NCBI GenBank assembly: GCA_020137815.1
Contig: CM035352.1
Span: 8,308,001-8,372,000 of the forward strand
Length of the DNA: 64,000 bases
Source of the DNA: Hormiphora californensis
Lineage: Eukaryota; Animalia; Ctenophora
Direction of reading: 5' to 3'
Made by a program: the position numbers and the translations under genes
Notes under the pieces: model-generated
Seen by the model: the letters and a program-made list of their open reading frames with translations, nothing else
What the model was told of the DNA's origin: nothing
The model's database searches: none
Shown here: positions 1 through 64,000 of the stretch, one piece after another
Position numbering within the stretch: the first letter of the stretch is position 1
Layout: each line of letters opens with the position of its first letter

Positions 1-166
1 ATCCTCGTCTACGTGCTGGTAGGGATAGATAGGGTGAGAGAGAAATTGTGGACTATAATAGGGTTGTGATTCCTTCTATCAGGGTACCACAAACTACAAG
101 GAAGCACTGAATTGTGAATGTACAATAGGATGGAAAGGACAGTTCCATGAACAAGTAGTGATATAA
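1..166 (+). other. possible 3' end of a spliced gene entering from the left
   Basis: GT at 19 and TCTATCAG ending at 82 would define a 64-nt intron; reading frame and identity cannot be determined. Confidence 0.25.
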
Positions 167-1112
167 TTGCTGTGTACTGTGTAGTGATATAATTGCTGTG
201 TGTAATTACTAATACGGCTACCGAATTACTCTAGATCACTGCACTGGCAAGCGCAAAGGTTGCCATTCCCCCTCCCCCCAAAAGCGCCGCCAGAAACGCA
301 GTTATACGTTTTATGGGTGTTTTGCCTGAAAATCCATATTTCAGAAGGCTATAGCGTGGCTCCCTTTCATCCGTTTGACTTGAAAATTGGAATGTATACC
401 CGGCTTGGAATCTTTGACTCAAGTATAAAATTTCAAGTCTCTATCTCATCTGGAACCGAAGTTACAGACAGGTCCCATTTGCCCTAGATTCAGTGTAACA
501 CATATGCACGCGCGTAGGAGAGACGCTTTTTATAAACCATATTCACGCCAAACAAAAAGAGATAGAAACTTCTCGTTTTTACAGCTGGTAGATCTACTGG
601 ATGTGTGTGCATTAGTCGATGTGAGGTCCCTTTTCATCACCAGGAACGTCCTACAGAACGTCTTAAAGTCGTCATTTTTCAGACTCTGACTAAAATTCTT
701 TGAGCTCATTTTACAGCCTGAAGACGGATTCTAATCGAAAGTCGAAGGCTATATCATGGAAAGAGAATTGTCTGAACTTTCAGAAACTATATTGCGAATT
801 TTCAAAACTAGACGTATAAGGGTCTTAAAACGCGTCTAAAGTGTTATGACTGTTTAAAAATAGATATGACGATATGGGTTTTCTCGCCATAGCAGACACA
901 AATCTTATCCAATCAATCTCAAACTTGGTCAGTATCTTCATCTAGGTAATCCCGATGATACGACGTCATCGTTATGACGTCATAACGTCGTGACGTCATT
1001 TTATGACGTCAAAATGACGTCAAAAATGAAAATTTTGCAATTTCGCGATTCCATCCTCTCCGTACCTGTTCTACTACATGTAAATGGATAAAAAATCCCA
1101 AAAATGATGCAA

Positions 1113-1318
1113 ATTATACCAAAACTAATTGAAATTAGTAGGCCGGAAAGGTTGCCCTATGATCTGAGCTACCTTTGGCACCAGTACATTCCCTTTTAAA
1201 GATAGAAGAAGCATCTGTTATACCCTGTCTGTACCCCGTGAATGTTACGGTGGCAAAGGTAGCTCAAATCATAGGGCAACCTTTCCGGCCTACTAATTTC
1301 AATTAGTTTTGGTATAAT
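1113..1318. repeat. inverted repeat with ~80-bp arms, probable MITE remnant
   Basis: attataccaaaactaattgaaattagtaggccggaaaggttgccctatga... is mirrored at ~1240-1318. Confidence 0.75.
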
Positions 1319-1815
1319 ATTACTATATATATATGTCTCCCTCTCTGCCTCTCTCTCTGTGTCTCTCTGTCCCTCTATCGCTGAGCTGTATCTCTGCTCT
1401 CTTTTTATACACACAACCCTCACAGACATACACCCTGACAGACAAACACCGTTACTATCACAACTTCCTGATTTCACCACTCTCAAGGCACAATGTACAG
1501 TGTCTGAGATTTGCTGAAATTTACCTATAATTGAGTTGCGACCTGATGCTGTTAATTGCCAACTGGCAACTTTGAGTCACGATGACCCCAGTGGCTTGTT
1601 TTCTAAAATTTGTGAGTGTCTGTGACTGTATGTGTGTAAGTGTCTGTGTGGTCGTGTGTGTGACCTATCTGTATTCTGTATGACATATCTGTGTGAGTGT
1701 GTGTGTGTGAGTGTGTGTGTATAACAATGTAACAAGCCGACTTCATGTGTTCCCAACAGAACACATGCCGTTACGTAAGATGCGAGCTGGTCATGTGAGC
1801 ACATAACAGGACAAT

Positions 1816-1891
1816 ATGTAACAACATCTTCATCAGCCTCAAATTAATTTCAACACAAGTTAATTTGAGGCTGATGAAGATGTTGTCACAT
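1816..1891. repeat. short near-perfect hairpin (~32-bp stem)
   Basis: acaacatcttcatcagcctcaaattaa / ttaatttgaggctgatgaagatgttgt. Confidence 0.8.
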
Positions 1892-2392
1892 CGAAACTAT
1901 TCTGAACAATAAAATCACCACGTTTTCCTTTGACCACCTCCAAGCCGGAAGGAGCAATATGTACATTGTACATTCACAACGAACCATATACATTTCCAAA
2001 TCTGGCAGTAATTCAATGTTTAGTGTTTGTGTGTAACACAATTAGCCCGCTAAATTTACCAACCTTCTGCTGAAACCACGAAAAGTATTATTACACACAC
2101 GCACACAGACTTGATAACGACACTGCCCACTGGACACATGGAATTATAGTAATTATAGAAAATGTAACAATTATTAAACAAACATTCAACCACAACAAAC
2201 ACACGTATTGCCACTAATCACTATGATGATATACCACATGTGTAACACCATGTTACAAATATTTATTAACAGGTAACAAAATTATATGATAAACAGCTAA
2301 ACATGATAAATTCGGTATAATATAACAGGTATAACTATGATATTATTCTGGCATGTACAATTATATAAAAACAATAATTATTCTCCAATTAC

Positions 2393-2563
2393 CTGTAGGA
2401 CAACTTCAACCTCGTATTTAGTGCCTTGACTGCGTTGTTCTCCTTTGAATATGCTGCCTGAATGGAGGAGGGAGGGTGCAACCCCTGGTTGTTTTGTCTT
2501 GATTTCCTTTTCTCTCCTGGTCGATCCTGACGACATCCTCCTCCTTTTCTCCGTTACTGGCAT
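2393..2563 (-). CDS. GID4: GID complex subunit 4 (Pro/N-degron recognin), first coding exon; later exons not recognised in the window
   Basis: [33 protein letters not shown] closely resembles the conserved GID4 segment [33 protein letters not shown]; ends at a CAG|GTAAT donor. Confidence 0.85.
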
Positions 2564-2754
2564 CAGCTATAATACTACAGGGTGTATTAGTACAACTGGC
2601 ATCAGCTATAATACTATGGTCTATTATGTAGTACAACTTATTGTAAACCTCGTGTGAAATATCTAACTAAACATATCTTACAGAAGAGAGAAAGTCTCTA
2701 GTACTGTCTTCGACCGAAAAGGGCCCGTCGCTCACTTTCTGTCACAATTCATAG

Positions 2755-2813
2755 TGTGTGATGTGAGCCACAGAGAGCAATATGGCTTGCTCTCTGCGGC
2801 TCACATCACGCAT
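2755..2813. repeat. hairpin upstream of GID4
   Basis: tgtgatgtgagccacagagagcaa / ttgctctctgcggctcacatcacg. Confidence 0.7.
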
Positions 2814-3235
2814 CGAGAATGCGACACTGAACGTAAGCCGAGAGAGGAAATGTGATTTACTTGGATGCCAAAAATCTCTCAAAGGGAGAGAGAAAGAGAT
2901 CACGGAACTCGGAAGCAATATTGAGGGATGTTATTCGACTTGTGACGACTGACGACGATTTTAGGGTAGTCGTCGGTGGACGGTGAACCAAGTTTGGGCC
3001 CTTTTCGTATTACAATAAGTCCATTTTTTTAAATTGTTGACAGGGTCGGTGAACGGCTGCCATAATTTTTACGTTTTTACGAAAACCATCATGAAGAGCC
3101 AGGGGGGCGATTATTATTATCATTAAATCTATATTGTATACATTGGCAAAATCAACATACACACACTCCTTTTTGTGAGCAAAATAGGATTATCATATAG
3201 ATTCTCGATTATATAGATGAGTAGATTAGCACTAT

Positions 3236-3392
3236 GTAAAGTCGGATTTTTTGAAGTTGTCACCCCAAAATGACCGCGCATGTGAAATTTATCAATTTTG
3301 ACGCGCACACCACACGTTAACATGTGATGTGACGCGCAAAAACATTCCGCGCACGAGAAGGGGGGTGACAACTTCAAAAAATCCGACTTTAC
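3236..3392. mobile_element. MITE, family with TIR gtaaagtcggattttttgaagttgtcacccc
   Basis: ~31-bp TIRs; related copies at 4263-4483 and 47351-47624. Confidence 0.8.
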
Positions 3393-4262
3393 TAGAACTA
3401 TATAGATAGCCTTATAAAATATAAAACGTATAAAATCCATATAATAATTTCCAAAATGTTAGTCCGATAATTGTTTTCTCCCTACTCCTCCTACAGTTTT
3501 TGAGCTAGACCCCTGAAAATTTGTACACTGGTACTTTGGACCAAGGCGGATGTAAGTACGGGCTCAGATTTTTGATCCGATCTTTACAGCAGTGACGTCA
3601 CGGGGTGACGTCATTGCGACAAAAAGACTTACATTTTTCAAACGCTTCTAAGACCCTGAAAACGGCTCTAAATCAAAAAACTAACGCAATAGTGGGGAAA
3701 GAGAATCGTTTGAACTTCATTTTACTTCATAGCGATTTCCCGTAACTCAATGTTTAAGGGTCGTAAATCGCGTCGGGAAAGTTAAAAATGCCAAAAATGC
3801 GATATTTTTCACCGTAGCCACCCAAAATCTTATCCAATCGATATGAAACTTGGTCGGTATGTGAATTTTAATGTCCTTTGGCCAGGGGTTCCCGGAAAAC
3901 GGATTGGCAAGATGAGAACTGACCGGAGTTCTTATAATTCTAAATTCATGAATTTGGAATTTTTCGTCGACTTTTTTTGGCGACATAAAACGCGAGGAAA
4001 TTTTCAATGAATTTTAAAATTTTACACTGCGCGCGTAATTCTAGGTTCCGCGCGCGGCGTAAAAAAGCAGCGCTTTTTTGGAAAAATTCGCGCGTTACAG
4101 TAAATGATTTACCAATTACCATTTACCAGGTCACGGGTTCCCAGCAAACGGGTACTCTAGTAGTGATTAAAGTTAATTAATTAAATTAAATTGAGATTAA
4201 AGTGATAAGATAAGAATAAATTAAAGTGTGATTAAAGTGATAAGAGAAGAATAAGTTAAAGA

Positions 4263-4483
4263 GTAAAGTCGGATTTTTTGAAACTGTCACCCCCCTGAAA
4301 TAACAAAATTAACATATCTCCGGTTCCTGATAAGATAGAAGCTTGAAATTTGGAGGTTTGGAAGAACTTAGCAAGATCTTTATAACTTCCAAATTTCAAG
4401 TCTCTATCTCATCAGGAACCGGACTTATGGTCATTTAAAGAAATTTGAAAACTCAGGGGGGGTGACAGTTTCAAAAAATCCGA
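4263..4483. mobile_element. palindromic MITE, same TIR family as 3236-3392
   Basis: tcggattttttgaaactgtcacccccc ... ggggggtgacagtttcaaaaaatccga, with an internal palindrome. Confidence 0.75.
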
Positions 4484-5968
4484 GATTAAAAATATTAACG
4501 CTTAAAAAAATAAATACTGAAGGAATGCTGTCTGGCGGCGCCAAACCCCAATTTGACAGTGCGCTCAGATGGGTCGCGGCGCCAGACAGAAGGAATGGGG
4601 GTGAAGCTAAGTCAAACGATGAGTGAGGAGTAAGGGTGAGAGATAGGATGATAAAACAGAGTGAGTGAGCTAATGCTAAACAAATGTGAGACTAGGTACA
4701 GCTAGAAAATTACATATCTAAAAAATAGAGAACTAAAAAATAGAGAACTAAAGACTAGTAAGCTAATGGGCGAACAGTTGAAAAAATGGAATTTAGTTAG
4801 TAATCTTTGTTAGATTATGCGAAGCTTCTTGACCTGAGAAGTTTACTTTTGGGAAATGCTTTCTCTACACACGATCTTTAGCATCCTACAGGCTACAAAA
4901 CATCTAAAGGTAGCAAACAAATTCAGTTGCCGAGGGAAAAAATGGCTTAAATTTATTTCTTTGAAAATGCACAAATGTAAATAAAACGTAAAACGAATTT
5001 TACTACTGCGCTGCGACTGTGCGCCGCGCAAAATTTGCGGCGCGCGGATCAAGCCAGTTTAAAGAAAGCCGGTTTGAAAAAAATTTAAAAAATTTAAAAA
5101 AATTAAAAGCTGAGATTTGAGAAGTGAGAATGGATTTGAAAAGCGCTGCCCTATCCCGCAGCGTTTGCCAAAGAACTTAGAACGGCTTGAAAAAAAGCTG
5201 GGTGTTTGCGGCTTTGCCGTTTGTATTGAAAAGCGCTGCCTTATGGCTTATGACTTATCTCGCGCTAGTCGCAACTCGCTAGCAGCGTTTGCCAGCAGTC
5301 AGGGTTAGGGCTAAAGTAAGGTTAGGGACAATAGGCCTCCAAACACCCATATCGTAACGGCGCCCTTTATGACTGGGGTTTATGAACTTAATGACTGTGC
5401 TGTGATTGGTTAAAACTGGTCACGTCGCACACGGTGAAGAACTGAACATTTCCGAGATTGCTCATAGCTATTGCTGGCTGTTGCTTGTAGTTTCTACTTT
5501 CTTTTAGAATAGAAGAACAGATATAATCGAGATGATCAGCTATGTACTATTTAAGAACTCGCTCAAGGTTCGTTTTATTGAGCGTATAGGTTGGTGGGTT
5601 AGGGACGACAGACCCTAAATTTAGATTTGGGTCGTAAATAATTTTGAAAGCATTGTGGTGTAAACGAGCATTGAACGCTTTGATTGGCTTGTTGATAACA
5701 GTTTATACAGCTTCAGATAAGCTACTGTGATATCAGATATATAAAGGCCACATGTTACGGGTTGGTATTACATGATATTAGTCTTCAATTCTGGTTCACA
5801 CTAATAATACGAAAATAGCCCTCAATTGTAATATCATAGTTGATAGTTGAAATACGAGATACGCGTAGGAAAAAACTTGCCACGAGAATACTTTCAATCT
5901 CACAGTAATATTTTCATTCTTGTTTTCATTTAAAAACATGTCATAGATATGCTAGATAGCCACTGTTT

Positions 5969-8900
5969 CTAAGATTGTTCGCTACCAACACTTGAGGTAC
6001 CATCAACGGTACGATCTATCCGAACTAGCTCTGTCACAGTTTTTGTTTGAGTGCGGGACATCCTACCATCGACATGGGAGGTGAAATTGGTTCTGCTGTT
6101 ATACGCATCAAACATCCGCTTCTTTGCCGCGTAAAACAGGTCACTGTTGTAGATTAGGGGATTTAGAACACTGTTAATGGGGGTCAGGAGGATGGAACAA
6201 AACTCGTAGAGGTCGGTAGCATCAATGAAGCTGTGGTAATGCAGCCACGAGATGATGATGAAGGGGACCCAAGTTGAGAAATCCGTTGCTACAATGAGGG
6301 TAACTTTCCTCTGGAGACGTCTCATGGATGCCCTCTTCTCCAGATTACCGTCCACACCACACTCTTTTGACGTTTTGTGGGTGTGATAGTAGATCAACCC
6401 GTAGCAAACTGCAATGATGATAAGAAACACCATATTCATGAAGAGGACGAGGACTGAAAAGAGGGACTGTGTGTCAGCATGTCGGACAAAATACTTGAAT
6501 AGACACACACCATGGTTACCATAGAATCCCATACTCTTAACCTCTTGCTTGAAAGTAGATTCCAGTAAGCCCCGCCAAAACACAAACTGTGTTATTAAAT
6601 GCAGTATCATTTTTATCAGTAGTAGATGCCCTCAAACAATGCCTTCAACCCCTCCTTATTGGTAGTTGTCCGTAATCACGGCGTTGTCCTCTATGTAGAG
6701 TACCGTTAACAAAATAGTCCTCAAACTGCTGACTGAAACATGGGAATCGTAGCAACCTAGCAGGGAGAAGGAGATCAAGCCCAGGGCCATGAAACCCAGA
6801 CCTATTCTCATGTTCTTCGTGACCTCGGTAAAGGCCAACATGGTCTTCAGCGAAATCAGTCGGAATACCGCCAACAGAGTCATAGATTGAAGGGAAAGCT
6901 GGCTGCCAAATGTAGAGATGCACGCCTATAAAGGAGCATGTGGAGCTGCATAACCAGTTTTGCCTTTCTTTACAATATTTCTCCTTATAGGATTGGTCGT
7001 AAATTACCACCAGTAACATGTATATCCCGACAGCGAAGTCACCCACAGACACCAACGCCACTAAAATGTCATTGGAAAGCCTGCTTAGTGACATGTTCTT
7101 GTTGACTGAGTGGAAAAAGTGTCCGATTGAAATAGAGGATAGAAGTAGAGAGAAGAAGGCAATTAAGGAAGCGATGTATCTGTAAGCAGGGGTTTCAATG
7201 AGCCGGAATGTAATTTTGTCCCTACACTGCTCACCACACTCGTCGTTCTTGCTAGTACAATCAAATCGCCCGTCACAAATGGCAGTTTTTCGGGCCATAT
7301 CAGTGATATCACTACACGTCTGGTCGTCATCACAGCAGAAGTAGTTATTACAGTTGTTTTCATCTTCAGAGTTTTGACAGTCTTCTATATAGTCGCACAC
7401 CTTTGTTGAACTCACTGCATAAGTCTCATTTTCGCCGTTACACGAGAAAACCGTTTGAAAGTTATCCCCTGATTCGTTGTACAAAAGGTATGACATACCT
7501 TTGCTGTCAGTTGAGGATGCCCACACTATTTCATAATCATCCGTGTAACCTTCAAGAGCAGTCCCGTTAAAAAACGGAGTCAGACGTAGCTTGTCCAGTC
7601 CTTCACATAGGTCCTTGTTTACTGCTATTATCAGTGCAGTCCCAGAGAGGGTTGAGCAACTATCATTCTCCTTTTTAACGAGGTGCAGACGGTGTATGAC
7701 ACCTCCGAACATTTCCATCTCCACTACAGAACAGTTGACGTGCTGCAAACCGGGAAGACAAGGTGGAACGAAGTAGTCGTTAGACTTGGAAAGAATCCCA
7801 GCGAGTGGCTCATTGTTTGTTGAACAAATAGATTCCTCCGCCCGGTTTGAAGAGTCAGATCCCACTGGGCAATCAACATGCCCATCACAAAGATGTGATT
7901 TAGGAATATAATATTCCTTCTTCTCTGTACCAGTAACGTTTGGACAGCGGATAAACCCATCTAATAATGTCTCATCTGTGGGGTTGTCCCGTTCTAACCG
8001 TGCGTAGTTTATTATTGTGCCATTCCGGTAATCAAGGCACGATTCATCCTCCCCACTGTCGCAGTGCACGATTCCGTCACACAAATACCTATCGTCAATA
8101 GTGACCATCACATCATCAACCTTACACTTCAACTCTTTATCACCGTGTGTGGGACAGTCCAGAAATGTTCTCCAGGCTTCGTCACAATAGACGTTTTCAC
8201 CATAGTTGAATTCGTCACACCTTTGAAACTCGTATACCGTTTTGCTGAAATTATTTTTTTTTAACTTTTCCAATTATCATAGTGAAATTTTAAAGAATAA
8301 ACGTTTGTAGATAGAAAATAATATTTTTGTATGAAGGTTGTTGGTGCATGTCTCCTCACTTACGTTTTTCCTTTTAAAGTGCACGTGCTGGTTGCAACAG
8401 ATGAGTCGTTACACAGACTGTCGGGTATTGTGTAGTCGTCCACGTCAGGACAGAGGGATTGAGCTTGACAGTAGTAATACGGTGGTAGCCACCTTGTATA
8501 GTTACCGCTGAAATTGTTTTGAGATTTAATTGTGCTGCAAAGCTCCTTGATCTTTCTCTTACTGTCACTACACGATCAAGACGCTAACGATTGCAATAAC
8601 CCACGTTGTAAGCGATCCACTGCATTCGTCAACCATATTCCGGTCGGCAAGAAAAGCAGGTGTCTCATGGCAGCCATACTCATCCTCGAGATAGTACAAA
8701 TTCATAGTTCCATTCATCTTTTTGATAGATACTTCAGTGTAAGAGTCAGTGCAATCTACCTCCCGGTTACAAGTTGAACTTTCGTCCACTTCACGTCCTG
8801 CGTCGTCTTGACAGGTAAACCCTTGTTCGGTGAGTGTGCTGGAACTGCAACCACTTTCGTCCTCACACCCCCCACAGGTGCACTGAAATTATTAAATTGC

Positions 8901-11900
8901 GTCAGAGAAAGAATCAGGACTGTCAGGACCTTCAAATCTCAAACAAGAATGGAAACGACACTGTTAGACGACAGACGTCACTAACAATAATAATTGTTAG
9001 TGAAAACACAAAAAATAAGTATGTTCTGTTCTTACCACGCCATCGCACATCAGATCTGACCACACGGCAATACGCGTACCATATTGGTCAACACAGATTA
9101 CTGTATCAAGTTTATTGACTCCCAGGGTCGTATTCTGTATCTAAAGGATTGTGGGGATAAGATTTGATAAGACATCCTTTAGATTAACGGATTTTGGATA
9201 GTCAATCAAGTTGTGACGGTATTAATTACTAAAGTCTGATTTTTTAAAAGTTGTCGCCTTCAAAAATCTGACTATACCATACTCACAGTGTTTATAAGGG
9301 GGCACCCACAGGCTTGATAGTTATATGGGTCATCAGGACACTTGTTATCAAACACGCACAACCCTGCGTTAGTTGAGGAGAGTCTGTAGGTATGCTCCCC
9401 AGAGGGACACAAATAAACCTGGTCTAAATTCTTCTCAAACACGCACGTAGTTGTGTTTGTCACCAGTAGACCAGTGCTGCTCAAGGTGTTTCGGGTTTCC
9501 ACTCCTGAACTTATTGCTGAAAAAATCATGTGGTTACCAAGTCACCCATTTGTAAAGCTAACCTCTGTGAGCTCACGCCCACTGGAGCGCTCGCGCAGAG
9601 GTTTAATATCATAACCAAGTTATAACTTGACTTTCAAAGTTGGATTGTCATACTTAGCTGTTTGATATCGATCTCATTTGAATAAATTATCTCTTTATCG
9701 TTCCCTCTTCTTCCCTCGACCACCAAAGTTAGATTTCCTGTTTCTGTTTTCCCGATTTCGTTCCACTCCATCGTGGTTGAGTTTGTCATTGCTGAAAGAT
9801 CACATGTTAATGAGGGCCAACCAATCAGCCATAGAAAGACACAAATAGTAATTAACAGCAGGCTGCAGGGGACACCCTTTAATACCACGCGACAGTCACC
9901 AATCACACACGGATCTTCATTTTCTCTAGAATTTTCTCTAGAACCAAGAACTTACCTGTATCTGATTTACAGCTAGGAACAGAGCAATACTCCCACTCCT
10001 TTTCACCGACATAGCACCATGCTCTGTCCTTCCCCCATGGTCCCTTTATAGCTGAGTTTCGACAGTAGTTGCTGTGACCCGGATAGAATGGTGAACCACT
10101 CTTCCATTTTTCACACTGTCTCCCATTTTCTGTCACACTGATAACTCCTTCATAGTCGTCTTGTTTCGCGTTCTCCGCACAAACTAGACGGATATTATGT
10201 GCTATGCTTTATAATTTGGATAAAGTACCGGATTATAATTTAAATAATACCAGATTTTCGCTAGGAATTCTGCATCCCATCAAAAGGCCTGCACTGAGAT
10301 GTGCAGTGTGCCAATCCTGATTGGATGACCAGGGATGTCTGTTCCTACAAAAAGAAACGACACATAACTCCTATATTAACTAAAAACATCAATTTTGTTG
10401 GTTGATAGATTGACAACGGTTGTCAGCTGAGTATTTCTTACCGTAAGAGAAGTCGTTGCATAAGCTGGTTATATCACACTTTCCGTCACTGAAACTGGTG
10501 GCGCTAAACATGAAGCTACCATTTGCATTACGGGCGGTAAATGTCACGGGACAAACAGGACTTGAGCCGTACTGAGGAACCCTGCAATAGCTGAAAGAAA
10601 AATATGTAATAATATAATGTTTTAATATAAACTGCCTAGTCAGGACAGGGCCAGAATAACAGACAAGCTGACTATAAGACTTTCCTACGTCAGAGGATCC
10701 ATTATTCAACAAATGGATTTACTATGGATTTATTATGGATTTACTATGGATTTACTATGGATTTATTATGGATTTACTATGGATTTATTATGGATTTACT
10801 ATGGATTTATTATGGATTTATTATGGATTTATTATGAATTTATTATGAATTTATTATGGATTTATTACGGATTTATTATGGATTTATTATGGATTTATTA
10901 TTCCATTGGAATAATAAACCCTACAACATCATACTTTGCTCCGACATCATCGATAAATCCCCAGCTACTACTTTTAGCTCTTTCTGCCTCATCAGTATTC
11001 CAGTTTGAGCATTCGATGCCGGATGAAGTGTTATCAGCGGTTCCACGGTAGTAAAACGCTTTTGTCTTGCTACATTCCAGATCTGAACAATTACTTTTTA
11101 CATGTGTGTCTTATAAGACACACATGTGTCTTGTAATTAATGTTCAAACGCAAACTGTGTCTTGTTTTGTTCAAACCCGGGACGTGGTGAAACAGGATTG
11201 AGAAAGTCATCCCATGTCACGCATACACCTTGGGGCAGTTCACTTACTTGCTACCCCTGGCTTTTCACAACTAGGAACGTTGCAGAAGTTCCATCCGCTT
11301 GCCGTGACACACCATGCATAGTCATCCGAATCAGGGTTCCTACAAAAGTTGTGATCCGCCAAACCGTTGTTTTTGCCTGTCGAGCTAAAAGAAATATGTC
11401 GAGTATCACATTATAAGTTGTGTTTAGCACTAAGTAGTGATATTTTTTTTTGGATCGTCCCCGTGCTAACATTTGTCACTCCCTGTTACACACCATGTAT
11501 CCTGGCCATGTATGTGCCACGGTTTGACAGATGTATTACAGTAACATAGATAATAAAGTCGAATTTAGGCTTGCCGCCTGAGGTGCCTAGTGTCTTCTCT
11601 TACCTATCCCAATAGCTTGATCTCCAATTTGTACAAGGCGTTCCATCGACTGTCACGTTTATGGTTCCTCTATAATCTAACTGTTTTCCGCTCCAGCATG
11701 CTGTATGAAAATTTGGGTAACTTAAGATCTTTAATTAGGTAAAACCATTATAGGGTCAAACAGGGGTCCGGACTTGGCCAAATACGAAGAGTTTACTGTG
11801 TAATATCTTCCTAATATAAATATGGTTAGGGCTATCGTTCGTGTTAGGGTTTGGGCCACATTTTCGAGCTTTCGAACCGATATAAGTTATCGTCCGTTCG

Positions 11901-14900
11901 ACATTCAGTCCTAGACCCGTCAAACAGTTTTATTCGAAACTACTACCAGGTGGTAGGTGCTCACAATAGTTTTCTACTAGGTTTACTTAGTAACGTACAG
12001 CAGCGGTTGGAAGAAAAGCATCGTTCTCTTTGAGTGTCTGAAGTCCAGCACCAGGGTACATCAAATATGAATCCTGGGTTTCTACAGTTGCCATGGTCAC
12101 CAACCCCGTAGAATTCCTGATATCTAAAAGCGAATAACACATATCAATGAATAACACAATCAATGCATCTTTCAGCTAGATGGTGCTACAAATTATTATT
12201 TGAGAGATAAACAGCAGTGTTTTATAATTGATAGCATGCAGCTACAGCTTCGTTACATACTCTGTGTAGTTCAAATTATCTTCCCAGTCTACATCATCCC
12301 AATTCAGACAGGGTCTTCCACTAAGAGTTTCACTCTTGTTTCCCCTGTAGCTTTGTCCCCATCCCACATCTGAGCATTCTCTTTCTAAGGGAAAAACAAT
12401 GTTTAGCGTACTGAAACTATCGCTATTTTAGATGATGTGTGGATGATGTTATTTACCTTTGATTGTTTCGTTGTCTTTGGTCAGTTTCATAGCCAAACTG
12501 TCGTATTGGTCTTCAAAAATCTCTGCAAACTCTTCAGCCGTCAAAGTGAACTTGCTTTCAAAGCCGGAATTTGCGTCAGACTCAAAACTTACTGCATAGT
12601 TCCCCGATTCTTTGCCGCCTTTTTTAATCCCTTTATCATTGGATTGTTTTCCTAAATTTATGAATGTAATCAAGATTTTGGTGACGCAGTCACCCTTACA
12701 ACTCCCATGGGTGAAAACAACTCGTGACGAGTGATGTGACTGCGCCACCAAATCAAGATTATGATTTCAAAAGTTTTAATGCAACTGAGATCAAGAGCTT
12801 ACCGTAAATTTTGATTTCACAGATAGAGATTCGGTCTGCCTTAAAGTTCATATGATTTCCAACTTGACCATCACAAGACTTTTTGATAATGTCAGTAGTT
12901 GCCTCTTCCGCACTAACGGTACCGCATAACACGTGATTATGATTATCCTTGTCCTTATATCCCAGAGTTATCTGATTTGGGAAATAAGTTGTTGAATGTA
13001 TTGCCAAGATTTTGATCCCGTTTCAAGATTATCCGCCTTACATTTAGTCCTTCAAGGTACTTTTCCTCGTAGGCACTGCAGTATTCGGACTGGTAGATAA
13101 AGATCTCGTAAACCTGATAAGCCTGGAAACATTTAATGGTCATTTGGGGCAACTAAAGGGGCTATTGGTTTAAAGTGAGAATAGACTGACAAGATTGTTG
13201 GAGGTAGTAGAGCGAAGCAGCCGAGAGATTCTGTCTTTTTCCCGCTCTCAAAAGATCCCTTTTTACCTCAGTTAGGTGAATGAAGATGAAATTATTATTT
13301 CCTGTTCTCTCCAGTGAGCATGTTGTCAGATCGTTATCTACCACGTACACTGCTTTCGTTGATGCCGATTGTTTTGAGGAGTAAACAGGTCGATTTAGGG
13401 AGATCAGAGAGGTGCCTAACAGGAATTATTAGAATAAGTAACTTAGTATTTGAGAATCTAGCTAGATTCTTGAAGAAAAACATCAAAGGACAAAGCATGT
13501 CAGAACAATTATCGATGGACATGACATACCGTTTGTTGTTGTTAAATTTTGTGCAGTCTGCTTAGCATCACACTGGGGCCACGCTGAAAGATTAAAATTC
13601 CAGTAAATTGAGGTTTGATAAAATTTGTAATAACATTTTTCGGTAATTTTCAACGTACTATAATCTGCGAAAGCAGGTGATTTCGGTTGCATAACCTCGT
13701 AGGTACTAATGATCTCTGTCCAAGAGGTATCAGGTAGTGTGAACTCTTTTTCTGCGCCATCACACGTAACCGCCATTGTCTTTAGTTTAAATTGAACTTT
13801 CAGACTAAGATGATCATCGTAGTCACAAAACTCCGTTGCACTTGAATTCAAGTAATTCATGGTGTAACTTTGATAGCTGTCCTGCTGTCTGTAATCTTTT
13901 TCCGAAATTGGAGGTGCAACTATTTTGAATCGTTCTGAAACATGAGGATGTCTTTGATATTTCAGATAATATGAAAAGCGGGATAATTGAAAAGGTTAGG
14001 CACAAGCTAGGCAAGGTGAATCTGCAAATGAATAGATAAGTTCAGTAAGCAGCTAGAATGGCTATCCCTTACCATTTGACGTGTCAATAAGAAGAACTAA
14101 AACAAAATATATTTTTTCGTAGGTTCTCCCTTTCTTCACTTTCACATACGTTACTGATATCGGATACATCTTAGCCTGGGAACCTGAATATAGCGTCAGT
14201 TCATTAACATTTAACAATGTCAGAGCAATTGTGAAACCATCATTATCGACAATATTTCTCTAACCATCAATTTCGACTTCGAAGTTGGTTGAAAATGAGA
14301 AATCTGGCCAAGCAACATATGAGATATTAAGCATGCTCTCCGTCAATGCCACATCGCTTCTTCCGCCTTTATCTTCCGTTCTCGTTCTCTTAGACATCCA
14401 ATCTGGGCACAAAATTTAAAATATTGAAGCCTTAAATTATCTCAATGAAGTCAACATCGACATTACCACTTTCTTTCCCAATTGAAAAATGGAAATTACC
14501 TAGGTTGTAGGTTCCTGTCATTGCAGCCAAATCCACAGTCATCATATTATTTATTGAAATTCCATAACTCGATAAAGGAATGGATAGGAGCAGTTGATCG
14601 TCGCATAGCAACCAGAATTGGTCCTCTGGTAGTCGTCTAAAAATTCTCCAAGAAGATGCTTTCCCAAAAGTGCATTCTGTATTGTGCTCTGTCTCGTTGA
14701 ATGACGATTTTTGAATTTCGTTTTTCAAGTCTTTAACTTCCCTAAGATGATTCCCATTACTGTCCGCCTGCTCAGACCAGGTTATCCGGAGAGATAATGT
14801 CCCTAGGGTAGGCTTGATGGTGTAGGTTTGGTTGTTTGTACCATTACTGGATGTTGTATTGGTTACAGTAAATGTAAGTACTGTGGTGGTTGGTAGCCAG

Positions 14901-14983
14901 GATACTATTGCAGGATCAGGAAAATCTTCGTCATCTTGTTTTGTTGGGTGCAGTACCGTGCAGAGAAGTAGTAATAAGAGCAT
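5969..14983 (-). CDS. multi-exon GPCR: signal peptide, F5/8C/fucolectin-like module, 4 kringles, multiple LDLa repeats, GRL101/LGR-like 7TM; frameshifts in TM3-ECL2 as assembled
   Basis: Signal MLLLLLLCTVL at 14983; ISICEIKIYG at ~12810-12840; kringle motifs YRGNKSETLSGRPCLNW/NCRNPG..PWC, YRGTINVTVDGTPCTNW/HNFCRNPDSDDYAWC, YRGTADNTSSGIECSNW/YCRVP, YEGVISVTENGRQCEKW/NYCRNS..AWCY; LDLa CDGIVHCDSGEDE, CDYIEDCQNSEDE, CDGRFDCTSKNDE; 7TM DFAVGIYM, IVATDFSTWVP, PINSVLNPLIY. Joining all parts into one gene is inferred. Confidence 0.75.
10714..10900. repeat. 11-bp minisatellite (ATGGATTTAYT)n, intronic
   Basis: about 17 tandem units visible. Confidence 0.95.
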
Positions 14984-15430
14984 AGATCGCACAATAACAA
15001 CAACTGTGTATCCAAACGCAGTGTAGTTTCAAAGGAAGAAGTAGCTTGTAGTTGCGGCTTTACGGAAATGTAAGCCTATCTAGTCCACCAAGATATATGC
15101 CACAACTTATTATATACTGCCTGTCTCTACTGGACTTCTAGCATATATATATCACCAATACCACCACTAATCTGGTAAACTACTTATCGTAGATGACTTT
15201 ACCTACCAATCTACCATCCTCCTTTTCTCTCGTGTGGTAATCTAAAGAGTCTTTAGCACTATCTCTGATCTGTTCTTGCTAATGGAAGCCCGAAGGCGTG
15301 GGCGGTATGGAATATTTGAAATGCGAAAATGCAGCTGTCTGAATCATAGCATAAATTGGCGTATACTTCATAAAGTGTCATTTGAAAATGCAAAGTTACG
15401 ATATAAATAACATTTTAAATGGACAATACT

Positions 15431-16462
15431 TTACTTCTCTTCATGACTTACAAATTCACAACACACTTTGTTTTTTGAAATACTTCCTACAGTAGTGCAC
15501 ATACTGGGGTTACGAGCCTTCTTGCCCGTTATTCGACCCCACATATCCCTCTGCATATCTCTACTGCGTGATATGATTACAACAGGGCACAGGAATACTG
15601 TTTATCACCGACAACGTCTTGATGAGGGTAACATCCTGAAAATCTGGTGCATCGTGTATCACATAAGTCACAGAAGAACTCAGTTGAAAAGCACACGGTA
15701 AACACGACTGTCAGTATCGCAATGGTTGTTGTGACGTGCCGGTTGTTGACGGCTGATTGGACGATTTCCGCTCCTCCCCCACATAGCAGATGGTGTCCCT
15801 GGATAACCAGTAACACTAGGGACAGGACACACGGTAGAAGGTAATACCAGGTTGACAGGGCTATATAGACCTGATTACTGATAAGAGCACCGTGTATCTG
15901 GAGGTGCATGCTCGCAGCCACATCCTTTATAACATGGTCAGCAGGGAGGATAAGGAATAACACCAAATCAGCTATAACCAGGATGATAGTTAGGGCTCAT
16001 GTGTGCGGCTAGGAGTAGAAACACAGCCCTCCGGTTGGGCCTGCCAAAGGGTCTGAGGATTTGAATTGTTCGCGTTATTGACACCGCTACGGTAACTGCT
16101 ATTGTGGTCACAATGAAGACCCCTTTGAAACTGTGCACACAAAATAGTGTAAAAATGAACTGAACTGAGTAGAAGATATCATGATGTTTCCTACCGATCA
16201 GAATAGTTGCATGCTCAACGATGAGAAGGAGGGAGAACATACAATCACATACTGCCAGCAGCTTGTACATTATGGATACGAAGTTGGAACTCTTGTGATG
16301 GTAAAATGCAACTGCAAAGTTTAAAATCAGGGAGATGGTTGCCAGGGTAACGTTGACAGGGTCAATGGTATCACAATCGTGGACGTTAACGTAATAACAG
16401 GCTGGTTCCGTATCGTTTGGACATGTAACGTTGGACGCGAACAACTCGTCCCAACTCGACAT
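15431..16462 (-). CDS. intronless rhodopsin-like 7TM receptor with ~3 frameshifts (pseudogene or assembly indels)
   Basis: LAVCD (TM2) and SITRTIQILRPF (TM3/ICL2); hydrophobic helices continue across frame changes near 15995, 15685 and 15590. Confidence 0.7.
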
Positions 16463-17056
16463 TCCTGATTTTGTTGGAGAAATCGGGGGATTATTATTTG
16501 GTGTGTCTAACACGGCCTTTGGTGAGCAACAAAATCATGTAGCTACAAGATAATAACAAATACAAATGATAACAACAAAAATAATTTGAAGAGGAAAAGG
16601 AAAAGGAACAAGAATTCTGAAATGTTACATAATATGGGTGGAAACACATTTTCAAACAGCGAGGCACAATAACTGTCTGGTCATTGTCGGCTTGTTAATT
16701 ACTTGAGGAAATGACATTGAATTAACTAGAAACAAGAGCGCTAAAATCGATCAATAGTACAGGAAATTTCTGTAATCTCTCTACATAATGTCTTCTAACT
16801 TGATAACTATTAACTCGGGGGGGGGGGGGGGATCTAACTTGATAACTGCATATAAATCAGCCGATATAAAAAACGCAAATTCGCGAATACCTTTTTGCTA
16901 CCATCTCGATAATCTGTTTTCTGTTTTTCTTTCTAACAATGCTCTAACTTAATCTTCTCTGATCTCTCATTTAGTAAACTAATCTTCTCGACAATAGACA
17001 TGTTGTTCTATTGTTTTCTAACAAAGGTCTAATCTAATCACTTCCCTCTAGCTAGA

Positions 17057-18627
17057 ATGGGAGGAGGTCTCTCTAAACGGAAAGCTAATATAATCTGCGT
17101 AGGTCTGGATAACAGTGGCAAATCAACAATTATAAACAAACTCAAAGTTGATAAGGTAATATTCATGTGATAATACATATAAATGTGAGTTGTAGTTGTA
17201 CAGTTTTAAATGGTTGTGATCTCAAGTGTGAGAAAAGCTCACTAATTAACTTAATTCGGGATCCTGTCATCCTGTCATACACAATATGAAGTTGAAATGA
17301 GCATTACGAAATTTTAAAATTTTAGGCGCCTCCCATTTTCTCTCCAGTTTGGGAGTGTTCTGCGGTAGGCATTTAGGTGCACCTAAAAAATGCATTGACG
17401 TCTGAGTGTGTTTGATAAATCTACGCAATTGAAGCAATATAAATTCTCGATTAGATTGTAAACAATTCTGATAGATTCAGTGATTTTCAAAAGTGACACT
17501 GAACCACATAATTTCTCGAACTGACACTGGCACTGGCAGTCCCGGAAGAGTGTTAACTAGTGCAGCAGCTCTCATAAATTATCCTAATTAAAAATAAAAA
17601 TAAAATTGTCAGCTTCATAGTTCATTAAGAAAACCGCACGTTTCAGGAAAAGAATCATGATATTGTACCAACTGTTGGGTTTTCAGTGGAGAGCTTCAAT
17701 GCTTCACAGTAAGTTTGTTGGAGAGGGAGAGGGAGAGGGAGAGGGAGAGTGAGAAAGAGAGAGGGAGAGAAAAATTTCGTCTTCTTTACGATAATTTGAA
17801 CTACAGGGCTAGAAAAGTAGGAGCCAGGCCAGGAGCGATAGTGAATTCAGCTTTCTGGATGGAAAGCCACGCTGTGTGGCACAGCATGATGGCACAATCT
17901 TGTAACCTCCATAGACGTAGGGCGCGCGCGCCGTCTTGTGATGAGAGTTCACCCAGGTAGCGCTGCGTGTTTCTTTTACCCGCGCTCCCCATGTGGACAG
18001 TGAGGCCAAATGTAACGAAGAACAGTGTTGTTATTTTCTCTATGAGGTTCGAGCCAAACAAGTGCCAAGACGGGCTTAGTGCATTCAATAGAGGTTAATG
18101 CTCTCCTTGTTTCAGGATTAATTTCACCGTGTTTGATATGTCAGGACAGGGCAAGTATAGGAACCTCTGGGAGGCCCATTACAAGTAAGTAGGAGTAGGG
18201 AATAAAGTAGAAAAGATGGGTCCCGAGCCCCGCTCTTGGCCCCTTCTTTCAGGTAAACCCTGTTAGTAACAATAAGGCTCAATCTTTTCTAAGATAGCAC
18301 ATACTATTTGGAGTCTAGTTTGAAGAATTTGGCTAAGAAGTAACGGAATGAGAGCCAAAACAAAGTTCCGACGTGCAAATAATATATCTCCCGTCACATG
18401 GTGGGTGGACAGTTTAAAAAAATCCAATTTACGCGTATTATAGGCCGGAAGGATAAGATACTCAAAATTAGACTTGATAAAATTACAAGCACATTTATAT
18501 AATTGGAATAAATACTGTCCCGGCATGGTAGCTATCTGTCAATGACTTCTTAGCAAATTAACATAGAGAACATTGATAGATAATATTATAAAATATTATT
18601 ATGATAGCTGGTAGAGAGACTGCGAAA

Positions 18628-18680
<53 letters not shown>

Positions 18681-18700
18681 ACAGATACTGATAGCGAGAG

Positions 18701-18740
<40 letters not shown>

Positions 18741-21700
18741 AGTTGGTCCACCTGCCACCACCTCCTATCGGTTTCCCCCGGGCAACAGGGTCACACGGAG
18801 TACCTTTTCCCCATCCCCTTTCCCCCTTGATCGATTTTCAGGTCCGTGTGGCCGTGGATAAGCGTGGCTGTGTATCAAAAATACGGAAAAAAATCATAAA
18901 ATACAAAAAACACAAAAAGATCTTCTTGGCTAGGCGGCCCACAGTGTATCATCGCCAACTACTATGTTCCTACCCCGCCTTCTCCGGCTTAGGGTTACCC
19001 GTGGAACAGGCACCTTCCAGCCACCTGTGGACCTCCAATGCCCCTTTATCCACTAACCCACTAACCCACCCTGATACTAATCTACTAACCCCCTAACCCT
19101 TTCCATTACCCTGTTCCTTAGAGGATAGTTAACCCCGTTCCAGAGGGGATAGTTTACCCCGCTCCACAGAGGATAGTTACCCTGTGGACCTCCATTGCCC
19201 CTTTATCTACTAAACCACTAACCATCCTGTTACTAATCTGCTAAACCCCTATTCCACTTCATTAATAGGGTCTCGATCCAGTTAGGGTTGTACCCGTTCA
19301 GAGAGAATAGTTTACCCCGGTCCAGAGAGGATAGTTTACCCCGTCCCAGAGAGGACAGTTTACCCCGCTTCACAGAGGATAGTAGCCCCGTTCCAGAGAG
19401 GATAGTTTACCCCGCTTCACAGAGGATAGTAGCCCCGTTCCAGAGAGGATAGTTTACCCCGGTCCAGAGAGGATAGTTTACCCCGCTTCACAGAGGATAG
19501 TTGCCCCGTTCCAGAGAGGATAGTTTACCCCGTCCCAGAGAGGATAGTTTACCCCGCTTTACAGAGGATAGTAGCCCCGTTCCAGAGAGGATAGTTTACC
19601 CCGGTCCAGAGAGGATAGTTTACCCCGCTTCACAGAGGATAGTTGCCCCGTTCCAGAGAGGATAGTTTACCCCGTTCCAGAGAGGATAGTTTACCCCGTC
19701 CCAGAGAGGATAGTTTACCCCGCTTTACAGAGGATAGTTGCCCCGTCCCAGAGAGGATAGTTTACCCCGGTCCAGAGAGGATAGTTTACCCCGCTTCACA
19801 AAGGATAGTTGCCCCGTCCCAGAGAGGATAGTCTACCCCATACCCCGTTCCTGAGAGGATAATTTACCCCGGTCCAGAGAGGATAGTTCACCCCGCTCCA
19901 CAGAGGATAGTTGCCCCGTTCCGGAGAGGGTAGTCTACCCTGTTCCTGAGAGGATAGTCTATCCCGCTCCGGAGAGGATAGTCTACCCCGCTCCAGAGAG
20001 GATAGTTTACCCCGTTCCCGTTGATTATAATGCTTCACACTGGCCCCTGTCCCAGATCCACCATATAGACATATTATATAGATACACACCCGTACGCTGA
20101 AAGTGTCGGTTCGTGCTGAAAAGCTGCAAGGATGGACGGGCAAACCATCTACTAACGGACCAAATGTGGCGGTGGGATTCCGTTACCGCTGCTCACCGGT
20201 GTCAGTGTTAAGACCCCCAAACCCGGCTCTTCTTTCAACAAACCGATGACTATGAATATACAGTGATTGGTTTGAAACTCACCCCCAAAACTTACTCATC
20301 TTATACGACATGAGTACAAACACCCGAAAACCAAGGAAGGTCTGGTCTAAGCAAGAGAACCTAGACTTGGTATACTGCTACTACCGCAGTAACCCAGGCA
20401 CATCCGGATCCTGGAAGAGGCTAGAACGCCTGTGGGAAGATAAAGGATATGACCCACTGCCAGGTAAAAAACTCGCTGGGCAGTTCAGATCTATAGAGAA
20501 ATCTGAACACATGGTAACTCCGACGGAGATGACAGATATGCAAGCCCTAGCAACTGGCCTAAACGTACTCCCGGTAGTGGACCTCACGGTTAATAGCAAC
20601 ACCGCTGGTCCCAGTACAACAACGAATGGGGACACCACCGATCCCCCACCACCACCCCCAACTAGAGCGCCACGAACGAAATGGACCACAGAAATGAACA
20701 CTACGCTCGTGTTCATCCACTGGTACTCACAACCGGAAATAAGAGGAGTGTGGAATCGAGTGGAGGAGAGATGGTTAAAGACAACCTACCCTTCCAAGAC
20801 TGATACCCAGCTCAGATCCCAAATGAATTCTATAACTCATACGGGACTACTTTCACCACAAAGGCTCATGGAAATCAGAGAAGCGGCCACATCTGAACGT
20901 GAGAACGACGACGCGGCTCGGCAGGCTGAGCCAGAGGACAATCCACCTCCAGAACCCGTTGCACCTACAACCTCAGCGGACAATGAAGAGCCAGCACCTA
21001 ACCCAGAAATCAGGGAGCAGTTTAAGAAGCTCCTTGAGGAACCGAGCGCCATCAAAGTCACTGACCTGAGGCAGGTCCCATGGGGAAAACTACGTGTGGC
21101 AATCGACCGACTTAGTCCGGTCATCAGATCGTTTGAAGTCCCAGACCTCACCACATTGAACACCCTCCTGATGGTGGTAGCCCATATTGTCCGGGAACAA
21201 ATGGGTATAAAGCCACCAAGTGAAACCACTAGCAACTCCCCCGGAAGGAACAAACAACCGATGTGGCTGCGACGACTCGAGGAGAGTGTCGCCAAACTTC
21301 GCGCAGACCTATCCAGGCTGACCGAAATGAGCAGAGGAGCCACTCAAAAGTTCCAAACTATAGACACTATCTATAGAAGATACCCGCTGCTGCCCAAAAA
21401 GGGCTATAAACAAGTAATAGAGGAGGTCAAGCAGCGGCTGCTGGCCAAGGCCGGGAAGATTAAGCGATATAAGAAGAAGCAGCAGAGGTTTAAAGACAAT
21501 AACCTATTCCAGAACAACCAACGTGATTTCTACAGGAAACTGGAGAAACGAGGATCACCCCCCACGCCACTCGAAACCACAGCGGAAGATCAAACAAGGA
21601 CCATGAACTTCTGGAAGAACATATGGGAAAACGAAACCGGCCACAACACCGAAGCAGAATGGTTAGATGGCGTCCAAGGAAACTTCGAGACGATCACCCA

Positions 21701-24359
21701 ACAAGAGGACTTCCAGATCAGCCCAGAAAGAGTTGCATCCCGAGTGAAAGGAATGACCAACTGGTCATCTCCAGGAATAGACGGGCTCCACGCCTTCTGG
21801 ATCAAACACACCACCTGCCTCCACGGAAGGATAGCTGAGCTACTCAACGGAAGCCTCACTTCAAGCCAGATCCCAGATTGGATGACTGAAGGTAGAACAT
21901 ACCTCCTGATCAAGGACCCCAAGAAGGGAATGTCCAACCCGGGGAATTTTAGACCCATTACCTGTCTTCCAAACCTCTGGAAATTGTATACAGGAATCTT
22001 ATCGGAGGATATCTACCAACACCTGGATGTAAATAGTCTCTTCCCTGAGGAGCAGAAGGGGTGCCGCAAGAAGAGTAGAGGATGTAAAGAACAGCTAGCA
22101 ATCGACAAACTAATCCTACGTCATTGCAAACGCAACAAATCCTCTCTACACATGGCCTTCATCGACTACCAAAAGGCATACGACTCCATCCCCCACTCTT
22201 GGATCCTGAAATCTATGGAGATGTGCAAGATAAACCCCCAGATAATTAGACTGTTCGAGGCATCGTTCCAACAATGTGTAGTTAATATAGTACAGTCAGG
22301 ATCATCGTTAGGTAAAGTACACATAAAGAGAGGCCTCTTCCAAGGAGACGCTATCTCTCCGATACACTTCATTATAGGACTGATCCCCCTTTCCCTACTA
22401 CTAACCGCCGAAGGAAGAGGCTACACCATATCCGAACCAGATGCACAAGAGGAAGGTGAAGATATCACCATTAACCATCGGCTCTATATGGACGACTTGA
22501 AACTGTACGCAAGTTCGAGAGGAGACCTCCAACATCTCTTGGAAATCACTGAGAAATTCAGCACCGACATCAACATGTCTTTTGGTATAGCTAAATGTGG
22601 ATCACTAGACATCGTTGACGGGGTCAGACAACACATGCAGGGAATTGAACTACCAAGTGGGAACACAATCCCGGAAGTGGAAGACGGTGGTTATAAATAC
22701 CTCGGCATCCTGGAGGTTGACGTTATCCTGCACCAAGAGATGAAGACCAAGGTTAAAACCGAATACGTCAGAAGAGTCAAAAGACTGCTATCTTCGAGCC
22801 TGCACGGCAAGAACCTTGCCACTGCAATCAACACGTGGGCGATACCAGTGATCCGCTACGGCGCTGGGATACTAGACTGGACCACTACTGATGCCAAAGG
22901 ATTAGACATGATTACTAGGAAGATCCTGAGAAGAGGTTTCCTCAAGAGTAACAGCGACATTGATCGACTGTATGTAAGCAGGAAGCTGGGAGGAAGAGGT
23001 CTCCAACGGATTGAAGACGTCATTGTGAAGGAGGAAATAGGACTTGTATCATTCTTCAGCAACTCCACAGACACTAAGATACGTGCACTTCACACAGCAA
23101 TGGTGAAAGAAGATATGCTGAACAAACCCCCAGAGAATGCAGAAGCCCTCAAAGAAAGACTGGAAGGGCAACTGATAGATAACTGGAAGGGTAAGCCACT
23201 TCATGGAAGATTTCTGAAGCAGCTAGAAGAAGGGGGTTGCGACCCTGATGCGACTTGGGCTTGGCTCAACAAGGAGAGCCTCAGCAGATACACCGAAGCC
23301 GATGTGTTTGCCGCCCAAGATCAAGCCATTCGCACAAACTGGATACAAGCTGCTATAGAAAAACAACAAGGAGTGTCCGAGAAATGCCGTATCTGCAACC
23401 AACACAATGAGTCTGTGGAGCACATCCTAAACGGGTGCCAAAAGCTTGCCAATGGAGACTATAAACTGCGTCACGATCGAGTAGCTGCTGCACTACACTG
23501 GGGAGTGTGCAGAGACCGTGGATTCCCCGCTGAGTCCAAGTGTTACAACCACTACGCAGACAAAGTGCTAGAAAACGATGACTATAAGATACTCTGGGAT
23601 TTTCTCATACAAACAGACAACCCCATTGAGGCCTGCAAGCCCGACTTAGTTCTTGTGGACAAACGGAAAAAAGAGGCACTCCTCATTGATGTTGCCGTAC
23701 CGAAAGACCGGTTAGTCTCAGACAGGGAGGTGGAGAAGATCGAGAAGTACCAAGAACTACGGAGAGAGATCACGAGAATTTGGGAGCTCAAAAAGGCCAC
23801 GGTCATTCCCATCGTGATTGGAGCTCTTGGCGGAGTTAGCCCCCGACTGGAGAAGTACTTGCAGGCTATAACCCGGCAAATCTACCCCTCACAGCTCCAA
23901 AAATCAGTCCTCTTCAACTCGATGAACACGCTCCGGAAAGTTCTCGACATGTAATCAGCCTCCGGATACCCCATGGATTGCCCCCCCCCCCCCATTTTGT
24001 AATTTCACCCGTTCCTGCTTGTTTTTAGGCTGCCTTAGATCCCGTTCCAGAAATTTGCTTCTTCGGCTCCTGATAGGTTGAATCTTCTTAGTCTCCGTTG
24101 CAGAAGGTTGGGCTTCTTTCCAGATAGTTTAGAAGGTCTTGTGCTCCGTCACCATGAGCTTTATTCCCCCTTGTTTATTTTTATCCTTACTTTACCCCAT
24201 ATGTACATTGTTCAACATACCCTTATGTACATTGTTCTACCTACCTTTACTCCGCAGGCCCTCCGGGCCCTCAGATCCAACAGGATCCGGGCTCGGGGGA
24301 TTTAACCCTGCTCTCGCACGGGGCCTTACGGCCCCGTGTGGGAGTGGTGCGTGTAGTGG

Positions 24360-24405
<46 letters not shown>

Positions 24406-24739
24406 AGAGAGAAGAGGGAGAGTTACAGATAGTAATATTGTGATCACAACCGCAAAGCCACAAGTCAAAGATTTGTTGGCCTACTACTGAATAATATACA
24501 CGGTATATGAGAGACACCCTGTTTATGCCTTTATTCCATGTGGAGACACAGCCAGTGGTATTTTGAGCACGTATACACGTGTGTGTGTCTGTTTAGAGCT
24601 GCGACGGGTTGGATGAAATTCTTAGGAGAAGTAGACCAAAGTGCAGCAGAGCTGCTTATGTGTGAAATTGTCAGCAAATATTAGCAAGAAATAACACATA
24701 CATATTCATATATTGCCTTCCTCTCCATCTCCATCTCCA

Positions 24740-24770
<31 letters not shown>

Positions 24771-24781
24771 TTCTCTCTCTC

Positions 24782-24851
<70 letters not shown>

Positions 24852-26086
24852 TCTCACGACACGTGGTACTAACTTTTGTTCAGCTGTCCAACGTCTGTAA
24901 TCTGTATACTGTATGAAACTTAGCATGGCAGTGTGATACATAAGTAACCAGCACTATCCGATGAGGTCCCGTGTATGCCATTCCAACGGGGGGGGGGGGG
25001 GGTGTGTATGCTAAACAAGCTCTAATGCTATAAACAAGCTCTAATTCCATTGATCGCGTATAGCAAAGGCTATATTATACCCTACATATAACTGATAAGT
25101 GTGTAAACACTATCTAGATGGTCCAACTCAACCTCTTATACCCTGGGAAACAACAACGATTGATCTTCCGATTCAACGGCGAAAGAGGTGTCCCTGATCT
25201 GACCGACTTCTATATTACTCTCTATTATAGTGACGTTGAGGGTGTGATAATGGTAATTGATAGTAGTGATAAGTTGAGGCTGGTAGTCGCAAAGGAGGAA
25301 CTGGACAGCTTTCTGCAACACCCAGGTAACGATAGTTAGTTTAGTTCCCATGGTAATTAGTGATGTTAACAGAGTAGTGGGAGACACTAGCGTGGTACGC
25401 GCAAAAAAATGCGCGCCACACCAATTTCGTTTTTCAAAAAACACGCAAGAAAAAGTTTTTCAGGATCGACTTTTCACGTTTTGGCTCATAACTCCTGTTC
25501 CTGACAAGATAAAGACTTCAAACCTTCGCCATTCGATGGGGCTTGAAATTCTCTTTCCAACGGTATGCAAACGATTCCTGTAGCTCACCAGGAACCGGAG
25601 ATATGATCAATTATGATAATAACCGCGTAAGTTTCTTTCGGCATTATCATAAGTGATCATATCTCCGGTTCCTGATGAGCTACAGAAATCGTTTGCATAC
25701 CGTTGGAAAGGGAATTTCAAGCCCCATCGAATGGCGAAGGTTTGAAGTCTTTATCTTATCAGGAAAAGGAGTTATGAGCCAAAACGTGAAAAGTTGAACT
25801 TGAAAAAATTATACTCGCTTACCAATTATACTCGCTCACCAGAATGCTCACAAAATTTTGTAAACCAATGTTTTCATTCCAAATGTTTTCATTCCAAATG
25901 TTTTCATTCATAATTTGTTAAAGTTTTTATATTTCCATTCATTGTATACCTTATTATTATTGTATTATTGATACGAAATCACCAGAGTCATACTAAATCA
26001 AATGATCTTATGCTACAGTTACTCCAAGAAAATTTATTGGTATTTTTCCATTGTTTCTTGCTTAAATTATTTTAGAATTCGGACTG

Positions 26087-26119
<33 letters not shown>

Positions 26120-28386
26120 TCTACACCACCATTATTATATCTAGCTTGCGATTGAGCACGGCGTGCCTGGTGAAATTTTAACACGACCTAGCATGCAACG
26201 GGAAACCACCACTTGTACGTGGTAGCTGAGGGTCTACAGAATGGCGCTACGGTGCGGGAAAAAAAAGTCCATGCCCTAAAATCGTTTTTTTTTTACGTTT
26301 ATTTGATTTGGGTCAAAATTGGCTATATTAAACGTGGTCCCGAAAAATCCATAATGACTTAGCACACGAAATATGTCACCCCCACCTATTTTTGCACGTA
26401 GAATCGATTGCCGTTGAAGTCGAATCTCTAAAATGACTGTAAAATGGTCAAAAGTTGATTTTTTACCATTTTTTGGAGGTTTTTGGCCCCTAAACCATTG
26501 AAAACGTTGAGATAGGAATTTGAAACTAGTGCCAATCGTTAAAATGGTCATTTTTCTACCAAGAACCAAGTTTTCGTGTATATCAGATTTATGGTTAGAT
26601 TTGGGCAAATTGTTGAAATCTGCCAAGTAGGAGAACCGTAACTTGATTTTCTTGTTTTTTGGATTTTGGCATTTTTGACAAACTTCTGATTGAAATGGTC
26701 AATCGGGACCATGCTTAAGTTTTTTATGGGACAATTTTCGACTAAAATCCAAGATTTCATACCAATCCAATAACAGATCGTTGATTTATAGAAAATTTAA
26801 GTAGGCAAAACGGTGAAAATAAGCAAGAAAAGTTGTCATTTTCACCGTTTTGCCTACTTAAATTTTCTATAAATCAACGATCTGTTATTGGATTGGTATG
26901 AAATCTTGGATTTTAGTCGAAAATTGTCCCATAAACAACTTAAGCATGGTCCCGATTGACCATTTCAATCAGAAGTTTGTCAAAAATGCCAAAATCCAAA
27001 AAACAAGAAAATCAAGTTACGGTTCTCCTACTTGGCAGATTTCAACAATTTGCCCAAATCTAACCATAAATCTGATATACACGAAAACTTGGTTCTTGGT
27101 AGAAAAATGACCATTTTAACGATTGGCACTAGTTTCAAATTCCTATCTCAACGTTTTCAATGGTTTAGGGGCCAAAAACCTCCAAAAAATGGTAAAAAAT
27201 CAACTTTTGACCATTTTACAGTCATTTTAGAGATTCGACTTCAACGGCAATCGATTCTACGTGCAAAAATAGGTGGGGGTGACATATTTCGTGTGCTAAG
27301 TCATTATGGATTTTTCGGGACCACGTTTAATATAGCCAATTTTGACCCAAATCAAATAAAAGTAAAAAAAACGATTTTAGGGCATGGACTTTTTTTTCCC
27401 GCACCGTAGCGCCATTCTGTAGACCCTCAGCTACCACGTACAAGTGGTGGTTTCCCGTTGCATGCTAGGTCGTGTTAAAATTTCACCAGGCACGCCGTGT
27501 GAGCCTTAACTAGTATAGCTAAAGTTACTGAGAAGAATTAAGTTTTACGTTCTAGAAGTATGATTTCATATTCTTTCACCGAAGACAGACCCCCGACAGA
27601 CAGAAGACGATCTGGTGGTGATTCCGAAAGGATGATCCGGCACTATGCTGTCTCGGCGAGACTTGGCTGTGTGACTGTTTACAGTCCCAGATGAGTGGTC
27701 CAAACCAAACCAAACCAAAACTTGAAACACTTTTTCTTGCGTGTTTTTTGAAAACGAAATTGGTGTGGCGCGCATTTTTTTGCGCGTACCACGCTAGTGT
27801 CTCCCACTAGAGTACCTTGTGGTGTTACCATCCCTGTTACTATGGTAACACTATCATTCCTTCCTAGATATCAAAGGTCGAGGGGTTCCTATTCTGATTT
27901 ACAGTAACAAAATGGACATCAGGGATTCCCTATCCCCATCCCAGGTAAGAGCAACAGAGATCTGCGAAACCCTCACAGAGCGCAAAATGCAGTTTGCATC
28001 ACACAAGTATTATGGATAATTTCTTTGATATTAAAGAATGGTGTTTAAATCAGTTATAGGTTATACACGAGAGCGGCTATTACATGTGATAATTGTTTAA
28101 GATTTTAAAACAGCTGTACGGTATAATTTTTTATTTACCAGGTATCCCTAAAGCTGGAGTTGGACCAAATCAGAAATAAACCGTGGCAAATATTGTAAGT
28201 CTAAAACAGTCCACCTCATTATTTATTCACCTCCAATATGTTCCATATAATGTCTCTCTATCAACCCCGCCGTTTCATATTGTACAATGTTTCAGTGGTA
28301 GCAACGCTTTATCTGGCGAGGGGCTGGGTGAGGGAGTTAGTTGGCTGGCTAGCCAGATCAGACAACAGAGAACCAAAAGAAGTTGA
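17057..28386 (+). CDS. ARL6: ADP-ribosylation factor-like 6 (BBS3); exons 17057-17155, 17647-17708, 18116-18184, 25231-25325, 27868-27944, 28142-28194, 28296-28386
   Basis: Spliced product [87 protein letters not shown]; all junctions GT-AG and phase-compatible. Confidence 0.95.
18628..18735. repeat. (GA)n microsatellite, left flank of retrotransposon
   Basis: direct observation. Confidence 0.95.
18736..18868 (+). ncRNA. HDV-like ribozyme fold at element 5' end
   Basis: P1 GGGGGAG/TTCCCCC, P2 GCCAC/GTGGC, P3 ACC/GGT, L3 TCCTATC, J1/4 GGG, P4 GGTCACACGGA/TCCGTGTGGCC, J4/2 TGGATAAG, all in HDV order. Confidence 0.75.
19290..20015 (+). repeat. 23-24-bp tandem repeat array in retrotransposon 5' UTR
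   Basis: about 30 units of tttaccccgNtccagagaggatag with recurring variants. Confidence 0.95.
20310..23954 (+). CDS. retrotransposon polyprotein: two Myb-like repeats, reverse transcriptase, CCHC zinc knuckle, PD-(D/E)xK restriction-like endonuclease
   Basis: 1214-aa open frame; [64 protein letters not shown]. Confidence 0.97.
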   Translation: MSTNTRKPRKVWSKQENLDLVYCYYRSNPGTSGSWKRLERLWEDKGYDPLPGKKLAGQFRSIEKSEHMVTPTEMTDMQALATGLNVLPVVDLTVNSNTAGPSTTTNGDTTDPPPPPPTRAPRTKWTTEMNTTLVFIHWYSQPEIRGVWNRVEERWLKTTYPSKTDTQLRSQMNSITHTGLLSPQRLMEIREAATSERENDDAARQAEPEDNPPPEPVAPTTSADNEEPAPNPEIREQFKKLLEEPSAIKVTDLRQVPWGKLRVAIDRLSPVIRSFEVPDLTTLNTLLMVVAHIVREQMGIKPPSETTSNSPGRNKQPMWLRRLEESVAKLRADLSRLTEMSRGATQKFQTIDTIYRRYPLLPKKGYKQVIEEVKQRLLAKAGKIKRYKKKQQRFKDNNLFQNNQRDFYRKLEKRGSPPTPLETTAEDQTRTMNFWKNIWENETGHNTEAEWLDGVQGNFETITQQEDFQISPERVASRVKGMTNWSSPGIDGLHAFWIKHTTCLHGRIAELLNGSLTSSQIPDWMTEGRTYLLIKDPKKGMSNPGNFRPITCLPNLWKLYTGILSEDIYQHLDVNSLFPEEQKGCRKKSRGCKEQLAIDKLILRHCKRNKSSLHMAFIDYQKAYDSIPHSWILKSMEMCKINPQIIRLFEASFQQCVVNIVQSGSSLGKVHIKRGLFQGDAISPIHFIIGLIPLSLLLTAEGRGYTISEPDAQEEGEDITINHRLYMDDLKLYASSRGDLQHLLEITEKFSTDINMSFGIAKCGSLDIVDGVRQHMQGIELPSGNTIPEVEDGGYKYLGILEVDVILHQEMKTKVKTEYVRRVKRLLSSSLHGKNLATAINTWAIPVIRYGAGILDWTTTDAKGLDMITRKILRRGFLKSNSDIDRLYVSRKLGGRGLQRIEDVIVKEEIGLVSFFSNSTDTKIRALHTAMVKEDMLNKPPENAEALKERLEGQLIDNWKGKPLHGRFLKQLEEGGCDPDATWAWLNKESLSRYTEADVFAAQDQAIRTNWIQAAIEKQQGVSEKCRICNQHNESVEHILNGCQKLANGDYKLRHDRVAAALHWGVCRDRGFPAESKCYNHYADKVLENDDYKILWDFLIQTDNPIEACKPDLVLVDKRKKEALLIDVAVPKDRLVSDREVEKIEKYQELRREITRIWELKKATVIPIVIGALGGVSPRLEKYLQAITRQIYPSQLQKSVLFNSMNTLRKVLDM
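24363..24420. repeat. (GA)n microsatellite, right flank of retrotransposon
   Basis: direct observation. Confidence 0.95.
25375..27809. mobile_element. palindromic MITE whose right arm is split by a ~1.9-kb insertion
   Basis: 25375-25465 mirrors 27721-27809; inner arms 25461-25620 mirror 25643-25807. Confidence 0.8.
26157..27499. mobile_element. foldback non-autonomous DNA transposon, Chapaev-like
   Basis: arms 26157-26820 and 26838-27499 are near-perfect reverse complements; CACGG...CCGTG termini; TGAG 4-bp TSD. Confidence 0.85.
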
Positions 28387-28696
28387 ACATCGGGGATATA
28401 TGTGTGAATTTGTGTATAATTTTAGGTGTAAATACATTATACCACCACTTTGTGTACATTGTATGCAAATGATGTACAATTTGTATAGTTCAAGAGATAT
28501 ATTCACAACCGTAATATATAAACATTTTAGTTCTGGTATTTGTGAGTGATGAGAGTTTGTTCGGTGAGAGATTTATCGCTGATCAGTTGCAGTTGTGTCT
28601 AATTATGAGCAGAGTAATTAATTAAATTGTACTGTTATGTTCAGTAGATCAATGTACAAAAAGCTTACATTTCTGTCTAAGATATTGCCGATCACT

Positions 28697-28769
<73 letters not shown>

Positions 28770-29031
28770 ATATCTCTGTTGACGAATTCCTATTGTCTAT
28801 GGCCGTGTGTCAGCAAGTCAAGTGATCCCATGTTTTTTCCTCTTTCAACTCTGTTTATATTATAGATCATGACTGGTAGCCCGAAAGCAACTACCACGCT
28901 ACGTTTCTACAAGTTTTGTGCGTGCTTCTACCTTCAGTTTCGATCTCTCCGTCAATATGGGTAAGTTAACTTTTACTTTTAGTAGTTCTCTCTATCTATT
29001 TAAATTGATATCCGTCTCTATCCCCATCATC

Positions 29032-30275
29032 TCACTCTGGTCGTATTTTAACGAAGTTGTTCATGAGGTGAGCTCCCAACATGTCACTATACCTCCTCCA
29101 CGCCCTGCTAGACATCAGTGGCTCCACGGCCCAGAAGGGGTTAATCCATCTCGGCAGACAGGCCATCTGTTTCTCCTCTTGTGTCGCTATGATAATCTGA
29201 TCTGCCACCCAGTCAGGCTCCAAAAGGGGGAAGAACAGTGGCCATTTGGCCTCCACATTGTTGAATAATCCTGTTTTGGTAATGTGCGGATGAACTGATG
29301 TTAACTTGACGTTTCTCTCCCCTATCAGATCGAACTCAGCTTGGAGGGACTGTGTGTGACCACGGATCCCGAACTTGGATGCGGCATAAGATGCCATATT
29401 AGATCCGGCCACTATTCCAGCTAGAGATGAGATGTTGACGATGTGCCCCTTTCCAGCCTCTCTCATTGCAGGTAGGACTTGTTTAGTAAGATACATGGGT
29501 CCCATTAGGTTCACCTTCATTAGTTTCAACATTTCCCTTTCTGATTCCTCTTCAAATGGTTTTCCAATCACAATACCTAGTGGAAGGGGTTTAGGAATTA
29601 TTGGGTAGTGGTATTCATGGGGTCAGGGGTGTAGAAACAGAGAAGCCTAATTTATTTTATTTTATTTGTGGGGATATGATGCGAGGGAGGACTGAGGAGG
29701 GACTGAGGAGTGAACTGTGAAGGATGGACACACTCACCAGCGATATTAAATAGATATGAGATGTGTTGGTCAGGGGTGTTTTCCTTCACTTTCCTGACCA
29801 GATCTGCAATGTTCTCCGCCTCCCCAACGTCACAAGAATACGTGTATATCGTACAATCACGATCCTGAAATAATATTACTTGTTAGAATCTTAGCAGCTT
29901 GTAAATTTAATGGGTTTGCAAAAAGGCTAATTGACGCTAATTTGTGTTACAATTCTACCTGTGAAGTGAGATCTTCCTTCATTTGTTCATTCAGTCGACT
30001 GCTAATATCCACACAATGTAGGATGTTTCCATCTTTGGCCAACCTTTCCACAACTAACCGTCCTAGTCCTTGGCCTGGGAGTGGTTGCTATAGATCATCT
30101 TGAAATTCATATTGGTTACCATGGCAACGAAGATCTTACCTGTCCCAGTAATTAGTATGTTCTCTCCTTTGATTTCCTTTCTTGGTCGGCACCTGAATAT
30201 CGCGTATACCGTCTCTAGTAGCAGATCGTACGGCCAAAACAAGAGGAAACTTCCAATCTCATACAAACGGGACAT
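29032..30275 (-). CDS. short-chain dehydrogenase/reductase, SDR16C (RDH10/SDR16C5-like), copy A, 4 coding exons
   Basis: ILITGTGQGLG Rossmann motif across intron 1, NIAG, GHIVNISS, YAASKFG. Confidence 0.9.
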
Positions 30276-30504
30276 TTGAAATTATCTGAGGGATATGGTT
30301 TCCATAGATACAAGACTAACTAGAATAATTGATCGATTTGATCAGTAGAAGTATGCAGAAAAAAAAGCAAAGTAAACCCAATTGGGCTGTGTTTGGTTGT
30401 TGACTTTTGATACAACAAGAATGTATAGCAGCAAGATATCGGTGGTTGTTTTGATGATGTAGACTGTAGAGTGTTATAGACACCACCTTCTCTTTCTGTC
30501 TCTC

Positions 30505-30607
<103 letters not shown>

Positions 30608-30992
30608 TTCCTTCTTTTTTACGACTTCCTACTGTTGGCTTACACACAAGCATGGAGAGAACGAAAAAAAGGATAATGATAGGCCTTATCATTATCTTTT
30701 TTTTGTTCTCAGGAGAAAGAGAAAGTTAACAAGAGTTGTTTATTCGGAACCCTCTTCTAATGTCCTATAGTTTATAGAGAACAATACAAAGATGCAGATC
30801 TGCGTAACTCAAAAATACATTTTGTCTTGGCTGGTCATATTTACCGGTCCCCGATTTACCGGAACCGCGATTTACCCCGAGCAAAACCCTTTCCTCCGAG
30901 TATCCCGGTAATCGGGGCCCGACTGTAAGTAGCATAGACTAAATCAGGATATACAGTAGTTAAGTACTTCTGTAAAAACTAAAAGTGCTGCA

Positions 30993-31324
30993 TAGGGTCT
31001 GACTGTGGTCTGAAACCTCCTAGGAGCACGGAGCTTTTCTGAATCACCTTTTCGAGACGAATCCAACGCAACCGGAATTAGCTTTCTATCTTATCGGGAA
31101 GTTTGGGCTTGAGCCCCTTCATTTTTGGTCATTTTTCGGTGCGCGAGCCAATCAGAGGCCTAGATTTCGAAATAAAGGCCTCTGATTGGCTCACGCACCG
31201 AAAAATGACTAAAATTGAAGGGGGCCAAACTTTCCAATAAGATAGAAAGCTAATTCCGGTTGCGTTGGATTCGTCTCGAAAAGCTCCGTGCAGTAGGGGG
31301 TTTCCAGTCCACAGTCAGACACTA
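30993..31324. mobile_element. palindromic MITE
   Basis: gtctgactgtgg...gagcttttc arms mirrored around ~31170. Confidence 0.8.
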
Positions 31325-32147
31325 GTGCTGCATTTGATATTGATTGAGCAAGCAAGCCATGCAGGTTGCAGTTCTAGATGGAAAGTTCTCGGAGCTGGAA
31401 GGAAATATTTAAAAAGAAGCTTTTGACTTCACCATCAGAGGTAATAATCTCTCTTTGCAAAACAACACAGAAACAAGCGAGAAAAACCTCTCGATTCAAT
31501 ATAGCTATAACGTGTCATTCAATAGCTTGGTGTCTTCATAATTGAGCATTAATCCGATGCGTGTTAATTGACGTGTTACACCATGACATTGCGTGGTTGA
31601 AACCCGGACATTTGGAGTTGTGCCAAAATACACTGCAGTTTCATGAGCATGGAATTAAAATATATATTCCTACCAGGGAACAACTGACAATTAATGTGAA
31701 GTGCAGAATCCTGTTCTGACGATATTGTATTGCCGGAAGCCATGGCTCGTTCCCAAATGTTCTATTTGGCAAGCTGCCAAATGCAGCCAAAATTACTAAC
31801 CGCATTTTGTTTACCATGTATAATGTCATGGAAGTTGGAACAGAGCATTATTGTCTACCATGTATAATGTCATGTGTTGGAACAGAGCATTATTTTATTG
31901 ACCCTCGGACAGCGGTGACCTGTTTTGATAAAGAAAAGACAAGGGTTACTATTCCCTGCTCTTTTGAAGCACAGAAGAATATTGGAGATTGAGAAGATAT
32001 GAAATAAAATAATTGAATACATAATGATAAAACTCTAAAGTACCTAGGATGATATGATTCACCATGGCCCATGGGTCTTCTCAACATAAATCAACTCAAT
32101 AACTCAACTCAAATCAATAACTCAATGATAAAGGTAACAGGGAATGA

Positions 32148-34499
32148 CTAAACTTCACTGTCATTTGTCACATTAAATGGCTTTACAGCTGTTTTAGTGT
32201 CGCAATCCCACAGCGATTCTACCTGTTTAGAGTCAAACACAACAGTCCCTAAGAGTTCGCGGCCTGTAGTAGATAGGTCCTCGCAAAGGTTTTCTTTGCA
32301 GGTGAACCCTGCCAGTGCTACTCTTATTTTCTTCTTGTGGCTAAGCTTCTGCTCCCTTTTGTCCGGGTGTATAAGTGGACTAAAGTAGAGTGCAAACAGG
32401 ATACCACTCCCTAAAAACAGTCCCAAACTAGTTCTCCCGCCACATAAAATTAGCATGTCATCTGCCCGCATCTCAACAATCACAAGAAATGCTATTGCCT
32501 CAACGAGAAAGAGGAAATAAAGTCCGGCAAATGAGTACCAACGTACATCGAGCGTCTTTAGAGATGCCTTATCCGTCTTTAGAGATGCCTTATCCTTCCT
32601 GAAAATGGCTCCTCGGTAGCTCTCCGGAAATGCCAACAGTATAAGAAATACTTCACTAAAACTGTAAAATAAAAAGGAGAAGAAAACGTTGTGGGGAGGT
32701 AGGCGGTGTGTTACTATCACTGAGTTTCTCTTCTCGTAATGAATAGATGGTTTAGGAGGTAGATGGTGAGAATTATAGCGTGATGGGCTATGACACAAAC
32801 GCCTGGGATGTAGTTTAGTTTGGACGGATCTTCTCCCGGTTTTGTTAGTAGGTAGATACAGCAAAGCATTAGGAGACGAGATGATATCATCGAGAGGTAT
32901 CCCAGGTACAAGGTGCCGAGGTCGATAGAAAATTTGATGAAGGAGCAACATAGACAGCAGGTTAGCTTAAGAGTGTAATCGAAGGAAAACCTATCACAAT
33001 ATCGAGATGATTCCTCGTGAGCACATAGTGCCAGAGGAAGGCAAACCACTGAAATCACTAAAGAAGCAATTTGAAGGCCATTTGAAAAATTGAAAACGTC
33101 TTTGTTCATCATTTCGGTATCGTTTATCAGTATCAGAGCCTGTATGAGTATCTGGGGACAGTTCTCCAGGATAACTTCTGTTCTTCGGAAGCTGCAGTAG
33201 TTATAGTAGACCTGGAAACAAGACAATAATATTTAGCCAATTTTACAGGGTGGTTCATAAATTATGAGTCAAAAGGGAAGGATTCTGGGAGGCAAGATTT
33301 GGGGGCAAGAAATGATATTGATAGTGAGATTAAACAAGACTTACCAGGCCGATATGGTTGATGTTGGTGACTTTGTGTGCCAACATTTCATACACGTCTA
33401 TCAAGATACCCATTTGTAGGAAACAGAGAACGTTGAAAACAACATTTTGTTTACAGTCCCAAGGGTACGGACAGAAGGACCTATAATGAAGTCAGGTATT
33501 AGCTGAAATTGATATGACAGATTGTCGATAGATAATTTTTTATCTGCGTGCTATCCTCAGTAATTATTTTTTCCCCGCCCGGTGAATGCCGAAGGCATTC
33601 ACCCGGATGCCTTTTGTAAAAAGGCATAGGGGTTTAGAATTCGACAATTTTATTTTACATACTAGTGAAGTGTCACGCTTTTTTGTAACGTAACCCGCTC
33701 AGTTGCGAGGGACAACGATGTTGCTCCTTCATCAAATACTTCAATGGCACGTTTTCAGGAAATGTGAGCCGCGCAATGTGGCGCGCAATTTAGTGCTACT
33801 AAAACACAATGATTTGTTCTATACGGTTTGACTGATTCATAGATGATCGGAAATGCCTGTCCCGCCTTCCCATTAGATGGTTATGAAAATAAAGGTTGGG
33901 GGGGAAACATAGCATTATGAAACATAATGCAGTTATTCTTGTTCAAGAATGTGAGAAGTAATGGTGTGGTTGGTATTAAAGAGGCTTCCAATTACCTCCG
34001 AAAGAAAGAACTGGTGTTCTCTTCGATCTGTGGAAAAGCTGGTTTTTCCCCAATATTCATTATCCTCTTGTCCCTTCTTCTCCTACCGGTCGTTACCGAT
34101 GAATTTCCAAAAATAATCTGTGTAGAAGTGAAAATATCACGACTGCACTCCAACAAGCTTTTTTATTTTCAAAAGTGATCTTTCACTTGTAAATTCCGTG
34201 TGTTATAATAGCGTTCGGTTGATTATATTTTGTGCACTAACCGGTACAATAGTGAAAAATAGCGACAGTGATCCCAAAATGAGATGTTTTCCCTGCTTCA
34301 AAGTCTGGATTGATACCATGAAATCTGTTACCTGAAAACGAGGGTTGCCTGATAAAGATCGATGTTGATCCGATAATCAGTATGTCCAGAAAGCGTATTT
34401 TACTTTACATACCACATCAATTAGGAGAAGTACACTTCCGAACACAAGAAATATTTTTCTGTAAGCTGGTATCACGATACATCTGTGCCACTTTTCCAT
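32148..34499 (-). CDS. XK-related (Xkr) membrane protein copy A; 2-nt insertion frameshift near 32745
   Basis: EVILENCPQILIQ, LQIASLVISV and ISSRLL match XK-family ESAPQL/SLLS/SRV motifs; spliced 5' exons; C-terminus NDSEV*. Confidence 0.8.
33545..33920. mobile_element. insertion in XK-A intron absent from the XK-B intron
   Basis: flanks align with 41730-41760; begins with hairpin ggtgaatgcc-gaa-ggcattcacc. Confidence 0.55.
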
Positions 34500-34568
34500 T
34501 GTTGGTACTAAGCTGACCGTGAGTAAAGAAACCAGGGAAGAAAAATGATAAAATAACGATAAATCGTT

Positions 34569-34650
34569 GTTGAGTACCCCTTGGTAACATAGACACCTGG
34601 CGGGGGGTCGCGCCAGGTGTCTATGTCACCAAGAGTACTCCTTACTCAAC
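34569..34650. repeat. short hairpin/mini-MITE upstream of XK-A
   Basis: cttggtaacatagacacctggcg / cgccaggtgtctatgtcaccaag. Confidence 0.75.
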
Positions 34651-35428
34651 ATAAATAAATCGTGGTCCGACTGTACAAGAATAATTAGCATGTACAATAT
34701 TGTACATCCACGCTGCACTGGTCCACGGGACCACGGTGATCCTTAAAAAGCTAACGATGGATCAATATACGTGACGGTAGAGTTACATAAAGATAGAACT
34801 AACATTGTATTGTTTATGCACAGTTGGTGTAGTAACAATAACAACCGCAACATTACAATAACAATATACACAGTGATAAAGCAATGATGCTGCATTTTCC
34901 TTATGGGAACGATGAGATTGGAATGAGGGCGAAGAGAAGCTCTGGATTAAACGATAATGGCAAGGAACTGGATTTGGTCCTTTCTATTGAAGAATAAATT
35001 TCATTCCAAATTCCGATCCCTCCACGTTGATCGTTTTCTTGGTCCCACTTGCACTCAATATAATCGTAGAGTCTATTGCTGCCCGTCTTTTTACATCATA
35101 TCACCAGACTACAGTTGCATACATCAGGCCCCAGCCAGACCCATATACCTACGTTTCAAATGAACCTCCACTGCGTGATACGCAACTGACTGGAAAATCG
35201 CTGAGGTAAAATACGGTACCTACTCAAAAGACCAATATTCTTTCAAATGCAAAACGTTACCTACCCGAGTAACTCGACCTGCCTCGCCCCCCACCCCCAC
35301 CTGCCTCCCGACCATTACCATCTCAAATTTCAAACGTTCCAGAGGTCCAAACCGTGAGTCTCTTTTCTCTTCCCGGGGAGGGAAAGGGATTCAGTGACTA
35401 TAATTATAGTTACCACATACCTGGGTTG

Positions 35429-35628
35429 CAGGAACCGACCGATCGACCGTTATTTAGGCCACGTGACTGGTTATCAGCCAATCAGTAACCAGTATTTCAT
35501 TTCCTGATTCGGTCGGTTCCTGCTGGGCTGGTATGAAGGTGTGCTTAGCAGGAACCGACCGACACAAGTAAACAACCAATCAGAACTCGTCATTTAGGTC
35601 ACGTGACTGGTTATCAGCCAATCAGGGA
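35429..35628. mobile_element. two copies of a short TIR repeat (caggaaccgaccga...tcggtcggttcctg) with CACGTG and CCAATCAG boxes
   Basis: first copy has complete TIRs, second is truncated. Confidence 0.75.
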
Positions 35629-36094
35629 CACTCCATGATTAAAAAACAAACCCCATGATTTAAACAACAAACAAACAAGATACATTACAATTAGTAAATG
35701 GAATAAAATAAATCAATAACTCAAGAGTAACCATAAATCATTAGATACACGATGGGTCAGAAACAGAATTAGACAAGATTGTTGTAGGTAGTAGAGAATA
35801 GCTCTCCGAGCCTTTTGTATTTTTCCCGCTCTCGAAAGATTTATCAAGTGGAGGTATATTTTTGAATATCTCTTTGTAGTCAGTGCACGTTCTGTTATGA
35901 GCACACATATATTACAGAGAAATAATTGCTCAAAAATATTGTATCAAAAATATTGTATCAAAAATATCTCAACTATAAATGCATCTTTTGAGAGCGGAAA
36001 AAATGCTCGGAGAACTATTATCCACTATCTACTACCTGCGAAAATCTACGCTCACTTTAACAATAAATCAATAATAATTGTTAACAAAACATGA

Positions 36095-39000
36095 CTATAA
36101 TTCACTCTCATTTATCACCTGATTTTCTTTCAACAGTGTCTTTGCAGCTGTTTCAGTGTGACAATCCAGCAGTGTCTTTGCAGCTGTTTCAGTGTGGTGA
36201 CAATCCAGCAGTGTCTTTGCAGCTGTTTCAGTGTGACAATCCAGCAGTGTCTTTGCAGCTGTTTCAGTGTGACAATCCAGCAGTGTCTTTGCAGCTGTTT
36301 CAGTGTGGTGACAATCCAGCAGTGTCTTTGCAGCTGTTTCAGTGTGACAATCCAGCAGTGTCTTTGCAGCTGTTTCAGTGTGACAATCCAGCAGTGTCTT
36401 TGCAGCTGTTTCAGTGTGGTGACAATCCAGCAGTGTCTTTGCAGCTGTTTCAGTGTGACAATCCAGCAGTGTCTTTGCAGCTGTTTCAGTGTGACAATCC
36501 AGCAGTGTCTTTGCAGCTGTTTCAGTGTGACAATCCAGCAGTGTCTTTGCAGCTGTTTCAGTGTGACAATCCAGCAGTGTCTTTGCAGCTGTTTCAGTGT
36601 GACAATCCAGCAGTGTCTTTGCAGCTGTTTCAGTGTGACAATCCAGCAGTGTCTTTGCAGCTGTTTCAGTGTGACAATCCAGCAGTGTCTTTGCAGCTGT
36701 TTCAGTGTGACAATCCAGCAGTGTCTTTGCAGCTGTTTCAGTGTGACAATCCAGCAGTGTCTTTGCAGCTGTTTCAGTGTGGTGACAATCCAGCAGTGTC
36801 TTTGCAGCTGTTTCAGTGTGACAATCCAGCAGTGTCTTTGCAGCTGTTTCAGTGTGACAATCCAGCAGTGTCTTTGCAGCTGTTTCAGTGTGACAATCCA
36901 GCAGTGTCTTTGCAGCTGTTTCAGTGTGACAATCCAGCAGTGTCTTTGCAGCTGTTTCAGTGTGACAATCCAGCAGTGTCTTTGCAGCTGTTTCAGTGTG
37001 ACAATCCAGCAGTGTCTTTGCAGCTGTTTCAGTGTGGTGACAATCCAGCAGTGTCTTTGCAGCTGTTTCAGTGTGACAATCCAGCAGTGTCTTTGCAGCT
37101 GTTTCAGTGTGACAATCCAGCAGTGTCTTTGCAGCTGTTTCAGTGTGACAATCCAGCAGTGTCTTTGCAGCTGTTTCAGTGTGACAATCCAGCAGTGTCT
37201 TTGCAGCTGTTTCAGTGTGACAATCCAGCAGTGTCTTTGCAGCTGTTTCAGTGTGACAATCCAGCAGTGTCTTTGCAGCTGTTTCAGTGTGACAATCCAG
37301 CAGTGTCTTTGCAGCTGTTTCAGTGTGACAATCCAGCAGTGTCTTTGCAGCTGTTTCAGTGTGGTGACAATCCAGCAGTGTCTTTGCAGCTGTTTCAGTG
37401 TGACAATCCAGCAGTGTCTTTGCAGCTGTTTCAGTGTGACAATCCAGCAGTGTCTTTGCAGCTGTTTCAGTGTGGACAATCCAGCAGTGTCTTTGCAGCT
37501 GTTTCAGTGTGACAATCCAGCAGTGTCAGTTTGCAGCTGTTTCAGTGTGACAATCCAGCAGTGTCTTTGCAGCTGTTTCAGTGTGACAATCCAGCAGTGT
37601 CTTTGCAGCTGTTTCAGTGTGACAATCCAGCAGTGTCTTTGCAGCTGTTTCAGTGTGACAATCCAGCAGTGTCTTTGCAGCTGTTTCAGTGTGACAATCC
37701 AGCAGTGTCTTTGCAGCTGTTTCAGTGTGGTGACAATCCAGCAGTGTCTTTGCAGCTGTTTCAGTGTGACAATCCAGCAGTGTCTTTGCAGCTATTTCAG
37801 TGTGGTGACAATCCAGCAGTGTCTTTGCAGCTGTTTCAGTGTGACAATCCAGCAGTGTCTTTGCAGCTGTTTCAGTGTGACAATCCAGCAGTGTCTTTGC
37901 AGCTGTTTCAGTGTGACAATCCAGCAGTGTCTTTGCAGCTGTTTCAGTGTGACAATCCAGCAGTGTCTTTGCAGCTGTTTCAGTGTGGTGACAATCCAGC
38001 AGTGTCTTTGCAGCTGTTTCAGTGTGACAATCCAGCAGTGTCTTTGCAGCTGTTTCAGTGTGACAATCCAGCAGTGTCTTTGCAGCTGTTTCAGTGTGAC
38101 AATCCAGCAGTGTCTTTGCAGCTGTTTCAGTGTGACAATGCAGCAGTGTCTTTGCAGCTGTTTCAGTGTGACAATCCAGCAGTGTCTTTGCAGCTGTTTC
38201 AGTGTGACAATCCAGCAGTGTCTTTGCAGCTGTTTCAGTGTGACAATCCAGCAGTGTCTTTGCAGCTGTTTCAGTGTGACAATCCAGCAGTGTCTTTGCA
38301 GCTGTTTCAGTGTGACAATCCAGCAGTGTCTTTGCAGCTGTTTCAGTGTGGTGACAATCCAGCAGTGTCTTTGCAGCTGTTTCAGTGTGACAATCTAGCA
38401 GTGTCTTTGCAGCTGTTTCAGTGTGACAATCCAGCAGTGTCTTTGCAGCTGTTTCAGTGTGACAATCCAGCAGTGTCAGTTTGCAGCTGTTTCAGTGTGG
38501 TGACAATCCAGCAGTGTCTTTGCAGCTGTTTCAGTGTGACAATCCAGCAGTGTCTTTGCAGCTGTTTCAGTGTGACAATCCAGCAGTGTCTTTGCAGCTG
38601 TTTCAGTGTGACAATCCAGCAGTGTCTTTGCAGCTGTTTCAGTGTGACAATCCAGCAGTGTCTTTGCAGCTGTTTCAGTGTGACAATCCAGCAGTGTCTT
38701 TGCAGCTGTTTCAGTGTGACAATCCAGCAGTGTCTTTGCAGCTGTTTCAGTGTGGTGACAATCCAGCAGTGTCTTTGCAGCTGTTTCAGTGTGGTGACAA
38801 TCCAGCAGTGTCTTTGCAGCTGTTTCAGTGTGACAATCCAGCAGTGTCTTTGCAGCTGTTTCAGTGTGACAATCCAGCAGTGTCTTTGCAGCTGTTTCAG
38901 TGTGACAATCCAGCAGTGTCTTTGCAGCTGTTTCAGTGTGACAATCCAGCAGTGTCTTTGCAGCTGTTTCAATGTGACAATCCAGCAGTGTCTTTGCAGC

Positions 39001-42000
39001 TGTTTCAGTGTGACAATCCAGCAGTGTCTTTGCAGCTGTTTCAGTGTGACAATCCAGCAGTGTCTTTGCAGCTGTTTCAGTGTGGTGACAATCCAGCAGT
39101 GTCTTTGCAGCTGTTTCAGTGTGACAATCCAGCAGTGTCTTTGCAGCTGTTTCAGTGTGGTGACAATCCAGCAGTGTCTTTGCAGCTGTTTCAGTGTGAC
39201 AATCCAGCAGTGTCTTTGCAGCTGTTTCAGTGTGGTGACAATCCAGCAGTGTCTTTGCAGCTGTTTCAGTGTGACAATCCAGCAGTGTCTTTGCAGCTGT
39301 TTCAGTGTGACAATCCAGCAGTGTCTTTGCAGCTGTTTCAGTGTGACAATCCAGCAGTGTCTTTGCAGCTGTTTCAGTGTGACAATCCAGCAGTGTCTTT
39401 GCAGCTGTTTCAGTGTGGTGACAATCCAGCAGTGTCTTTGCAGCTGTTTCAGTGTGACAATCTAGCAGTGTCTTTGCAGCTGTTTCAGTGTGACAATCCA
39501 GCAGTGTCTTTGCAGCTGTTTCAGTGTGACAATCCAGCAGTGTCAGTTTGCAGCTGTTTCAGTGTGGTGACAATCCAGCAGTGTCTTTGCAGCTGTTTCA
39601 GTGTGACAATCCAGCAGTGTCTTTGCAGCTGTTTCAGTGTGACAATCCAGCAGTGTCTTTGCAGCTGTTTCAGTGTGACAATCCAGCAGTGTCTTTGCAG
39701 CTGTTTCAGTGTGACAATCCAGCAGTGTCTTTGCAGCTGTTTCAGTGTGACAATCCAGCAGTGTCTTTGCAGCTGTTTCAGTGTGACAATCCAGCAGTGT
39801 CTTTGCAGCTGTTTCAGTGTGACAATCCAGCAGTGTCTTTGCAGCTGTTTCAGTGTGGTGACAATCCAGCAGTGTCTTTGCAGCTGTTTCAGTGTGACAA
39901 TCCAGCAGTGTCTTTGCAGCTGTTTCAGTGTGACAATCCAGCAGTGTCTTTGCAGCTGTTTCAGTGTGGTGACAATCCAGCAGTGTCTTTGCAGCTGTTT
40001 CAGTGTGACAATCCAGCAGTGTCTTTGCAGCTGTTTCAGTGTGGTGACAATCCAGCAGTGTCTTTGCAGCTGTTTCAGTGTGGTGACAATCCAGCAGTGT
40101 CTTTGCAGCTGTTTCAGTGTGACAATCCAGCAGTGTCTTTGCAGCTGTTTCAGTGTGACAATCCAGCAGTGTCTTTGCAGCTGTTTCAGTGTGACAATCC
40201 AGCAGTGTCTTTGCAGCTGTTTCAGTGTGGTGACAATCCAGCAGTGTCTTTGCAGCTGTTTCAGTGTGACAATCCAGCAGTGTCTTTGCAGCTGTTTCAG
40301 TGTGACAATCCAGCAGTGTCTTTGCAGCTGTTTCAGTGTGAAGCAGCGGCTTTGGATTGACTGGTGGCTCCGACCCAATTTTGCGCAAAATTCCAAAAGG
40401 GGACATACGGCGTGTATCAGGATTTTCAACTGTTTCATTATCACAGCCAAGTAGTGGCTTTGCAGCTGATTCTATATCACATTCCTGCAGTGGGCTTGTC
40501 TTTTTCGAGTCAAACTCATCATTCCTTGAGAGTTTGCAGCCTGTAGATAGGTCCTCGCAAAGGTTTTCTTTGCAGGTGAACCCTGTCAGTGCCACTCTTT
40601 GTTTCTTCTTGTGGCTTAGCTTCTGCTCCCTTTTGTCCGGGTGTAATAAAGGACTAAAGTAGAGTGCAAACAGGATACCACTTCCTAAAAACAGTCCAAA
40701 ACTAGTTCTCCCGCCACTTGAAATTAGCATTGTCATCTGTCCTCATCTCAACAATCACAAGAAATGCTATTGCCTCAGCGAGGAAGAGGCAGTAAAGTCC
40801 GGCAAATGAGTACCAACGTTCATCGAGCGTCTTTAGAGATGCCTTATCCTTCTTGACAATGGCTTGTCGGTAGCGCTTGGGGAAGGCCAAAAGTATGAGA
40901 AATACTTCACTAAAACTGAAAAATAGAAAGGAAAAGAAAGCGTTGTGGGGAGTTAGGCGGTGTGTTACTATCACCAACTTTCTCTTCTCGTAATGAATCT
41001 GGTTTAGAAGGTAGATGGTGAAAATGGTGGCGTGATGGGTTAGGACACAAATTCCTGGGATGTAGTTTAGTTTGGACGGATCTCCTTCCGGTTTTGTTAG
41101 TAGGTAGATGCAGCAAAGCATTAGGAGACGAGATGATATCATCAGGAGATATCCCAGGTACAACGTGCCGAGGTCGATGGAAACTTTGATGAAGGAGCAA
41201 CATAGACAGCAGGAGAGCTTGAGAGTGTAATCGAAGGAAAACCTATCACAGTATCGAGATGATTCCTCGTCAGCGCATAGTGCTAGAGGAAGGCAAACCA
41301 CTGATATTACTAGTGAAGCAATTTGAAGACCATTTGAAATATTGAAAACGTCTTTGTTCATCATGTCGGTATCGTTTATCAGTACCAGAGCTTGTAGCAG
41401 TATCTGGGGACAGTTCTCCAGGATAACCTCGAGTCTCCGGAGATAGCAGTAGCCAGAGTAAACCTGGAAATAAGAGAATTTAAGTTAAGCAAAATCTAAA
41501 ACGTACCCTTCGAAATGTGATAAGGCACTTACCACGCCGATATGGTTGATGTTCGTGACTTTGTGTCCCAGCATTTCATACACGTCTATCAAGATACCCA
41601 TTTGCAGGAAACAGATAACGTTGAAAACAACATTTTGTTTACAGTCCCAAGGGTACGGACAGAAAGACCTGTAATGAAGTCAGACATTAAAATTGATATA
41701 CTTAAGCAGATTGTGGAAAAATTCTGGGTGCTATCCTCAGTTATTAATTGATTTCAAGAACGTGGGAAATAATGCTGTGGTTTTCGTTGAAGAGACTTCT
41801 AATTACCTCCGAAAGAAAGAACTTGTGTTCTGGTCAATTTGTGGAAATGCTGGTTTATGTCCAATATTCATTATCCTCTTGTCCCTTCTTCTCCTACCCC
41901 TCGCGGCCGTTAAATGTCCATAGACAACCTGTGTAGAAATGAAAATATCACGACTATACTCCATGGAGATGCAGTTCAGAACCTGCCGTACATTTTGGAC

Positions 42001-42408
42001 CGTGGTGTCCCGACCTGTTCGGCCATTGACCGGACAAGAACAGTCCTAGTTTTCATGAGGGTGGAATGAAATAACTTCTTTTCAAGTTTTATCTGCCACC
42101 TCTAAATTCTGTGGAGTAAAACGTTCCGTTGATGACATTTGTGACGTGCACTAACCGGTACAATAGTGAAAAACAGCATGAGAGATCCCAAAATGAGATG
42201 TTTTCCCTGCTTCAAAGTCTGGATAGATACCATGAAATCTGTTACCTGAAAACGAGGGTTGCTTGACAAAGATCGATATCGATCCGATAATCAATATGTC
42301 CAGTAAGAGCGTAGTACATACCACATCAAATAGGAGAAGTACACTTCCGAACACAAGAAATATTTTTCTGTGAATCGGTATTACGGTACACCTATGCCAG
42401 TTTTTCAT
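36095..42408 (-). CDS. XK-related protein copy B with repeat-expanded C-terminal tail; 1-nt frameshift near 40730 and frame breaks within the array
   Basis: high identity to copy A; reading frame enters the array as (HTETAAKTLLDC)n; unique terminus KENQVINESEL* lies beyond the array. Confidence 0.8.
36131..40340. repeat. 33/36-bp minisatellite, ~125 units, ~4.2 kb
   Basis: unit gacaatccagcagtgtctttgcagctgtttcagtgt(ggt). Confidence 0.98.
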
Positions 42409-42596
42409 AGTTGGTACTAAGCTGATGATGAGCTGATTGTGAGTAAAGAAAATTATAAAATAACGATGAAATAAATGAGCATGTACTCCCACGCACTGAC
42501 TATACTAGGATGGTCCTTAAAAAGCTAACAACGGATCGATACGGTGGTATAGAGTTACATAAAGAGCCAACAGCAGCAGCATTACAACAACATTAT

Positions 42597-42774
42597 ACGG
42601 ACTTCCAACTCCTCTTGGCTAGCTCATTCCAATCTCTTTATTCCCATTGTTGTTTATGAGAAAGATGCAGCTGCAGTAGTATAATACTACTGCAGCTGCA
42701 TCTTTCTCATAAACAACAATGGGAATAAGGAGATTGGAATGAGCTATACTAGCCAAGAGGAGTTGGAAGTCCGT
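42597..42774. repeat. near-perfect ~87-bp-arm palindrome upstream of XK-B
   Basis: centre gcagtagtat-a-atactactgc at ~42684. Confidence 0.9.
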
Positions 42775-42987
42775 TAAAATTAAACAACAATGGCTCAAAA
42801 TTTCTATTGAAAGATTTTTTAATACATTGAAGAAATAACTAAGATAAATTCGATTCCGGTCCCTCTTGTTTTCCCTCCAAATGTGTTATTTCCGTGGTCC
42901 CACTCACTACAATCGTACAATGTATTGCTGCCTCTGTGGTCTTTATCATTTTCATGCATATGCCACCCTAGCTGTCTCTCTCCCTCC

Positions 42988-43065
<78 letters not shown>

Positions 43066-43588
43066 CTCCCTCTCTCTCTGTCTCCCTCACCCGTCCCTGT
43101 AGATCTGCACAGCATTCCGTCAGTCCCAGCACCTGCTGTGGCGAGGGAGCGTGTGCTAAATTACACCAAATACGGGATAAATACTTCCTGATATATTTCA
43201 TGTATAAATTGAGTCATACAATGCATCACTGTTCAAATGGGGCTAAGGTTTCCGATGTTCAATAGGACCAAGAGTTTTGCTATCAAGGACTTGCCGTGTG
43301 ATTTATTCAAACTCTATCTCTATCTCATGGGGTGCAAATTGCACTGCAATACGATACAAGATGAATACAAAATGAGTGTGGAGGACAGAGTGAAAGATGT
43401 GAGAGCCACTCCAAAGAGAGTACATTTACACATTGGAGGTTGTATTGTTCTTGTATAATACTGCACTCTTTGCATATAATATTCCAGCCAGCCCTGTATA
43501 AAGGATAGATAATTGGTAGTGTATTGTCATGTAACCCCATATAGACCGAATAGTCAGATACCACACATTGTTTTGGGACTTTTCTTAA

Positions 43589-44038
43589 AGGTTGACAAGA
43601 TACCTAAAACTTTTCGTATATCGTCTTATTTTGATTTATCATTAATTTTCAGCATTTTTTCAGAATTTTTTGTCGGCTAGAAATATGTGCAAAATAGGGG
43701 GTCTACTGGCAAATGAGTGTGCCTTTTTTAAACTTGATACTGGAATATCTCCGGTTCCTGATGAGATACAGAAACCGTTTTGGTAGCGTTGGAAAGGTCT
43801 TATTGAGACCAATCCAATGCAACCAAGATCAAGTAGCTATCTTTTAAGGAACCGGAAACGTGAATTTCAATTTGCGAGACGCAGTGAGTGTGCCCAGTAA
43901 AACCAGTGCTGACAATATCGGTAGACCCCCTATTTCGAATTTTTTTCTAGCCGACAAAAAATTCTGAAAAAATGCTGAAAATTAATGATAAATCAAAATA
44001 AGACGATATACAAAAAGTTTTAGGTATCTTGTCAACCT
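43589..44038. mobile_element. MITE with TTAA TSD and AG...CT ends (Kolobok-like)
   Basis: ttaa|aggttgacaagatacc ... ggtatcttgtcaacct|ttaa; TIRs >90 bp. Confidence 0.8.
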
Positions 44039-44178
44039 TTAATAAATCAATAAAAGGAATAAAATGCACCCGCGTCCACAGAATTGAACTATGATATAAA
44101 ACGACCTGTCCTTTTTCCATCCTCACTCCGTTCCACACTACTCTAGTTCAATATCCTTCTGTTCCGTTCCTCTCCACT

Positions 44179-47100
44179 CTACTCCGACCGGATCTTCTTG
44201 AATGTTTTCATTGTATCACATCCCAGGAAGGCAGCGTACTTTCGGAAAGTTTTCTGTGACATAAGGTGCTCCACTATCAGGGTGAGGTTGAACATTTTAG
44301 GAAGGTTCACCTGTTCCCTCTCCTCTTTGGTTGCTATGACGACCTGATCAGCCACCCATTCAGGCTCCAGGAGTGGGAAGATAAGGGGCCACTTTGCTTG
44401 AGTGTTGTTAAACATGCCTGGGAGATGGGAGAGATATGGGTGGTAGTGGGAGTAGTATATAACTGACTAAAAGGGGTGGTGGGGGTTGGGATGGGGACGG
44501 TGGTTATAGGGACTAGGGTTAATAAATTGATTTGGAAGAGTTTGATGTGTAATTTTGTTCACCTACCTGTTTTGGTGATGTGAGGATGGATTGATGTTAC
44601 TTTGACACCCTTTATCTGCAGGTGATCCAGCTCCGCTAACAGTGCCTGGCTGAAGCCCCGGACAGCAAACTTGCTGGTACAGTAATCCACGATCAGGGGA
44701 CCTCCGATAATGCCAGCTAGAGATGAAATGTTGACAATGTGCCCCTTTCCAGCCTCCCTCATTGCAGGTAGGACTTGTTTAGTTAGGTAGAGGGGTCCCA
44801 TAACATTCACTTTCATAACTTTCAGCATCTCCCGCTCTGTCTCTGCTTCAAAGGATTTTCCGATCACAATACCTAGGAGGGGAGAGGGTAATATTAGTCG
44901 TGCATTATATTGTTCGATTCCCGTACAGGTACGGGAATCGAACAATATAATGCAAAGAAGGTCTTCTTTACTAACGAGTCACGCGATGATGCTTGCTAAT
45001 GGATCACCCAGCCATTAGACCGGAAATTGATGCTTTTAGGATGGAGAGAGAATTCTTGAATGGATCAAAATTTCCTCAGATATCATTTTATTTCTCTCTA
45101 ATTTTTCTTTAGTGGTTGTATGTCTGGGTTGAATTACTTCCAAAAGAGTCTTTATGTAACAAGCAGTCATGCACATCTATGACGGAGTACACGTGTACTT
45201 GTGTACAATTATCTCTCTCTCTCCTTCTCACATTATCTCACACACAACTTTCTCGATTCTAGCAAGTTTTAATTGTTTCTGGCCTAGTACACACGTTATG
45301 TTTGGCTAATTGAGCGCCATCATACACAATTAATGCACGTATTTTGTACTTCCCCATCTTCACCACTCATTAACATCTTGGTTGTATATCGTAACTCGTG
45401 TTTTAAGCTGTACATACTATTATAGAGGCAGGGTCTGGGCAAGTCAACAATCTAGCATTGGTCATAGCTGCTTAGTTTTAGTAGGAAAAAGAACAAGTAG
45501 GTAAAGCTGATATACCATGCACGTGGTGTATAATAAGTAGCACTCGAAAGTACTAAGACACTCACCAGCGATGTTGAATAGATAGGAGATGTGTTGGTCA
45601 GGGGTGTTTTCCTTCACTTTCCTAACCAGATCAGCAATGTTCTCCGCCTCCCCAACATCACAGGAATACGTGTATATCGTACAATCACGGTCCTGAAATT
45701 AGCAACCCGATAATTAGTAACCCTGATTAGTAGCATTATTAGTAAACCGGTTAGCGCTATAACATAACATCTGTATAATATTTCTCCAGACAGCGGGCCT
45801 GAACAGGACCTGTTCAACAGGTGTGCAGTGCACACCACATCGCCTAAACTCTAAAGAGTAAAGACCATTTCGCTATGACATTTGCAAAACACAATAATAT
45901 CAGACACTTGTTATGTTCTAACCCTCCTTTACAAGAGGGTCGAGCAAGGCAATCAGACACCTAACTACACTGCTATTCATTACCTTAAGTTCCTCTTTCA
46001 TCTTTTCATTCAATTCCACAGCAATATCCACACAGTGAAGGGTGTTCCCATCTCGTGCCAGCCTATCCACCACCAATCGTCCTATACCCTGACCTACAGA
46101 AGAAGAGGTTGCTATGGTATGTTGCTATAGTAACTCACACACAAGCACTCTCTTTTTCTCTTCCTCAAGACTCAGTGTTTTAACGTTTGATATACCGGAA
46201 TTGTACAGCGATAATTATTACAGTGTGCTATAGTTGTTTAATAGTTGTACAATTCAATTACAGTCGGACCCCGATTTAACGGCACCCTCGGGGGAAAGGG
46301 TTTTGTCCGTTAAATCGGGGTGTCCGTTAAATCGGGGTAGAGCATATTTGGCCCATAAAACCCTATTTTGTCCAAAATGCTGTACTAAAACACCTCTAAG
46401 TGTTAAATGCTATGTCCATGTATTGATTACATGATCATTTCTGATTAGAAAAAGAAAGTAATTTCAAAATAATTTCAAAATAAGTTATAAAAATTTTCTA
46501 ATGTACTATATCTACCACGTCCGAATCGTTCATCGAATAAGTGCATGTCTTGCTGCTAATTAGACGAACCGATACGTGATACCATGCCGAATCGGGGCAC
46601 TTTAAGCGGGGTGAGGAAGAATTTGAATTTCAAAATATATTTTTCTCTGAAAATTCATGGGGAGCACCGATCAAAGCATTGACAATCATTCTGTAAAATT
46701 TTGCAAAAAAAGTTATGAAAATTTTTCAAAGGTATATCAACCACGTCCGAATCGTGTTTCGAATCAGTGCATTTTATCGCACGTCCTGTCGCTAATTAGA
46801 CGGTTCGAAACGAACCGATACGTGATCCCCATGAGACCAGTTTAACAAGCGTCAAAATTGCGATTCGATGGGCCTCAATCCTCATGGGGATCACATATCT
46901 GTTCGTTTTGAACCGTCTAATTACCGGCAAGACATGCAATAAGATGCACCGATTCGAAACACGATTCAGACGTGGTTTTTCAAAAAAATTTCAAAAAAAA
47001 ATTTCAAAAAAAAATTTCAAAAAATTTTGGGGGAAATATATCCTGCCGTTAAATCGGGGTGCCGCTAAATCGGGGGCCGTTAAATCGGGGTCCGACTGTA

Positions 47101-47295
47101 TCGCTATTTCGCTTCCTTCAATTCATGTAACCATGGTAACCATGAAATCCTACCTGTTCCGGTAATGAGAATGTTCTCTCCCTTGATTTCCTTTCTTGGT
47201 CGGCACCTGAATATCGCGTATACCGTCTCACAGATAAAGTCAGTCACCCAGTAGGTCATAAATCCCAAAAATTCCATTACTGATGAACACACCAT
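44179..47295 (-). CDS. SDR16C dehydrogenase copy B, 5 coding exons
   Basis: ILITGTGQGIG, GHIVNISSLAG, YCTSKFA; paralogous to 29032-30275. Confidence 0.9.
46261..47098. mobile_element. Tc1/mariner-pogo-like non-autonomous element in SDR-B intron 1
   Basis: TA|cagtcggaccccgatttaacggc ... gccgttaaatcggggtccgactg|TA with subterminal repeats; related fragment at 30840-30926. Confidence 0.85.
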
Positions 47296-47350
47296 CTTTC
47301 TGAACTAAGCTGAGTTGTTTGAATTGTTAGCTTGTAAAACATCCCACCTA

Positions 47351-47624
47351 TAATGTCGGATTTTTTGAAGTTGTCACCCCCCCCCCCCTTTTCACGTGCA
47401 GCTTCGTATTTGCGCGTGACAGCCCCCACTTTTCCGCAAAAAGCCGCATATCATCGGAAAGAGCATAATTTTGTGAGTCCGTAAAAGTTTTTTTTGTCGA
47501 AATTGGTCAAGAAACAAAGGCGTGAGAGCCAAAACAAACTTCGACAAGTTTCTGACGCGCAAATAAAAACTTGCGTGCCACCCAGGGGGGGGGGGGAGTG
47601 AAAACTTCAAAAAATCCGACTTTA
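47351..47624. mobile_element. MITE, same family as 3236-3392
   Basis: matching TIRs. Confidence 0.75.
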
Positions 47625-47880
47625 CTATAATGTATCTGTACAATTTTGATTACACACAATGTATATTGCAAAGGGAAACTGTCCCGCAGGCGGGTATGAA
47701 CAGAACAAGGGGAAGTAAAGCTACACATAATATATGCGTCTGAAAATTGAGACAGTGAGACAGTGAAGTGGCGCTCTATCTTTCAAAAGTTCACGAGTTA
47801 CAGTGCAAGGGAGCTTACCTCTACTCGAGATAAAGAGATGGAGAGAGAGGGCTGAGAGAGAGAGAGAGAGGGGGAGAGAG

Positions 47881-47920
<40 letters not shown>

Positions 47921-48290
47921 AGAGAGAAAAGAGAGATAGAGAGAGAGAGGGAGGGAGACAGAGAGGGCAGGGAGATAGAGAGAGAGGTAACATATAGGAA
48001 GTAGGACGGTGTTTTTATCATGTAGGCCTGGCCCCAGAAACCGCCAGTAGAACTACCACTGTATTTTGTCCACAGAATTGCATAATTTAATCAGTGCAAA
48101 TGTTTATCATCGCCAGCAGCTGGCCTTGCCATATCATATACCATGTTCAATACACAAAGGTGTGTCTGAAACCAGAGAGAAACTCTGGGAAAATTTCAGA
48201 ACTATCAACCCATGAACCCCCGTGATTTTGCTTTAGGCTGCATTCACTGATAAAAAGCTGAGAAGGGCCGAGAGATAAGGAGGGAGGCAG

Positions 48291-49845
48291 ATGGTAAATT
48301 CAAGAAATAAGGTGGACGATGTTGAGGTTCAGCTAAATGGGGCTAGGGGAGGAGATGAACAACAACATCCCAAGGTTAGATATATTTTTAGTGTTTATTT
48401 AACTTTTCTAGAACTACCGCGTGGGCCAATAAAAAGGGAGGGTCTTAAATCTTAGATTTCTCCGGCACCTGTATTCCAATGGTTCTGAAATTTTGACACA
48501 ATGTTGTTGAGCTTATGCCAGATATGTGTACTGACTTTCAAGTCCAAAAATGAAAAAAATTCATTAATGAACCTAAATTCATGTTTTTAGGCCAATGTAG
48601 GTTTTCTCTTTTCGGTTTTTTTTTTCGTTTTTAGGGACTTCTTTTGCACTCCACACCGGATATGTGATACTGGGTACAACAAAGGAAATTCGAGTCCTAT
48701 TGCAATCTTGCTAACATGATTTTGTCACATCCTGATTACGTTTTTTCTTGCTTACATGGAGGTCACATGACGCTTGTTTTTACCAATCAGTATAGGCAAT
48801 GGTAAGCTTCCATTAGCAAGGTTTCGATTTACTAATGTCTCAACTAACGGTTTGTTAATGAACTATCGGTTTAATGTTAATTTATGCAGTTATTAACGAA
48901 AAATTAAAATTTTTAAAAAAAATCGGAAATTTAAGAAAAATAATTTTTTTTAATTAAACAATTTTTCATACCAGAATGAACTTAAATGATTAAAGCATAA
49001 CCCAGCTAGGTTTTAATTTCATCTCTACAGTGCAAATCTCTCATTTTCAGCGAAAATATGTTTTTTGAAAAAATGACCATTTTTAATTCATTAATTTCAC
49101 CCACTAAACTTTATTCATTTTCAATGAAATTTCAGATTGCCATTGATAAATGTTAATACTATTGAGTGGCTGCAATTTTGCGATCCAAATCGACTTGGAA
49201 CAAGGGAAAACCTTCAATTAACTATAAAAAAAGGAATTTAGGTTCATTAATGAATTTCTGCATTTTTGGACTTGAAACTCTGTACACATATCTGGCATAA
49301 GCTCAACAACATTGTGTCAAAATTTCAGAACCATTGGAATTAAGGTGCTGGAGAAATCTAAGATTTAAGACCCTCCCTTTTTATTGGCCCACGCGGTACA
49401 CACTGAACATGGAACTGAACATGATAGGTACTTTCCGCCCACTGTGCAGACGGTCCTTTTGGATTGGCAAAGTGCAAACATGATAATATGATATTTCCTT
49501 GCACCCACCCTTAGTCCTTTTGGACTAACAAAAATGATATTATTCCAGGGAACAGGTGGTGGTGACCAGGAGAGGGTGGTGTCCCTCTATCTACAGGAGA
49601 GCCACCACCATCCGGGGGAACTAGAGCGGTACAGAGAGTATCTAGGGAACAGTGAGTCGTATCGGGCTACACGGAGGAAACAGATGTTCCTATCATCACA
49701 GGAACAGGTAATGAAGCACTACTTCAGAAACAGAGACAAAATTTGGTAATGAAGTTACCCCTCCACGCAAGCAATAATAGGGGTGACTTCGTAACCAAAA
49801 ACAAAATGAGATATACTGATAGTCAATATCTTTCCTTATATCTCT

Positions 49846-49931
<86 letters not shown>

Positions 49932-52900
49932 ACTTGCCATTAATTCATCCTTTCTTCTTCCTTGGTTCTATCCTCATATTACCACGAGGACATAATATCA
50001 TGTTAGAGATTCCTGCAAAAAGCAAACAAACAAATCCCCTCTCAATCCTGGTATTCCTTGTATTCCACTTCACCATATCTAATCACTCCTTATTCAACAG
50101 GATGGAGGTGGGAAGGTGAATCTAGATTACAAATCCTACATGAGACGGGAGTGTGTTATGGGTATACCAGGGAAGCCCGGTTCGGAGAGGTGTGGGTGTA
50201 GAAGACCTCTAGAGGGACATAACGAAGTGAAACACGAGGTGGATGGATGGAACATGGAGGGGACATACTGAGAAACTACCAACCAGTGAGTTGGGATTGG
50301 GATGAGGTGCAGTAGTGATGCAACTGTAGTTTCAAAATTCAGAACTCTGGTGGAATTGAAAGGGATCACAATAGGATCGACCCCTTCCTGTAGAGTAGCC
50401 CATTCATATCCCCCCTTTATAGATGCATTTGGTAAAATAAAGTTTTACGGGAGTGAACAAAAGTCCAAGTACATTCGATTGGATGTCGATACTGATTCTG
50501 CTAAATTGGGGACCCTGATTTCTGATGTTTTCAACCTTTCTACGCCAGGTTAGTCAATAAAGTTGTTTGTTGAAACTTGAACAAGGGGTGACAAAATATT
50601 GTTATTTGAGGGTAACTTCCCCTGTTTTTATCCGTCGTTTGGTTCTCCAGATGTGCATGGAACTTGTTTCAAGCGGCAATCCAGCACTTCCCCCCATAAA
50701 CCAGGTCACACGTCTCGCCCCCTATATCAGTCCAGTCCAGCATCCTCGCCCTATAATGTATCAGTCCAGCATCCCCGCCCTCTTATATCAGTCCAGCATC
50801 CCTCGAGCCCGCTCTAGCCTCTCGGCTATAGCGTGCAGCTTGTATGGCGCCAAATATTCTCAAGATGGAGCCAAGTTGTGTTTAGTTAGAATCGTGGGGC
50901 ACCGTTTATAGCTCACTTGAAATCCCATGAATCCATCCCAGGTTCCTAATGATCGTTACCATGGTTACCCCTCCCCTCAGGTGTGATTATATCTGTGAAA
51001 GGGTCATTATTGGGGTTCTCTGTGACCAACAAAGTGGAACAGGTGATTAAACGTGGTCTAATCAAGGCTGCTATGACAACCAATGGCTGGATTACTACCT
51101 CTGGGATTAATGCAGGGTAAGGAGCTATTAGTACTAGTAATTGTGTTAAATTAGTAGAAACGTTAGTAATCAATTAGTGCACCAATAAACTTAAAACTTA
51201 TTGACCTCAAATAACAAAATGTCCACGTTCTGGTGTACTAAAGTTTATCCCCCACCCCCCAGTTATGTAAAGCCGATAGGTCAAGCTATTCGTGAGCACA
51301 ACCACACCGTTCCCTGTATCGGGTTCTCCTCCTGGGGAACCCTCCCTGAAGAGGTCAAGGAATCCCTGACTGTCTCCTCGGTAGAGGATCTCACCACTGG
51401 GGACCACACTGCCCACTACCCTCGCATCAAGGTTCGTTATGTTACCATGGTAACCACACTGCCCACTACCCTCGCATTAAGGTTTGTTAGGATGCGTGTT
51501 ACCATAGTAACCACACTGCCCACTACCCTCGCATCAAGGTTTGTTAGGATGCGTGTTATCATGGTAACCACATTGCCCACTACCCTCGCATTAAGGTTTG
51601 TTAGGAATCATGTTATTGTTACCATGATAACCAGACAGCTCACTACCCACAGATACCCGCTGCTACCAACTAACCTCCACCCCTCCAACAGATTGAAGCG
51701 GGTACGAAAGTAGAGACCCTGGAAAGTAACCACACCCACCACATTCTCTCTGATACCGGAACTCTCTATGATTGGGGTACTGAATCTGCACTGAGAGCCA
51801 AATGGGAGGCGTACATGCGGGACGAACTGAATGTGAGTAAATTTAGTTGTGAGCAACTTTCTTAAAAGTAATTACTCCATTTGTAAAACAGAGGGGTTTA
51901 CAGAACATCCTTACAAATACGAAGGGCCGTTACCAATCTTTTCCAAGTCCCCTCCCTCCTCACTTCACCTCTCATTATTCCCAGATTCCTGTAGTGATGG
52001 TGGCAATGCAGGGCAGTATCGGGGCTACCCAGTTCCTGACATCGGGTCTCCGTGCTGGAACACCAGCTGTCATTATCAGCGGTTCTGGAGGTGTATGTGA
52101 CGTCATAGTGAACATGTCCAAACACTTCAGACAAATCGGCAAGGTAAGCAAAAGAGGGGAGATAGAGGGTGTTCGATTTACTAATCATACTGCTTTACAG
52201 CTGTCTAGAAGTAATGGTAACCATGTTTACATCAGTCTGGTAACCATGGTTACAGCTGTCTGGTAACCATGGTAACAGCTGTCTGGTAACCATGGTAACA
52301 CATCCTATTTCCACCACAGGGTAAGCCTGAGATGGCCATTAAAAGAAGCTTACAACGACGGAAAAGTGTTGAGGATATTCAGTTTGCTGAGATTTGCACG
52401 TGTGCCTCAGGCAACCTTAGCAAGAGTTGCCCTGTCGCATCCCTTATACTGGATCAGGGAGCATTTGGGAGCTATACCGTGAGTCAGCCTCCTGATGTTT
52501 TAAAAGCCGTTCAATTAATCCATCTACTCGCGCTATATAAATCGAACTAAGCCACTGCGTTGTCACCCTTGGTAACCATGGTAACCCTTGCACCGGCCTC
52601 ACCCCACCCCGGTTACCATGGTAACAAATACCCTCCACCACCCTGGTAACCCATTATATACTCTCACCCACACAGAGAGGCAACGAGGAGTTTATAGCGA
52701 ATGTGTTTGAGATTGTTAGTGAACACCAGGATCTATTGATCATGTTTAGTTTGGAGGATGACCATTATGATGGACTGGATGCTGCGCTGTTAGAGGCACT
52801 TGTTAAGGCGCAGGTATTTCGTAATCTTCCTAATTTCTTCTATCTCTCTCAATCTTCCTAATTTTTGTCTTCTATCTCTGTCTTTCGGACTCTTATCTAT

Positions 52901-55900
52901 TATATGTTCTCTTTTCAATTATCTTTTTCCTGCTCTTTTTCTGAAACTCATCTCGATATATTGATATTCCTCTCAGCAATCCAAAGAGCAAGGTCCCATG
53001 GTATCGCCCTCCAACGATTGGCAAAAAGCCAACCTGTCCGGTGTCCAGGTGGCTCTCGGTTGGAACAGACCTGATTTTGCAGAGCGCCTTCTCAAAGCGG
53101 ACACCAGTGTCAAGGATCAACTAGCTCTAGGTTGGGTTCCCCTCCACATTGTGTTGTTTTTTGTTGTTCAACAATCAAGACATTCATCATTCAACCCTGT
53201 CCTTCTCTCTCTACAGGGACGATCCTAATCCATGCTCTGGCTTGGAACTTGTTCGAGTTTACCGAACTGCTAATGTCCCATGACGCTAGCGTTCCCATGG
53301 TAGCCGCTAACGCTGTAGCTCTGTACAACCTTAGTAACCGATCAGAACACCTCAAGAGATTCCTCAGGTAACCAGCAGCTGCCCTAGTAACGGCCCTAAT
53401 CAAACTTATTGCCAACTGGAAATGCGAAGAATTATAAACGTTTGAGAAAGAGAAAAACAGTCAGAGCGTCCTCCCTTCTTTATTTACTCAACAACCCCTT
53501 TTTAGGTACAACTTGGATGTTGAAGTTGCAGAGTTTTCGAAAGAAACCATCGACATGATGATAAACAAACTGGTTGGACACAGTAAGTATGACGTCATGG
53601 TGGTAACCATGGTGGTTACCATAGTAACCGATAAAACACCAGTATAACAATTTCAGAGCACAACTTCAACTCCAACGTGTCGAATGAAGGAGATGCCTAC
53701 TTTGAGGTCATGGTATGGGCAGCTCTCTCTTTATATCCTGACGTTGCCTACAAGATGTGGCAGGGAACCCAGGAACCAATCAAATCCGCCCTGTTTGTCC
53801 TAAACATGCTCGACACACTGGCTTATGCTAAAGGGGTAGGTTGTTATTTCCCAAACCCTCAGTGTACGGTTTATCTCTCTCAACCCCACCACCCCTCACC
53901 ATCGTCCATCCAGTACGATCATCATATTACACAGGTTGTAGTACACGGTCACGAGAGGACGATTGTGGTAGGGATGCGGGCTGAGTTTGAACGTCTCGCT
54001 ATTGCCATCCTACAAAAGATGTACACATCTGATGCCTCCGTGAGTTGTGTCATGTTGCCATGGTTACCCTTTATTTGTTGATCATTTTAACCATAGTAAC
54101 AAGTTATATTCAAATGGATGGTTGGTCAATGGCCGTAGTCATAAGCCAAGTAACTGTATCCCTGTTCAAACTAATTCTATCCGGTATCTGATTTGTTCTA
54201 ACCCTCCTCATTTCATTTGTAAAGGTCTGTGAGAAGGCACTAAAGTCGGTTTGGGCGAGGTATGATAACCTCACATACATTGACCTGGCATATCGAGCAC
54301 ATGCACGGGATTTTATAGCCCACCCTGCATGTCAGGAGATCTGTGAGCGGCGCTGGAAAGGGGATGTTATATCCGAGGTTTGATAGTTGTTGACTTTCAA
54401 AGTAGATACTAAATAATACCGATTTTCTGTTAATTCCCATATTTTTTCCGCTAACTAATTGAGATACTAAATCCCATCAATTATAGGTGAACGTTATTAA
54501 AGTGTTGTTATGCACCCTCTGCCCCTTACTGCTCCTATTTCCCGTCCTCTCCTTTCGAAGTGATGGCACAACCAAACAGCGGTCCTTGGTCTCACGATTC
54601 CGTGGCAACTTCAAGGTGGGTTCTGCAGTTGTTGAACTATTAGCTTAAATGAACCATAAATATACCGGATCGGCTGCAATGAGCACTATACTATTATCTT
54701 ATCGAAATCGGTTAAGAAATAGGGAATAAATTTTCTTCCACATGCAAAGCGGGATTTTGGTGGCAACAAAATAAAAACGGGGTTTGAACAGCAATAAATC
54801 GGATATACAATACATACATTTTTATTAACAAAATAAATATTAAAATAAATATTTTAAATATTAAAAAGCAAGTTAGCTTTTATGTTATAGATTCGTACAG
54901 CTCAGCCAAATATATCTCTTTTGCAACATCTGATGTCATCAATATCAAGCTATAGCAGATCTATGAAACATAATGTTCTTTAAAGATTTTAGTAGCATTT
55001 TTTATCGTTGTCTAATCTGTAAATTGTAAATAAGGTCCGCTTGATGGAAATATTATTTTTTTAGTTTCCTTTTTTCCTCTTTTTTTTCTCCTTATTTAAT
55101 AAACCGCACGTAATCCACTATTGTCCTACCAGCGGCCAGACACTCTTAGATGTGAAACATATTTGAACGACAAGGGTCGTGCAGCTTACTGATTTTATTC
55201 TTTATTTTATATTTATTTATCGTCCAGTCTGGGGGTACGCAAAAGTGTCTGAATACTGGCGCCTGAACAGATTCGCTGACCACACTGGTAGAGAGTCAGT
55301 AATACCTCAATACCACATTGTAGCGAGTCAGCAGATACCTCAATACCGCATTGTACAGAGTCAGTATAGATACCTCAATACCGCATTTCCTTTCTCCGGA
55401 GTGTTCTGGCATTCTTGGTAAAGGCGAGATAAAGGAGTCCGTTGATGAGGGAGGCTGTTGTGGGCCACAAATTATGGGCCAGATAAGATCCTATAAACGG
55501 GGTTACCAAAGTATCCAATTCCACCGTAGATTTCATGTCCTGCGTCTTATAGGCGAATGGTTTAGCCACTATAGTGTAAATGAAGATACCCATTGAGACA
55601 GTGCTGTTGAAGTTCAGTATGGATATCTTGATTGTGCCATTTAGAGAGCGCTTCTGTCCACCAATAGGATGTCTGTAAAGCCATATCAGGTATGAGAGTG
55701 TTAGACAAGTTGAGGTGATGCCTAGAAGGTTAACCACCCCGATTGATGCGAGCAGGTAGATGAAATAAAATGGGCCGCCTATATAGGGGAAATCAATGCC
55801 GAAGATGACAGGTTTCAGGGTGTATGGCCATCCCTTGGTGACCAAGTATGCTATGTAGAGGGGTGGGTAGAGGATAGAAAATACAGTCCCCAGCAGGATG

Positions 55901-58900
55901 TATTTCAATGGTAAGTGTGCGAAGGGCCAACGGATTTGAATGAATCGCACCGTTGCAAAAATGGCTGTTATCATGATTGGTGCGTACTGTAAAGTGTAGA
56001 CCATTAATGAGACGGATAGGCCGAAGATACTTGGATTGATTCTTTTTGAATACAATATATAGTAGTCCTCGCACAGCACATCCGAAATGTTAAATGTGAG
56101 GAAGTTCTTGACCATACCACAATTGGGATCTTTCTCAGCCCAAAGTGCGGATAGTGCTACCGGAGAAAGGACCACACTGGAAAGCAGATCCGAGCATGCT
56201 AGGATTATGTAAAGAACCTGAGAAATGGAATACTTTTTGTAGTAGTTGTGCCGGATTACCATTGCGTTTAAAGGGGCAGATACCAACGCCAAGCAAACAA
56301 GAATCTGGAACACACCAAAGTCAGGAAAACTCGTTTTTCCTTCACTGAAAACTGCCATGTCTGAAAGACATGTAATTGTCTGTATTACAAAAGTCGTGAG
56401 TTTAAATTGTTGTTATCAAATACAGGGTGTTCATTTTGGATCTTTACAAGCGTTGGGCTTCACCCAGAAAAAAGGTGACAAGATTAGGTCATGAAACTTC
56501 ATACTTGGACTATTCTATACCCTCATTCAAAGTTCCTGGGGGTTTTGGAGCTTTAGGACCCCGGGAAGTGTGTTTTTGGCATCAAAACTACCAGAAGGAA
56601 TTTTTTGCTGGTGCTGAGACTTTGCCAAAATGTTTTTTGGGTATTTTCTATGTCAATCCCAAAGTTTCATAGAGATTGGATGTGTTTTTCGGACTCAAAA
56701 TTTCTATAAAAGTGGCTGGAAAGGCTCGAAAACAGCTCAAAAACGGCTAAAATTGAGTCTTTCCAGTCACTTTTTACGAAATTTTGAGTCTGAAAAACAC
56801 ATCCAATCTCTATGAAACTTTGGGATTGACATAGAAAATACCCAAAAAACATTTTAGCAAAGTCTCAGCACCAGCAAAAAATTCCTTCTGGTAGTTTTGA
56901 TGCCAAAAACACACTTCCCGGGGTCCTAAAGCTCCAAAACCCCCAGGAACCTTGAATGAGGGTATAGAATAGTCCAAGTATGAAGTTTCATGACCTAATC
57001 TCGTCAACTTTTTTCTGGGTGAAGCCCAACGCTTGTAAAGATCTAAAATGAACACCCAGTACAATATATTTAAAAACTAGTCCCAGCCGACTGTATAAAA
57101 GCATAACACAGTACTATTCAATCACTCGTTGTATTTAGTGGAAGCAACTAAAAGCTTATTACTCAAGAAAAATCTGTCAGAGCATTGGCCTGACCGGACT
57201 GCGGTCAGAGCATTGGCCTGACCGGACTGCGGTCAGAGCATTGGCCTGACAGAGGACGCCAGCTCTTACATAACATATCTTCATCATCATATCCACGGGC
57301 CATTTAAATGATGAAACCTTTGCTCTTACAGCATTTATCCTTTTAAGTTGAATATTCCCAGAGATAAACGGTCACGTTCTATGCTTGAGAAACATTTATA
57401 AAGGATGTGTGCGGTTAAACTGGAAGAGGGTAAAACAAATTGGTACCACTTAATAAGTTTTAGACAGGAGAAACAACATATCTTTATGCTGGTAAAAAAG
57501 TGAAAAAACATTCTCAGGAAAAAAACTTCTCTCACACTTGACATCTCTGTGTGCTCGCAACCACAAGGGATTTACACGTACACAGTACTGAGTACTGTCA
57601 AGCATGCTTATACGACCAGCCTCTTCACTTTACCGCAGCTGTATGAGACTAATACTATTATCAAAATGTGGCATTTCCCCACCGACGATAAGATAATGAT
57701 AGTGTTCACCCTGCAGTGGTATAAGTCGGTCCGGTCCCGATTACTAAATATCATATAAGTCTTCACTTGAAACTTAGCCAACTTGAATTAGTTACTCTAT
57801 TTCACGTTGTTGTGTTGCCCAGATAAGACTCACCACTATACATTTCCAGGCGTACTACTCCAGTCCTAGCGTTAAGTTCTGGTTTGCTACCATACTGTAC
57901 GCTGCATTTGTTGGATTCCAGACTTATGTGTTTCTCAGAATTATTGACAATCCAGTAAATGGGGTCTACACAAACATTCCTACCAGGGTAAGTAATATTT
58001 GTTGGGGTCTACACAAACATTCCTACCAGGGTAAGTAGTATTTGTTGGGGTCTACACAAACATTCCTACCAGGGTAAGTAGTATTTGATGGGGTCTACAC
58101 AAACATTCCTACCAGGGTAAGTAATATTTGTTGGGGTCTACACAAACATTCCTACCAGGGTAAGTAGTATTTGTTGGGGTCTACACAAACATTCCTACCA
58201 GGGTAAGTAGTATTAGTTGGGGTCTACACAAACATTCCTACCAGGGTAAGTAGTATTTGTTGGGGTCTACACAAACATTCCTACCAGGGTAAGTAGTATT
58301 TGTTGGGGTCTACACAAACATTCCTACCAGGGTATGTAGTATTTGTTGGGGTCTACACAAACATTCCTACCAGGGTAAGTAGTATTTGTTGGGGTCTACA
58401 CAAACATTCCTACCAGGGTAAGTAGTATTTGATGGGGTCTACACAAACATTCCTACCAGGGTAAGTAGTATTTGTTGGGGTCTACACAAACATTCCTACC
58501 AGGGTAAGTAGTATTAGTTGGGGTCTACACAAACATTCCTACCAGGGTAAGTAGTATTTGTTGGGGTCTACACAAACATTCCTACCAGGGTAAGTAGTAT
58601 TTGTTGGGGTCTACACAAACATTCCTACCAGGGTAAGTAATATTTGTTGGGGTCTACACAAACATTCCTACCAGGGTAAGTAGTATTTGTTGGGGTCTAC
58701 ACAAACATTCCTACCAGGGTAAGTAGTATTTGTTGGGGTCTACACAAACATTCCTACCAGGGTAAGTAATATTTGTTGGGGTCTACACAAACATTCCTAC
58801 CAGGGTAAGTAGTATTTGATGGGGTCTACACAAACATTCCTACCAGGGTAAGTAGTATTTGATGGGGTCTACACAAACATCCCTACCAGGGTAAGTAGTA

Positions 58901-61900
58901 TTTGATGGGGTCTACACAAACATTCCTACCAGGGTAAGTAGTATTTGTTGGGGTCTACACAAACATTCCTACCAGGGTAAGTAGTATTTGTTGGGGTCTA
59001 CACAAACATTCCTACCAGGGTAAGTAGTATTTGTTGGGGTCTACACAAACATTCCTACCAGGGTAAGTAGTATTTGTTGGGGTCTACACAAACATTCCTA
59101 CCAGGGTAAGTAGTATTTGTTGGGGTCTACACAAACATTCCTACCAGGGTAAGTAAATTACTTACTAAGTAATGTTAGTTGAATGTTGGGGTTTACCTAC
59201 TTACTCAAAAAAGTACTGCAATATAATAATAATAAACAATCATTGATTATACGTTTGGCAGGTCTCCTAATTAGATCGGGGATCGGTAATATCAGGATCA
59301 AGTTGTCACAGTCATCTTACCCCGCCCCTAGGTGGTATATGTGGTATGGTTGCTGCTCTATGTCCTGGACGAGTTAATCCAAATTAAAATGACGCCCTTC
59401 CAAGATTGGGTGAACAACATTTTCAACAGGGTCGACATGTTCATGTACCTAACCGTTATTACTGGCATTATCCTCTGTCACATTCCCACAGAAGCTGGTA
59501 AGTTCACTTCAATAACTTTGCGGCAAATAAGTTCACTTCAATAAATTTCCGGCTAATAAATCAATATTTTACCAATCTTCACAATATGGGTATTATCTTC
59601 TGTTCACCCCTCCAGGTTCTGATACAGCAGATGCAAGTTTGCGTATAACATACGATACGGGGAGGATTTTCCTCTCCCTTGGCTCCATTTGCTTTTTCCT
59701 CCGGTTTCTCCACTCCTTTACAATTGACTCCACCCTGGGCCCTACCATCATGATGATCAGAATGATGTTATACGACTTCAAAGTAGGTGCTCGATCATGC
59801 CTCTTCACTATATTGTCACATGACCATACCACGTGACCATGACATCACGTGACCATTATATCACGTGACCATTATATCACGTGACCATTACATCACGTGG
59901 CGTCACGTATTTTACTCCCTCAGGTGTTTCTATTGATGTTGGTTATTGTGGCTGTAGCGTTTGGTGTTGGATATACCATTGCTCTAACGGACCCAGATCA
60001 GTGGAAAGACAACCAATCCCAGCTGGCTGGAGGGATCTTCTACTACACATACTTTCAGGTGATCTTCCTTTCAGAGCATTGGTCTGACCTGTATTCGCGA
60101 GCACCGCAGTCAGAGCATTGGCCTTACAGTGTTCCTCAGCTAAGTTGTAGAAATTACAGCTGAGTGTATTTAAAGAGTCCCTGTCCTGTCGCAGCACCAT
60201 ATTTGTAGTCGTACATTTTTTAATCGGTTTAGCATTTTCGCTATTCATAAACCACCAGTCCCAGCTTATAGTTGATGTGTGTGTGTTTTACTTTTTAGTA
60301 GAACCCGGCCATTATGATAACATTTGATCATGGTCATATTTGATCCTACCACGATATATCGTGATATTCACAAGGATCAAATACTGCTGCTGCTGTACTC
60401 CTACCTCACGCATTTCTCTCAGATGTTTGGAGAGCTATTTGTGGAGGATTTGAGGGAGGGAGCCGAGTCGGCAGATGATGATCAGAAACATTTCATAGAA
60501 ACGAAACAAAACGGTCGCCATGGTTACACAATCGGTTAGTAAAGATCACATCTCTGTATTTTTCCTTGATTCACGACTCTCTGGGAGCTATTAAATATTT
60601 TAAGTCTTGGCTTTCCTGATTTGTACCCCTCACTCAGACTGAGTGACACCCCCCTATCTCCCCTCTATCGTTATTTGTTGTGGGCGTGTACAGCAGCTCT
60701 ACTATCAAACACCCCATCTCCATTTGGTATCGAAGATACCTCACACTCTTCTCGCGCTGGCAAGGGAGGGGTAACTTCGTTACCAAATCTCCAGACTCCA
60801 GCTCCTTCCTCTCGTCTCTCTCCGGGTTTGAACAAAACACTTCGACAGCTCTACATTAAAACACCCCCCCCCCCTGCAGGTATAGTTGGGGTGTACATGG
60901 CAATAGTTGTGCTCATGTTGGTTAACATCTTGATCGCCATGTTCTCCGACACATATACCCGGGTAAAGGATAGAGAGGACATCATCTTCAAATTCCAACG
61001 ACTCGAACTGCTCCTGGTAAGAATTATTTCAAAATCAACCAGACTCCTGGTAAGATGTAGTGTACCTTTCTGAGAGATACTGTTAAGAGTGCTGAGTGAA
61101 TTATTTCAAAATCAAATGTTAGCATACAAATCAACGTTCTACGTTGCACTTGCAACTTGCAGCAACATATGCTATGAGAGGGGCATAAAATCAAATTTGT
61201 TGGACGTTGGTGTTATCTCTTTTTTTTTCTCCTCTCCCCCGGTTCATGTCTCACTCTCTCCCATGTATGTCCGTTTCATTTTCTGTTTTCACTATTGCTA
61301 TACCTCCTTTTGGGTTTCCTAGTAGATGCCAGATGGTAGAGAGAAAGAAAGAAATAGAGAGAGAGAAGGCCATTGTTTCCTCCTTATTACTACACATGTA
61401 CATTACCAACGGTCTGCTGAGCAGACTCTGCTCACATATTTATACCTTGTTAGTTGGACGGTAGAAACAACTCTTGTTTTCTCCCTGTGTGTTAGTGAAA
61501 CTCAGGCTACCCAATACTTCATATTGTACTCACGTTTGCTATTGAGTAGGTGCATGTAGTGTACATCAACCCTCCGTTACTGTTTTTCTTGTGTATTACT
61601 ATTAGCAGCCCACTCTCTTCCTGCTTTGTTCACCCTCCCCACTCCCCCGTGTTATCGCAGCTCCCCTATGTTTCCAGTCTGAACATGTCGTCTCCCCCAT
61701 TTCCAGGAATCCGAGAGAAACTATCTGGCCCCTCCCTTTAATTTGGCACACCTCCTGGCACGTGCCATCTGTGGGCGGAGCGAGAGGGACATGTTCTCTC
61801 ACGACAAGTGGAAGGATACAGTAATTCGATCAGCAGTACTTGATTCGCTTGAGGTAGAATTTTTAGTTTTTTAAACTTTTAAACGTAAAATACAATTTTG

Positions 61901-63487
61901 ACATCATACATATCAGTATAAATTCCATCCATTTTATATGTTGTACGGGGTGTTGGTCTTCTACGTATTTTACGGGGTGTTGGCCTCCTACGTCCCCTCA
62001 TGTGATTCGAGTTTCCCCACTCTCTCACTCTCTCTCTAGTTTCACCACTCGCGTCTTTCCTTGTTGTTATTTCGATAAGAAGTCGTCCTTCCCTTTTGTA
62101 AACTGATATTCTTCACCCTTTCTGTACCTTCGTCCTTCGTTATCTGGCAAACTCAATCAGGATATTGGGCCTTTCTTGTGATAGTCGACAAGCCTATGGG
62201 CGCTCGGAGTAGTAGTAGCTGTAGTGTTCACAGTGGGTAATTTTCCTGTGTGACCCTACAAAATGAAATATATGCCGTAGAAATCATATTTTTGGGCCAA
62301 AGTGACCTCTCCTAGACTAAAACCGTGCCTAGAAAGCGATTTAGACACTTTTCAGAGTGCTTAGATGCCACCTTTTTGAGATATTTGAAGAAAATTAGTT
62401 AGCTAATTAATAACTTGATTAAGTAAAAACGTAACTTGGCTCAGGAACCACTTAGAGATCCAATTTTTGATGCAAATTGTCCGGAATGTGCATGTTTATA
62501 TAGGACTTATGAAGCAACATATGGCCTAAATCAAACCGTTTTTGAGTTATATGCCACTTTAGATCAGGCATTTTACACATAAAAGCCGAAAAAGCGAAAA
62601 ATCGCTTAAATTTCGCACTTTAAATGGCTATAAAATTCAAACGGGGGAAAAGTGGGGAATTCCCGCGACACCACAATGTTCCAAATTGTCCAGAGAGTCA
62701 GAATATCACAATGAAAAGCTTGGCGTCGAGTGGCGAAGTAACTTTTTTTGGTCATTCATACCCTAAAAATAGCCTAAATTTGACACGCGCGACTGAGAAA
62801 AAACAGTTAGAGAAAGACATATTGAACCCTAGTCACTGAAAAGAACACAAAACAACCATCACGATACAAAAGAAATGAAAGAAAAAGAATGAAAGGTATT
62901 GCAGTAGTGTGCACATGGATCTAAGCGAATTTCACACCCAAAATGAAAACCCACAATTTCCCCCAACTTCAAACTAACATAAAATCTGTAAATCTCAATA
63001 TTTTTCGATGCGGTTTGTTTTACGTGAAACCTTGATTATTTTTACTATCGATATCCAAATTTCAGCAAATTTAAAGACAACTTTTTTCCCCACTTTGTAG
63101 GGTCGTTACCCACTGTGGTGTTGGGCCATTTGTCTGTTTCCTTGAGAACGTGGATTGTGTTGGTTCTATTTCCTGGAAGATATGGCTGATTTTATTTGTC
63201 CTTTGGGCTTTGGGCCAAAGTTTGGCTCCTTAGATGGTAGCTGATAACACTCTCTTCCCAGTTTGGCGTTGTAGTACCTACTGACACTTTTGCAGGATCT
63301 AGTCCGCGAGGAAAAGACAGCGAAGAGTGTTGAAACTGAAAACTTGGTTCGAGAGAGTACCCGTGTTCTAAAGAGCAAGGTTAACAAGCTACAGAAGTAT
63401 GTGGAACATTTAACCAGCACTATCGAGTCATATACATCCACTCTCCCCCCACGGACCCCCACTCAGCAGGTTTGTGATTGTGTCTAA
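48291..63487 (+). CDS. TRPM: TRPM-family cation channel, more than 25 small exons; exact ends uncertain
   Basis: DAFGKIKF..KYIRL, GLIKAAMTTNGWIITSGINAG, CIGFSSWG, LNPHHTHFL-like segment, ALGWNRPD, FIAHPACQ, WLLLYVLDE, LRFLHSFTIDSTLGPTIMMI, QMFGEL, LVNILIAMFSDTY..FKFQR (TRP box), C-terminal coiled coil. Confidence 0.9.
48417..49396. mobile_element. TA-flanked MITE with long TIRs in TRPM intron 1
   Basis: TA|ccgcgtgggccaataaaaagg ... cctttttattggcccacgcgg|TA. Confidence 0.85.
51404..51610 (+). repeat. 4 x ~58-bp duplication of TRPM exon end plus splice donor
   Basis: cacactgcccactaccctcgcatYaag|gtt repeated. Confidence 0.9.
55375..56358 (-). CDS. intact single-exon rhodopsin-like GPCR nested antisense in a TRPM intron
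   Basis: 327 aa, 7 hydrophobic segments, LACSDLL, ATVRFIQIRWPF; lies between TRPM exons ending ~54614 and starting ~57850. Confidence 0.85.
   Translation of the reverse strand: MAVFSEGKTSFPDFGVFQILVCLALVSAPLNAMVIRHNYYKKYSISQVLYIILACSDLLSSVVLSPVALSALWAEKDPNCGMVKNFLTFNISDVLCEDYYILYSKRINPSIFGLSVSLMVYTLQYAPIMITAIFATVRFIQIRWPFAHLPLKYILLGTVFSILYPPLYIAYLVTKGWPYTLKPVIFGIDFPYIGGPFYFIYLLASIGVVNLLGITSTCLTLSYLIWLYRHPIGGQKRSLNGTIKISILNFNSTVSMGIFIYTIVAKPFAYKTQDMKSTVELDTLVTPFIGSYLAHNLWPTTASLINGLLYLAFTKNARTLRRKEMRY
56423..57059. mobile_element. foldback MITE, TA TSD (Tc1/mariner-like ends)
   Basis: TA|cagggtgttcattt ... aaatgaacacccag|TA; the whole element is palindromic. Confidence 0.85.
57177..57250. repeat. 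28-bp tandem repeat, ~2.6 copies
   Basis: tcagagcattggcctgaccggactgcgg; related motif at 60071-60127. Confidence 0.85.
57960..59155 (+). repeat. 43-bp tandem array, 28 copies, each containing the TRPM exon end and 5' splice site
   Basis: ggggtctacacaaacattcctaccagg|gtaagtagtatttgtt. Confidence 0.97.
62229..63117. mobile_element. non-autonomous Transib/RAG-like transposon in a TRPM intron
   Basis: GTGTT 5-bp TSD (62224-62228, 63118-63122); CACAGTG...CACTGTG termini. Confidence 0.88.
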
Positions 63488-64000
63488 ATAGTGATTGTTT
63501 CTATTTCCTTCAATATCTGCTTTCACTTTTGTATCCTGGCCGTGTAAGTATTTCCGTTTATCGTGTATACCTACTGCCAATGTGTCAACCAAGTGATTTT
63601 CCAAACATTCAACCTACTCTTGTGATATACATATCGTGATATATTTCAGGGTATGTGATGTGATCCTTTAACAGTGATGTGACACTAAATCCGTGATGTG
63701 ATCCTGAAACAGTGATGTGACACTAAATCCGTGATGTGATCTTGTGATGTGTTAACATTGATCATTTGGTTTTTGAACCTGAATATTCTTGGCAGGATAA
63801 TATCGATCTGGGTATCGAGGACTGCGAGGAAGACCAAAACGGAGAATAATATTATTGATAGTATGCTTTTCAGATGTCCTTTTTCAGAGTTTTTGTATAT
63901 AACGATGCATGTGTAATATATTTTCTGGTAGTTTTTTAGTGTGAGTTTATTATGGAGTTCTTTTTCTATTCAGAATTCATCCAGTTTTCAGTTTCTCTTT

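Follow-up and report, generated by a model that had tools for sequence, protein, structure and literature searches.

The window analysed here is a stretch of 64,000 nucleotides from the ctenophore Hormiphora californensis (contig CM035352.1, positions 8,308,001 to 8,372,000 of the forward strand). It contains a retrotransposon of 5,629 bp (about 5.6 kb) at 18736-24364, with (GA)n on both sides, inserted between two exons of an Arf-family gene (Table 1). Since both exons lie on the plus strand, the element is intronic and in the sense orientation. The original prediction had placed it in sense within the ARL6 pre-mRNA; Pfam bears out the sense insertion between Arf-family exons, and the name ARL6 is presumptive, coming from the P-loop sequence.

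Table 1. Features of the retrotransposon, of its 5′ head and of the flanking host gene (positions in the window)
Feature	Positions	Strand	Remarks
Host exon 1, Arf-family (ARL6-like) N-terminus with P-loop	17057..17167	+	Pfam Arf, 4e-7
(GA)n microsatellite flanking the element 5′ and serving as its target	18629..18735	+	Terminal G-run merges into P1
P1, 5′ strand GGGGGAG	18736..18742	+	Predicted cleavage directly 5′; register ambiguous over 18734-18736
J1/2	18743..18753	+	18745-51 (GGTCCAC) complementary to the final 7 nt of the element
P2, 5′ strand GCCAC	18754..18758	+	Cells 100% paired; changes one-sided only
P3, 5′ strand ACC	18760..18762	+	Invariant among aligned heads
L3, TCCTATC	18763..18769	+	CC 18764-65 pairs with GG 18780-81 (P1.1); U at both position 1 and position 6 (U and G in HDV)
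P3, 3′ strand GGT	18770..18772	+	Direct reading
P1, 3′ strand TTCCCCC	18773..18779	+	Pairing kept in copies with T-to-C or C-to-T
J1/4, GGGCAACA	18780..18787	+	GG forms P1.1; C18786/A18787 pair with G18856/T18855 at the base of P4
P4 hairpin, 11-bp stem (18789-99 with 18843-53), 43-nt pyrimidine-rich loop	18789..18853	+	
J4/2, G-A-TAAGC	18857..18863	+	18858 is A; catalytic C in other copies
P2, 3′ strand GTGGC	18864..18868	+	Direct reading
Tandem repeats within the 5′ UTR	19106..20020	+	Self-BLAST
Single intact ORF, 1214 aa	20310..23954	+	ORF call
RT domain	21918-22601	+	RVT_1, 4.5e-25
CCHC motif, aa 1026-1043	23385-23438	+	By eye
Restriction-like endonuclease motif PD..D..K (KPD..D..K), aa 1110-1130	23637-23699	+	By eye
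3′ UTR, last bases GTAGTGGACC	23955..24364	+	
(GA)n, 3′ flank	24365..24420	+	
Later host Arf-family exon, NKMD motif	27879..28000	+	Pfam Arf, 7e-4; profile positions 114-153

The retrotransposon and the anatomy of its 5′ head

The ORF carries a reverse transcriptase domain, then a CCHC motif, then a PD-(D/E)xK endonuclease, the single-ORF arrangement of the R2 superfamily of restriction-like endonuclease (RLE) elements. The best solved relatives of its product (PDB) are R2 proteins (1.7e-28), and 794 protein homologues were found at E ≤ 1e-10, many of them at 43-64% identity. A zf-RVT match at 7e-4 fell below the cut-off. Neither Pfam (E up to 10) nor a reading of the translation by eye turned up a zinc-finger family at the N-terminus; by eye one can make out two W-spaced, Myb-like stretches, but Pfam calls no Myb. 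Elements of the R4/Dong clade carry, at the N-terminus, a Myb/SANT-like domain without zinc fingers, and target either rDNA or a microsatellite (PMC7998251). We infer that the element is R4/Dong-like, a clade placement taken from architecture and microsatellite target.

At the element's 5′ end, P1, P2, P3, P1.1 and P4 can form in the canonical order of a nested double pseudoknot. By direct reading, P1 has 7 bp and P4 has 11 bp, each including one G.U pair, and the J4/2 context is GTGG-A-TAAGC, with the A at 18858. The register of P1 can slide by up to 2 nt, the 7-G run at 18734-40 facing TTCCCCC; G is the +1 residue in all possible registers, and cleavage is predicted 5′ of P1. A second GTGGC at 18848-52, within P4, provides an alternative partner for P2. 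Every helix and motif named in the original prediction (P1-P4, L3, J1/4 and J4/2) was found in place, as was the A at 18858, and the anatomy and the element boundaries together support its proposal that an RLE retrotransposon abutting (GA)n has an HDV-like fold at its 5′ end.

The order of parts, P1-P2-P3-L3-P3′-P1′-P1.1-J1/4-P4-J4/2-P2′, is that of the HDV ribozyme (RF00094). Like the RF00094 consensus, the head has ACC/GGU on either side of L3, UCCU as the first four bases of that loop, GG following P1′ and, in sibling copies, GCUAA in J4/2; the junction GGGCAACA is the same in genomic HDV. The head differs from HDV in its much longer P4, in a first P1 pair that is G-C and not G.U, in a U instead of G at position 6 of L3 and, in the window copy, in the A at the catalytic C. 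It also differs in its low score: Rfam returned no match for the window's head at the gathering score, and under permissive settings RF00094 gave a partial match of only 15 bits (threshold 50) over P1, L3 and P3.

How often such a fold arises by chance was gauged with a loose structural descriptor. Run on 100 dinucleotide shuffles, it gave about 1.55 matches for every 128 kb; the structural fold alone is therefore not significant. With the J4/2 motif added to the descriptor, the same shuffles gave 0.04 chance matches per 128 kb, and the real match starts on the first base of the retrotransposon. Nested minimum-free-energy folding of the window's head recovered P4 and was not exceptional (z = +0.56), the method being uninformative for a double pseudoknot.

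Copies of the head and the base at 18858

Genome-wide searches covered 110.69 Mb in 45 contigs, about 13 of them large. A 200-nt query found at least 40 copies at 91-100% identity, and a covariance model of the head recognised 114 heads; the family is put at about 110 copies. Low-scoring matches to this model, considered as possible new lineages, turned out to be decayed copies of subfamily A or B. A generic core pattern run over the same genome gave four matches outside the family, in coding or chance sequence with no P1 partner, and a pattern scan of viral contigs gave five, all of them chance. Among the matches listed from the metagenome scan, at least 120 in number, there was one real head, on a marine contig (L166). 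Some of the chance metagenome matches, as found by the pattern screen, lie on bacterial contigs of human-gut metagenomes.

An alignment of genomic copies at 18858 had been proposed as a check on the original prediction. Heads parsed by script carry C in 59 cases out of 61 and A in two, and the exact 19-mer occurs genome-wide at 34 places with C and at two with A. Within the first 30 heads, GTGGCTAAGC was present in 28; A was found only in the window copy and in C1:9757045, which is ridden with indels. The base is C in all of about 40 sampled heads of subfamily B, in both heads of a sister family described below, and in the head on the marine contig, which belongs to the same family as the window copy. 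It is also C in the closest sibling, C4:8922261, whose ORF is 99.2-99.6% identical to that of the window copy. The two A copies have no other variant in common, and their mutations are therefore independent. In the 200-nt region, other heads diverge from the window copy by 0-9%, so that chance alone would be expected to give one or two changes at a particular site.

By these alignments, A18858 is derived, and private to the window copy plus one independently decayed copy. Neutral decay accounts for it, and no selective explanation is needed. The ribozyme of the window copy is most likely crippled. Of the options that the original prediction had offered for this base, an attenuated copy stands, given an A where the family has its catalytic C, and a natural A variant of the family is refuted.

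Three other accounts of the A were weighed against these data. That the family might use adenine as its natural general acid has next to no chance of being right: the window copy alone speaks for it, and the census refutes it, with C prevailing in both subfamilies, the sister family and the metagenome copy. An error of assembly or sequencing, or one allele of a heterozygous site, with C in the true copy, would fit a 19-mer that departs in just one base from the 34 with C. We hold it to be quite improbable, however, since the window copy has a further private difference nearby, a T-to-C change in the P4 loop, and since an ORF divergence of 0.4-0.8% from the sibling leads one to expect real private substitutions. 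Less probable again is selection for the C-to-A change. A catalytically active ribozyme lying in sense within an intron would cleave the Arf/ARL6-like pre-mRNA, and the host would gain from a dead head; the orientation of the element between the two exons agrees with this, as does a mutation that falls exactly on the catalytic base in a copy whose ORF is intact. Yet A occurs in only 2 of about 110 heads, the other of which is generally decayed, a frequency close to that expected of neutral decay at the divergence given above. The suggestion, made in the original prediction, that attenuation spares the host pre-mRNA is thus without evidence.

Conservation of the fold in two subfamilies and a sister family

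The heads fall into two subfamilies, A and B, separated by about nine fixed differences within 133 nt. Five of these lie in the P4 loop, one is at position 4 of L3 (T or A), J4/2 has another (CTAAG or CTGAG), and the remaining two make up a compensatory pair: A18787-T18855, which we take to be the counterpart of A45-U72 in genomic HDV, is replaced by G-C in subfamily B, extending P4 across a G.G mismatch.

A more distant comparison is provided by the sister family, whose ORF protein is 57-59% identical to that of the window element; upstream of its ORF, nucleotide similarity to the window element was not detected. The sister-family element begins directly after (GA)n and a G-run. Its head was missed by a strict descriptor and was identified by eye after the (GA)n boundary had been located. 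The P2 and P3 strands are the same as in the window element, P1′ is TCCCCTC, the GG of P1.1 is followed by TAACA, and J4/2 reads TGG-C-TGAGA. P4 is an unrelated stem of 9-10 bp at the same place, and the nested fold of this head is exceptional (z = -3.28). The genome contains only two such heads, one of them in a decayed copy with 31 stops; candidates for additional ones on C12 and C4 proved to be a proline-rich coding repeat and low-complexity DNA. In a third, heavily decayed relative (L040), no recognisable head was found.

For the pair counts, 10 distinct heads were aligned with a covariance model, the alignment being fitted to P1, P3 and P4; this was used in place of MAFFT, which misaligned the P4 stems of the two families. 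Paired cells amounted to 96.2%, vs 32-50% when the partners were slid along the alignment. Both sides had changed in ten pairs, seven in P4 and three in P1 (the latter partly from decayed copies), a number reached by none of 500 shuffles. In the same alignment P2, P3 and P1.1 either do not vary or change in one strand only, and are thus conserved without covariation. The original prediction had made a lack of covariation of P1-P4 among homologues one part of its refuting condition: covariation is present in P4 and, weakly, in P1, and there is none in P2 or P3.

L3 and the activity of the family

A feature of the head passed over in the original prediction is that L3 lacks a conserved G. In HDV, positions 1 and 6 of L3 form a U.G reverse wobble beside the active-site metal, a pair (U20/G25 in genomic, U23/G28 in antigenomic numbering) described as a signature of HDV-like ribozymes (PMC3386971). 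The 61 parsed heads have TCCTATC (24 heads) or TCCAATC (37 heads), with U/U at these positions and no G. In the sister family L3 is GCCCAGT, giving G/G, in the better-preserved copy, and the positions are G/U in the decayed one; the G/G state is that of a single copy. The reverse wobble is accordingly absent from all 61 heads of the first family and from the better-preserved sister-family head.

The consequences of such changes have been measured elsewhere. Of 16 combinations tested in L3 of the antigenomic HDV ribozyme, only U/G, C/A, U/U, G/G and U/A were active, with U/U 290-fold and G/G 470-fold slower, and the authors state that no such variants had been found in nature (PMC3386971). Among HDV-like ribozymes this G of L3 is a highly conserved base, and its change to A abolished cleavage of an R2 clone from Nasonia (PMC3774820); G25A strongly impairs a ribozyme of C. 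briggsae (PMC13635239). With L3 lacking the G of the reverse wobble, the whole family might for this reason be slow or non-catalytic. We put forward tentatively, and at somewhat less than even odds, that the family, as distinct from the window copy, is a natural, active HDV-like ribozyme in which the signature L3 U.G is replaced by U.U, in about 110 heads of both subfamilies (G.G in the better-preserved copy of the sister family).

These observations also bear on whether the head is a ribozyme at all. It might be a structural element of the 5′ end (a protein-binding fold, a promoter or a translation element, for example) that is HDV-like by resemblance or by descent, so that the A would be inconsequential. 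This would agree with an L3 without the conserved G in every head read from the first family, with the lack of covariation in P2, P3 and P1.1, and with conservation that reaches beyond the 133-nt fold: the first 370 nt are 94-99% identical across lineages in which the RT region is about 80% identical. Nevertheless we regard it as unlikely. The sister family keeps the catalytic C in GGCU(A/G)AG, the CC/GG pairing of P1.1 and the xAACA junction, although the remainder of its 5′ UTR is unalignable; U/U and G/G are among the only four non-wild-type L3 combinations active in HDV (PMC3386971); and the related R4 and Dong heads cleave (PMC3774820).

We therefore favour, with a probability of roughly 0.78, the reading that 18736-18868 is the HDV-like ribozyme head of a retrotransposon that belongs to the R2 superfamily, is young, has a single ORF and is specific for (GA)n, and that A18858 is a derived, copy-specific and unselected change by which cleavage is most likely crippled. 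On the model of R2, R4 and Dong, the RNA of the element would arise by read-through transcription and be cut by the head just 5′ of the G-run. The released RNA would then begin with the first base of the element, and the end so defined would later be copied back into (GA)n. In the census, (GA)n directly precedes 54 of the 61 parsed heads, with a G-run of 4-10 residues (mode 7). Heads preceded by (GA)n with a variable G-run fit processing by a ribozyme, and they fit an internal promoter as well. The range of 4-10 is as expected if the junctions are formed by microhomology or untemplated addition. An internal promoter would likewise give precise 5′ ends.

For the window copy, the C-to-A change arose during or after insertion. 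Transcripts from the locus would as a result most likely cleave themselves very slowly or not at all, the ORF being left intact. Both the catalysis by the head and its loss here are inferred by analogy with characterised ribozymes. A C-to-A mutant reportedly keeps weak activity, in work attributed to Perrotta, Shih and Been in 1999 and to Nakano et al. in 2000. Changing the catalytic C to U abolishes activity in the R2 ribozyme of the silkmoth (PMC3774820) and in the C. briggsae ribozyme (PMC13635239).

R4 and the (TAA)n-specific Dong are already known to begin with HDV-like ribozymes, which have been published and tested; the A found here is a private mutation of an ordinary kind. In vitro, the heads of R4 and Dong cleave themselves at the element's 5′ end (PMC3774820; also Ruminski et al. 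2011, as cited there). Like them, the window element is a single-ORF RLE element with a ribozyme fold from its first base, cleavage (here predicted) at the 5′ junction and variable 5′ junctions, and with Dong it shares a microsatellite target. It differs from them in its target, (GA)n as against (TAA)n or rDNA, in U/U instead of U/G in L3, in its ctenophore host and in an activity that is here only predicted.

R2 ribozymes, reportedly described by Eickbush and Eickbush in 2010, belong to the same element superfamily and have the same role, predicted for the window family, in processing of the co-transcript. Among R2 copies, too, there are dead ones with mutations in the core, in the sow bug and in a Nasonia clone with a G-to-A change (PMC3774820). 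Unlike the window family, R2 has 28S rDNA as its insertion site, and its cleavage often falls upstream, within 28S sequence; its L3 G is highly conserved, and its catalytic C and four other positions are rigidly so (PMC3774820).

One dead copy of a retrotransposon ribozyme whose type is already known is of little significance and needs no special explanation. The window copy, with A, and its 99%-identical sibling, with C, nevertheless make up a natural control pair for the catalytic cytosine. A proliferating family without the L3 G could show how far the metal-binding U.G pair is dispensable in vivo, and whether, and how fast, the U/U and G/G heads cleave is the one point that we think worth an experiment. 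Our literature search found no report of HDV-like ribozymes in ctenophores, the one paper found to contain both terms being a survey of R2. The elements described here would extend ribozyme-headed, microsatellite-specific RLE retrotransposons to a (GA)n target and to the ctenophores.

Folding and pairing of the ribozyme head

The P4 loop of the HDV-like ribozyme head is a 43-nt pyrimidine-rich tract with runs of C and T, and it shows partial complementarity to the flanking purine-rich sequence of (GA)n and G-run. In minimum free energy folding, the 5′ G-run pairs with CCUCC and not with its P1 partner; P1 may accordingly face competition from other folds. Between the head and the ORF, the 5′ UTR contains a degenerate tandem-repeat array of approximately 900 bp. 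When reverse-complemented, the J1/2 segment of the head is identical to the final 7 nt of the element; the original prediction of a panhandle, made as a separate observation, agrees with this.

Coordinates of features in the element and of related copies elsewhere in the genome (G000)
Feature	Position	Location
J1/2, GGTCCAC	18745-18751	window
P4 loop	18800-18842	window
Degenerate tandem repeats	19106-20020	window
Element 3′ end, GTGGACC	24358-24364	window
Head-to-tail copies, L037	103000-110400	G000:C3
Head-to-tail copies	8535689 and 8541944	C5
Subfamily-B head, L075	58844-59144	G000:C9
Head of better sister-family copy	L038 3863-3961	G000:C8:7406362-7406460

Neighboring copies and relatives

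At L037 and on contig C5 (8535689 and 8541944), copies lie head-to-tail within one (GA)n tract: where one element finishes at its 3′ end, a short (GA)n stretch leads into the head of the next. Elements therefore insert adjacent to each other. One subfamily-B head, at L075, carries a run of about 30 G residues in place of part of J1/4; this run could reflect a homopolymer that has expanded, or an artefact of the assembly. The sister (GA)n-specific family has just two heads in the genome. Its better copy has a 1146-aa ORF whose end is overlapped by a second frame that continues after it (8331-9038), which suggests a frameshift near the C-terminus. A head of the window element's own family, following (GA)n, was also found in an ENA metagenome contig of 1185 nt from the marine water column ('Day-1-50m-contig-22523', L166), presumably sea-water DNA of the same or a closely related animal.

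Divergence of head and reverse transcriptase among copies

We compared window positions 18736-19105 with 12 sampled copies (L206-L217). Over the first 133 nt, identity to the window was 97-99%. Nucleotides 134-370 were 94-99% identical in 11 of the 12, with alignment in L213 spanning only 61% of this segment; the corresponding value for L210 was 89.7%. In contrast, the reverse transcriptase (RT) region was merely ~80% identical to that of the window element in nine copies; L210 and L213 were without comparable RT, and L209 was the only close sibling in the set. Two copies, L206 and L208, are mosaics, with identity of 96% in the 5′ part of the ORF and 81% in RT. Together with these mosaics, the combination of a near-identical head and a diverged RT suggests one of two things: a single 5′ head is being passed between diverged lineages by recombination or template switching, or the head is very strongly constrained along its entire length.

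Follow-up and report, generated by a model that had tools for sequence, protein, structure and literature searches.

The study of RAG evolution has left open how the 12/23 rule of V(D)J recombination arose, and current models assume, from a handful of elements, that asymmetric TIRs are ancestral to both Transib and RAGL transposons (Tao 2022; Martin 2023). A short element in the ctenophore Hormiphora californensis puts this question in concrete form: do its two unequal, RSS-like ends represent a geometry held by selection, or an accident of one family? The element lies in a 64,000-nucleotide stretch of contig CM035352.1 (the window), in which a sequence-only reading had reported 889 bp with CACAGTG ends, a GTGTT target-site duplication (TSD) and spacers of 22 and 12 nt. 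We found every one of these parts in place, and the element resolves into the following features, numbered by window position.

62224 to 62228, no strand: left copy of the TSD GTGTT, a perfect 5-bp match to the right copy.
62229 to 63117, plus strand: whole non-autonomous Transib-type element of family 1a, 889 bp, with its long-spacer, 5′-TIR-type end set left.
62229 to 62240, plus strand: left terminal block CACAGTGGGTAA, the heptamer CACAGTG plus GGTAA, 100% complementary to 63106-63117.
62241 to 62251, plus strand: long-end spacer TTTTCCTGTGT, 11 nt (62236-62257, 22 nt, when counted as in an RSS).
62252 to 62265, plus strand: left inner block GACCCTACAAAATG, complementary at 13 of 14 positions to 63091-63104 and including ACAAAATGA.
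62399 to 62550, no strand: internal module of ~150 bp, ~80% identical to the module of family 3.
63091 to 63104, minus strand: right inner block GACCCTACAAAGTG (reverse complement), including ACAAAGTGG; identical in all nine right ends.
63105 to 63105, minus strand: short-end spacer, 1 nt (C on the element strand; 63099-63110, 12 nt, when counted as in an RSS).
63106 to 63117, minus strand: right terminal block CACAGTGGGTAA (reverse complement), the inverted match to the left terminal block.
63118 to 63122, no strand: right copy of the TSD GTGTT, perfect over 5 bp.

Read as an RSS, the left end consists of CACAGTG (62229-62235), a 22-nt spacer (62236-62257) and ACAAAATGA (62258-62266), and the right end, as its reverse complement, of CACAGTG (63111-63117), a 12-nt spacer (63099-63110) and ACAAAGTGG (63090-63098). 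A repeat search recovered the inverted blocks independently, 12 nt at 100% and 14 nt at 93%. The conserved end units exceed a heptamer and a nonamer: they are the terminal 12-mer CACAGTGGGTAA and the inner 14-mer GACCCTACAAA(A/G)TG, separated by 11 nt on the left and by a single C on the right, and "12/22" is this same 10-bp offset counted as in an RSS. The longest ORF within the 889 bp encodes 71 aa, so the copy carries no transposase, as had been read, and the element is non-autonomous. It showed no similarity to the transposase loci of this genome, and a search within it for tRNA and Rfam matches returned none. A core of ~80 bp of the internal module is also common to an unrelated, G-run-ended MITE.

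Nine full copies of family 1a, this one included, keep the 22/12 layout, each inside its own perfect 5-bp TSD (ATCCA, TGCAG, ATCAC, GATCC, CAGTG, GACGT, GTTAG, GAGAG and GTGTT), which puts the anatomy far beyond chance; the long/short pair noticed in a single copy is kept by all of them. The full-length copies (8-9) are 97.4-100% identical, with a mean of 98.4%. CACAGTG is present at both ends of all intact copies, all ten left ends carry an unaltered terminal block, and the left inner block is unchanged throughout; the ACAAA box, which the sequence-only reading had singled out, is likewise kept in every copy. Neither of the outcomes that this reading had named as refuting, symmetric TIRs in most copies or loss of the ACAAA box, was seen. 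Substitutions in the ends are confined to the spacers or to positions beyond the inner block, with no variable column among 52 block positions against 6.6% overall. The sole variable position of the left end is a T/C in the spacer (alignment column 21), and the single-nucleotide short spacer is T instead of C in one copy (L008). GC content of the TSDs was 51% against 42% for the window, a difference that is not significant with n=9. Movement has been recent, since in sample S3 a right-end junction runs into sequence mapping to C8:6779195, a site without a copy in the reference. A second non-reference flank had no match in the reference, and no contigs skipping the element at the present locus were found. 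Two diverged left ends lie at C10:1008961 and C6:1009816, the latter with a spacer of 29 nt; neither has a right-end partner within 9 kb, and the ORFs around them are unrelated or of low complexity. The element is thus a real, recently mobile, gene-less Transib-type transposon with RSS-like long and short ends.

Its assignment to Transib, proposed from the outset, was borne out by the 5-bp TSDs, the CAC...GTG heptamer termini and ends that match those of a published autonomous ctenophore Transib. PbaTransib_0868 and PbaTransib_8175 are autonomous Transib loci of Pleurobrachia bachei (Tao et al. 2022, Natl Sci Rev, PMC9435367, Supplementary Data 2, Figs 11-12), whose ends we compared by reading the printed sequences, without tool alignment. 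Both share with our element the terminal 12-mer CACAGTGGGTAA, 11 nt in the 5′ TIR, a single C in the 3′ TIR and 5-bp TSDs; in PbaTransib_0868 the 12-mer is followed by 11 nt or C and then by GATGCTATATTAGGG, and the TSD is CTGTC (PMC9435367 supplement). Family 1a differs from PbaTransib_0868 in its spacer and in its inner block GACCCTACAAA(A/G)TG (~8 of 15 positions shared, by eye), and from both loci in encoding no transposase and in belonging to a different genus. The same bipartite design is found in MleTransib_2823 of Mnemiopsis leidyi, which reads CACAGTGGGGAT + 15 or 4 nt + ATGACATTAAG (PMC9435367, Supplementary Fig. 8), with an 11-bp offset and exactly 23/12 when counted as in an RSS; its terminal and inner blocks differ from those of 1a and are nearer to family 2 (GGTGGTCATTAAG). 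Among insects, Transib5 (Drosophila) and Transib2_AG and TransibN1-3_AG (Anopheles) combine RSS12-like with RSS23-like ends (Kapitonov & Jurka 2005, PMC1131882, Fig. 4C). These elements have heptamer-spacer-nonamer ends, 12/23-type asymmetry and 5-bp TSDs, as the ctenophore element does, but are unrelated in sequence and have their RSS12-like end as the 5′ TIR, a position taken by the long end in the ctenophore lineage.

The layout extends beyond family 1a. A census of all ends in the genome that start with CACAGTGGGTAA, in which counts cover readable pairs, revealed three subfamilies, namely 1a and two sisters (1b and 1c), with the inner blocks GACCCTACAAA, GATGCTATATTAGGG and GATGGTCGT(A/T)TAGGG. 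The inner blocks of the Pleurobrachia loci (GATGCTATATTAGGG in one, GATGGTCGTTTAGG in the other) occur unchanged in the two sisters. All three have a long-end spacer of 11 nt (12 in one copy) and, apart from the T of L008, a short-end spacer of a single C, even though the spacer sequences (TTTTCCTGTGT, GAAACGGGGGG and TTATGCCGCTT) are unrelated, and 18 of 18 pairs join a long to a short end. Two further families with CACAGTG ends, unrelated to these, are also offset. In family 2 (L073:1881-3321) the offset is 11 bp and the four readable pairs are all long+short; this family is otherwise a near-perfect palindrome, and its outermost 38 bp remain asymmetric. A third block shared between its ends is only 3 bp out of register, which leaves the analogue of the "nonamer" ambiguous in this family. 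Family 3 (L015:769-1931; C2:8824072-8828783) has a 10-bp offset, 13/23 in RSS style; apart from these two known copies, the census of its 11-mer was at chance level. Offsets of 10-11 bp therefore occur in four (sub)families besides 1a, and over the five the readable pairs are long+short in 24 of 24 cases, with none symmetric.

How far the likeness to V(D)J signals goes can be stated part by part. The element shares with an RSS the exact heptamer CACAGTG and spacers of 12 and 22 nt (within 12±1 and 23±1), and subfamily 1a adds an inner element that starts with ACAAAA; in the ctenophore ends, as in RSSs, spacer length is conserved and spacer sequence varies. Two sequence features set it apart from an RSS: conservation of the 5 nt next to the heptamer (TR2-like), and a nonamer-like sequence that changes among sister subfamilies. 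RSSs are immobile and are cut by RAG1 and RAG2 under a proven pairing rule; the element is mobile, and for it such a rule is only inferred. At the nonamer position, ACAAA(A/G)TG is invariant in 1a and family 3 has ACAAATTTT (compared with ACAAAAACC in the RSS), but in the sister subfamilies, at the same geometry, the ACAAAA-type inner block is replaced by GATGCTATATTAGGG or GATGGTCGTTTAGGG and the nonamer position reads TATATTAGG or TCGTTTAGG. The nonamer likeness proposed initially thus stands within 1a and fails in its sisters; as these differ at the same geometry, the lineage as a whole does not conserve the nonamer-like sequence, and the RSS-nonamer likeness appears specific to subfamily 1a, with the geometry conserved and the sequence not.

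An autonomous partner with the same TIRs, also suggested by the sequence-only reading, did not turn up: we searched the assembly for a transposase gene flanked by these ends and found none. Two intact Transib-like ORFs, in L071 and L072 (C3:8638196-8641021 and C3:3559723-3561753), retain the DDE motifs and match HzTransib (PDB 6pqn) with E values of 1e-11 and 5e-10. They are ~25% identical to HzTransib, the Helicoverpa zea element that has been characterised biochemically and structurally and is reported to generate 5-bp TSDs through a nick-hairpin mechanism, and only 25-28% identical to the PbaTransib-type transposase. No family 1a ends, and no CAC...GTG pairs with a matching 5-bp TSD, were found within ~3 kb on each side of either ORF. 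The Pfam RAG1 model (PF12940) gave one weak fragment in the genome and missed both intact ORFs, which makes it an insensitive probe here. With P0044, a database representative of the PbaTransib type that has SPHTHRPLFIAMGKEEVM in common with the PbaTransib_0868 protein as printed, we retrieved only C33:4321-5178 (44% identity, six stops) and a fragment of 66 aa on C4. Judging from these matches, the PbaTransib-type transposase lineage, presumably the cognate one, survives in this assembly only as pseudogene pieces. A pair of ends on C7 ~4.6 kb apart (53177/53382...57784) was considered as an autonomous copy and rejected, as no transposase query matches it. The RAG2 model (PF03089) had no match in the genome, a weak result because the control genomes were equally silent. 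No RAG2-like gene lies beside the intact transposase ORFs; the ORF adjoining the 942-aa gene is of low complexity and not kelch.

Taken as a whole, the most probable account, which we hold with good confidence, is that the element is a young, MITE-like member of the ctenophore Transib lineage that is moved in trans, most likely by a complex that brings a long end together with a short one. Its movement would be cut-and-paste, carried out by a RAG1-related DDE transposase encoded elsewhere and leaving the 5-bp target duplications. The terminal block (CACAGTG+GGTAA) would act as the cleavage heptamer part of a bipartite end, and the inner block would presumably be contacted by another DNA-binding region of the protein. 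As the gap between blocks is 11 nt at the 5′-type end and 1 nt at the 3′-type end, the two ends differ by about one helical turn, so that a transposase dimer would most likely assemble on a long plus a short end, a pairing that may be preferred or required. The asymmetry itself appears to be selected rather than a private indel: the sister subfamilies keep the 11/1 spacing, unrelated families have offsets of 10-11 bp, and every readable pair is long+short. More tentatively, a ctenophore Transib transposase, without a RAG2-like partner, may enforce long+short pairing with helical phasing, in which case the essence of the 12/23 rule would be ancestral to Transib at the base of the animals rather than an innovation of RAG1/RAG2; we regard this as possible, but we would not favour it outright.

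The alternative that survives best is that the asymmetry is inherited and tolerated, not required: the transposase would need the terminal block alone, or would bind the inner block flexibly, and no pairing rule would exist. The layout would then simply be inherited, or would persist because extra sequence at the 5′ end served the parent element in another way, for instance as a promoter or regulatory site. Many Transibs do have symmetric ends (PMC8355894, PMC9435367), Subgroup II includes both kinds (PMC9435367), RAG1 without RAG2 has been reported to lack a 12/23 preference (PMC8355894), and the failure to detect a RAG2-like gene here points, weakly given the silent control, in the same direction. 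Moreover, each subfamily's copies trace back to a single master, so that the 24 pairs count as no more than about five independent observations. Nevertheless, the spacers have diverged fully and the inner blocks partly among the three subfamilies, yet the spacing of 11 versus 1 nt was kept, which disfavours neutral drift, as spacer length should have changed along with spacer sequence. The 10-11-bp offset is also shared by the unrelated families 2 and 3 and by the Mnemiopsis element, and family 2, otherwise nearly palindromic, retains its asymmetry in the outermost 38 bp. We therefore consider tolerated asymmetry a serious possibility, though a doubtful one.

Much less probable is that the element belongs to the RAG-like (RAG1L+RAG2L) transposons rather than to Transib proper. 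RAGL elements share with it CAC heptamer ends, 5-bp TSDs, a conserved stretch after the heptamer and, sometimes, TIRs of unequal length (PMC10462144), with layouts such as 27/31 in ProtoRAG, heptamer-TR2-asymmetric spacer-nonamer in PflRAGL-A and 4/13 in AanRAGL (PMC8289069, PMC10462144, PMC9435367). However, they carry RAG2L together with RAG1L, neither of which was detected here, the ends match the two Pleurobrachia loci that Tao et al. classed as Transib without RAG2L, and the lack of RAG2 matches, both genome-wide (a weak result, given the silent control) and beside the intact transposase ORFs, argues the same way. Least probable of all, by a small step, and already contradicted by the census, is a private neutral indel in the master copy of one family, the scenario that the sequence-only reading had itself named as refuting, for although simple inheritance could explain a layout shared by nine copies that are 97-100% identical, and one old relative (C6:1009816) has a 29-nt spacer, that variant is a solitary, decayed end, the 11/1 spacing recurs in two sister subfamilies and two published Pleurobrachia elements, and offsets of 10-11 bp recur in two unrelated families and in Mnemiopsis.

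The design of asymmetric ends is not new, as 12/23-like Transib ends were described in 2005, with the proposal that the 12/23 rule is derivable from Transib TIRs (PMC1131882), and such ends were published for ctenophore Transibs in 2022 (PMC9435367). Since the design, including the exact terminal 12-mer and its spacing, had already been published for a sister genus, the general picture is unchanged. What this genome adds, from an animal that branched off very early, is a clean natural collection of 24 long+short pairs spread over five (sub)families, with not one symmetric pair among them. That spacer length has been held while spacer sequence and inner block diverged, in elements that moved recently, strengthens the case for a selected geometry. 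If the long+short rule is true, the three subfamilies, with one terminal block, one spacing and three inner blocks, would provide a ready set in which to test it, and the difference in their inner blocks would also suggest that the specificity of this block and the transposase evolve together.

The element under study (family 1a) is an 889-bp, non-autonomous MITE of the Transib type, located at 62229-63117 of the window. From the sequence alone it had been described as carrying a CACAGTG heptamer at both ends, spacers of 22 and 12 nt and a GTGTT duplication, all of which are borne out by the sequence at the following positions:

62224-62228, left TSD GTGTT (direct sequence reading)
62229-62235, left heptamer CACAGTG, followed by a 22-nt spacer and ACAAAATGA
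63111-63117, right heptamer CACAGTG (reverse complement), followed by a 12-nt spacer and ACAAAGTGG
63118-63122, right TSD GTGTT (direct sequence reading)

An independent repeat search recovered an inverted 12-mer (62229-62240 / 63106-63117, 100% complementary) and an inverted 14-mer (62252-62265 / 63091-63104, 13/14 complementary). Each end unit comprises a terminal block, CACAGTGGGTAA, and an inner block, GACCCTACAAA(A/G)TG, separated by 11 nt on the left and by a single C on the right; the 22/12 spacers are this identical 10-bp offset, measured from the heptamer. The copy lies in non-coding DNA, either downstream of a TRP-channel-like gene or intronic in it; about 1.2 kb upstream, at 60621-61073 (+), there is an open frame whose pore/TRP-box motif (…LIAMFSDTYTRVKDREDIIFKFQR…) is TRP-channel-like. 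A module inside the element, about 80 bp long (window 62471-62550), is present in families 1a and 3 and in an unrelated MITE about 831 bp in length, and is therefore common to unrelated MITE families. This third MITE has inverted ends made of a G-run and CCGGCTGAAGTTTTTGAAG, with duplications of about 7-8 bp, and occurs at the extracted loci L028:859-1689, L017-L019, L029 and L030 and at about 25 more.

A search of the whole Hormiphora californensis assembly (G000; 110.7 Mb, 45 contigs) returned nine full-length copies of family 1a and one truncated copy. Every intact copy is flanked by a perfect 5-bp duplication of its own, and the long (left) and short (right) ends are alike in all of them. 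Whether the asymmetry is fixed in the family had been raised in the sequence-only reading, and the copies are indeed asymmetric. Eight full-length copies are 97.4-100% identical (mean 98.4%); in their alignment, variable positions amount to 0/52 in the blocks vs 6.6% of columns overall, and those within the ends fall one in each spacer, plus some past the right inner block. The invariance of the blocks is in the expected direction, a weak signal. Both junctions of the window copy are bridged by contigs of three samples, which come from two studies, and no contig skips it. Several sample contigs link family 1a ends to flanks outside the ten reference copies; one of these flanks was placed at C8:6779195, a site without a copy in the reference, so that at least one insertion is polymorphic. 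A contig of sequencing sample S3 joins 62394 to 63023 (62395-63022 missing), an internally deleted derivative of about 260 bp that keeps both ends. Family 1a is a young, mobile element.

Since the nine copies are near-identical, their shared layout proves little alone. In older left-end relics the spacer is likewise long, measuring 22 nt at C10:1008961 and 29 nt at C6:1009816; a decayed relic of this kind lies on C13. We also took a census of all ends in G000 that start with CACAGTGGGTAA, reading the next 23 nt (53 hits, vs 18 for the reversed control), which resolved three subfamilies:

Subfamily 1a, inner block GACCCTACAAA, long-end spacer TTTTCCTG(T/C)GT
Subfamily 1b, inner block GATGCTATATTAGGG, long-end spacer GAAACGGGGGG (12 nt in one copy)
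Subfamily 1c, inner block GATGGTCGT(A/T)TAGGG, long-end spacer TTATGCCGCTT or ATATGCCGCTT

At the short end a single C precedes the inner block in all three, except for a T in the 1a copy at locus L008. The end pairs, matched by coordinates and strand (9 + 3 + 6 for 1a, 1b and 1c), are all long+short. In subfamily 1c, a locus on C7 has tandem long ends at 53177 and 53382 (+) and a short end at 57784 (-), a span of 4.4-4.6 kb; transposase queries gave no match to this pair, the sole one big enough for an autonomous element. The ACAAA box, which had been likened to the RSS nonamer, is kept across family 1a copies but shows no conservation in the sister subfamilies, so the resemblance between inner block and nonamer is family-specific and the geometry general.

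Two families with other terminal blocks have the same type of ends; a further apparent family is listed with them:

L073:1881-3321 (C3:571380-572820), family 2, 1.4-kb CACAGTG element, TSD TATTG
L015:769-1931 (C10:1191305-1192467), family 3, 1.16 kb, TSD CTGAG
C2:8824072-8828783, second copy of family 3
C8:3680057, C10:6495574, C10:6578255, C11:462591, C12:5628386, C12:5648108 and C1:9583703, loci of a further apparent family with ends CACAGTGGGAA(G/A)AAT(A/G)GTCCTTCAAGA

Family 2 ends read CACAGTGGYCTTTT, then 11 or 0 nt, then GGTGGTCAYTAAG, an 11-bp offset; about 15 end pairs occur genome-wide, and the four with readable sequence are long+short (4/4). Apart from this asymmetry the element is a near-perfect palindrome. 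A third common block, GAAAAATTTTTT, is shifted by only 3 bp from one end to the other, which makes the nonamer analogue of family 2 ambiguous. A transposase fragment lies within one of its copies (C10:4757019-4759505), and a 74-bp 'element' (C2:5391749-5391822) seemingly holds little beyond one long and one short end. Family 3 ends read CACAGTGGGAA, then 2 or 12 nt, then GAGGTGGACAAATTTTTT, or 13/23 when counted from the heptamer to the nonamer-like box, ACAAATTTT. The C2 copy is longer by about 3.5 kb of interior DNA whose ORFs include proline-rich ones, probably a nested insertion rather than a transposase.

Across G000, then, 24/24 readable pairs from five (sub)families are long+short. Among 1a, 1b and 1c the spacer sequences have wholly diverged and their length is retained. 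Such constancy of length despite divergence of sequence is classically seen in RSS spacers, and here it argues for selection on geometry; that the long+short pair is tolerated or inherited, and not required, seems to us the less likely reading. This genome shows insertions of the cut-and-paste type that leave 5-bp duplications, ends that are bipartite and a conserved one-turn offset. By comparison with what is published on RAG and Transib, the terminal block would serve heptamer recognition and cleavage, a second DNA-binding module would contact the inner block, and in the synaptic complex the one-turn offset would make one end non-equivalent to the other.

The concept of asymmetric, 12/23-like Transib ends dates from 2005 (Kapitonov and Jurka, 2005; PMC1131882), and a hypothesis was later built on it (Yakovenko et al., 2021; PMC8355894). 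Asymmetric TIRs have been treated as ancestral (Martin et al., 2023; PMC10462144). For ctenophores, this precise layout of the ends goes back to 2022, when Transib-like proteins were described in these animals and all Subgroup I Transibs were reported to have asymmetric TIRs (Tao et al., 2022; PMC9435367). In the supplement to that work, MleTransib_2823 has CACAGTGGGGAT + 15 nt + ATGACATTAAG as 5' TIR and CACAGTGGGGAT + 4 nt + ATGACATTAAG as 3' TIR; PbaTransib_0868 (TSD CTGTC) has CACAGTGGGTAA + GATTAGGGGGG + GATGCTATATTAGGG and CACAGTGGGTAA + C + GATGCTATATTAGGG; and PbaTransib_8175 has CACAGTGGGTAA + C + GATGGTCGTTTAGG as 3' TIR, its 5' TIR not being printed (spacings were counted from the printed strings, and gap runs did not come through perfectly in the text extracted from the figures). 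Reading the printed Pleurobrachia sequences against the G000 ends, we found that subfamilies 1b and 1c have the designs of PbaTransib_0868 and PbaTransib_8175, from which family 1a departs in nothing but its inner block and the sequence of its spacer. The long end of family 1a would, by this analogy, be of the 5'-TIR type.

The autonomous partner with family 1a ends that the sequence-only reading had suggested looking for was not found in the G000 assembly. A Pfam RAG1 search gave only a 209-aa C-terminal fragment (L058:4515-5141 (+), C6:4524014-4524640) with a EGGLEACNKLLRRYRTRLSRK motif and a CCGHC-type tail, nearly identical by eye to the C-terminus printed for MleTransib_3931 (PMC9435367); its relatives in G000 are all broken (C10:4758568, C4:6134573, C4:6552568, C4:6470440 and C4:6493827), and one of them is the fragment within the family 2 copy at C10:4757019-4759505. 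As a query, the fragment led to two intact, intronless, single-copy Transib/RAG1-like ORFs. We also searched with P0044, a database protein representing the PbaTransib type that has an 18-residue identical stretch in common with the printed PbaTransib_0868 protein; only a pseudogene and a short piece on C4 were found.

L071:3694-6522 (C3:8638196-8641021), minus strand, 942-aa ORF, 267 kb from the window
L072:3721-5754 (C3:3559723-3561753), minus strand, 677-aa ORF
C33:4321-5178, plus strand, PbaTransib-type pseudogene, 44% identical to P0044, six in-frame stops, small unplaced contig

The two ORFs are 41% identical to each other and only 25-28% identical to P0044. Both match the solved HzTransib transposase (6pqn), the 677-aa ORF also the RAG1 core, and both retain DDE-type motifs and lack GRPR/K and CCGHC; the 942-aa ORF is extended at its N-terminus by a region with weak zinc-finger/RING-like matches. 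Within about 3 kb of either ORF no TIRs or TSDs could be recognised, and no RAG2-like sequence adjoins them. They could be domesticated transposases or a trans-acting source for the MITEs. The C33 pseudogene is the only sizeable remnant in G000 of the transposase lineage whose ends match family 1a, and this cognate lineage therefore appears dead in the assembly. Family 1a looks recently active all the same: the intact ORFs may cross-mobilise it, the assembly may lack an active copy, or the loss may be very recent.

Family 1a is thus a real, well-formed and good example of a published end design. What it adds is within-genome evidence for selection on spacing, from the long+short pairs of the five (sub)families, and evidence of the family's own recent mobility.
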